A stretch of 60,636 nt of DNA, filler included, from Platydemus manokwari (lineage: Eukaryota): NCBI GenBank assembly GCA_037951405.1. It is 6 parts of 6 records of this genome, joined end to end, with 100 filler letters (N's around TTAATTAATTAA, not from the genome) between each part and the next. Parts side by side here need not be neighbours in the genome. Positions count along the whole stretch, not along the records: positions 1 to 11,605 come from JBBMOY010569996.1; 5 more parts are not named here. One strand, written 5' to 3'. The first letter of the stretch is position 1, and every line of letters begins with the position of its first letter. The position numbers and the translations under genes are program-made. This document shows positions 1 to 60,636 of this stretch, one piece after another. The notes under the pieces are model-generated. The model saw nothing but the letters and a program-made list of their open reading frames with translations. It ran no database searches and was not told the DNA's origin.

Positions 1-200
1 CCATCTTTCTTCTTTACCAATATAAAAGGTGATCCCCATGGTGATGAACTTTCTCTTATTGTTTCATTACTTAACATTTCCTGGACCTGTTTATCTACTT
101 CTCCTTCTAAGGCATATGGCACTCGATATGGTCGCTGTCTGATGGGCGTTGGATCTGTTAATATAATCTTGTGTTTCAATATAGTACATTTCCCTAATGC
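1..200 (-). mobile_element. Ty3/Gypsy LTR-retrotransposon pol fragment (N-terminal part of reverse transcriptase), runs off the window edge
   Basis: Minus-strand translation ALGKCTILKHKIILTDPTPIRQRPYRVPYALEGEVDKQVQEMLSNETIRESSSPWGSPFILVKKKDG matches the Gypsy RT N-terminal pattern (PI.Q.PYR.P...V..ML....I..S.SPW.SP..LV.KKDG). Similarity is lost upstream of ~210. Confidence 0.92.
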
Positions 201-3200
201 AGAAAAATGGAATCCAATAATTGAAAGAATTTATTTTGATTCTGATTAAGTACTTTATTAGGAGTTAAAACTCTTATACATGTCTGAAAATTTTTAATAT
301 ATTAAATTACATTACATTAAATTAAATTACTCCAACATCAGGTAAATAACAACAAGTTAATAAAACTGTAAAAATTTTTAACACATAAATTAATAAAATT
401 TTCATAAAGCAATTAAACGGGATTGATGATATTTTCTAATTTTATGTTTATTCATTTTTGTGTTTCTATTTTTGGGATTTCTACTTAAATTTTAATATTT
501 ATTTCAAGAGTCGCGTACTCAAGTGCAGCAACCGTTCAGAAAAGTAGGAAAAATAATACAAATAAGTGGCAAATTTTATAAAATTACACCTTTGCTTCAT
601 TAATATTTTTAATTTTTCAATTTTAGAAATAAATTAAATGTAGATAAATAAAAATTTAGATAAAAACTGCATGATGACTCAGCTAATCTAAATGTTGGAT
701 CTTAAAGAAAACTGATGTATGAAATTATTTCCGGTATTTTCGATTAACGTAATTAACTCTTCAGTGCTAAAATATTTTCTGTAAAATCACAATAAACAAA
801 ATGTTTTAAGAAACAAACATTTATTAACTTGAAAATCATTATTAATATTTAATAATCTATAATTTTATCGATTGAAGTTTGTGAATTTGTGGGATGTTAA
901 ATATTTTTACAGAATCGTTTTATCATTTAAATTTATTGATGTATGTTATTTTGATTTGTTAACTAAGTACGATCTTTGAAATTATAAATTTTCTTGTTGA
1001 TTATAGTGGATTGAGTTTTATGTTACTTTATTAATCTACTGAATGTAATGTGTTTGAATTTTCTGACACCAGTTGAATATAAGAACTTTTCTTCATTTAT
1101 GTATAATAATTCCGACTTATCTGATGTCGCCCTATCACGGAAAATAAGTAAATAATATATTGTTTTAATAAATACAATTTGAATTCTTAATTCAGTTTTT
1201 TCCTGTTTTTTAATTAAAGTTTATGAAGTGTTTAAAATTAAATTTTACTTAAATATGGAATTTTTGTTCTAATCTTACATTTTTATATTCAGCAAGTGTT
1301 TTATTTTATTTCCGAAATATCAGCTTTTAAATTCGTTCATTGTTTTTATAGCTTGTTACAACAAAGCTGTAATTTTGATTTTAGATTTTGATATTTATCT
1401 TTTGTTGAATGCTAAATCGAATTTTAATTATAATATAAGTTTATTTAGCCAATTGAGTCTCATGAGTAATAGTTTAAATACAATATATTTGTATTATTCG
1501 ATTTTAAATGTCTCTGTGATATTGAATTCTACGGCAAAACTACTCTATTTATAAGGTCAATTACACATTAAACTTTTGATATATTTACTCCACAATGATG
1601 AACAAGTCATGATTAGATTGTTTCGTATTGATGTGTCTTCGTTTATCAAGTCAAAGTGAAATTTTGTTACAAAAACATCCTAAAATTTTGTGATTAGTTC
1701 TGAATCGATTTAATTGGATATTTGGAAATAGTTGATTTTAAATCTAATTTATTAATATCAAATAATTTTTAAAAAATTTCATTGTAATAAAATTGCGTTT
1801 TTTATTGTCACCTTTTTTTACTTCTCAGAGTTTATGATTATGAAAATATAATATCATATTATTTAAAATCGGAAAAATTAATTATACTTATCTCTATACA
1901 TCTTTGTTTAATTTTATTATAGCATTCTTTCTTATCAATTACAATTTTTATGTGAGATTGATTGTTGACTCTTATTTTATTAATTAAACCACTTTATATT
2001 TTTTTAGCATTCAAGTTTATTTCAGTTAAAACGTATGGCTTGTCTTCTAATGATTTGATTTCTAATTTATAGATAAGTCATTTCTCATTCGTAGATTATC
2101 GTATGATTTTATATTTGGTCTTTTTACTAATTGATAATTGAGTTCATCATCAATACATCGACATAATTTATTTAAACTAAAAAGACTCAATGACATATTG
2201 TTGAATATATTTATTCAATCAAGAATAACTTAGACTGATGAAGGAAATATTGAAGTCTCTTATCAAACGTTCAATGTTGGAAACGAAAGTATATCTTCCG
2301 GGTTGTTTAGTAGTATGTAGACTAATCATCAATAATAAAGTGCTGAACATTTAATCTTTGAATTATTGTAACGTAATGACAGGTTAACATAAATCAAAAA
2401 CTATTTGCGAATCTAGCAAATTATATATGGATTCTAACAGAATTGATAGATATTTTAGAAAATATATTTAAATGAACTAATAATCTAATCTTGATATATA
2501 GTATTATGTTATTATTTAAAGTGGATGTTTAAATTACATCTTTCAATTTCTTTGATCTTTTTAATTTTGCTGGATTATTGGATGATACTTTATGCTTCAT
2601 GTCGGTTATCCTTGCTATGACAACATTAGAGGTTTTAAAATAATTTCTATAATAAATTTAAACCAACTATCAGAAAATACGACTAATTTACTAGTGCTGA
2701 CCGTGGTATATAGTCTAATGTTTCTCAATCTTTTTACTCTCGTGGAACATTTTTCAAAGAAGAAAAATTTCACTACATACCTAAAGAAATTTAAAAATTA
2801 AATGAATCTAACGACAAATATTTTATTTCGTGATAGATTTATAATTAAATATAAAAATTAAAAATAAAATACGAAAATATTTCTTTATTTTGATGGATTG
2901 TCACGTTTGGCTATTTTTGTTATTGATTTTAGTCTGACTGCTTTTTTTAAATAAATATTTGGTTGTTTAAACTTACTCATTCTATTGGAATTGACCTCGG
3001 ACCTTTGCCATTTGTTTTTGAATAACACTCAATGAATTCCTGTTTTTCGAGTCTAAAGCTTGCATTCTTTGTTAATGTCCCTGCACATATAACAAGAAAA
3101 TTGCATAAAGTACAATGTATTTAGTATAGTGTTTTCAAACAGTGTTCATTATCAAATAATCACATATTGTTCTTATATAAACTGCTGAGACTCCGGTACA

Positions 3201-4789
3201 ATGTAACAAACAATTACAATAAATATAATTACAAAATTTAATCAAAATAACTGTAGTTAAAACTGTAGTTAATTTATTAAAATACAACGGAAAAAATAAA
3301 AATTAATTTAATTCTTTCCCAAAACACTCATTTTAAAATTATTTATTTAGTCTATTACATTTGCTAAATGTTGTTATATTTCGTAATGATTTATTTTACT
3401 TAACATGCCTTACTTGGTTCTCGAAGCTGTATATTTTCCTCATATTGATACATTATTTTTCATTCTTATTACTTTTTCATAATATGTTATGTTTTTGTTG
3501 TGTTGCATTCTTAATTGCGTTAACTAGTATTTCGGTTATGAAGGTATTTTATGAATTACGTTAATGTCTTATGGTATGTAATTTATTATCAAAGATATTT
3601 AATAGATTTTAATTAAGTTATCTAATGTTTGATGATATCTTGATAATTATACAAAGCTACCTGACAATAAGCAGTAGCGTTAAGTTTTGTAATACTAAAA
3701 TTTAAAATGCTCTTATACTTTATTTGACTCCTTTCTGTATAGGAGCAGCATACAATTCTATTTACAAAAGTATTGGTTATTGCAGTTTAATAGTACTCAA
3801 TAAAATTTAAACCCAGAATATAACTACAACCTGCACAAAAATAATATTTACTAGAGCCTACTCCTAGTTAATAACCTAAATAGTTTTAACAAATTTACTT
3901 TAAAATAATGTAAAATACCTAATTACATAAACTATGTTTATAATAATTAAATCAAGTTAGATTACCTATTATCTGTAAAATGGAAAGACCACTGTTTTGC
4001 TCTGGTTTATATATTAAATTTTCGTACAGAACCTCTCTGTTTGTACAGATAACATACTGTTATTATTCATAATTATTAATTTTCCTTGACTTCGATAAGA
4101 TAAATATTTTAGTTTAATCTGTGTTTATAAATCATAATTATTATTTTCTTTTACATTTATTATTGTTATCCTTTATTATTATTGTAAGATTATTATTATT
4201 TCAGACCTATATATTTATTGACCATTCTCATATATATAATCCAAAACACTATATAATCAAAAACACTAATTATACACAATTATACAAGATCAATTTATTA
4301 CAGATGCGTTAGCTCAAATTCAGAACAAATAAAGTGCAATTTTTTCGCTGTCATTTTATATAGATTTTGTAACTATAGACTTCAAAGTATTCATTTTAAT
4401 TTTTTTAAATATTTTTTTCTCGACTCAATTCCAATGATTGATTATCGATTCACAAGGTACAAATTCTTTTACTATAATATTGAGATTATTCACGAAATTG
4501 TCATTTTTGATTTGTTCATGAAATTTTCTATAATTAAATATTAATATTTCTTATTTTGTTTGCCAAATTTATTTCTGATAACTTTTTAATTATTCTTCAT
4601 TCACTAGGATTTCGTTAATTTATTCAGTTATTATTAGTTATCAATTTGTTTATGTTAAATGCTGTATCATTTTTCTGTATGCTATTAATAGTTTTTAATC
4701 TGTCCTTTACTTCTTTTTATTTTCGATTTATTAATCCTAGAACATTATTAGGGGACATGGTTTACTGTTTTGCCGCGGAAATGCCAAAT

Positions 4790-5490
4790 GTGATTGTAAT
4801 GTCACTACTTGAGGCATATTCTGAATGTAATTGTCTCGGTTATCTGGATTCACAAAGCACATCGAATGCAATGTTGATAACCGAGACTTTGAAAACGGTA
4901 GTACGACCTCCAGTAATCTGTTTATATTAAATAAAAAGTATTGTAAATATAATATTTCTGTTTACTGTGTGATTATTGCATATAGAGTTGCAGATTGGAA
5001 ATAGGAAGCAATTTTTCTTGTTGTATCTTTTCAGTCCTCCATCGACTAAAATTTTAGGTCTTCGACGTTCTCGATTATATTTGGCTCCACCAAAATGGGT
5101 CTCATAAATTTTCACGACTATATTTTTACCTCCGATAATTTTTCTGTGCCTCACTGTGTTCATAAGTGTGGAATCGACAAATTTTGTGCCTTAATAAATT
5201 ATATTAAATTCTTAGTTTTATTTTATTAAATATTATTACCATTACTTAATCGTTGGCTTGCTTACGGAAATCATTTGTTAATACACTTTTGTGTGGCCTC
5301 CGTGCATTCATTACAAACAATTAATATTGAGAAAGTCGAAACGGGACCAGGTCGAATTGTTGAAAATAGCTCCTATTCGAATTCCAATACTTCTTATGCA
5401 TTTTTGGCATCTCCAAATATATAATTTACTTGATTTTGGTGAAATTTTCATTGGATTGCTACATCGACATATTTTGGATATGAGAGCAGA
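4790..5490 (-). mobile_element. Degenerate Merlin / IS1595(ISXO2)-like DDE transposase
   Basis: Minus-strand pieces in the expected order across frameshifts: Zn-finger-like ICRCSNPMKI...YIWRCQKCIRSIGIRIGAIF; IGGKNIVVKIYETHFGGAKYNRERRRPKILVDGGLKR..KNCFL (cf. IGG.G.IVEIDE..F..RKY.RG....W.FGG.ER); TDYWRSYYRFQSLGYQH; FVNPDNRDNYIQN. The first catalytic Asp is mutated; no TIRs recognised. Confidence 0.8.
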
Positions 5491-8187
5491 ATGCTCTTAA
5501 AAGTCTCAGTGGTTGTTATTACTTTATTTTTATAATGTTGAACTTGAAGTAAACGATAATTGGGTTTTGATATTTGTACTTATCATCAGAGTAGATGCCA
5601 TAGTACTATTTTGTTGTACTGTGAGAGTCATGTGAATATTATTTTGATTTAGACATGCGTTTGATACGTTAACATAAACATGTAACATCCAGAGTGAAAT
5701 AGATAGTGCTTGAATATACTTGAATAATTCGGGCTTAAGTCACGGTGATGTTTATCAGTGAAGGAGAATAGATCAAAATTATCCACTTTGGATGTGATGG
5801 AATCCTACTAGCCTGGTGCTAAGTAGTATTTGGTGATAGTTCATGTGAGGTAATTCAGCTAGTATAACTCGGTGAATTACCTGTGTATACTTTAATAGTG
5901 AATAGAATCAGAATAATGATGATTCCACCCATGATCTGACTTTGATCAGTAATTAGGTCGCGTGTTTAACACTGATATAATATGTAATAACAATAGAGCA
6001 ATAAAACGATAAGTCAAAATAATACGTAATACGTTTAATAGAATAAAAATTAACGGATATGTGCTGCAGTATAATTGATAGAAGGAAGTGTTATGCCCTG
6101 AAGAGTTTTGAAACAAACCGACATAAGGACGAAAAATTAAAGATTTTATTTTAAGTAATCCAAACCCTGGGTGCTTTGCAAAGTAACGGCACTAAAGTAC
6201 AAATTCTTCGACTTTATACTTTAGCGTCGGTGTGATGAGATAACAAAACAACCGTTGATTTGAAATAAATTGATATATATTTCTCCGTAAAACTCCAGTC
6301 AGTTTCAATGACTCTTCGGCAAAATTGTATATGTTGATCCAACGGCAAACTCGAAGCCAATAGATCCTAGTGATTTCCCTAATGATGTGGCATACCCTTT
6401 TTGCGAATAATTGTTGAAGTTTGGTATGAGAAACTGTATGCGGTGAAGTGATTCTATCCCCCTATTTATATTTGCCGTTCAACAAGTACTGCATTAGAAA
6501 TAATATTTTAATATTTGAAATCCCTCAATAATTGCAAATATAGGATTGCGTAATATTTATACCTTCTCTTGAAGTATTTATTACAAACATAATTTAATTA
6601 CAATTATGTTTTTTCATTATTATAAATTTTTATAAATAAATTATTTATCCAGAAATGTAAGAAAAATTTTTAAATAAAATAAAATTGCTACAAATGTTAA
6701 CTCATGCAATACAGTTTAGTAGAAACATATTACTTATAAAAATTGTCATAAGCTGACAAATTACGATACATTAGTGTTGATATAATTCAACTAAATAAAA
6801 ATTGGTACATTAATCGATACAGTTTGATTAACATAAAAATTTATACACTATACACCAATATTGTTTATCATAGTAGTTATTGCCAAATCGATTATTATTG
6901 TCAGAACCCCAACCGTTTTAGGTGTTTAATAAAGATAGAACTTGCTCTGGAGTTCAAATTATAAATGTGCAATTTGTAAAAAGTTATTGATTAACAATTA
7001 AAATATAATCTTAAAAGTTTATAATAATCATCACTCTAATCTTTAACTTATCGGGACTCCAGACATAAGGTCGTTGTTGAAAAAACTAAAATTTATTTAA
7101 CGTATTAGTCATGTCGATGCGGTGGCACAAGTCCTCACATCATTTAATGATTTCTATTTTTTTTTTCTTTTTTTACTGGTTGCATTTTCCATGGTTTCCT
7201 GTTCGGTAGCGTCATATATTGGTGCTCTCCTGAGAGTATTTTTTTGGTTTTTCTATTTTTTAGTTTTGAGAAGTTCCGATGAGTTTGCGTAGAGAAGTCC
7301 TAGGTAGTTATCGCATCTTTGTTGGCTTCTTTGGAATGGAGACGGTTGAAGACCATTTAGTTGTTGGCGATCTTTGGCAGGTCGGAGATTGAGTTGATCG
7401 TTCCGATGATAAAATTGCGATTGTTGGTGGTTTTCAGTCAATTCCGATTCCGTGTAGGAATGTAGGACACAATATTCATTGTCCAAGAGACTCCTTTTCG
7501 TCGAGTTGTTTGTTTATTTTCCGATTATTTTGAGCAGTATTTATGGGAAGTCGATTATAAGTTGGTCGTAGCAGGACTTTATTGATTTGTGTTTGGGGGG
7601 ACGAAGTATTCACTATGTTCTGGTTCGCTCATTTTATTGAAAAATATGCTGGTCTTCGGGGTTTTTGTTTAAATGATTTTAGATAATGTTATTGATTTAT
7701 TTGATTATTTGGCGCTTTGCTCTAAAGGTACTGATCCTATGGGAGCTTCAACACCTGGTATTGAGGACCAAGATGTCGGAAAATGAATTTCATATATTTA
7801 ACTGAAGCACAGAGATTTCGTTGACTCTCTGGGCCTAAACAGAATGATATTAGTTTTCTATGATCGTAATTATAACTTGTAATTAATAACAATACTGTGG
7901 GTTAACAAAGATATATTTATGAAAACAACTGACAATTAGTTAGTTAAAAAGATAATAACAAGGTTTGAGCAAATATCTCGTACCTCGCCTCAGCGATTAA
8001 CGAGAAATCCGGTGTCGGATGGAAGATTAAAGATACAGAGAAAATTTTAAATGATGATTAATTATTATTACGCTTATCATATAGTTTAATGATCGTGAAA
8101 TTTATGACTCAATGTGAAAGAATCTAACTCTTACTAATTTTTCGTCCGCTGGCACTGAGTTCGCAAAAAATGTGAAAATAACTTCGG

Positions 8188-10049
8188 CTAGTCCTCTTCC
8201 TCCTCTATTTCTAGGATTTCATCCTCCTCCATTCCAGGACTTCTTCCTTTTCCTCCTTTTCTTTTAACCATTCCTTGCAGTTTTTTATTGTAGCATCTAT
8301 TTCCTGCATTTCTATATGTATTTCCTCATTTCACTTTGGTCCTGTTGCAACTCCTTCATCCTTCCTTGTAAGGCATCCACATTGTCCCACTTGCTTGTTA
8401 TCTCCTTTGCCTTTTCAAACTTTTCCATTTTTTCCTTTATCTCGTCCATCTTTTTCTGCATTTCTCTCCTTTCCTCCTTTGTCTTTCTTTCCCATTCAGA
8501 TTCTTCTCTTCTCATTGCTTTCTCATATTCACAACTCCATCTTAGCAGCTCCTCCAACTCTTCATCATTCCAGCTGCTAATATCGACGTCCATGTCCTCT
8601 ATTCCTATTTCCATGTCTTCCGCCTGCTCTACCAACATTTGCTCCATTCTACTATTACTTGTGCCTGGTTCGTCTTCTGCCTTTGTTTTTTTCTTGGACA
8701 TTTTTCTACGGGGAACTGTTCTTCCCCTAAATGCTGTCGTATCATATGTTCATACGACCTTTTTGCCGCCATTGATTCCTTATCTTTCACCTCTTCATCC
8801 AACGGAATCAATCTCCAAGCTCGTTGCGGCGGCTCCAGCTCTCTTATTATCATTCTTGGTTTAATGGGTGTGGTATCTTTTGCCTTACTCCTTTCGTCCT
8901 CTTCATATTTCTTGACCTTCTCCTTCCAGCGGTTGTCCTGACTGTCATCCTCATGGTCCTTCCATTCTTTTTCAACCGCCTTATATACTGCCTGGACTCC
9001 TGCTTTCGTGTCCAGCAGTTCTCCTTGTCTCATTTTCCTTCCTATGACCCGGTGGTAGATGTCTTGCAACCGATATGTTGTTGCAATTCTCTGCCTATAT
9101 CCTTTTCTCTCCACTCGTTCTTCTTCTGCCACCTTTTGGTTGATTATTGGTGCCCCATCCAGGTCTCGGATGCCCAGCACCTCTTCCAATCTCACTCCTA
9201 TTGCCATCAGCTTTTCCTTCAGCCGATGGCCAATCAAAATCTTTCCTCACCAGATCTCTCTGAGCCTCACTTTGGCCCACTCCTTATCCATCTGGCCTCT
9301 AATCTCATATTCTTCGATGCCCCCTCTATCAACGTGGTATTTCTTTATTTCCGCTCTCGGACTTTTTTCTTCGAATAACGTCGCCCCCTCGTAACTCTAT
9401 TACCGCTACGTGAGATGGAACTCTCCCATAAAATCTTCTGCCGTCTTGACATCGATAAAAATTAGGGCTTCCCGATCTTCTTCTAGGGTCATCTTCCTTC
9501 TAAGGAAACTCAGGCTTCTGTCCAATGCCTGAAAGCCATTATGGAGTTACTGGGTATCTCGGACAGCCACTCCCGTCCTTCCACTATTCTCTGTTCTATC
9601 TCGAAAATGGCCGGGAGGTCCGATACGCTAATTATAGCGCTTCTATAGCTTCCCAATGCGACAATTCTTCCCCTCTGTTCATGTCGCATTCTTAGCCGTA
9701 TTTTTAGGGAGGATAGGGCTTCTATTTCATGGTTGTCAGTCCCTATTCTGACCGTTATTCTCGGGGTTGCTGCATGTATTACTATGCGATGGGTTTCTGC
9801 AGGTCCATGCTGTAGTAACTCCCCTAACTGGAATCTGGTTTGGGTAATGGTATGCACTATTTGAAAAGTGCGATTATTCTGGGTCGGGGCTTTAAGTTTG
9901 TTAGGTATGTCTTCTACCAGCTCATATTTCCTAACCCCTATGTTGTGTGGGGTTGCCTTAAGTATGAACTGTTGCACTGCCCGGTAGAATCGATTTGGGT
10001 AACTTGCTTTCTGGGTTTGTTTGACATCCATTTCTGAAATATAACACAT
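8188..10049 (-). pseudogene. Disrupted intronless ORF of a putative mobile element: unknown N-terminal domain + REX4/ISG20-like DEDDh exonuclease-fold domain (~8956-9465) + acidic/basic coiled-coil C-terminus
   Basis: Joining ORFs 9510-10049, 8629-9237, 8312-8701 and the intervening frames gives ...LIFIDVKTAEDFMG/RVPSHVAVIELRGGDVIRRKK/VPRAEIKKYHVDRGGIEEYEIRGQMDKEWAKVRLREIW*GKILIGHRLKEKLMAIG...IRDL...YRLQDIYHRVIGRKMRQGELLDTKAGVQAVYKAVEKEWKD, collinear with REX4-family motifs (GRILVGH, IRDT, L..L...ILG..VQ, Y..VKKEWE). In-frame TGA at 9247-9249 and several frameshifts; ends ...EEDEILEIEEEED* at 8188. Confidence 0.7.
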
Positions 10050-10388
10050 TAATGTTTATATCAATATGGATTTTGATGAATGACAATGATCGATGACAAT
10101 GCTTACTTTATTTATCGTAGCGACTCCTCCTTGATATTGGTTGATATCGCTATTGGGTCGTCGCCTCAGCTTCAGTTTTTGCTTTGACTTTTATTTTTCC
10201 CCTTATTTTTAATGATTTTAGTATCTTAGTTTGATTTCTATTTGATATATTTTGCTTACCATTACTGTTTATGGGTGCCGTTTTCCTTTTATATTAATTT
10301 TTTATCATAAATATATTATAAATAACATAGATATTGTTTATAAATATTCATATTCAACTATTTCCTATTTACACGTTCTTCTTTTTGC

Positions 10389-11605
10389 TTAGAACTCCGT
10401 CTCCAAGACCCCATTATACGTGGTAATAAAGGGTCTATTTCTTCTTCTCATTCGAAGATAATTTCCTGCCAACATTGTGGCTACCGTCACTGTAACTGCC
10501 AAGATTACTTCTCCTATTATTGTTATTATAGTTTCCAGCGAAAATGCAACGTCTTATGCACTCGTGGTCATCTTTTGATACGCTTTTGTGGTTGTGGTTT
10601 GTTCCTTAATTGTTGTTAATGGTATTGCCCTTGTTGTCACCGGCTCCTTTCCTTGTTTGTATATCATTTTCTTTTCATGATGTATCTCATTATTGAACGT
10701 TACTCCTTCAATTTGTTCATAAAAGTAAACGTCTATTTCTATCTGTGACTGTTCTAATGACACCATTGTCTGTCCTTGTGTACCATTGGTTATTATTACC
10801 TTTGCATTGTTTATATAAACTTGTGCCGTTAAACATTCCATTTTTATCCACCTTATTTCTATCCCTAATTCTATTGATTTTGCGTACACTCTTCCTTCAA
10901 TATCTGGTGTTTGTACTATCACTTCTCTTCCTATTTTTTCCATTGTTATCTGTAATTGGTAAGCTTCCCTGTCTTGGACCTTCCTTATCTTTATCTCATG
11001 ATCATTAGATTTATCTCCTTGTATTTGGTGCTCTATCATTCCCCTATATATTTTTCTCCAACATCTTTCTTTGGTAAGCTGATATGTCGTTTCACTTTTA
11101 GTCGAAAATCCCTTCTTGGCGTGTTTTGATTTCTTACTATGATTACTCCTGGATGGCTTTGTATTATGAATTTTGCGAATTTATCGTCATCCACCATATA
11201 TCTTATAATCGACTGATGACAATTTTGTTCACTTCCTGGTATTATTAATAACAATGCTGATACCGCTAAGATATTCTTGACGCTACTGGCCTTGCCGCTG
11301 CTCTTCTTAATGTGTACATTCTTATTCCTCTTCTCCTGCTAGCTAATATCACTATAATTGCTGCTATCGTCATCACTGCCTTTATCGCCTTCTCACTTTG
11401 CTGATATTCCTGATGTAGTTGATTGCTCTCATTTTTCATCTTTTCTTCCCTGGCTCGAGCAATGAGCACTACTTTGTCCTTATTCTCCTGACATTTCTTC
11501 TTTTCATTAATGTACTTTTCTACTCTCCTTCTCAATCTGTGATTATCTCTCAGCATCCTATAATATTCTAATTCATAATTAGGTTTACTAATTTCCTTGT
11601 TTGGT
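10389..11605 (-). pseudogene. Disrupted intronless env-like membrane-protein ORF (coiled coil, TM, basic loop, internal signal-like segment, beta-rich ectodomain, Thr-rich stalk, TM, short tail); 5' end lost in the gap
   Basis: The frame is open from the gap at 11605 through ORF 11266-11556 (AVMTIAAIIVILASRRR), shifts to KNILAVSALLLIIPGSEQ (ORF 11036-11254), shifts to ORF 10554-11039 (NGT sequon, TTRAIPLTTIKEQTTTTK). Past a single TAA (10554-10556) it continues DVAFSLETIITIIGEVILAVTVTVATMLAGNYLRMRRRNRPFITTYNGVLETEF*. Confidence 0.65.
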
Positions 11606-11705
11606 NNNNNNNNNNNNNNNNNNNNNNNNNNNNNNNNNNNNNNNNNNNNTTAATTAATTAANNNNNNNNNNNNNNNNNNNNNNNNNNNNNNNNNNNNNNN
11701 NNNNN
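11606..11705. other. Artificial scaffold spacer N44-TTAATTAATTAA-N44
   Basis: Exactly 100 nt; the central palindrome at 11650-11661 gives stops in all six frames; identical spacers occur elsewhere in the window. Confidence 0.97.
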
Positions 11706-13410
11706 GAGAGAGATATTATAAATGTTATTAATTTTAATGAGCCAGTGATCTCACCTAATCCACATTGTTGGTGGGCAAAATATGGGTAAAATAAATAATT
11801 TTCATTTGTTATTCACAAATCTGTTTCAGGAAATATTAACAATAATTGTGACAAATAAGCTCTTTTGAAAACAAGCTTGGATAAAAAGTAAAAAAATATT
11901 TTATTTTCATAAAATTATCTACCAATTGATATAGATAATATATAACTACAAATACACTAATACATTATTAAACATATATTTATATTCATATTTATTCATT
12001 AAAAGTAGTTTTAATTCCCATATTTGATTGTCGAAATGTTCGCAATATATTCAATGCATAAGATCTAAATAAAATCGTAAATATTAAGTCATTGATTTTT
12101 GCTTATAAAATTTTAGGTGAAAGAATTTACGAAGATTTTATAAAAAATAATTTGTGCCAATCTGTCTATTTTGTTTTGGTCTATGCCAATAATTTTCATT
12201 TCTTTTTGCAACATAGTCCGGTAATTGAGTGAGTGTTTATAGTTAAATTAATATTCAAGGTCAGCTGAATAAAATGTTTTCAAATTATATAAACAAATTG
12301 CTTTTAAAGTTTTTTTTTTAATAGAAACCGACAACGAATCAAATCGAAACAGAATGTCGTTGGTAAATTACTTTACTGAATTACCAAAAAATATGAGAGC
12401 TACTATGCTAGAATGATGAAAACTAAACCATTTTATTTTTAAAAATGGTATTTAAGAAAAGTTACAATGGTACTTAACAGACTTAATTATTAAATTAATA
12501 TTGATATTATGAAAATATATCACTTCATATATTCTTCAAGCTAAGTTTTTCCAAAAATTTTCATTAAACCAAGTGATTTTAAGAATTAATAATATTAATT
12601 TTGCGACATTTTCTCTTAGAAAATCGATATTCATAAATTACATGTTTCTTAAATATTTCATTGAGACAACATTATCAAAATTTCGCTTAACTAGGATTTC
12701 ATAGTCTTAGCAAATATTTTGACATTAGTTATTTTAAAAATCCTAACAAAACATATTGTAAACAAACAATAGAGTGTGGGGCACCAGCCAGATGTAAATA
12801 TAATTTTGAAATAGAAATGTAGATTGCTTTTACCAGTAACGAAAGTAGTGAAAATAATAAAATAAAAATTATAGAATGTCAACCAAATAATAACAATAAT
12901 GACTACAATAATATTATTAATAATATAGATAATAATGTTACTATTAATAATTAACTGAATATAAGAATATTATAATTCTCTAAATGGACAATTCATAAGC
13001 TCAAAAATTCATCGATAAACAACATTAAAAAATTCCAAAATAAAAGTCACTCGAAGAAACAAAAGTGTAAAGAAACACATTTCAAAATCACAATGGGTCA
13101 GCATCTGAAAGATAGAAATAACATCAGAATTAATCGTTAAAAGTCGAGTCGTTTGAAGTAATTATGAACGCATTATAAAAGTAATTCATTTATATAAATG
13201 TTCTAGAATATTAGATTAACTTTTATATTTCGTTTGACTAAAAATATTAATAATTTTCTTCTAGAATTTCCCAAAAATATTTATGTTAAATTTTTCATAT
13301 ATATTTTAAAATTTTATTTTTAACATCGCCACAATAACATTAATATCAGTAATAATAATTAAAGTTTAAGTAATGAAATTAATAATTTCTGTCTAAATAA
13401 TTTGAAAGCC

Positions 13411-13436
13411 TATCATTATTATCATTATTATCATTG

Positions 13437-13476
<40 letters not shown>

Positions 13477-13496
13477 CATTATTATCATTATTATCA
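13411..13496. repeat. (TAT/CAT)n trinucleotide microsatellite abutting an N gap (13497-13627)
   Basis: Direct reading: tattattattatt.../tatcattat. The poly-Y/poly-L ORFs in the track are artefacts of it. Confidence 0.95.
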
Positions 13497-13700
13497 NNNN
13501 NNNNNNNNNNNNNNNNNNNNNNNNNNNNNNNNNNNNNNNNNNNNNNNNNNNNNNNNNNNNNNNNNNNNNNNNNNNNNNNNNNNNNNNNNNNNNNNNNNNN
13601 NNNNNNNNNNNNNNNNNNNNNNNNNNNTCAAAAAATTAATCATATATTTAATTTTTTACGTATAGCATTGTTTTAGATGTCATTCAAATAACTTTAAAAC

Positions 13701-16700
13701 CTTTCTATGAAGATCTGCAACTGCGTCCAATTCCTCCGTTTGACGAGTTCGAATATCTTCAACTTGTTTAATTCTATCTCTTAATTGATTATTTTCATTT
13801 TTCGCAATGGATAATTCCTAAAAAAATCTTGATAATTTTTCTTTAATTTATTTAGGAAAATCCACTTGGCTTAATCTTTCTACATTATCTTGATGATCTT
13901 CGTTTTGAACTCTCAATTGATTAATTAAAGTATCATATTTATCCAATTGTTTCGACATAGTAGCAATTGTTACATCCTTTTTATTCCCAGTTTCTGAGAC
14001 CCCTCAAAGGAAAAGTATTATAAAGGTATTATTACTAAAATTACCATTGACTCTGATTCAATAATATAAGCGTTTAGTTTCCAATGGGACATAAAACCCA
14101 GTACGGAAAATTAAATTTTATTATTACAAATTTACCTCTCTATGCCAAGTTGTATAGTTTTCTAAGCCAAAATAATTTTAGCAATCTCATAATTAGTGAT
14201 TTTATGAAATCTGTCTTTTAAGACACACCGAGAATGTATATTCAAATCCTTGAAATACCATGATTGTCAGTGTTTTAATACAGCGTTTTAATTCAATCAC
14301 AATTGTAAAAATATCCAAAAAAGGGTCTCCTTAATACAATTTTATATAGTTGTTATGATCGTTTTATTATTTTATTGGATTTTTTCTCATTTAATTAAAG
14401 TTAATAAAACAAATGAATTTTAATTATTTTAGTTGTCTTCGTAATAAACTATTATCAGATATTTAATGCACGAGCAAAGAAATCAAGAAATCATCAAATT
14501 CTATATTTTTATTATTTGTGAAAGCTGATTTATTTGTTGATATTTCACAGTTTATGGTGTCGAATAGGAATTAAATAGAATTGTGAATCAAGTTGCTATT
14601 TTAATTACAACCCTGTGATATGATTTTTTGGATTATCAATCGAGTTTGTTAATTACAAACATGTTTAAAAAATCTAATACTACTTATTTTTTATAAAAAT
14701 AATTGTAAAAATTAAGAGAATCTACCAGTTTGCTTCTAATGTTAAAATAAGGCGTCCTCGTTAAATTCCAATTTGACCAACTTTGATCGGATTTTCAAAA
14801 TATCAAATTTTATGATATTTTGAAGCTCTAGTCGATTTAATATTTTATTTCAAACAACTAAAAATTTTCTTGAGTACTTAAATAAAAAAATTCAAAATAT
14901 TTTTGAAGAATAAAATTTTATAAACTATATAGATCTTTGCAATACACTCAACGAATTAAAATTTTTATTTTAGGACCCTTTTTAACTTTGGCTCAAATTA
15001 AACACTTATATAGTATTAATCGAATCCTACGATTTTAATTTCAGCACACAGGATATCTTTAATATCGAAGATCCAATTTTAAGTCATTATAACTCCGATG
15101 TCTAATATACAATAAAAATAATTTGTGGAATATTAAGAGCAAATATATGAAATATATGGATTTTAAGTTATTTAATCTAAGAAAACAAATATAAAGAAAA
15201 TCAGTAAAAAAATCAACTAAATAATTGTAAGTTTATGAATAATTATTATAATAAAGTATCATATTAACAAGTTGATGGACTTTTTAATCCTTAATTTTCA
15301 CTCGTCATAGCACAGAATTTTATAAATTCTATTTCCCATTTGTAATAAACCACAGTATATTGAATTACATTAAAACGGAAGAAAAAATACTGTAAATGCT
15401 GGTCTCAAAACCGTTTTAAATTTAGAATAGCGATGAATTTGGTTGAAAATTATTTTATTATTAAAATACTGTTATAAGAGCTTACAAATCGATTTGTCCC
15501 GAATAAAACATTAATATTATTAGCAACGAATAAGAAAATCGAAAATAACCTTTTGTGTTGACTGATTTCGAAATTGATCTAAATTAAGTTGAATTATAAA
15601 AAATTACAAAATCAAAATTTTACCTCCAATAAAATAATTCTTTTTGATAAGTAATAATCCCTGCTAATGTCACTGCATCGAGCGTGGCCATCATAATTTC
15701 TTGTTCTAAAGCAGTTGACAATGAAACGAGATTAATTGCTTCATTTGTATTCAAATTGAAAAACTTTTACATGGACATTTCAGAATGATAGTGAAAGCAA
15801 TTGAACTCACTTCTAAGACTTCATTTCCATCTAGAATTCCACCAGATGCCCACAGTCTGACGATTTCTTCGGCTTCACAATATCTGTATGTATTTGTTAA
15901 AACAATATACATGCTCCAATAATTTCCAACCCTTTATTTTGAGGATCCAAAGTAGTAAATAGTCCACTGGATGTATCACTAGATAAATTCAGTGATTGAA
16001 CACCATTTTTAACATATTTTTTCAATCCAACCGTGAATTCCACAAATGAGACCCGATCATCATGATCGGTATCTATATTTGTAAAAAGGTTTTTCAAATC
16101 CTTAAAAATCACTCCTTATAACTCATATTTTCGTAATAAAATCCATACTTCTTGGTCTAGATTATTCATTCCTAAATGCATACAAACTTTTTCCAGTTCT
16201 GGAAGTGTTAGATAACCATTTTCGCCGATCTTTAGATCTTTCCATATTTGCTTAATTTGCTCATCATTTCGCTCAGTCACTTTTTGAATCTTTTTCTTTC
16301 TCGGAGAAACAGTTGGTTTTTCAGTTACTAAGAACAAGTTAACATGCAAATAAAAGTTTTTGTTGAAATTATATTTCAATAACCATTAGCATTTTCTGTA
16401 GTTGGAGGAGTCACAATTTCTTCTTCAACTTTCGCAATCTCCGATGAATCGTGATGAACATCAGCTTTTTGTTTGATTAAGCCCTTACGTGGTTTAGCAG
16501 CAAGCACATCCTTTTTTTCACTGGGAACTATTGGCTTTTCTTTGACTTCCTTAGGATCTGGGGAATCAATATCGGAATCTTCAGTGTAATTATGCTGTAA
16601 CTTGCTTTTCGGTAAGTTGCTAGCTCCACCGGGTCGCAAATTCTCGATAATTATAAGAAAATAATGTTTAAATAATAAATAATTTTTACCTCTAAAAAAT

Positions 16701-16716
16701 TCGTCAAACTGTTCAT
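13701..16716 (-). CDS. NINL: Ninein / ninein-like EF-hand and coiled-coil protein (spliced; 3' end not reached before the gap)
   Basis: Spliced reading: MNSLTNFLE (16716-16690) | NLRPGG... | ...DEQIKQIWKDLKIGENGYLTLPELEKVCMHLGMNNLDQE | DLKNLFTNIDTDHDDRVSFVEFTVGLKKY...LFTTLDPQNKG | YCEAEEIVRLWASGGILDGNEVLE | ...EAINLVSLSTALEQEIMMATLDAVTLAGIITYQKELFYW, matching the ninein-family EF-hand and following block. Phase-compatible coiled-coil exons at ~14002-13866 and ~13817-13701 are less certain. NIN versus NINL orthology cannot be resolved. Confidence 0.82.
14637..14998 (+). repeat. Dispersed AT-rich repeat, copy 1 (in a ninein-like intron); inverted copy at 47971-48328
   Basis: Collinear shared blocks such as tttgcttctaatgtt, aaacaactaaaa, agtacttaaataaaaaaattc, tttttgaagaata, aattaaaatttttatttt match the reverse complement of 47971-48328. 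Confidence 0.85.
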
Positions 16717-16966
16717 ATTGAGACTAAAATAAGTGATTGTAAAATCAATACCAAATGATTACTCAATATATTTCTATTATTCCACTACATATACAGATCA
16801 AAGCCGTGTGCTATTGGCTAATCACAATTATGAGTAAGTGTGTATAAGGTAAGGAAATGAATTTGAATTTCTAAACAGAAATGAAATTGATTAGCAATAT
16901 ATTATCAATATCTTAAATGAAAAGATATGCGTATGAATTTTTAATGCGTTCATTAAATGCAAATGA

Positions 16967-19235
16967 TTATTTAATCAGTGGGTTTAGCATATTAGACGAT
17001 ATTTCCATTCTCTTCACATCATCAAAATCCACAAGTCCATCATTTGATTCGACGATGCTTGACGTTGTTTCCGATAATTCAACGGGTTTCAAATCGGAAA
17101 CAAATTTACTGAAATTAAACGATCGACATTTTTGTCACAAGATCATTCAATCGCATTCACCGAATTATATGACAAACTTTAATTCGAGTTACGATGTTTG
17201 TGAAACGATTGCCCATGATGGAAACGATTGTACCAATCAATCGCATGTGGAAGCTTTTGAAGTGAATAATTGTTTCGATGGTAATGTCAGCAATAACCAA
17301 ATGGGAAATCGCCAATATTGTAATAAATGCATGTGGCGTGGTGAGGGCAGCTGTCAAAAAAATGAACCAGTCAATCATTATAAACGTATTGTGTATAAAA
17401 CTAATGATGATAAACTGGTGACGAAATATGATAACCAACTTAAATCAATATTCAAAAGTGAGCATCCAAAAATAGAAATCCAACCAATCACTCAATCTAT
17501 TCCTAGTCCACAAAAAATAATCGAACATTTAGGTAAAATTAATAATAATTTAATATTAACATAGCAATGCCAGCACCGTATTTGTTAAAAGTATTTTTGG
17601 ATTTTATCACAGGACTGAGGATTATAAATAATTCTGGTTAACGATGAGAGAAAATCACTGATAATAAGAAACAATTCTTTGAATAGATGAAAAATCATTT
17701 TAATTCCATTACTGATTTATAAGTTGACACCTGCTTATGAATATGTTGACGTATTTCTAAAGTGAAATAACGGTCCAGCGGTAAGCGATAACGATTCATA
17801 GTGAAATGAATGTGTGTTCGAATTCACCAATTAGAGAATAAATCACTAATTGATTAGATATTTTTCCCCACACAAGTGAGTAGAAAGAACTATCAATGTT
17901 GTTTTGTCAATGATTCAATCACCAAACTAGCATAAATCTTATAATCTTCCTTTATTACTAATTATTTTATTATAATTATTCTAGGCAATTAATTCACATT
18001 TAGAATTGTTACCCTATTGATTTTTATTATTTTATTCAGAAAAAAATTCATTAGATTGCAATATGAATGCAGCATTTGGATTGTGCTTGTTTGGATTTAT
18101 ATTCGTAGTTATAGGCACGAGTCTTTTCAGCGGTTGTTGGGTTTATCTAGTGTATGCTTCATGGAAAATATGTAATCGATTATCCTAGTGAGATTATATT
18201 TTAATCAACATGAAACATTTGTAAAATATTAATCATATTAGTGTGCACATTATATGGTATTCTATTTATGTCCTCAATGTAATAATGGTCGGATTCACAT
18301 TTATGGTCGTTATTTTGGTTTCCAATTCTCGTAACAAGCACAGTTGTTGGTCGGTTTGGAAGAATCCTCATTGTAGCAAAAATTGTAGTATTATAGTTAG
18401 TGTAAACTTGTTGAGTATGATAAAAATTTTCTTGATACAGCAGATCATTTAATAAGACTAAATCATGTTTTAGTTGAAACCCAGTAAAAAATGTTTTACA
18501 AATTTATAATTGTTTTAAAATTTATTTAGCAAATATTATATTAATCATTTTATTGATTTACTGGTGAAAGTTATGATGATAAATCGGATTGTCCACTTAT
18601 GTCCTCGCAATAGAAATCGGACACTTAAAGGCAATAGTACAAAAAATTAGAAAAATATCAAATGAGGGTCCCGTAAAATTATATATTTACAATGTAATAA
18701 TTTCAGTAACAATGTTTTGCTAATTTCAAAACCTTTTAAAATGTCTAAAATATAACATCTTCATAGAGCAATAATTACAGCACAATTTTGTACTGTAATA
18801 CTAAATTTGGGTATTAATTGTGTTTGATATGTCATAAAACTGGCAAAATATTCACCAAAACCATTGAAATAACCCACAAAGAGTTGATACATACATATTC
18901 GACAAGTTCACCTACTGGTGGCCAATCAGATGCTTCATATATATTAATTTATATAAAGAACTCAATAATCAATTAGTAAACCAAGCAACATACATTGGGA
19001 TTAACCAATGACAAGAAGTGTGCAAGAAAATCTGCTAATAAACCAAAGTGTGAGACACCAATTGAACACACACGAAAAACGTATAAAAGGAGTTGCATCT
19101 AACGCGCATCTGCCAGTCTTTATTCTAGATGCTTTATCTTTGCAGCTGCTGAATTTTGGGTGCTGATCTCGCTTTGACTTGATTATTGAGAATGTGATTT
19201 CGGATTGTGATTGCTTGACAATTTGGTTCTCTGTA
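16967..19235 (-). pseudogene. Highly divergent SLC1 (EAAT / dicarboxylate:cation symporter)-like transporter, possibly pseudogenising; 5' limit uncertain
   Basis: 3' exons splice cleanly (introns 17351-17385 and 17109-17160): ...SIFGCSLLNIDLSWLSYFVTSLSSLVLYTIPALTTPHAFITILAISHLVIADITIETIIHFKSFHMRLIGTIVSIMGNRF...LNPLIK*, resembling SLC1 HP2-TM8 (RTSVNVVGDSF). Upstream TFNKYGAGI resembles TINMDGTAL and DFLAHFLSLVNPN resembles DAFLDLIRNLFPEN. Middle exons contain stops or lack clean splice solutions. Confidence 0.5.
18063..18452 (+). CDS. Small multi-pass membrane protein, TMEM272-like (ends uncertain)
   Basis: Exon 18063-18187, GT-AG intron 18188-18241 and exon from 18242 splice in phase to give MNAAFGLCLFGFIFVVIGTSLFSGCWVYLVYASWKICNRLSYVHIIWYSIYVLNVIMVGFTFMVVILVSNS, with the G.WVY..Y...C....Y pattern recalled for TMEM272-type proteins. 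Confidence 0.45.
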
Positions 19236-19639
19236 ATTTATTGTGATCGTTAATTATAATTCCGGAATTTAGCGTTAGTAAGTATCGTAACAATTGTTTG
19301 AATTGGTCATTTAAAAATCTCATAAATTGAAGAATTTAAATTCAACCAAGTAAAGACGTATTAGAAAATAAAATTCAAAAGAAAACATTTTCGCAAAAAT
19401 CTTACTTTTTATGTGTATTACAATAGCTTAAACTAAGATTTGAGAGTCGGAACCTAAAAGGCTGTTAATTTGATAAGAATTTTCGATTGAAAACTCCAAA
19501 AACAGAAAAAGAAATGTTATGTACCAATATCAGATTTTTAATTATTAAATTGTTCAAATTGTATTTTTATTCCACTATTTAAATGATCTTATCCGGAGCT
19601 GTTAAAAATTTAAGCTGGCTTAATTTAAATTTAATTTAA

Positions 19640-19848
19640 CCCTTTCAATACTGCGGGGATATGTAAGTCCCAGAGAAAGATATTCGCATTAAACTACTGC
19701 AGGGACATATGTGTCCCAAGGCATTTTTTCAAAAAACCATATTTTCTAAAAATCTGAAATTATGTAAATATGTCCCTTTATTTATTTGCAGCACATATAG
19801 TTCAGTTATACAAAAATATTTTCACTGGCCAAAGTCGTATTGAAAGGG
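19640..19848. mobile_element. piggyBac-type MITE, 209 bp
   Basis: TTAA target-site duplication (19636-19639, 19849-19852); perfect 12-bp TIRs CCCTTTCAATAC / GTATTGAAAGGG; two subterminal GGGA..N..TCCC imperfect palindromes near the left end. Confidence 0.92.
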
Positions 19849-21294
19849 TTAAACTTACAGAAAAAGCGGCACCTAGTTCATCATGTTCTATAGCCCTGTA
19901 ATAAACATTTTGAAATTGCTATTATGCTTTTTTGAAAATAATTATAGCACAAATTATTTTTTATGTGTTATTAATAAACAAATTTGAGGATAAAGAAATC
20001 CGAATTTTATATTATTTAAAAATGCCTTTGTACGTCTTTTTATTATAGATTATATGATTTTTGGGTACAAAGCTAATCATTATCTAGAGATTCACGTATA
20101 TTATCGGTTATCTAAACTGATTATAAAAGAAGCTTTTAATTTTAAAAGATTTTAAATAATTAACGTGGATTTTTCTAAATTGAATTTTTTTTAATAATAT
20201 GTAATTCTCTCAGTATTTTCAATTTATTTATATGCCATCATAACCTAAGCAATGTATTAATATAAAATCCAATATAGATTTTATTTAGATCTTGCTCATA
20301 TTACTATTACAACTGATTTTGTGGATATTATTATTTACTATCATTTTCTACGTTATAATGGATTTCTATATAAACTTTAACAACCCGAAGATATTTTGCG
20401 GTAATTGAGAGATTTGTTTTGATTCCTGAATTCATTGAATTTCAATAGGAGTGATAGAATTGACGTTCGACTTTACAAAAATTCAAGTTTACAAACAACA
20501 TATAGACCCAACATTTCAACAATCATTGCTACTATCCCTAACTGGTTCTTTCGTAGAAATAATAGGATTAGTTAGTTTATAATTTGATTTATATTACTAT
20601 TAATCTTCTTTAGTTACTTGTAATAATCGGTGTATCGATGAATTATCAACAAATGAAGGGATTTGATAATAAATCCCAAACTTCAGAAGTTCGTGATATT
20701 TTATTAAAATATAAATTTTATAAAAAATAAAATGACTAAAAATCAAATCTAATTCATATATAATTTTATTTTTCACCACATTGTTTTTTATTATTAAAAT
20801 AATTGAATAAATACAAATATTAACTCAATTAGAAATAAAGATGTGTTTCTCTAAGTAATTTTTAATTGTGGCTTATTTTAATGGTGTCTATTTATTTAAT
20901 ATATCACTTTGCAATTTATATATTTCGTTTATACTTTGTTTTGTCGTATGATAAATAAAATGTGATTCAAATTTCAAAAATACCAGTAAATGCTGTTCTT
21001 TATATGCTGGTTGTTTTTAAGGTGTTTATGAAGTAATATATTTTCAATAATATAAGGTTTTTCTCTGTACAGGTTCTAAATAAATTCTTAAAGAATTGTC
21101 ATAAAAATTATATGAAAATTTATATATTCAAGAAACTATTGCGTAATGATATATTTATAATTATATATTTGATAAAAATGGTTTTCAAATATTTTATGAA
21201 TAAAATATTATTTAGTTCATTTCATTAATAACTCATAAGGGTCCAGAAAATCAATGAATTGATGGTAGAAATCTCATTTTTTACCAAGTATGAT

Positions 21295-21394
21295 NNNNNN
21301 NNNNNNNNNNNNNNNNNNNNNNNNNNNNNNNNNNNNNNTTAATTAATTAANNNNNNNNNNNNNNNNNNNNNNNNNNNNNNNNNNNNNNNNNNNN
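21295..21394. other. Artificial scaffold spacer N44-TTAATTAATTAA-N44
   Basis: Same 100-nt structure as 11606-11705. Confidence 0.97.
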
Positions 21395-21950
21395 GATTAT
21401 TTATTATTATTCATGTACCATTATTGATTATCATATTTATTCACAGATATTTGTCAGATCATTAAAAGATATTGTTAACAGAAGCACTATTAGCAAATAA
21501 ATCAGCTAAATACAAACCAAATTGAATTCGACAATTCATGATCTATTTATCAAGGCAATAATAAAATCACAAGACACAATAAGCTCAAAATAGAAATATA
21601 TCAGGATTTATTCGTTAATACATTTGATCAGAAACCCAGAATGCTTGATTCAATGATATCAATATGATTCAATATAAGCAATTTATCTTGATTTAAGTGG
21701 TTTTGTCTGAATTATTTTTTATAAAACGATATTTAATCCGGGAAAAAATAAATCCAGTAAGAAAATTATTAGAATCGAGGATACATCTAGAATGCCATCT
21801 CAAATTATTAAATAAGCTTTTTATAGAAATTTGATGCGCATATTTTTATTTTTCATATTCCAAATATTTGATTATAAAAATCATTTTAATGCTTTGTCAT
21901 TTATTAGAGACAAATAATAATTAATAATTATGATAATATAATAATGATAC

Positions 21951-22928
21951 CAACATTGTTCACGGCGCTTGATTAAGCTTTTAATATACTCTGCAGATCT
22001 TTCCGGTGGTTTCTCTCGATCACATCGGCGATACGAATGAATTTCAGGAGATCTATCTGACTGTCTGTTTCGATTCCTTGAATCATCATCACTAACCGAT
22101 ATTATTGACCGTTGTGATTGTTTCCTGCGCTTTTTTTTATGATTTTTGACTTTTTCAGAATAAAAATTGGACTGTTTTGATGACGAATTCGAAGATCTTT
22201 CTTTGTGAATTCTCTTCTTTGATTTTCGTTCAACTTTCTTTGGACTATATGTTAAAAACTTTAAATGAAAGTCACGTACGTATTAATAGATATATACGTA
22301 TCAATGATATTTTCTAGAAATACTTCATGATCATGCAATTGTCATTATATAACGGCATAAAATGAAATTCGATTTTTAAACAGAATTGTAAAATATAATT
22401 GATAACATTAAATTTACGATCTCTTTAAGATACCAAATGCTATTTCAATCATTTAATTTGATAAAAATCATTGATCAGTGATTAATAAGATTTACTAATT
22501 ATATAACTTTTTACAAATATACTTAAAAATTCTTATTTAATAATAAGAATCAAGATAAACCTTTCATTTTGGCTATCTTTTTCATCTGCTTTGATGTTTG
22601 TATCGAAAGAATTTAATACAAATTCACCATTATCTTCATAAATTTGAATTCCATTTTCCATTTCCCAATCACTGAGATCTTTACTACTATCAATATCTTT
22701 CTTATTCAAATTAATGTTGACAGTTTTATTATTGTCTTGCATTGAAGCTAATGCTTTTCGATACAACTCGCCTAATTCTCCCTACATTAATACAGATTAA
22801 ATTCCAAAATATAATTGTGAAATTGATATGTAAATAAAAATACTAGATCATAATATGGTCTAATAGATGTTAAAATGTATGATTAAAAATAAAATATTAA
22901 CCTCCATATACCATTTCTCATCATTCAT
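21951..22928 (-). CDS. Hypothetical spliced protein with acidic N-terminus and Arg/Ser/Lys-rich low-complexity region (5' three exons; 3' end unresolved)
   Basis: Phase-consistent exons 22928-22902 (MNDEKWYME), 22781-22561 (GELGELYRKALASMQ...) and 22244-21951 (PKKVERKSKKRIHKERSS...HKKKRRKQSQRS...RNRNRQSDRSPE...) with GT-AG introns. Confidence 0.65.
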
Positions 22929-25810
22929 GTATGAACGAAAGGGGTTTATAGGAAAACCAGCAACAATAAAATTAAAACAATTAGCAAAATTCTATTTTAT
23001 ATACTTAATATATAAAATTTAATTTTAAATTAATTTTTAAAAACTTCTAAATTTTATAAATAAAAGGCTTTTGCAGTTATAGTAAATAATATATAAGTCC
23101 AATTATGGGCGAGAAACATATTTTATGATTTTTTCAAATGTGATTATATTAGTTAATCATTTTTTGAAATATAGATACCACATAAAAAGATGTGTAATAC
23201 TTTATTTTAGTAATAATAAAAAATTCGTTTTAAAAAATCTTGGTTTCCTTGAAACTCGTTAATATTAAGAAATACTGTATATTTGAAAAATAATTTATAA
23301 AGTATATTAAATGATGATGGGGAAGAATGCACTGATTTGAAATTAAATTCCACTTACAACATATAATAAGTGATATTTAGTATTAAGGAATACTCACGAA
23401 AGTGCTACAAATATTAAATATAGTCAAAATCAGTAAATTAAATTTTTTTAACAACAATTTGAATAACAGTTGACTTGTATTATTTAAATTAGTTTGAACT
23501 ATTAGTTCTACTTCTTTGTATAAATTTTAACTATTTTCAAATGGGAAATTAAAAATAGTATTTGTACTTCCATAAATATAAGACTGCATTTTAAAGTTAA
23601 CTATTGATTGCTTTAGCTTATTTAGGTGACCAATTTTTATGATTTCAAAAGACACGTATTTTAATTTTGGAAATTTGTGATTAAGATTACATTCGTCGGG
23701 TTTATGCTGTTATAATGTTGTTATTAAACTCATAGGCATGAGTTCTATATGAATGTATATATTAATTTACGCAGCAAAATCCATAATATTTACTTTCAAA
23801 ATTAAAAAAACAAATTATTTATTAAACTTTATTGACAATCATATAGATGTACAAAATTAGCTCTCTCGAAGAATTTTATAAACAATTTCTTCAGTGATCG
23901 CGCCAAGATCGTAGGAACTTAATCATGTCTTAATGAATTTCAAAAATATAAGCTTAATGTTTGAACTATTTTTCTTCAAAAATGATGAAACTTTTTGGCA
24001 AAATGTGTATCTGATTAATAAAAAATTTACTCACTAGATTATCCCAAAGCTTTGTCAAAGTTGTTTTAATCCAAAGTATATCGATTTAATAACCTCATGA
24101 TTTTAAATATTTTTCATTACCAAAATTTTCAAATAGAAGTATTTAAGAGTGTTTTTGTATCACTTTCCTTACTTTTATATATTAGTCGAATAATATCTAA
24201 TTTTATAAATTTCCTCTAGTTTGTACCGTTATATACATTAGTAACTTTCGAAAAAATAATCACATATATTCGAACTGAAATAATCAAAAATAAAACAACT
24301 GTGCAAAAAATATCATGTCAAATTTTCAAAGATGCAAAATTGTAAAATACATATTTTTAGAGTCAGACATAACGTTAGGTTTTAAGTAATAGTTTCTTAC
24401 AATAATCAAGATATCAAATAATCAATTTTAATTCGAATTAGTTCAACTGGAATTAGTTTAGTTGTACAAGCTCTTAAAAACTGTTCACAGATTTTGATTT
24501 CAATTTTCTTTGATCATAACTTTTGAAATTTTCGTACTGTTCTCTTATAATTCGTTCTGGTGCAGTACGAAAAACGAAATATTTCTTACAGAAAGAAGGG
24601 ATTTCGTCATTTCCAAACTCAAGGTCATAATTATAAACAATTATAAAATTATACATGCATGTTATACAAAATTACACATCCTGAAAAGGACAAAAGACTG
24701 TATTTATTTATTTTGTTCTTGAGCTTTCAATACAGTTTAATTCTAAGTAATCTTTTGCTAAGTCCATATGCTTTAGTTTTTGTTACACAGCCTTTGTTTT
24801 TAACAATCATCAAACCATACTAAAATACTTTTTTTCTTTGCTAAAGAAATAAAAATCTCATTTTCAAAACTGATATTTAAACAAAGTTTTTGACATTGAG
24901 CCAGTATTTTGTTCTCAGTAAGTAACTTTTGTGGGCAGACATTTTACAACTGTGTGCATCTGTTTTGCTTGTGCTCAAGGCTTCTATAATGATATGTTGA
25001 CAATTGTGAGGATTTTAAATTAGTAAAATCAGACTGCTAAATATCAAATCTCTGTTTGGTACCTATTGATTTATGTTGTTTATATATAAAATCTTTAGTT
25101 GTTATGTTATTGAATTATTTAGCAACCTTAAAAATAATCCTCGCCATCTAACGTGTTATTTACTTGAATTGAATTATTGAACCGGAAATAATCAAGAAGC
25201 GGAATGTAGAGAAAGAGATATATTAGAGTTATTTCAAATATTACAAAACAATAAAATAACAAAAATAATATTATCTTATTCTGGCTCTGTTGGTCACCGT
25301 AATATGTAAACTGGAACTAACGGGATGCAGAAATGGAAATACGGTGAAATGCGACTTATATTACTAAATTTAGAAATTACTTGTTTCATGCGAATTATTG
25401 ATTCAGTAATTTTAGTTGAATTGGTTGTTTTAGTAACTGTTACGTGTGTTTTCAATGCCTGATCTCTCTTTTCTTGTGTAATGATTTCAGAGCGATCAGC
25501 AATGCCGACCATTATTTTATATTTTACTCTTATTTTGATTTCTGTTACATTTTATTTTAAATTATTATTCCAATCGCTCGAAAACAATTTCGAAGATTAT
25601 TTTAATCAACGATCATGGTTTTTAAAAATCGGTCAATAATTTTTTTCACATATTTTTGCTAAAGTTCAATTATTATTTTATTTTTTATTATATTGCTTTT
25701 CCATTTCAGAACTACTTCACATTATAAGATATTATTCTTCATACAGTATTGCACACACATTTTTTACATTTTACATTTAACGTCTATACTGTGATTTACT
25801 TTTTACGCCT

Positions 25811-26687
25811 GAATAATCACTGACTCCAAAAATCGAAAGCTTTAAACTTTATTTCTGATCCGAGTACTAATAAGTATGACTCACAAAATAACATGGACAC
25901 AATCAAGATTGATTCATAATTAGTGCTCGTACTATTCAAAAACATAACCAAAAGCTGGCTTCCAACTGGTGGTTGGCCATCTTTACATCGATAATTGTAC
26001 TCGAGAATTTGTGTGTAATTTATGTGTCATATTTGTATCGCATTTTAATTTGATATTTACTTTTCCATGTTTCTATTAGGCTTACTAGTTTTCGTATGAA
26101 TGGGATTGGTCAATTCTTATGTGTGTGCTGTGTGGGTATGTTCCTTTTTCCAATTATAGTTTACCACCTAACTCTGTTGTGATTGGTTGATTTTTATGCC
26201 TGTATGATTGTGTAGGTGTGTAAATGTTTAAAGGTTCTTTTATCATTTACAAGTTTTTATCTAACTCAAAACTATCATAAAATCACAGGTTTTTTGTTTT
26301 GTTTTAATCATAGATTCACCAGTTTATTGTTTATTCCATTGTTAATTTTGTACGGATTTGTGGCATTGATTTGTCGGGTATTTTCGAATAATTTGTACGC
26401 AATATGATGAACGATATGTAAAATACATAAATGGAAGTAAAATGTAGATAAATTATAAAATTAATTTGAAATTAAATTATTAAATTAATATTTAAAATAT
26501 TCTTCAGTTAAGCAGTTAAAGTAACCCAATCACATTTCTCAAAAATAGCAAGCACATATCTCGAAATATGGCCAAATACCAGTTGGTAGCCAATTTTTGA
26601 TTTTAATTTTGTGATTCTTTGTGAATCGTACTGATTAGTAAGTAAATTAGAAATAAAGCTTACAACTTTCGAGTTTTGGAGTTATTC
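25811..26687. mobile_element. Degenerate non-autonomous DNA element with long (>100 bp) terminal inverted repeats
   Basis: 25811-25985 (ctccaaaaatcgaaagctttaaactttatttctga...tggcttccaactggtggttggccat) aligns with the reverse complement of 26561-26687 (ctccaaaactcgaaagttgtaagctttatttctaa...tggctaccaactggtatttggccat). Confidence 0.75.
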
Positions 26688-27414
26688 GAATTTTTCGGTT
26701 ATTCAGAATTTAGATACAACAATATAATATTTTTGACGAAATTGTTTTTTTGTTGTTTTCAATCTTTTAAAATTAATTTTAGATTTCTGCATCTGTAAAA
26801 GTTTCCGTTGGTTTATTGAGTACTTTTACATATTTCTTTTGCTTTAATTAAATCTTTGATTCAAGATAATGTGGTCAAACTAATCTATTGGATGGCAAAC
26901 ATTAATGTTAATCCGATAGTATAATAGCTTAAATCGAATGATACAAAATTCATCACAGTGCTTTATAAACATTGTCATGGTTAGGGTGGTTTATTGATTG
27001 AACCTTTGTCAATACTAAGAATTACTCCTTTGATTTCGTAGTTTTTTCTACTTATGTCTGTCAAGTTAGACTTTGAATCTGAGATTTCATAATTTATTTA
27101 TGTTTAGATTAGTACCCACAATCATTTTATTCACATTAACTTATATGTAGTCATTAGATTTGAGTTTTCGATCAGCATTTCACTCATGAACAACATTTCT
27201 ATCAAAACTGTTTGGAAATTATTAAAAACTTCATAAATAATTTTTTCACTCAAATTAAGTTGTTTCAATAATTCATCAGTAAAATTAATTTTAATGAATT
27301 TAAAATAGTAAAACAAAGTCCTAGAGATAAAATACCACCAATACAAACAAACTCGAATCTACTACAGTAATTTATTTCATAAATTATTGTGATTATATTT
27401 TAAAGAAAGATTAT

Positions 27415-27810
27415 GTTGAAAAGAGGATTTAGATAAATCCCCTCGAAAAAACAAGTGGAAATCACACAGTTCATGCCACATTACTAATCAAATAATCATT
27501 CTTTTCCGCATATTTTTCCCGCATAAAGAGTCTAAGCGCTGAAGCTTGAGTGGAGTCACATCATATCAGTATTTTGATATCGAATCTTGAATTTAGCTGC
27601 AGACAGTAGCTGGTCTATAAATTTATTCATGATATGCAATCTGTGTGCCAATATCTCTGAAATTGCATATTCTCATGCAGAACAAATTTCTAACATTAAA
27701 TTTAAGAGAATTAGTTGATTTATAGTTCCATATTATTATATATGGATGGGTGTCTCTATTTGAACTCATGTGATGTGGCTGCACGATTATATTCTTTTCA
27801 CGAATCTTGG
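27415..27810 (+). mobile_element. Possible piggyBac transposase fossil
   Basis: Fragments in order: KRGFR*IPSKK (cf. FRQYIPSK), WSINLFMICN (cf. GIKLFMLCD), YMDG../.NSCDVAARLY (cf. YMDNFYNSV.LA..L). Many stops and frameshifts. Confidence 0.35.
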
Positions 27811-30176
27811 GTTGCATACTTCTCATTTATGAAATATATAATATTTTATTTTGGATAAATTGCATTCCAAGTGCTAAATATTAACTAACAATGAAGTCAG
27901 AAAATTATAATTTAAACTACAAAAAATTACAGTATCAACTCGTCAGTAGATACAAAGAAAATAGTTTTACAACATGTTATTATTAAATTATCATTCAAGA
28001 CGCCACCAGCACCTGGAAGTTGAATACCGAACAGAAGACAATAAAGAAGACTGGCTGTCAGAAAAATCACACAAAAATCACAGAACAGAATGAAGATTAC
28101 CAACCAAAAAAGACTGCCCTTGAAATCCAATTCTTTTATAGACTTATTATGTGTGTCCACTTTATGTCTTAGAACTACGTTTTTCATTTGATAAATTCGT
28201 TCATACATCGATATGCTTACAATTTATTTTAAATCTCCCGTACTATTGACGAATATCGGTGTTTGTTGCCATTGTTGGTAATTACTGACTTCTAAATACG
28301 GATTGATATATAGAAAGAATTTTATAGGCTATTGGCTCGTGCGCTTATTGAATCTATGTGTATCAATTATTTTAGGGTTACTTCCATGGTTTCCGTGAAA
28401 ACTTTGACTGTTTTCATGACCTAATCACCTTAAGGTTTTATTCAAATCTTCAGAGGTTTCAAAGATAGTGTAATGATGGAGATCAGTTATGCACTATCAC
28501 TGAAATTAAACTTCCTACTTCAACAAAGGGACATGTTAATGTATGTTTTTAAATTATCGATGTTTATTAATAATTGAAAATTTTTATATTGTTTTGGTAA
28601 AGCCTTGGACAATGTTAGGAACAAAAATGGAGAGAGGGAAGTTGAGAACAATATTTATTCAGTTAGGGAAACTCGAAAAAATTAGCAGAAAGAAATTGAT
28701 TATAATTAAAATGAGACGTGACTGAAAGAATATTTTGTAACCCATCTCAGTGATTCAGGAAAATAAAAGAGAAGAGTAATTAATCTTCTTTTTTATTTAA
28801 GATAATTAAAATAAACTGCTCATTATTGTTGTAATTTCCTAAAATGAGCAAATTGTTAACAAAATGCTAATCCACTGAATAGATGTAGTAAATTTGTTTT
28901 GGTTGTATTGAATCTCTATGGTAATAGCTGAATATCGAATGAATTGATACTTCTACAATACATTAATGAGTAACTCTTGCTCGATAACTCTATCTGTCTA
29001 TTCGGTTGTGAAGTCTTAGGCGTTTCCTGAACGTCTACCAAAATAAGAGCTCTTTGAATTGAGTACTGGTTTGTTTTATTGTGTGGCAAATTATATCTTG
29101 TCACTCTTTATATATAAGTGATTTAGGGCGATGTGGGGTTCTTTAAATATTATATATTGTTGTCATTATTTTATAATTTAATAGCTATTTATCAATGTAA
29201 TTTTACTGGTTACAGGTTTTGCTGTTCTTCTACAGAAAGGCTTCTATAAAAGTGTGATGACTATTATATATAACTGTTCATTTGATAATACAAAAATGAT
29301 AAAAAGACATGTATCAGAACAAAGTTTAGTTGGTTTCCCAAAGACTTCTGGTTCCAGTAATTGTTACTTAATAAGAGCGATAGTAATACATGTCGACATT
29401 TATAGTGTACAATGAAAGAAAAGAAAAAATTACACCTGATACCGTTTCTGGTGATCACCGAACTATATATAATTCTTAGATCGATGAGAACAAAGACTTA
29501 GTTATGAATTACCTTGTCTGCACTGCTCGCTACATTGATCAAATTCTTGTAATGGCAACTGAGTGTTATGATTTTTTGTGTGTTTGATCTTCACTTTATA
29601 TAGTTTCATATACTTTTTCACAAAGATTCTTGGTGTCACGTTTAATGTTTATTGTTTTTATTTTCTTGCTTAGGGTTTTCAGTATTTTTAATCCATACAC
29701 CACAAACACCACGAGGTCAAATAACATACTACATTGTTTTTTTCTTATTCTGTCACCATCTGTTTATACTTAAAAATAAAAAAACAAAAATACATTTCCA
29801 GTATCACTTTTAATGTACCGGATAAAAACATGTAATGTAAAGATAAAAACACATTTTTCTAAAATTCCTTTCTAATGATAAGATGATATGTTTTTCTCTT
29901 TATTAAATATTTTTTGATTCAAATGCTGCTAATGGTTAATGAATAATATTTTACTTTTCTATTCACCAAATTATTCACAAATATTAATCAAGCGATGATA
30001 AGTGTTGGATTAAATATAAATGAGTTTCTATGTTATAAGTAACTCGATGATTTTATGATTTTTCTTATGTATGAAGGTCAGATACTCGAACATTTTACTT
30101 CATGTATTTGGAATTATAACCATGTTAGATTATACATATCGTGTAGTTTTCAATTTTTCACAGTGTTTGCACAAGT

Positions 30177-30276
30177 NNNNNNNNNNNNNNNNNNNNNNNN
30201 NNNNNNNNNNNNNNNNNNNNTTAATTAATTAANNNNNNNNNNNNNNNNNNNNNNNNNNNNNNNNNNNNNNNNNNNN
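30177..30276. other. Artificial scaffold spacer N44-TTAATTAATTAA-N44
   Basis: Same 100-nt structure. Confidence 0.97.
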
Positions 30277-31502
30277 AGACTAATAAAAAAATATTTATTC
30301 AAATATTAATTTCAGTGGTGCAGTTTGTCGATATCATTCAATAATTCTATAAATCTGAAAACAGTATCAAAATTGGTGAAACAATGTACTTTTTATTATT
30401 TCTTGAAATAGGATTTGTTTTTTTTTATTTTAGAAAGTCAGAAGCTTTGGATAATTAAGATAAATATATTCTAAGATTTTTTAAAGTATCACAAAGATAG
30501 AAGTAGAGGTATAAATGGAAAATTTGAAAATGTATTGACTGCTATAATATGACTTAGTTTGATAAAATCTATCTACCTTAATCAAATTCTCTCAAAAAAC
30601 TCATTTTTGATTATCGAAATTATTATCGATTGTGAGTTCTTTAACCTATCGGTATTAAGTAATAGAAAGTGATAGACTCAGTTGAGTTTAATTTATCGAA
30701 TTAAAAATCCTTTTGTAAGTCTAATTGTTGCTTAAGACACAGATAATTTCCAACTTTTTCAAATTGATGTGATATAAAGTATAGTTATTTCAAAGTGTTT
30801 TTGAATTATACAAGTAACAAAAAGTTGAATATAGGTTTTTACGAATTTCAAATAGTGTATTTTTAAGTTATGCAGGGAATCACAATAAATTCAATTAATG
30901 CTATTCAATTAATGCTTAGATTATAGATACTTAGTTTCGGTCCTAGTCGAGTTCCTACGACAAATCTTCGTACTAACTAAAACACCATTGGGACCAAGGG
31001 AGTCAGGGAATAATATATCGTGTTATACAAAATTAGTATTGGATTTCAAAACTGTTTGCTGAAATAGATATATTTGATATTATCAATTATACAACATACT
31101 TGTGATACAATAATAATCGGAAACCGAAGAAAATTCCAACAGATGGTTATTCCTATAAATTCTATAAGAAATTATTATAAGAAATAATGTTTTAATAGAC
31201 GTTAATTTTCAATACAAACGAGTAGCTTTATTCGTACACTTTACTTATATTCATATAATATATACTTTATATATAATAAATAAATTTTTTGATTTTGTAG
31301 GCTCATACAAATTTTATTCACAACTTTAAATCAGGGATATTCTTAATTGAGAAACAATAAAAATATGGAAAGTCAGTTCGTTATAATTGTGAAATATTTT
31401 ATAAATTAATATAATCATTAATGTGTTCGATTCAATGTGCAAATATACAATTTACAAAAAATATTCTGATAGATGCTTTAATAAAATTGAGTCAGAAGAT
31501 TT

Positions 31503-32000
31503 TAGAATATCTACATCTATTAAGACCCCCCTCATATTTAGATCAAAATTTTTTAAAAAACCTAAATTACTTTATTTGTCATAGAAACCAGAAAATTCTT
31601 CTTCATAATCAAACATATCTTCTGCTTCCACGTGTTAATTAACCAGTTTGTAGCTAATTATTTAATTTCCTCATCATCTGGGTCTGAGAAATCACTTTGG
31701 ACAAAATAGCATCATCTTCAAAGCCAATTTTGGCAAATTCAACCACTTTTAGCTTGTATCTTGAAATGTAGGAATTTCGCCTTTCAGCCATTTTACGAGA
31801 ATCAGAAAATTGCACACAAATTTGTTAGGTGAAATATCAATTCATTGTGTAAAGCAGCTGAAAACCGCAGAAAACTAGCTAATCACATGCATGAATGGTT
31901 GATCCAGCAAGCCAAGCTGCTGACTACACTAATAAGACCTCACTGGATTTTAGACTGAATTTTTTGCAAAAAGTTAGGTCTTAATACACGTAATCTACGG
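31503..32000 (-). mobile_element. Internally deleted pogo/Tigger-like (Tc1/mariner superfamily) element
   Basis: One end reads TA|CCGTAGATTACGTGTATTAAGACC on the minus strand (pogo-type terminus), with a decayed counterpart ..tctacatctattaagacccc near 31510-31530. ATG at 31791 gives MAERRNSYISRYKLKVVEFAK (pogo Brinker-type HTH start), followed directly by an acidic C-terminal-like piece (GFEDDAI..SDFSDPDDEE). Confidence 0.7.
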
Positions 32001-32820
32001 TATTTATCTTGACTTCATACAGATAAAAATGTTTATGAAATATATTGAAATAATACGACAAATACAATGATAAGTACAGTGACACCAATATACATATTTT
32101 TAAAAATATTTTAACATTATTTCAAAAAGCCATATGCGAATAAATAATAATCCAGTGCAATATATCTCGAGCCGAATTATTCTGATCATGTGCTTTATGC
32201 ATATATGCCTAGTGTTCACTGGAAGACAAAAGGTACGTTTCATTTTGTAACACCATATTTTAAAATCAGTAATATCTTTTATGTAACGCTCTTGTAAATT
32301 AATACTACTCCAATTAGATAGTGTGCTGTATTGGAATTCCGGGGAAAATTTTTAAAAAATTGTATCTCGATTTATCATTGCATTTGTTGTATTATTTCAA
32401 TATATTTTCATAATAACTTCAGTGAGTGGAAAATATTTATTTGGGTGTAGCCTGTAATACGATAATACTACAAGCACTAAATCGATGATTCTGATTAAAT
32501 CTTTTGTAAAAATAACAAACTTATCTATTGGATAATTTACAAAATGATGTACAATATAGAGGATTTCAACAAACACTAATTAGTTTTTCCTAATAACCCA
32601 AAAATATTTAATACATCATAAGCAACACAGGTAAAAATATCCCCTTAATAAGTGTATTAATGTGTTTAAAAACCCGAGTTTCTGGGAAAATAAATTTCAG
32701 ATTTCAGGATAGTTTCATGTCAAAAATTTAATGTTAAATTTGTTAGTTAGAGGCAAACATTTTCTTTCAAATTAAAGAATCATAATTTTATACTTTCAAT
32801 AAAATTATCAATAATATAGA

Positions 32821-35459
32821 ATGGCAAATCAATTTAATAATTTAAAAACTGGAAAGTCTGATAGAAAACTTGTGAGATTTTCTGATTTAAATTGTAACAA
32901 CTATCAAACCGAAGTGTCGTCGAAAAGAAAGAGTTCAATAACTAGTCACAGAGCAGTAGGGAAAAGAATAACTAGCCTAAAGCAAAAATGTCCTTCAGGT
33001 GGACCTCTGACAACGTGGGAAATTGCCAAGTAAGCTTTCGATAACTTTTAAAAATAATTTATTTGATTCAAATAGATATCGACAGTCGAAATTTGAAATA
33101 ATTTTAAAAGAAATGCTCTCTAAAGGTTATCATAGATCGTTCTCAACACTATTCAACATCAATCAAGAGCGAGAAAGAAAACGCCTAGTTGAAGGACCAG
33201 ATTCCACAAGATGGAAATTAAAATCACTACAATTTCATTCTAAACTTGATCAGATCAAAGAATATCTTTGTTTAATTGAGGATTCTCAAAGGAAAGAAGA
33301 TTATCCCACTTTGTTGACATCCACTGCATTTCTGATTCGAACTTTCGGTGAATTTCCCGAAGATAACTGGATAGTACAGCAATTTGTCGCAACTGAACTT
33401 GAATCTAGTTCGAATGTAAAGTATGATTCTGGATATATGAAGGCCTTAGCAAACTTGACGGCTGGTATTAATGCAGAGAAGAGCTGTTAAACATTATAGA
33501 TATTTCATTAAGTAATTAAGATAACTTTTTGTTTTAGATGATTACAACTTGGCTGCTGAACATTTATCCAGGGTCTTTTCCATGGCATATTCACAAAATT
33601 GGCTTGACTCTGAGGGGCAGCCAATGCTAAAAGTCTGCAGTGAACACCTTTGTCTAGTTTATTTGCATCTATCCTGTGATGTCGCGAATTCGAAGCCAAC
33701 ACAGATGCTAGCATATTTAAAACAGGCTCATGAAATAAGCAAAGAAGGTAATTATTAGCATTTTATCATTTCTTAATAATCATTTTTAAATCTCTATTAA
33801 TATTGGTAATGTTCTGTTAGAATCTAACCATTTTGACCCTTAGTAAATATAATGAATACGAAATTCCAAAAAATAAAAATAATTCCTGAGTTATTTTATA
33901 TTCAGCATATTTAACGAGAGTTAAATAGCTTATATTTTTATTATTTAATAACTCTTTGTCCGGATAAAAATTAAAAATGATAATTTTAATTAAGTATTTA
34001 ACTTCATATGCTTCCCTACAATATTCCTTTTTATTTTGTATCTTTCTCATTTAATTTTAAATTACAATTGCATATTGTTTTTCGATTTCTTTGAAACTAT
34101 TACCTGTATGTTTTCCAGCTCTAAACAGCCATATGTGCCATTGTAGTAGTATTTGACTCATTACAGTGCTAGTTGTGGTGCTCCATTAATCAAATATTTT
34201 GGACAAAATTTTCGTTTCAATTTCTGTAACAGAAATTAAAGTGTATTTTATTTATATATTATTTATCGACCTGTGATTCTCTGAATTCTTCTCTTTGTTG
34301 CCTTGTTTTGGTATTTCTTTCCACATATATGTCTTCGTGACTTTGTTGTAGATCTGGCTTTGTTTCTATGGACCCTTGTATAAGGACAAATCAAAATTAT
34401 TTTTTAAATATAGGTCGGGAAAAATTATTTTTCAAAATATAAAAATATTGCGTTTTTATTGTTTGGATATAATTAATTATTTATTTTATTATAATAATTT
34501 TTAGTGCTATAAATCAGTATCTCACTTGATGAGTTATTCGTAATAATTATTAACAAATTTGTGAAAATACATCCCAAGTAAGATTATAATTTCTCGGTCG
34601 GAGTGATTGCGTTTCCACTGAATTTGTTGTGCCATATACATTTATTTATTAAAATTTTCTATGAAATATATATTAATTTTTTATTATTTATTTTTATTTA
34701 CTTATTTTATTCTCCTTTAAAATTTTTCAAAGTTTAGCGGGTCTCAAAACCGTTGAAGCGACATGTTGCCTAGAAATGGGGAGAGTTTTTGAAAAATTAA
34801 AAAATATCGATATGGCTATAGCAGTACTTTGATATTCCATAGTTTATTTTGGATATGTCTTTCATTTCAGTATTATCGAGGACTTTTCGAGGTTACTCAC
34901 AGTATAAATGACCAATACAAACTAGGACTAGCAAATGAGGCCCTTGCTAGATGTTATGAAAAGTTGCTATATATGCATCTTGTAACTAAATTTTATCATT
35001 CAATTATTCAGACAAAATAATAGATTGGAAGCCACGAGATATATGGAAAAATTTGTTTTAATAGCCGAGAGATCATGCGACTGGAATGAATATGCACGAG
35101 CTTGTAGAGTTGTGGGAGAATTGTATAATCGATTCGAAGATTACGATAAGGCAAAGATAGCTTTTGCAAACTCTTATCAGGTTACATATTGTTTAAAGGT
35201 TTGGCATTTTTGAATGATGAATAGTTTCATTGCATATATTTACTAGACTCCAAACGAATTTAATCAATCTAAATTGCTCAATGGGGTAGCTGTAGGCAAC
35301 AAGGCTAATAAGCAAGTTGCAAACCATATTGTAACGAATACTAGGGAACCTGTTACGAAACTCATGAATTTTCGTGCAGATACTTTGGATAATACTTCCG
35401 ATATGTTTATGGATGTTATTACTGAAACCAACGGTAATTTAATTTCATTAAATATTTAA
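32821..35459 (+). CDS. TTC29: Tetratricopeptide repeat protein 29
   Basis: Exons 32821-33029, 33076-33485, 33538-33747, 34738-34823, 34871-34962, 35012-35180, 35247-35459 are all GT-AG and phase-consistent. Motifs EMLSKGYHRSFSTLF, EDNWI.QQF, AAEHL....W.DSEG, AHEISKE match TTC29. The last exon may splice on at 35433. Confidence 0.9.
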
Positions 35460-38400
35460 ATGTTGAGCATTATAATCTTTAATTTAATGTTATTATCCTA
35501 CCCTAAACCGTTGTATACTCAACAATCTCTAAATATCATCACTTATGGGAAAAATTCAAATCAAGAATTAAGTGAAGTTAAAATGTAAAATTCTAAAATG
35601 TATAATTGTGAATATTTTAATGTTAAATCGTGTCAATAATTTATATCCTATCAAAATAGCATGAGCATTATTACTTTATTTCGAAAATTTTTATATACAC
35701 TTTTATATTTTAAAAATGCAGAATTAATACAATTGTCCTAAGTTTTGAGAAAAATCGACCCCAAATGAAGCAGTGATGAAATAATCAATAAATATTTTCA
35801 TAAAAATAATCGCAATAAAATAATTAATAGAAATTTGAGGGTACTTTGGTGGGTATCTAGATTTGTTAAAACCAGGTAAATTTGGCAAATTATTTAATGA
35901 CAAACAAGTCGCGATTTTTAAGAGGAAACATAATTAAATAACAACACAAGACTATTCGATATTGAAGTTTCATAGGTACTGAATGACCTTTTTTCTTAAG
36001 TAATTTATTCTTGAATTATAGAAGCCATTTATTAACAATTCTCGTCAAAAATCGTAAGATATTTGATGATGTAATGTCGGATCTTGTAGTTAAAGTTCAT
36101 ATTTAAGTAACACATTGTATTATAACAATTTTGTTTATCATTCTTTAATTTGATCATCAATTATTAGTATAGAAGACTATCAATTTTTCAAAATTGTATT
36201 ATCTTTTTTAATAATTTTAAAGTTTAAAATACTTATTCGTATCCGTAAACAAGCTCTATTTAAAGCGTATATGCTTCGTGTGTTACATTAATTAATTTAA
36301 TGTGTTGCTTATACATTTTTTATTATTCATTATTGTTTTAATGATTAATTTTGTATATTTTTGTTTTGCATTATTGATTCCAGACTTCCATAATATATTT
36401 AACATAAATCTCAAATCCCAAAAGAACCTTAGTTGATTGTATATCGACCCATTGTCATAGAAACATAAAAATTATTTCTTAATACATTAATTTGAATTAT
36501 AATTTGGTTGATATATATAGAGTATGTGTAAAAATCTATAAAAATATCTGTCAAACTCATAGGAACAATCTCTAAATAATCGATACACACAAGCACAATT
36601 TACACGCGTGCCAGTAGTCTATAATAAGCTTTGCAGTTATCTATCTTTGATTGGATTTTCGATTGGAGGATACCAAAAATACTCAACAAACATCGAGATG
36701 AAACAACATAACGAGAAATGGAAAAAAACTATCAATAAGATAGTCTTCAAAAGGTTCTAACACATGAAAAGCAGAACTGCAATACAACAGATCTATAAAA
36801 GGAATCGACTCTTCAAGACAACTTATCATTTTTAATGATTGGCAAATTCTGTTTCTTTTGAATGTTTGAGTCCATTGAGACTGTGACATTTGTTTCTATG
36901 AGTAACTTCGATTTTGTGAAAATCGAACATCGTGTAATGATAATTTTATAGAACTTATGAGTTGTTATCTAGAGAATTTTATTATCATATTATTTAGTTT
37001 AATTTTTAAAGTTATTGTAAAAATAAAGTTTAAATTCAGTTCACTGTAATTGCAGCAATCCATGACTGAATATGCATTCAAAGAAAAGAAATACGTTGAG
37101 ACCAGAGAACCAGTGACACGAATTTATTAATATTAAATAATAAATATAAATCATCGCTTACCCAAATGCATAGCAGTTACGTTTTTAATTCATTAAAACA
37201 AAATTTATTTTTTTAATTTTAAAATTTGTTAAAACATTGATTATTATTTAACTGCGTTTTGTTATTCATTTTCTGACTTTATTAGCTATTTTCGACGAAC
37301 TCGAGATACACATTTTCCTAACACGTCCATATATTCCCAACTTTTTAATATGGTATTTGATATTTGTGAATATTCGTAGATACAGTGACAGGTTGTGGAA
37401 TACTTTGTGTAACGTTACAGAATATTAGCTGATTTATTTTACGTTGAAAAATATTGAAAATATATTTTAAAAAATTGAAATTAAAATAAAAACTTCTCAA
37501 TTTAAATATTTAAAAATAATTTGATGGAAATCAAATCAAATGATAATTTTACATTGAATTATTTTAATAATTCAGCCATGATATTTAATCGTCAGATTAT
37601 TCTAATTTATTAAATGAAGAACTTTAGCAAAACAAAAATGATTTTATGAATTTGATGTTTTATTTTTGAATTAATATTATTATTATATTATTTAGTAGTT
37701 ACTTTTAAAAATCGAGCATCGATTGTGAAACGTTCCAGGAAGTAATCTTGACAAAATGTAAAATGATGAAATAATCGACATTGCAATGTTATTCGTTCAT
37801 AAATAAAGTATTTTATTTGATCTCATAATTAAAAGATCTAACAGTTTCTCTACTTAAGAAATATTTTTAAAATTCAAATTCATGTGAATGTAGACATAAA
37901 AATGGAATTGCACAAAAAGATTATTTAATGCCTAGCCCCCGAGATACCAATATCCAGAATCAAATTAATTTGACATTTGAATAATAAATCAATAAAAAAT
38001 AAATGAAATGAATAGTTATTAAACAATTGATTTAATATAATCTTGTTATCAAACAGATTGAATTCATGATCCAAATGTAAGTTATTATCACCATGTTTTT
38101 TCAAATCATAAACATGACAGGTAAAGATAAAGTCTCACAAAAGAAATAGTTTTTTGCACCTTGGAACCCTTTTTTAAGCATTACATGTCTACACAGTCAT
38201 ACCGACATAACAATCAATCAATCGCAGAAGAGTTAAATGGAAAATTCTAATTCGAAAAATGAGATAGTAACACACCGGGATTAACTAATCTAGATCACAC
38301 AAAATCAATAAATCCAATTGAAAATTGAAAAATAAATGGTCAAATCAAAACGTTATAGACAAATTGTTCACAAATTTCAAGTATAAATGCTGATGTGAAG

Positions 38401-39934
38401 ATGCCCAAGTACCAATTAGAATTCGAGTTTTATGTTGTTTCATATTGTTTTATGGAATTTTTTGAATTTTTGAGTCTTCTGTGTACATATTGATTAGTAT
38501 GATTGAGTGAAATATAAATTGCAACCTTCAATTCTTTTGGATCACAACAAACCCAAGAGCGTAAATCCGATGTAAAGTTGCTTAGCTGAACTAAATATAT
38601 AAATCAAGTTCAACCGACAGCATTATAAGCAGAGATAAAATTAACACATTAAGAATCTTACTTTGATCTTGTAGTTATTTATTTATTCCAATGTCTTAAT
38701 GTTAAACATTTATCGAACAATGCATTTCATTTATTGTATAATTTATGACATTTCTGAAAAAAGAATTTCGGTATTGATGGAATTTGATGATAGTTTATTA
38801 GCTGTGAGGATATGTTTATGGTTGGACTGATATCTGACTCATCGCAGTGCCGAAGCTTAGGTTGTGTATATAAATTCTAGTTATATGGATATAATGAAGT
38901 GATCGAAGATATGCAATGCTTGCTTGATCAATTAATTACTCAGGGTTTTAACTTTTACTGATTTTAAAATTGTGGCGTTGACATGCTCTGAAGACAATAA
39001 AAAATAGTGTTGGGAACTACTTCCATCCAATTATGGTGAAAAAAGAGATTAGCGAAGATAGGTTGACTTATTTTTAAATAATTTTTCGTTGACTCTTTTA
39101 TCACCAGAGTCGAGTTGAATTAGTTCCAAACACTGGATTTTTCAAATTTTCCGAGTATTATACAGGGCAACATACAAAATTATCACAACACATTGTATTG
39201 TATTAATACTAATTTTATTTTTATTCTCAATTTAATTTACGAATAAAATTTATTAGTTTTCGGTTATTGTTACCTATACATTAAATTTAAATAAAACACA
39301 CAATCTTCACTTCGACATTCCTAAGAGTTGAATATTAGTGAAATTCTGCATCCATATATTGATCCTAATATCAAATAAATTATAGTCATCGTCAAATTTC
39401 ATCAATATACTCCTAAATTTTGACTTATCGTCATCATGGAAAACTGATTGGTTCAATTGAGATTGATAAAATAAAATATTAAATTAAAATGTAACGTATA
39501 AAAATACACAATTACACAAGGTTGAAGTATAAATGACCATGCAAAGATGGCATGTCGCTAGTTGTAAGTCAATCAATATTGTTTTTTGTCGAAGCCTGTT
39601 GTTTATGGTTATTTATGTGGTTCATTCCTTTTGAATTAACATTATAAACATGCTCTTTATAAAAATTAAGTTATTAAATTATTAAGTTTTTTTTATTAAG
39701 TTATTAAGTTAAACTAAATAAGAAAAAAAATTTATTATCAAAAATTAAAATTTGGTTCATAAATCATATATGCCTATAATTATTTAAAAATAGTGGTTAA
39801 TTTTTTCAAATATCACACAATATAAATTGTTATATATTAGAAATCTATTTTTTCAAAATTAAAATAAATTCAAAGATTAATTTATAAAATATCACCTAAT
39901 GTGAAACACAATCATTTACAATAAATTTAATTTA

Positions 39935-40034
39935 NNNNNNNNNNNNNNNNNNNNNNNNNNNNNNNNNNNNNNNNNNNNTTAATTAATTAANNNNNNNNNN
40001 NNNNNNNNNNNNNNNNNNNNNNNNNNNNNNNNNN
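39935..40034. other. Artificial scaffold spacer N44-TTAATTAATTAA-N44
   Basis: Same 100-nt structure. Confidence 0.97.
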
Positions 40035-40105
40035 AATATAGGAGATTAATAAGAAATTTACTAACAGTAAAGGGAGCTAAGATCTATTAATAATGATAGA
40101 TGGAC

Positions 40106-40130
40106 TAATAACAACAACAACAACAACAAC

Positions 40131-40163
<33 letters not shown>
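40106..40163. repeat. Compound (AAC)n(AAT)n microsatellite
   Basis: Direct reading. Confidence 0.95.
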
Positions 40164-40164
<1 letters not shown>

Positions 40165-40520
40165 GCATCACGAAAATTTATTAAATTATTTCAGTACTAT
40201 ATTTCAAAGAGTATGGAAAATATTGAATTTTGCCCCATCATAGAAAGGATTTAAATAATTTCCCCATGGTAAATAATATTTCATGGGAAGTTAATTTACC
40301 CCACAGCAAAATAAAATTTTGTTTCCCAAGGGAAAATCGATTTTTTGACAGTTATCTCATGATCATTGATAAAATCATACAACTGTATGCGATATGTTGC
40401 AAGATTCAAAAACCATTAATTCCGACGATAAATTAAGAAAACAAAAATTGTGAAATTCTTTTGAAATTTTTTTGATAAAATGCTATATATATAATTTTTT
40501 GTTTAATATGTATCCTTCAG

Positions 40521-43486
40521 ATATGAGGAATTTCAATTGGAATAAGGGTATTCAAGTTTCCGCGCAGTTGGAAAAATTTGAGAATTGGCTCACCGATGAA
40601 GGTGTTATTCATATCTTTGAGGCTGATGGATTTCTTCGAGACTTTTCCAGGCTAATTTCCACAAGAGCTGTCATGCTTAAACAAGTACGAGTATTTTTTG
40701 TTAAAATCGACTTACTTTGGTTATTTATTCATTGAGAATTTTTAAGGAATGGATAAATGGATCCACTTATTTATGAAAGTGGTTCTATTCCATTGAATTT
40801 TGAAACTGACACATTGAACGGTTTGCGTTTAAATTAATTCAAAAATATTGGTAACTGATAACATTGTTGTTTCGAAAAGTGTATTATTATTGATTGGCAT
40901 GCCAACTCAATTAAAATAATAAACCCGGCAAAGCAATAATATGAATGAATTGATGTTACTTTCAATATTAATGAAATCATTTTCGAATGAGTAAAAGTAA
41001 ATTTCCTTTGAAATAAAGAAAGGTTTTTCTTTGAAAGGTGAGTAAGATTGTAAGTGAAGAGTCGAGTTATCGTTGTCTGAGCTTATCAAATTTAATAATA
41101 AACTTTTTTTACCGTCTAGTGTGCTGCATAACCAATCAATTTTATTAGTCATCTCACTTATATATTACTTATAATTTTCTTCAAGATGAAATGATAACAT
41201 AGAAATGTAGATATTAAAGCAGCTAGATTGATTTGACTGGAAAATGGAAAAATTAGACCATTCCGAATTTTGCAATATATTTTTTATCACAAAAATATGT
41301 TCTGCGATATCACAAAAATGCATGGATTTATTATCAGGACGCTCAAAATATTAAACAACACAATTCGTTAATATTGTCCTTGAATATATTATCGATTAAT
41401 TAAGAGTCTACAGCCGTACAGACTACATGACAAAGTCGATTCAGCTTATTATTATGAAAATATTGATAGGGTGTCGTGCCCACAATATAAGTGTCTATTT
41501 ATTATGACGAAAAATTAAAATTAACTATTTTCTATTTTATTATTCGAAAAATAGTGTAATAATTTAACTAATTAAAATTTAGATGAACTGGAAAATGATA
41601 AGACAAAACTTCAGCAAAATTCCGCTAAGTGTTTTGAGTCAATTTCTGTCCGGTCTTGCATCAGATCATGTTAGTATTCTTTCAATTTGGCAGCCAACGG
41701 CGAGTGAAATCAGTGAGGCGAACAAAGATGGTATTTACAATTTTATGAATTTTTCAAAATATAAATCAATTTTAACAGTCAAATTCTTGATTGTTTTCAT
41801 TAAAACCATGATTCAACAATACTGTTCGAATATGTCATGATTTGCTTCCACGACGCAATTCTCACATCTTTTTTAAAAGCAGCGAGAGTGTAAAGTTTTT
41901 ATTTTGAAACACGACATTCATTGTGATGTAACAAATGTTGGCTGTGTAAAATATTTATTGACGTGATGATATAAAAATGATCTGTTAGTAATTATCCGTT
42001 CCGATTATTCATCATGATGATCATTTTAGAGTTTTATAATATTTTATTCACAGAACACTATCGAATAGTGTGATTCATCCAATGAAATAAAAAGGAATTT
42101 TCAGTCCATTTTTGTTTATCTAGATATTAATCCTTTACTATTAAAACACCATCAAAAATATATTAAAAAATTCTATTTCAATGGTGGTGAATAATAGACT
42201 CATTTATGAAAATATTTATGTTCATTATTATTATTTTGCATCAAAGCTGGAAATTATATTTGATTTATAATTTTATTAACAGTTGTGGAAGTCTTATCAC
42301 AATATTTGCGATCCGCAGAAACATATACACTATTCCAACCGGGCATTATCTTACAGACCGATTGTATTCCTATTGATAAACTCATCAATTCCATGGATTT
42401 TATCGCACTCTGTACTGTTCTCGATACGGAATTAATAGGTTGGTTGTTTTTTAAAATTCCAGATCGATCGAATTTGATGTCCTGTCTCTAGCTATGGGAG
42501 AAACATTTCAATGGATGTCTTTACCGAAACCACAAAGCCTTGTCAATTTTAAAAATCATAAATGGGTAGCATTGCGTGAATCAATTGGTTCGGAGGAAAT
42601 TAAAAATGATTTGTTCACCCCTAAAGGAATCAAAAATATCTCCGCCCCACCAAATAGAATACAGAAGGTATGCAGCTTCATAAATAATTGATTTCATCAG
42701 TGTTATTTACTACAATATGAATGATAATTTAGTAGAATTATTCATGACAATTATTGATTTCAATTCAGAAACTATCTGGGAGAAAATTTCAGACCGATAG
42801 TGACTATTCATCGCTCTCGAATAAAGGTGGTGTTCAAGCTCCTAGTAAAAATCTGGTTGCACGATACCTTCAATTGAAGAGCAATTTAAGCGGATACTCG
42901 AAATCAATGGTTTCTCTCAACGAACCTGAATCGGTCCCAGCAGTTCCTCGGCGAAAGAAAACGAAAGGATCTTTTACCAATCTATCCAAATCTGATCATA
43001 ACGCAGAAAGAAATTTTCTTTTATCTCCAAGCAGTTCTAAATCTCGAGGAAGTGTGGATCATAGAAGCTGTTTCGGTAGAATAGGTCGATCGGATTCAAT
43101 GACCAGTGATGTTTCACCGCAAGTTGTAAATGGTGTCGATACTGACAACAGTTCAGTGATCAATGATGTTGACCAAAGCATTGAAGAAATGGAAAGAGAA
43201 ATACAAAATCCAGATTCCGTTAACAGATTTAGCAGGTTTCATGCTAATAAATCATCACTGTCACCGTCAACGGAAAATGGATTTGAAGATGATGACGATG
43301 AAATGTCAATTGGACTATCCGCTGCAGAATTGACAAAGCGAATAACTGCACACAGTAAAAGTTCCGATGCACTTTTGGATATTGATGACAGAAAACAAGT
43401 GGAAATTCTATTGACGAAATCTACTGACGAAAGTTACGGAATTACATTAGCAGATGGAACAGTTAGTGGTTTATTCATGTTTATAA

Positions 43487-43526
<40 letters not shown>

Positions 43527-46500
43527 TATCATGCTATGAATACTGATTATCTAAAAATCGATATTTATTTTCTCTTTTAATCTTAATATCTGGGTATACA
43601 TCGGGATAATTATTTAGTAAATTTTATAATAATTTTTTCATTATCAGCGAATTATTTCTTTCAATTTATATTACCGTTTCTGGTACCCCCTGAATAGAAT
43701 TCAATTACAAAATAGACGTCCTAGCAAAGGCGCACTCAAATGAATGTTTATCCAAAATATTAACCATTAATAAAAGACTTTACAACTTTATTTATAATGC
43801 TTGTTAATATTTTAATATCTCCTTAAATGGGAAAATATTTACTGTGAGATGTGATTGCCTTGGTAACAATTGATAGGATAACAAAACATAATTAATTTAT
43901 GGCACATTTAAAACACGGATGAATTATTGAAGCATATTGTTAAGGATATGATAATGCATTGAAAGTGGTCTTCACAGTCCGGTGTTAACTGATGGTGAAC
44001 TAGGTCCTTATTACGAAACCATTATATCGATTAAATAGCTGTTGGGGTTGTAAATGATTTGATTATTAAGCCATCAAAAATCTAACACAAGCTAAATATT
44101 CGTTGTTTTTTGAAAAATGAATATGTACAATCGTCACAAAGGTCAAGAAAAAGGCATGAAAATAATGACAGAATAAATATGGAAATAAAAATAGTTGTAG
44201 AATTAAAAGGTAGAAAAAATAGGAAAATAAAATATCAAATAAGAAAAAAGCAGCTATTATTTTTGGTAAGAAAAGGTGAAATAATTAACCGAAAAAAATT
44301 GGATTTCATCTATTCAAAACAAATAAATAGTGGTTTGAATAATAAAATAGAAACTGATATTTAAACAAGTATGTGTGTAATGAAATCTATAAATAGCTCT
44401 CGAAAGATTTTGATAAGTTTTCTAGAAATATATTTGATATTATCCAATCAAAATACTCCGTTGTTATTGTTGTGAATAAAGTCCTATTATTAAAACTGAA
44501 TAAAATGATGAAAATAGAATTATAATAAATGATAATGTGACATGATTCCAACGGATTGTAAACAAAATCATCTTTAATGTGACCGTGTTCGCTCATTAAG
44601 TGATATTTTCTTCATATCGATGAGGTAGACAAAATGGTTTGATGACGTCGGCAGCATGAATATTTTTAGACTGATTGGTCGTAGACTTGGTGTATAAGTC
44701 GACTGGTTTATGGTTTCACAGTTGAATAACTTATTAATTTGTAGAAATAAAATATTTGAATATATTAATTTGAACTTAATGATTATCGATTCTATATGGA
44801 TGTTTATTCGAATTGTTTCAACTTATTATTATGAATTCATAACAAGATTATTGCTATCATTATTATTGTATCAACCAATAGTTCTAGATTTTCTTAAGTT
44901 TGAAATTGTGTCTAGAGTTTCGTATTATCAAATATAATAATTACTATAACTGATATTATGTCGTGTGTGTGGGTGTGTTTTAATCTTAAAAATGTATTCT
45001 TTGATTTGATTCATGTTCATGGTTCTGATTTTAGTTTTAATCTCAGTGAACACTACACGAAAAAATGTTTGATCGTATTGAATGAAATCTTTAACAATGT
45101 CTTTAAAACGTGTGTTATTAAACAATACAAGAATTATGATAATAAAATATGATTCCAATAATATATTAAATCTATAAATTTGTAGTGCCAAATATTGAAG
45201 TGAAAAATTACAGACACACGCATTTGAATCTTAAATGTTTCTTGCAATTTTATTCGAGTCAAATAAGTACACCGTAAAACATTCATCAAAAAATAACTTA
45301 TCAACAGCAACTCACTGCATGTAGCATCATTATGTTATCGGTTATTCAATTATTTAACGTAACAATAGACGTGTGTGTACGGGTTTATTCGTGTTAAATT
45401 AATAGGTGAAACCAAAGGTATTGACTCTAATAACGGGATATGTCTATTACCTAACTAAGATTTTCTCGGAATATTTCTGTATCTGGAATATTTACATTTT
45501 TGTCGTAATCCATGTTTGTCATTTAGTCATGAAGAGGTTGAAACTGTTCATGGATTGATAAAAATTGAATGTTATAGCAGACCCAATATTATAACGTACT
45601 TACATTACACCACATTTACATATTCATATTGATTCTCACACTTAATTTTTGTATGAAATTTAAGTGGTCTGATAGTTTATCTCATTCCAAATGATTACGC
45701 AATAAATGTTAGCTTTATTACAAGTGTTTAAAACTAATCAGTTCTAGTTGATCTGTATTTGAATTTTCATTAATATTGAGCCTTACATAACCTTTAATCG
45801 AAATGAAAGAGAAAATTAAAATAAAATCTAAACTTCTTGACCAAAGTCATTGTTCCACACACGTTTCTCAAGATAATCATCAATTTTTTATCATTGAGGA
45901 CTTTTTTTTTCTTATATTTCTAATATTTGAAATAATTCTTCATGCTGCCGATAGAAATAATTTGAAACGTCTGTTGAATATTGTTTACATATAATTTTTG
46001 CGCTTTTGTCTGAGATATGAATTCATTTAACAAGAAAGAAGGACGTTTTGTCAGCTAAATCAATACGCGTGGGACAATATTTCATTCTGTGATTTAATAT
46101 TTATTCGAGATGGATGAAAACGAGACCAGCTATCGGATAAAACTTTCTCACCAAACTAATACAGCGCACTAAATCAATATTTGTTCGAATACACCAGTCA
46201 CTATATCACCCTAGGAAAAACAAATTGATTAAAGTGTGTAGAACCGAATGAATTTTTTTCATTGTATCGGAGATTGGTTTAAATTTTTAAAGTTTAAGAA
46301 AATCAACTTGTAACCTTAGCTCGAATAAAGCACAATTTTAGAGCAATAAATTCCGATGACTCATAATAATAGATTTGTTACCATGTGCAAAGTAGGCCAT
46401 GTGTTTGTGAGTGAGTAATAAGATATCCAATGTTCTCAATTTGTATTTGATCATTAAAACTTGTATGTGTGCGTATTTGCGTGCGACCTTATTAATCAAT

Positions 46501-49408
46501 ATAAATTAATAAGTCTTTGTTCTGAAATTACTTTTACTGGTGAATTTCATTTGTCAACGCACGAGAATTGGTTTAAACTTGAAATTCATTGGTAGCATTA
46601 ATTTAACGATCCAAAAAACGTCCATATTAACAGATTTACAAGAACTCAATCTTGACAGTTACATCATCGTTTGGTATTGAGCAATTAATGAAATTGATCT
46701 TTTAAACCTGAACATTGCCGCCTTTAAAAATTACCAAGCAAATCATAGATTCACACCAATTCTTAATTTTTTTTATCAACCTATTATCAATCAAAGAATA
46801 AATTCAAAGAGAAAAAATAACAGGTTTTTCAAGATTAAAGTGCAAATTATAATGAGATAATCAAATAATCATTTCAATACTGTTGAAAGCCACAGAGAAA
46901 CGTCTTATTTAATATTTCAAATGTCATCATTTATAAAACCTTTTCCGACAATCACTTGTCTCCATAGAATTTGAAATATGGGCTGGATCTAACTAAGTTC
47001 CAGAAGACTCAAATTCAAATTTAAGTTTCTTAACAATGCATTTTCGTTTCAATAAATGTCATTAACAGTGTCTGAAGATTTCATTATAGAAACATTCGTA
47101 CCTATTTTATTAAAATCCATTATCTCTTAATTTATGACAAAGCGTTTAATAAGTACAACATGTAAGAGAAAAGTAGCTTATGGGTTATTTTGAAGATTAG
47201 TCACTTCCAATTTGTTTCTAACTGTCTATATTTGGTCAATACTAAATAGTTTATTTAACAATTTTCCACAAAAAATTTATATTATTTTTATAAAATTTTC
47301 CGTTACTGATATTTGAAAGTAGATAATAATTGATGTTTAAAGATACCAAATTGGGTTATGTTGTTCTTTATGAAGATATCGATAAAAACAATCGATTTAA
47401 GGGTGGATATGTTTTCCTTTGCTGGAATTATTTAAAGTTTGACTAATTAGGGTAATATTGTATTATTATGCAATAATGACATCATTTTATTTGGTTCTAT
47501 AAATATAAAAATCTTTTTTAAACAATCTTTCCGATATGTGATTGGTAAAAATAAATGAAATCGTAATTGTAAAAATCAACATTGTAAAAGAAATTAATTT
47601 AAGAAAATATGATTGATTTATTGATAATCTTAATAAGTGAAGATGTTAACACGGATGGAAAAAGAATCAGATTTACTTTTTATATTGAATGGAAAGATGA
47701 AATACGAGATTTAATTTTTTCTGAAAATAATTGATATTGGTATATAAGATTGATAAACAAATCTAGATTTTACTAATTGAATGATGATGCTTGTGATGTT
47801 CCACACAAAAATTATAACCGGAATAAACCATTGCATAAAGATTAAATCGATTTCTTAATGAAAACAATAAATCCAATATGCTACCAATCAACATATCGGC
47901 ACAATCATAATAAATTATTATTTCTCTGCCAAGACTAACAATTTAACATTATGTAAAAATAATATTGAAATTTTGAGCTAAAGTTAAGAAAAGGATTCTT
48001 AAAATAAAAATTTTAATTTATTGAGTGCATTGCAAAAATTTATATGGTTTATTTAATTATATTCTTCAAAAACATTTCGAATTTTTTTATTTAAGTACTT
48101 AAGAAGAATTTTAGTTGTTTATAATCAAATATTAAATACACAAGAGTTTTGAAATTAATAATTTGAAAAACGGGTCAAAGTAGATCGAATTGCAATTTAT
48201 TGAAAATTAGTGAAGGTCACAATTTTGAACATTAGAAGCAAATTGAGAGATACTATCAATATTTACAATTATTTTATAAAAATAAGCAATGATATTATTA
48301 AACATTTGTGTAATCAACTAACTCGATTTATAATTATAAAAATTTTAAAAACTAAAATGATCATATAGATCTGTTGGGACTAGAATACGAACTTGGTTTG
48401 AAAATATGTTTTGTCCCTATTCGGTATTCTAAAAAGTGAGATATTAATTGAAATATATGAATAAATCAAACATTGCAATTATATATAAATTTAAGTGATA
48501 AAATTATATGATGCGCGCAAATTAATTATTATGAAAGTAGGTCAAACGACCCTTTTACTTAAATTAAGCCAATTTTTGATTAAGTTATTTTTAAATTTGA
48601 ACTTTTCGTTGTGTTTGTTTAAATAAACTAGTGAATATTTAATATTTGCCATTATATATTCTTTTCGTTTTTTCTTCATTCAATTCGCGTAATTCTTGGT
48701 AAATATTTAAGAGATAAACATAAATAGTATGAATAATATTTAATTCATTTATTGAACAAATATAGCAACTCGTAAAAGTTAAGCGGGATATTGTTTTGTA
48801 ATTTATATAATTGATTTTGAGATCGATACAAAAATTTTATGGAATATTTGGAATATTATTCTTTAATATAATTTATTTTAATTTAATATAAGTATTGGAT
48901 TATTATTTCTTCAATGGTAAATATGTGTATAATAAGTGTTATTCGTTGTAAAAATAATTTTCATTTTAATTATATTCTTTTGAGTTTAAAAATCCTTTTG
49001 ATTTTCAGTACAAATGATTCTTTTGATTATCATAAATTATTTATCATTTGGTTAAGAACGAAAATGAAACAATTGTTTTAATTTGATTTATCATTTAATT
49101 TCCCATATTTTCCCCAGCAAACCAATCTGAAAGTGGAAGGAATATTCATTTACAAAATCAGCAGACATTCACCGGCCTATAAAAACGGGAAAATGAAACC
49201 CGGTGACAAGATTCTCGCTATTAACAATTATACCGTTAATGAACTCAGTTTTCAAGAGTAAGAACATTGTGGAACTGTTTTTGTTTAATCAGATCGATTT
49301 TATATTAGATGTTTAATGTTGATAACAAGATCAGTAACGTCAGTGAAATTGTTGATTGAAAAATCCGATCTGAGAACGACTCTCGGCATAATGTCAATAT
49401 ATCAATGA
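40521..49408 (+). CDS. RADIL: Ras-associating and dilute domain-containing protein, 3' part (Dilute domain, Ser-rich linker, C-terminal PDZ); 5' exons absent
   Basis: Exons 40521-40684, 41583-41730, 42283-42438, 42492-42667, 42769-43461, 49118-49257, 49309-49408 are phase-consistent. FNWNKGIQVSAQLEKFENW...LISTRAVMLKQMNWKMIRQNF = RADIL-type Dilute domain; YGITLADGT|QTNLKVEGIFIYKISRHSPAYKNGKMKPGDKILAIN...VKLLIEKSDLRT = RADIL-type terminal PDZ. Confidence 0.88.
43488..43523. repeat. (TTA)n microsatellite at the start of the long RADIL intron
   Basis: Direct reading; explains the spurious poly-Tyr tail of ORF 42754-43524. Confidence 0.95.
47971..48328 (-). repeat. Dispersed AT-rich repeat, copy 2 (in the RADIL intron)
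   Basis: Reverse complement is collinear with 14637-14998. Confidence 0.85.
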
Positions 49409-50715
49409 TGAAACACATCCTGTATATTATTGATGACCTCCCACGAAACAGCTGTTACTTTACCAGTACTTAACTGCAGATATAAATAGTTGTGTATATA
49501 AGAATCAATTTGAGACATCTATCGAGTCCAGCATATATATAAAATGTTAGTCAATAACCACAATTAAACCAAATTACGACCATGATCTTATACGAAGCAA
49601 GCTTTATTCATATGAGGAGTTATTTTGTTTTTACTATTGAAATTTATTCCCATTTTTTGTCTAAGTTTTTTGTCTAATCGAAGGTAGCGGAGCATTGTTA
49701 AATGGATTTGAATACGATTGTCATGAAATGATTGATTGAAATACGTTCTGTGTACCTCCTTTTTTATTGATTATTATTATTGTTTTTTTTTTCGATGGAT
49801 TTGCCGATTTAATATTCAATTCTGAAAATTATCGACTGTGAAATACACATATCATTGTTTTTTCCCGAATAAGAGAATATTTGATTATTTAGATTTTCGA
49901 TGATTTATCTATTTGTTTATTGTTTTTCGTCAAATGAATTCATGAAAATGTTATTTGCACTTTTACCGACACGTTGTTTATTCTTTGACTTTTGGTAGAT
50001 GATAAACAGAGATTCTGCAATTAGCACATATGAGCAATTCATGATATGATGTGATGATAACATTATGAAAGTCTATTTTGAGTGAATCAATGCCGAATTT
50101 TGGATTCAAAGCATCTAAATAAATTTAAGCTTAAAGTGGTATTGCTAAGAAAAATTATATTGATAATTATATATCTATATATATGCGATAAGGATGGGCA
50201 AGACTTTAGGTTTTACAATATTTAGTGTTATGCATTCGCTTCAAGATTAAAAGTAATAGTTAAATCATCGGTTTATCATTACCATATTATTATAATAATT
50301 TTTGTAATAATTATTAAATAATTAAAGAAACAAACGTATGTTGCTGGTATGTAATGTACTAAGTGATTTTAAACTAATTACAGAAAGCTGTAAACACAAT
50401 AATTCGTACCCGTTATCTACAGATATGGTTTAGCGATTGAACTATAACGCATTTTCGTTGTTCAACTATTATTATCATAAATTTGTAAGCCGTTTCGACA
50501 AAACTTCAAGATGTCAGATAATGCTTTATATTTTATTGAGTTTCAAGGTTGTGATGAAAATCTCAAAAACTATTATTCATTAAAAATTTGCATTTATTGT
50601 ATTGGCTGTAGAAGTCATATGTGGACGTTCAATGATGGACATATTTAATATCTCTTCTTGTAATTAGTTTCAATTATAATGCATAATATACCAACTAAAT
50701 TGCAAAGAAATATAT

Positions 50716-50824
50716 ATGTGTGTGTTGTTGCGTGTTCCTTCTAATTATCGTTTTCCATTTAACCCAGCTGTAATTGGTTGATTGCCATGCCTCTATAGGT
50801 GTGTAGGCATACGAATGTTTAAAG
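50716..50824 (+). repeat. Dispersed repeat fragment homologous to the interior (26119-26233) of the long-TIR element
   Basis: atgtgtgtg...tgttcctt...aattat...attggttgatt...atgcct.tat...tgtgtagg...aatgtttaaag is shared in the same order in both places. Confidence 0.75.
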
Positions 50825-51598
50825 TGATAAAACAAGAGTTCCAAGGTTTAAATCCGACGTTCTTTTGCAAGATTTCGCTTTATTCAACAAAAAACCCAGT
50901 CATTTAAAAATAAGATTTTTGATTCATTCATTGTTATTATTCACCGCCGTTTGATGCGTAAAAAGAACTGATAAGTTGTTGAAATATTTCATACAATAAA
51001 TGATCATAACTTCACAACACTATTCAAAGCACAATTTGATCGAGGCAAATCATACAATTCAATATAACAATAAGTCTATATTAGGCCGCTCTTGTCTACC
51101 ATGTAAGTAGGCAGAACGCGAAGCAGATAGAACATTACATAAGCTACGTTCGAGACTGACAAAACATGTGTAGAAATCCAAGAGATGGATATTGTTAATA
51201 ATAAAAAATAATTTCAGTCAACAATAAGCCGAAATTTAATAACTCTAAGAAATTTTTTGTCTGGAGGCAAATCATTCTCAAACTGATTTTTTGAAAAACT
51301 CAAAGAAAGTATTGCAAACAAGACAATGCAAAATACATTAATTGGTATGATGAGGTTTTAAAGTAGACTTTTTAAAGAGTTATATGAGATTAATCATGAA
51401 AATTGTCATCAATGAAAATGGCCATCAATAATACTGTTATTTAGATCCGATCTATAGCAAAGAAATAAATTATATTAAAGCAAAATGTAGTCTATTATCC
51501 GTGACTGTGATTATGACAGAATTGTTTTTTTAGAAAAGTTGTATAGATGATATAAGTCGATTTATCGGTAATCTCAAACAGAAAATTTTGAAGTGAGG

Positions 51599-51698
51599 NN
51601 NNNNNNNNNNNNNNNNNNNNNNNNNNNNNNNNNNNNNNNNNNTTAATTAATTAANNNNNNNNNNNNNNNNNNNNNNNNNNNNNNNNNNNNNNNNNNNN
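51599..51698. other. Artificial scaffold spacer N44-TTAATTAATTAA-N44
   Basis: Same 100-nt structure. Confidence 0.97.
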
Positions 51699-52460
51699 CA
51701 ATATCTTTTTACAAATTGTGCATTTGTAATCTGATCTTACCTCTATTCTATTAACACCCATCAATCTTTAACAAATGTTCACCGTCTACATTATTCTTTC
51801 AGTAAATTCAAGTGCCACTGTACCATTGAATCACTCATTTATTAATCATTTAAAATCTAGTTCAAACTCAAATCCTCTTGTTTTTATAATTGTCGGATTG
51901 TGTAGATCCCAACCATCATAAACATGAATACAATGACCTTGCAGCACAAGAATCTATTAAAATCCATTACAAAACAATAATTATTAATTAGTAATATTAT
52001 TACAAACCTTGGTTATTTGTTATTCAATAGCTATCATTAATATTTCCTAATTGTTTTTTGTTAATTGATATTAATAGGGAACTGTATATCATTTTATTTA
52101 ATAATTATGTTCGATTTTGGGTTCAGTCTCTTTTTTATTCTTTCTTTATCAACGATATTTAAATTCTTTTTGGGTAATATCAGAGTCTAATCAGTCTCAC
52201 GGAATTCTTATAACCTCAGGTGTCAACTAAACCTATTATTGAATGATCTCCCTTCGCCTTGATCGTATCTATTCTCGTATGAAGACGGGATTAACTTCTC
52301 AATGATATTGCTTTATTGTTAATCAGTCTCAATTATTATTATTATTTTTTGCCTCTTTACACCCTTCTAAAGGGTGATGAAATAACAATGTAATGATTCT
52401 TTATAAACAATGATGTGACACTTAGGGCACTCGCCGAATTCAGAACCAACTAGTTTACAA

Positions 52461-52525
52461 TTTTAATATTTTAATATTGTATTTAATATTTAATATTTTA
52501 ATATTTTAATATAGTTTAATATTTT
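52461..52525. repeat. Imperfect tandem repeat of an ~8-bp TTTAATAT unit
   Basis: Direct reading. Confidence 0.85.
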
Positions 52526-55500
52526 ATCGGGATAATTTGAATACTTGGGTATTTTATTATCATATTTTAGTTATTAGGTTCTAAAGTACATGTTTATTTT
52601 CGGGTTTTTATTATATTTTGAAAATCGGTTCTTTAATAATAACTTTTAAGAGTTATTTCAATTTTACTTTTCTTTATTTTATTAATTAACCAGAAAAAAT
52701 TTTGTCCAGAAAAATAAGAAATAAAATTAAAATATTATTAAAGATAAAAATTGCTACGAATATACATCAGCATATAGAATATTTACATAATAACCACGAT
52801 AAAAAGTTTCATACATAAAATGTGGAGTCACATTCTCAAATTGATAATGTTATTTTTTCCAAAACCCAACAATTATATTGTTATATTGCCATTTATCTTC
52901 ATTTATTTGTAATAAAATTATTATCATTCTTTCTATTACAGCGCCTTTGGAGTTAGATAAAATATAAACATTCGTACTATTTTATTTAAACAAAATAAAA
53001 TTCTTCTGAACTCAATGCAGCCCAAGCAACTTAGAAAATATAAACAACATAAAAAAAATTACCAAAATAGTAGATATTGCTAAATATTATGTTTAAGTAT
53101 GCTTCATGATCCTAAGGCATAATATAAATATCCAAAATAGTATTTTAAAAATATAATATACTGGCTTTTAAAAATATATTATTATCCTATCCCATTCTCC
53201 ATGAATTGATATTGATGTCACATTATAATAATTAACATTAGTCAAATTCTTGATAAGACGGATATGATAAAGAATATATACTGCATATATGCACTAAATT
53301 TTCATGAAGATCATTGTTATTAGTACATTACTTTGTCCAAACTCTAACAAATACATAATAACAAATTGATAGAACAAATAATCAGGGAATTTAATTTGAG
53401 TAATTATTAAGAATTCTATTGGTTTTGCGCATAAATTTAAAGAAGTCACCAACACTTTCGACATAAGAACTTTCTGTGCTTTTTTAAGATTTACTAATAG
53501 TTGAATCTATAAGTGCCAATTTTGGAAAACCATCTGAGCCATTTGAGCAATTAAATATTCACAAACATTGAATATAAGAAATTGAAATAAAATAAAAAAA
53601 AACTTTGTTTAATCGAATCAAATTTACAAACTGTTTAATCGACCTCAAATTCATAAGAAATAATTCAATCAAAATCTAAAAATAGAATAACTACAAATCC
53701 TACTATAAATAACTACTTTAGCTAAAAATGGTAACTTATACATATTAGACACCAAAAATAGTAACACATAATACTAAGTATAGAATGCTACTAACACAGC
53801 AATATGGCGCATAAAATGCACAAACAAGGAATATATTAAAGCAGTACATAATTGAGTTAAACTAGTTACTATGCGCTCAATATTTCGAACACGGATCTGT
53901 ACACACCGTATTAATTTGACATTTATTTGTACGAATTTAGCTATTTTTTCTTTATCCATTTTCAGTGTGAATTTTATTTTTTGTTTAAGACAATTTTTAG
54001 GATCCGAATCCATAATGAGTCACACAACGACATATTACGCCCACAAATGAACTTAACAACCACATGAAATAAAATAACAAAAAATCCCTAAAATAACAAT
54101 GACGTACTTCTTAAAATAGAAACATGACCAAAAATGTCTAAATATGGAATTTTTAAAATACAAAAATAAGAAACAAATAGAGCAAACTAAAAATAGAATT
54201 ACGTCATGACAAATATAGAAAAATCATGATTGGGTGAAAGCATAGCAAAAAAATAATATATAAGCAGGCAGTATTTCAGAACAAAACGCCCTAACATTAC
54301 GAGAACAGTGAACACTACAAGCTATCTCAGCAAGCCGAAAAGTTAACTGAAAACAACTACTGTCAGAGAAATCAGCCACAGCAAGAAGCATTAATCAGCA
54401 ACAAAACAAGCAGGAAAATCTCCTCTATAAGTCAAGCGACTAATCAATTAGGTACAAACCGAATTATTGAGTGTTATTTTCATACCATGTCTATGGATTC
54501 GGTATTAACTACCACCTTTTTAGTAGTTTTCACTCATTGTGCGGTTCACCTGTATCGTGAGTCTTGCCCTATGGTTAAGTGAGCCACACTTCGCCAGTTC
54601 TGTTTGTACACAATCCTAATAATACATTTGTTATCTAATTTTGTAGATTGTATTTGATTCATAATTATATATTATTACATTTGTGTTATTGTTATTTATT
54701 ATATTATTACTATTTATATTTAACCTCACCTACTTCAAACGCAGCCAATCGTCTGGAGTCCGGTTGGCATCATACACGAGCACATTAATAACTAATAAAA
54801 CAAACAACAACCACTATATAAAATCCAATAATATTAAAAACCAATACAATTATTATGAATATATATTATGTAAAATGTGTAGATTTTTTATTATTGTTTT
54901 AATAATTAACTGCAGGCTCAAGGTTATTTTTAACCTTGTGGTTTTTAAAAATCCAATAAGAAGCTCATACTTGGTTACCCAATTTTTTATGGAAATTTTA
55001 TTTTTGGCTGTTTTTTATATAATTTAATTATTAATTGGACTGAGCTTAAGCTAAGTAATTTATTGAAGTTTGAAATATTCCTTAAAATCATCATTATTTT
55101 TAAGTGCGCGGAATTATAAATACAATTAAAGAATATAAATAAACCATTCTACTTTTTCTATTTGCAGAAGATTGAGTTGGATAAATAGATAGATTAATTA
55201 AAATGATTGTAATAAATACGTTGTTCGTTTATAAATTAACTTTACGATGAAACTTCTAGATTGATTTACTTTGTTTAGACATTATATTATTATTTTTTAA
55301 TACTTTAATATTTATTTAATACCATTTTAAGTTTTAAAAATTGTTACTTACTATTTATAGATATTTTAAATTAAATGTTCTACTTATTGAATTAATTGAA
55401 TCTATTTTTATTTAAATTAGTCATGTATTGAAAAATCCTGAAAAATTGAATAAAATCATATTATTTTCATATTTAGGTTGGGTCTGTACCAACAATGGAA

Positions 55501-55822
55501 TGTAATATCATCTTGCTATTCGAAGTGAAATTTTAAAATATTTAACACAATTTCACTCGTTACACAACTCTGTATGTTATTCCTGAAAACAAGAATGTTT
55601 CTGATTTTTCCTAAATTTCTATCCGAATATTAGATACCACCAAATAAAGTTTTTTAAATTAAGATACGAAATTAAGCGCACAGAGCCATTTTTTGAATTT
55701 GTATATATTAAAGACGACATTCTTGGGTTCGTTTATAACATTTTGTTTTAGTGAAATTTTCATTTTATACAATCTGCATTGATAATAATTGGTTGGTTGT
55801 TTGAATATTCATTCAGTTTAAA

Positions 55823-58000
55823 ATGTCGCTTCTTCCAAATGACAAATTATTAAATTGTAATTTTGAAACATATCGGGTAAATCTCAGTCTTTTAAACCGT
55901 ACAGAGAAAGAGGTTGATTGTGGTAATATTTATATTATAATTGCTTTGTAATCTGTTAGATTTTTAGAGTTATTCGATTATAATTCGAAAAGTACCTCCT
56001 TTAATATATCTAAAGTTAAGTCTTTTGGACTTTGCAATAATTTAATTTTGGATGAATACAATACGAATTCTGTGTATTTCGTTTCAAAAGACGCAAAGGT
56101 AATTTATTTGTTAATTACTGTTACTGGAATTATTTATTAGATTTTACAACACTTCACATGATTTTAAAAAATTATATAATTAAATTTATGCACTTTATTA
56201 CCATAACTCTATTTAACTTGGGAATATTAATGTTTGCTTTTAGATTTATAAAACAATGTATTGTGAAGAATTTGAAAAGTTAAGTGAACCGTATAACATT
56301 TTTACAGCTAATATAAATTTGAATAAGTGTGATGAACAGTTGCCACCAAATTTATTTTTCATATCAAATGATATGGCTTGCTTTGCTGATGGATATGGTT
56401 ATTTACATTTCATTGAAACATCAAATAGAAATGGTAATTTCAATGGAGATCAAATCGATTGGAAGGTTTGGATAAATTGTTCGAATTTCATAAATTTTAT
56501 AATTTTTTTAGCTTTTAAGGTCAACTAAAATTTTTGACGATGGTCTTAATTCATCTCTGCTTGAATGTCGTGTAGAATATTCAAAAGATTCACAACCCAA
56601 CTCTACAAATCCTTTATTAGGGAAACTTTTCCACTGTTGCTTTATGAAAATATCTAATAAAAGCACACATCCAAGTTCGAAAAACGTAGATTTGCTGTGG
56701 GTGGTTTATAAATGTATGGATGTAAATTATTTAGTTGGATACTGTTAATGGTTTTTGATAGTTTCCGATGAATTAGAGGTTGTGAGTAAAAAATTATGGA
56801 AAGGCAATTCACCTCCGGAGATGGTGACATTTTCTAATGATTTCAAAACTCTCGACATTGTATCCAATCATCATTTTCGTTACATCTCACCGGGTATGGG
56901 TTTATTGGTTGTCGAATAAAGAGTTTTACATACATGTAGATATCACTGTTGAGAAACTGTCTAAAGAGAACATTGATATTGTTCCTCATTGGTGTCACGA
57001 CAATGACGAAACGATATTAATTGAATTTTATCTAAACATTGCCAAACAAAACTTTACGCTCAATTTCGCATATCCTACGAAAGAAAACAAAGAATTGATT
57101 ATCTTTGTAATTATCAACGATAAAGAACCTTTAGAACTTTACAAGACGATTTCTGAGTGTATTTACGATGAAGAAAAGACGGCATGGTGTATGGAAAATG
57201 AATTGTAAAATAATTGTTATCATTTTCAAATCGGTTTATTTTTTAAATGATTAGATTGCTTGTGACTTTGAAGAAAATTGAATCCGAAGAAGATTGTGAA
57301 GAAATCATTTCCAAGAAACCAAAGGTTTGAACTCATCGATATATCGGTATGTGTGGGTTATGAAATCGTTCAGATGACTACTGTGGGAATGGAGGACGTC
57401 GATAATTTGGATGATGCGGAGCTTGGTATTTGTTCATTGAATGGTTCCGATGGCAAATTATTGGGTGATGAAGTATATTTGATGAAGCTGTGATCATTGT
57501 TTTTCTTAATCTTCTCACCTTAGATCAGTATCAGTAAAAATGAGTGGCTATTTAAGACACGTTTAGGACCAAATCAGCCAATCAGTATTTGTCTGCGATT
57601 CAATGTCGATGGATTGGTGTGGACGAAATTGAATTCAGGTGATAATTGGACACACAATCACACACTGAATGCATTTGGATATGTTGCTGCAGCGAAGGTG
57701 GACAGGAAATTTGTGTGTTGTTCATTGCCAAATGGAGTGAAAAATGGTATCAAATTTGCAGTGATCACTGATTGGAAACGAGAATTGTATGTTTTGATGC
57801 AATCGCGTCGGCTCGATTCCAATATGAGAGTAAAAAACCGAAACACTGGTCAAATTATTGATAATGTCGCTGATGAGTTTTTGGTGACTTTGGACAAATC
57901 GAAAGAAATTATGGGAATCGTTGCTAATGACAACGTGATATTTATTCTTTATAATCATTTGGTGAATGGCACTGGCATAGCCGCTATCAATTGTTGTTAA
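55823..58000 (+). CDS. NUDCD1: NudC domain-containing protein 1
   Basis: Multi-exon GT-AG gene from MSLLPNDKLLNCNFETYRV (55823-55922; next exons 55968-56098, 56244-56465, from 56512...). Motifs SFGLCNNL, FADGYGYL.FIET, ICLRFNVDGLVW, HTLNAFGYVAAAKVDRKF and a terminal EIMGIVA....IFIL match NUDCD1. TAA at 57998-58000. Confidence 0.92.
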
Positions 58001-58099
58001 AATAAAATGATTGTCGCTCTTTTTTATTATGAGATTTGTTTTTATTTTTCTTATTTAAGAAGTGTGTTGATTATTTTATGATGTCACTCAACAAATAAA

Positions 58100-58650
58100 T
58101 AATCCATGATTGGTGTACAATATTAGTCCATATTTTTGTGTTCTCTGAATAAATAAATCGTTATGACATGCAACGTGTTGAATAAACGATAAGACTCGCT
58201 AACACAATAATATGCCCCTTGGAAATTGGATTGAGGATTCGGTTTTCGGCTAGATTGGTGTATCCATAGTTATATATAAGCATTGAGTACTATTTATATA
58301 TATTTAATAATGCTATTTTTAGGTTTTATATCTATTTTGTTATTTTTTCTTATGTGGAGATCTGACTCATTTAGTAAACTCTGAAATTTATTTTAATATT
58401 ATTATTTTAGAGTATTTCTGTACCCAACAGCATGCAAAACATATACCGCGACACTAGAATCGCTATTCTCACCAAAATATATCCAATGAAAGGCTCCATA
58501 TTGCACCAAGCACAGTATCGGCCAAGGAAATAGTCGGGGATAATGTGCAATGTTTATATGTTCTCCTTAGAACAACAAAATTCAATTCGATATCTCTATC
58601 CATTTCGTTAAACAGAAGATGTAGTTTATTCCGACTTATAATTTTCAAAA
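58100..58650 (-). mobile_element. Possible heavily decayed Tc1/mariner transposase remnant
   Basis: Weak ordered fragments CSKENI (cf. WS.ENP), TVLGAIWS (cf. TVW.AIW), FQGA (cf. FQQDGA); no intact frame. Confidence 0.25.
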
Positions 58651-60636
58651 TAAATATAAATACATTATGTAACCTGGTAAATATGATATAATAATTTGTG
58701 TACAGTTGTAATTTGGTGTTTATAATAAAATATTTATGCATTCAATAATATTTTCTTATTCAATTAGTTCATGGTAATGTAGTGTCTGAAATTTAAAGAC
58801 AAGAAAGTTAATGTGCAGTTTTTTGTTTTATTTATTAAATTAACGCGAGAGGTAATAATAATAATGATAATAATAATAATATCTTTTATCAGCAGTGCCG
58901 GACGAAGTAATTTATCTGCCATATAGAAAATAATTTTTTATGTGCATAAAGAGTACATTTCGAATAATTTTCTCAATAGTAAGAGATTAATTAAAATGAG
59001 AATTAATTAAAGATACTGCCAGATAAACAATTACAGAAATAATCAAAACACCAATTTATCACGTAACACCAGAAGGCATAATTTATTTTCCAAAGCCTGA
59101 TCATAACTTAATTCTGACATAATTGAAACCATCATTGGTTATTTTTCAAAACGGTAGATTAAAATCTATACAACACTTTTGTTTAACTCCAAGTTTGCGG
59201 AGTATTTATTTTGTTGATTGTTTTAATCTTAGAGATAATTTTGTTGAAATTACTTCAAGTTGGAACATAAGAAGTCATTCATCATGTAAATAATTTGAAT
59301 CTCCTACTATTTTTTGGATGGCCAATTTATCGAACCTACGTATCGGCTGGCATCTCGAAAACGAATTTAGTGTTGATTTTGTAAATTATTTTTTAAAGCT
59401 TTTTGGTCTATTGATTTAGTTATACATAAAATGTTATTGATTTACATAATATAAAAACAATTATTTACTAAAGCTCATTTTCATATGATGCAGTTAAATC
59501 TATCCAATATCGCTCTCATAATTTGAAGTCTATCGATAGATCAAATATGTGGTTGCATAATTTCAGTTACCAGTTAATTATTTCGGTTGAAGGATAAAAT
59601 TTCGGTTGTAAATATTTTGCATGCTGGTAACATTTTATTTGATAAAAAATATAAGTTCTATCCTACATTTTGTTATTTCAAGAAAAAGCGTACAAACATT
59701 AATTTTTGTAAATTTGGATTCATTAGTTTATTAAATACAACGGTTGCGAAGAGAAATTCTTATATTATTGGTTGAAGCAATTCCAAGCTGCGTTTGGTAT
59801 ATCATTTTAAATAGTAAAGTCAGCACATAGCAATATTTATTATAATATATTTTTAAAAATAAAGTCTCAGATCTGGTAAATATGCCTATTGACAATTATT
59901 TAAGTAGAATAAGTTTGATCCATATAATTAACATGATATCTAAACTCATATAAAAAATCATCATTTGAGTTAACTTAATTATTTAAATTATCGAGATATA
60001 ATACCAATTGTAATAATAACATGGATTGTAAATATTATTATTTCCATTATAGTCTCCGTGGTTTATTGCAAATCAGTTGAGAGCGTACGAAGCAGCTGAC
60101 CACCATCATAAATATTTATCGATTATATAGTTCTATATATTCAATAATAACAACTGATTCAATAAAACTAGGACAAATAAAAAACAAAGAAATAATGAAA
60201 ATATATAATACAATATTCTATCCATTATGTGAATGAAGTGAATATTTTTCAAGTTCATATCAGTGACATTAAAAATTTACATCATACGTGTAAACAAGTG
60301 AATTTTATTCAATCATGTCTTTCATGACTTCAAAATGTAGAGTTTATTAAAATGCCTTGATTACTTACTGAACTTTGATAATTGTACTCAAAAATTCTAA
60401 CCATTAGTAATAGGAAAATTTCTTTGCAAGTTCTGAATTAAATGCAATTTTCTCACAATTTTCATTAAAACACGAGTTGATATGATTTTTTCTTTTATAT
60501 AATGAATTGAACAATATTTCTAAACATAATTTTTATAATGACTAACATTTATATTTTTTTAAAATGAACCAATTTACTGCTTCAATATTTTAGTTACTTT
60601 GCATTAAGTTATTGTGTTTAGAATTACAAAATTATT

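Follow-up and report, generated by a model that had tools for sequence, protein, structure and literature searches.

Results

A broken two-domain gene on the minus strand

The window, the whole stretch of DNA that was analysed, comprises 60,636 nucleotides from Platydemus manokwari. Most of it is AT-rich (20-33% GC), and the block at 8000-11605 shows higher GC, a strong strand skew and ORFs on the minus strand. In this block, we find a two-domain gene on the minus strand, which reaches from about 10031 down to 8629. The N-terminal domain, a 173-aa ORF with an IPNKLK motif (9510..10031), is followed by an ISG20/REX4-like DEDDh fold without catalytic residues (8947..9513). A charged C-terminal tail (8629..8946) comes last; it is mostly of low confidence in the model and shares a W.LIPLD motif with the relative P0024. 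A sequence-only reading of this DNA had placed an exonuclease domain at 8956..9465. The nuclease-fold domain is real, but the gene is about twice as long, and its N-terminal domain had been missed.

The window copy is broken in at least four places. In the nuclease-fold frame, translation reveals an in-frame TGA at 9249-9247 on the minus strand, exactly where it had been placed before. A frameshift pair is present as well, with a best placement that differs somewhat from the proposed ~9425 and ~9365. When 801 alternative readings, each with X at its breaks, are compared, the pair at ~9408/9397 scores best (147.1 bits), ahead of 9425/9365 (140.9 bits) and the unshifted frame (136.7 bits). The advantage of about 6 bits over 9425/9365 suggests, as a modest preference, a compensating pair that encloses a short out-of-frame stretch at approximately 9397..9408. 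A further break falls somewhere within 9590-9510, between the N-terminal part and the nuclease fold. The genomic copy itself would not give a full-length protein.

Upstream of the gene, a broken ORF (10390..11605, minus strand) runs into the gap. Its hydropathy scan indicates a hydrophobic segment at ~11397, then a Thr-rich stalk and, at ~10529, a transmembrane segment; the ORF that precedes the gene in related loci has the same layout. We found no significant sequence match between this ORF and the related-locus ORFs, and no homologs of it among longer proteins. The catalytically dead gene behind it is the only family gene in the window. On the downstream side, a small acidic coiled-coil-like ORF (8312..8749, minus strand) lies within the repeated block and matches no Pfam family at the cut-off.

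In one public run, which may come from the source sample, 2236 contigs match 5000-11605, most of them less than 95% alike. The summed contig depth is 335-1196 over 8094-11605 and 37-38 over 7210-7651, and a repeat on the 3' side (7652..8093, ends approximate) reaches a far higher depth of about 10,000; this repeat is possibly an LTR. The block is dispersed repeated DNA, and the depth gives no copy number. Within the window, there is no second copy of the 3' repeat that would make a paired LTR. The stretch 6900-7780 matches no gag family, and a two-hairpin motif at ~8010-7975 has a weak likeness to the 3' motifs of L009 and L011 (z -1.9), a motif that is absent from L013. No linked pol is seen upstream of the gene, where the sequence stops at the gap from 11606.

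At the far end of the same record, window 1-182 encodes the start of a Ty3/Gypsy reverse transcriptase on the minus strand, the strand of the gene, which is 58% identical to the pol of L017 over 60 aa. This fragment is separate from the gene, 8 kb downstream and on the wrong side for its pol. Since the fragment is unlinked and the copy's own pol is not seen, we infer the Gypsy assignment of the window copy from its relatives.

The nuclease-fold domain groups with ISG20 and REX4

Searching 177,635 PDB sequences with the window frame (X at stops) gave only weak matches to ISG20L2 (E 0.014) and ISG20 (E 0.16). An exhaustive search of 1.84 billion proteins with the same frame identified 39 relatives at E<=1e-3. 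RNase_T is matched by 18 of the 32 relatives scanned, 14 of them above the Pfam cut-off, and was not found by a direct Pfam scan of the window protein. A word-indexed homolog search with the window protein returned no match, the search with alignment A2 returned eight proteins (one new), and the ESM Atlas gave only leads below 0.9 for the C-terminal half. No relatives were detected in viral contigs, prokaryotic genomes or phages.

The sequence-only reading had recognized a REX4/ISG20-like DEDDh domain by eye and had named a profile match and a structural superposition as the ways to check it. Both bear it out. Against a profile built from 25 catalytically complete relatives, the window domain reaches 99.5 bits and the best of 1000 shuffles 6.1. 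A 41-row family profile from which the window is excluded finds ISG20L2 (1.9e-27), ISG20 (6.6e-15) and SDN1 (2e-12). The AlphaFold model of the domain, built on a 39-row alignment with complete relatives among the rows, has a mean pLDDT of 77. Its best structural match is ISG20 (Z 17.3, rmsd 2.4, 150 aligned), and Foldseek matches it to ISG20L2 (E 7e-8). The domain is thus a member of the DEDDh/ISG20-REX4 structural family, with a predicted DnaQ-like fold nearest to ISG20 and ISG20L2.

Catalytic positions fall into two states

The motifs on the minus strand are as previously read. At ExoI (9445..9453), D-V-K replaces D-x-E: the Asp codon GAT at 9453 is kept, and AAG at 9447 places a Lys at the Glu position. 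At the ExoII site GHRLKEK (9211..9231), the position of the acidic Asp (or Glu) is a Lys, encoded by AAG at 9213. The ExoIII site (9004..9024) reads GELLDTK from 9024, which contains the LLDTK segment noted before; the general-base His is absent and the Asp column aligns to Thr. The alignment here is uncertain by one residue, so that the last Asp could be retained, and the His is absent under both alignments. Four of the five catalytic positions have changed, and the five sites read D,K,K,G,T. Having lost the ExoI Glu, the ExoII Asp/Glu and the ExoIII His, the domain would not be expected from its sequence to work as an active DEDDh enzyme.

Comparison with the relatives reveals that this state is shared. 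P0041, an unbroken relative of 564 aa and the nearest full-length one, carries D,K,K,G,N in the five sites and hence does not retain D-E-D-H-D, the outcome that would have pointed to decay after insertion. P0041 and P0035 have the same Glu-to-Lys and Asp-to-Lys changes as the window, and GH.LK.K is found in P0022, P0024 and P0040. As the changes match those of relatives with unbroken frames, the catalytic loss is older than the decay of the window copy. Our findings support the earlier proposal of an element-encoded pseudo-nuclease rather than random decay: P0041 is unbroken with nearly the same states, and relatives sit on Ty3/Gypsy elements.

The 52 family rows split in two: 33 retain every catalytic residue that they cover, 31 of them with all five and two as partial rows, and the remaining 19, among them the window, retain one or none. 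No row is intermediate. This table leaves out cluster duplicates (P0014, P0042, P0043) and loci that are duplicates or partial (L001, L002, L003, L005, L006, L009, L012, L016). The catalytically complete paralogs had been absent from the sequence-only reading. All 33 have His at ExoIII, not Tyr, and their ExoII residue is often Glu. In the dead group, several non-catalytic columns are kept: P (16/16), R (16/16), D (16/17), G (18/19), R (18/19), Y (17/17) and W (17/18). Because the two groups are defined on the catalytic columns, what is informative is the absence of intermediates and the survival of the other columns.

Both domains are unbroken in seven of the 16 dead database proteins and in 18 of the 24 complete ones, and the dead genes L015a and L017a have both domains unbroken at the DNA level. 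The ExoI Glu column holds Lys or Arg in 8 of 13 dead rows. Dead domains carry a net charge of +1.9 per 100 aa (n=14) and complete ones 0.0 (n=32), a slight shift that the domain in the window, at 0.0, does not show.

A predicted double-stranded beta-helix precedes the nuclease fold

The nuclease fold of the relatives is preceded by about 170 residues. Their counterpart in the window is the ORF 10031-9513, which scores 47.2 bits on the family profile versus 5.1 for the best of 500 shuffles. We examined the fold in the model of P0041, in which the N-terminal domain is predicted with high confidence. Residues 25-176 match the prolyl hydroxylase 2jij (Z 9.7, rmsd 3.1, 139 aligned), the cupin 1yhf (Z 9.6), ALKBH7 (Z 9.2) and ALKBH6 (Z 9.1), and the domain also matches the cupin 6b8w (E 1.7e-5). 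The scores are tied, and cupin and 2OG-oxygenase are therefore not separable. The domain is predicted to be a double-stranded beta-helix, cupin- or 2OG-oxygenase-like, as modeled in P0041 and not in the window ORF. Against a viral structure library, the same domain finds giant-virus exonucleases, 2OG oxygenases and plant-virus replicases.

Sequence searches with the N-terminal domain gave no Pfam match, and its profile found no PDB sequence; the ESM Atlas, where its model is poor, gave no match. The motif HxD...H is the metal triad of 2OG-Fe(II) oxygenases, and it is not evident by eye in the N-domain alignments. The columns are poorly conserved, with one near-invariant His that is absent in P0006 and P0027.

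Phylogeny and selection

Trees were built with L018 and L019 as outgroup, leaving out the short P0022, P0024, P0037 and P0040. With all columns, the 16 dead rows form one clade (93/97). Without the catalytic columns, the dead rows need two to three changes, and the window falls in a starred five-row clade with P0002, P0041, P0004 and P0035 (96/91). The data do not reject a topology with a single dead clade (p-AU 0.44). All three results are limited by long branches; the dead members have the longer branches and evolve faster.

The dead pair L015a/L017a is 50% identical over 372 codons in open frames, with pS 0.74 and pN 0.31. Its pN/pS is 0.41 (0.35-0.48), versus 0.44 for the complete paralog pair (pS 0.71, pN 0.31); pS is near saturation in this comparison, so that no reliable dN/dS follows. 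On this one pair, the codon comparison indicates purifying selection on the dead paralog.

The relatives are carried by Ty3/Gypsy elements

A metagenome scan yielded 19 loci, of which 17 are family loci; these come from two assemblies that have near-identical contigs in common and may be one source. The pol of L015 and L017 has the order PR-RT-RH-IN and matches Ty3-G Gag-Pol best in the PDB (E 2e-118). In a single ORF (L015 3-7106, L017 1-6660), pol runs on past integrase into another retropepsin, ankyrin repeats and an ectodomain anchored in the membrane, which has two transmembrane segments and belongs to no known family. No F-type or gB-type fusogen family of errantivirus-type env was found in Pfam for the window or locus ORFs. 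By these coding sequences, L015 and L017 are identified as Ty3/Gypsy LTR retrotransposons.

In L015/L016 and L017, two family genes stand in tandem behind the pol ORF, with the dead one ahead of the complete one. Three of the 17 loci have this arrangement, and they represent two distinct elements that are 73% identical in pol. The other 14 have one gene, complete wherever covered. In L003, L005 and L006, the complete gene comes straight after the membrane ORF, and no dead copy separates the two.

We also notice several minor features of these loci. Short tandem duplications of ~60-100 bp lie between the accessory genes (L015 8767-8958 and 10577-10701; L017 8353-8496). A third accessory ORF at L015 10906-11517 has no Pfam match; by eye, its end seems ubiquitin-like. 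In the interval from the membrane ORF to the nuclease gene, L013 carries two duplicated small coiled-coil ORFs with an MSPIMPD motif (1773-2204, 2669-3058). Near the 3' end, L009 (2780-2860) and L011 (3140-3220) have two adjacent hairpins, behind which come a C-run and GGAGAAATGT that may mark the start of an LTR.

Discussion

Relation to known systems

The window family resembles the DEDDh exonucleases ISG20, ISG20L2 and REX4 (RNase_T, PF00929) in fold and sequence. In contrast to them, the window branch lacks the catalytic residues, and the family has a predicted beta-helix fusion and is carried by mobile elements. Few accessory nucleases of LTR retrotransposons are known and their function is open (PMC5408684, in part). 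Among them, ORF3 of the rotifer elements Juno and Vesta is likewise an accessory DEDD exonuclease downstream of pol in Gypsy-like LTR elements, but it is RNase D-like and DEDDy with invariant residues intact, whereas the window family is ISG20-like DEDDh, two-domain and includes dead paralogs (PMC5408684, in part). KolobokD elements also encode a DEDDh exonuclease; they are DNA transposons, and their nuclease resembles exuperantia, TREX and ERI1 rather than ISG20 (PMC9587614, in part). Orchid Gypsy elements carry an AlkB-type 2-ODD ORF, similarly an accessory ORF of 2OG-oxygenase fold. The orchid ORF is described as an active m6A demethylase, whereas in the window family cupin and 2OG folds are not separated, no metal motif is evident and the domain is fused to a nuclease fold (PMC9289625, in part). 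The giant Burro Gypsy elements of planarians have ankyrin repeats in the polyprotein and accessory ORFs, as in L015 and L017. Compared by description only, Burro differs in having env between gag and pol, and the available part of its description lists no DEDD gene (PMC6431247).

In the literature covered, which includes PMC6338049 but not Repbase or Dfam, we found no Gypsy element described with an accessory gene of ISG20 type or with a dead DEDDh one; the accessible portion of PMC13524379 makes no mention of an exonuclease. An accessory nuclease-fold gene on an LTR retrotransposon is a known sort; one that is ISG20-like, carries a predicted beta-helix and comes in dead/active pairs appears to be new against that literature. 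The family brings in a nuclease of another type, a predicted domain fusion that is unusual, and naturally occurring pairs of dead and active paralogs within a single element. With these pairs, it could be tested directly whether catalysis is needed by such genes. None of the dead members is recognized by Pfam, so that standard annotation would overlook them.

A proposed non-catalytic role

We consider it reasonably probable that the window holds a decayed two-domain accessory gene, likely of a Ty3/Gypsy element, whose ISG20-like domain was inherited in a dead state; the product likely binds the RNA or cDNA ends of the element but does not cleave them. The domain lacks four of five catalytic residues, as do its nearest unbroken relatives, and in this proposal it would have lost them after duplication of the gene on the element. 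The dead protein would act as a non-catalytic accessory factor that shields or chaperones element RNA or cDNA ends. The narrower claim that it binds nucleic acid and protects element RNA in this way may hold, at slightly below even chances. A non-catalytic binding role is suggested by the fold kept under selection, by Lys/Arg at the ExoI Glu column and by precedent. Direct evidence for binding is slim: the dead domains are little more basic than the complete ones, and the domain in the window not at all. Exuperantia has a dead DEDD domain that binds RNA (PMC5597691, in part), and Maelstrom and EXD1 are RNA-binding DEDD folds that have lost catalysis (PMC5408684, in part). These are host genes from other DEDD branches and are not element-borne. 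The Exuperantia structure 5l80 matches the window model at Z 10.0.

The dead protein might instead be a partner or regulator of its complete paralog, as a heterodimer or dominant-negative, in the manner of enzyme/pseudo-enzyme pairs. The tandem order with the dead gene first in L015/L016 and L017 fits such a role, and both members of the L015 cluster also occur on ENA contigs (longest 10,505 for each). The single dead gene in the window and the complete genes without a dead neighbor in L003, L005 and L006 speak against it, and we hold a partnership to be rather unlikely. We are more doubtful that the protein is a decoy or antagonist that binds host silencing or restriction factors in place of element RNA. 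Host TREX1 and PML provide catalysis-independent DEDDh roles in retroelement conflict (PMC10123124, in part), and the faster evolution of dead members on longer branches would fit a decoy; yet the overall constraint on the dead paralog equals that on the complete one, and positive selection is not seen.

It is improbable, in our judgment, that the N-terminal beta-helix does the work and that the nuclease fold survives only as structural support. In favor of this reading, the N-terminal domain is predicted confidently in P0041, and most of the positions that dead members conserve (P-R, D, GIRD, W-x-D) are specific to the family, with other residues in the cellular REX4-like protein L018; but the poor conservation of the N-terminal columns, the loss of the near-invariant His in P0006 and P0027 and the lack of a metal motif by eye argue the other way. 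Least credible of all, and very improbable, is that an ordinary active exonuclease gene decayed after insertion and gained the substitutions in this way. The frameshift pair, the further break and the TGA do mark the window copy as decayed, but the Lys states shared with P0041 and P0035, the GH.LK.K of P0022, P0024 and P0040 and the complete lack of intermediate catalytic states among the 52 rows contradict this explanation.

Returning to the non-catalytic accessory factor, we can speculate on its origin, with little confidence. A Gypsy lineage so far undescribed may have taken up a fusion of an ISG20-type nuclease with an AlkB/cupin-like domain and duplicated it into an active enzyme and a pseudo-enzyme RNA module. 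The beta-helix would then read a modified base or metabolite, the active copy would degrade host or small RNAs, and the dead copy would shield element RNA. If such a two-part module exists, a retroelement would have its own equivalent of the immune evasion by viral ExoN.

Other features of the window

The list of repeats is dominated by artefacts, the 100-base gaps of TTAATTAATTAA filler at 11606-11705, 21295, 30177, 39935 and 51599. In repeated DNA, a short ORF at 4927-5190 (minus strand) has no Pfam match and resembles a piece of an ISXO2/Merlin transposase. A dispersed repeat occurs in inverted copies at 14623-14997 and 47972-48343 (77% identical), and an inverted repeat at 32033-32413, with arms 244 bp apart, is MITE-like. 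At 33011-33487 on the plus strand lies a TTC29-like host exon (E 2e-10).
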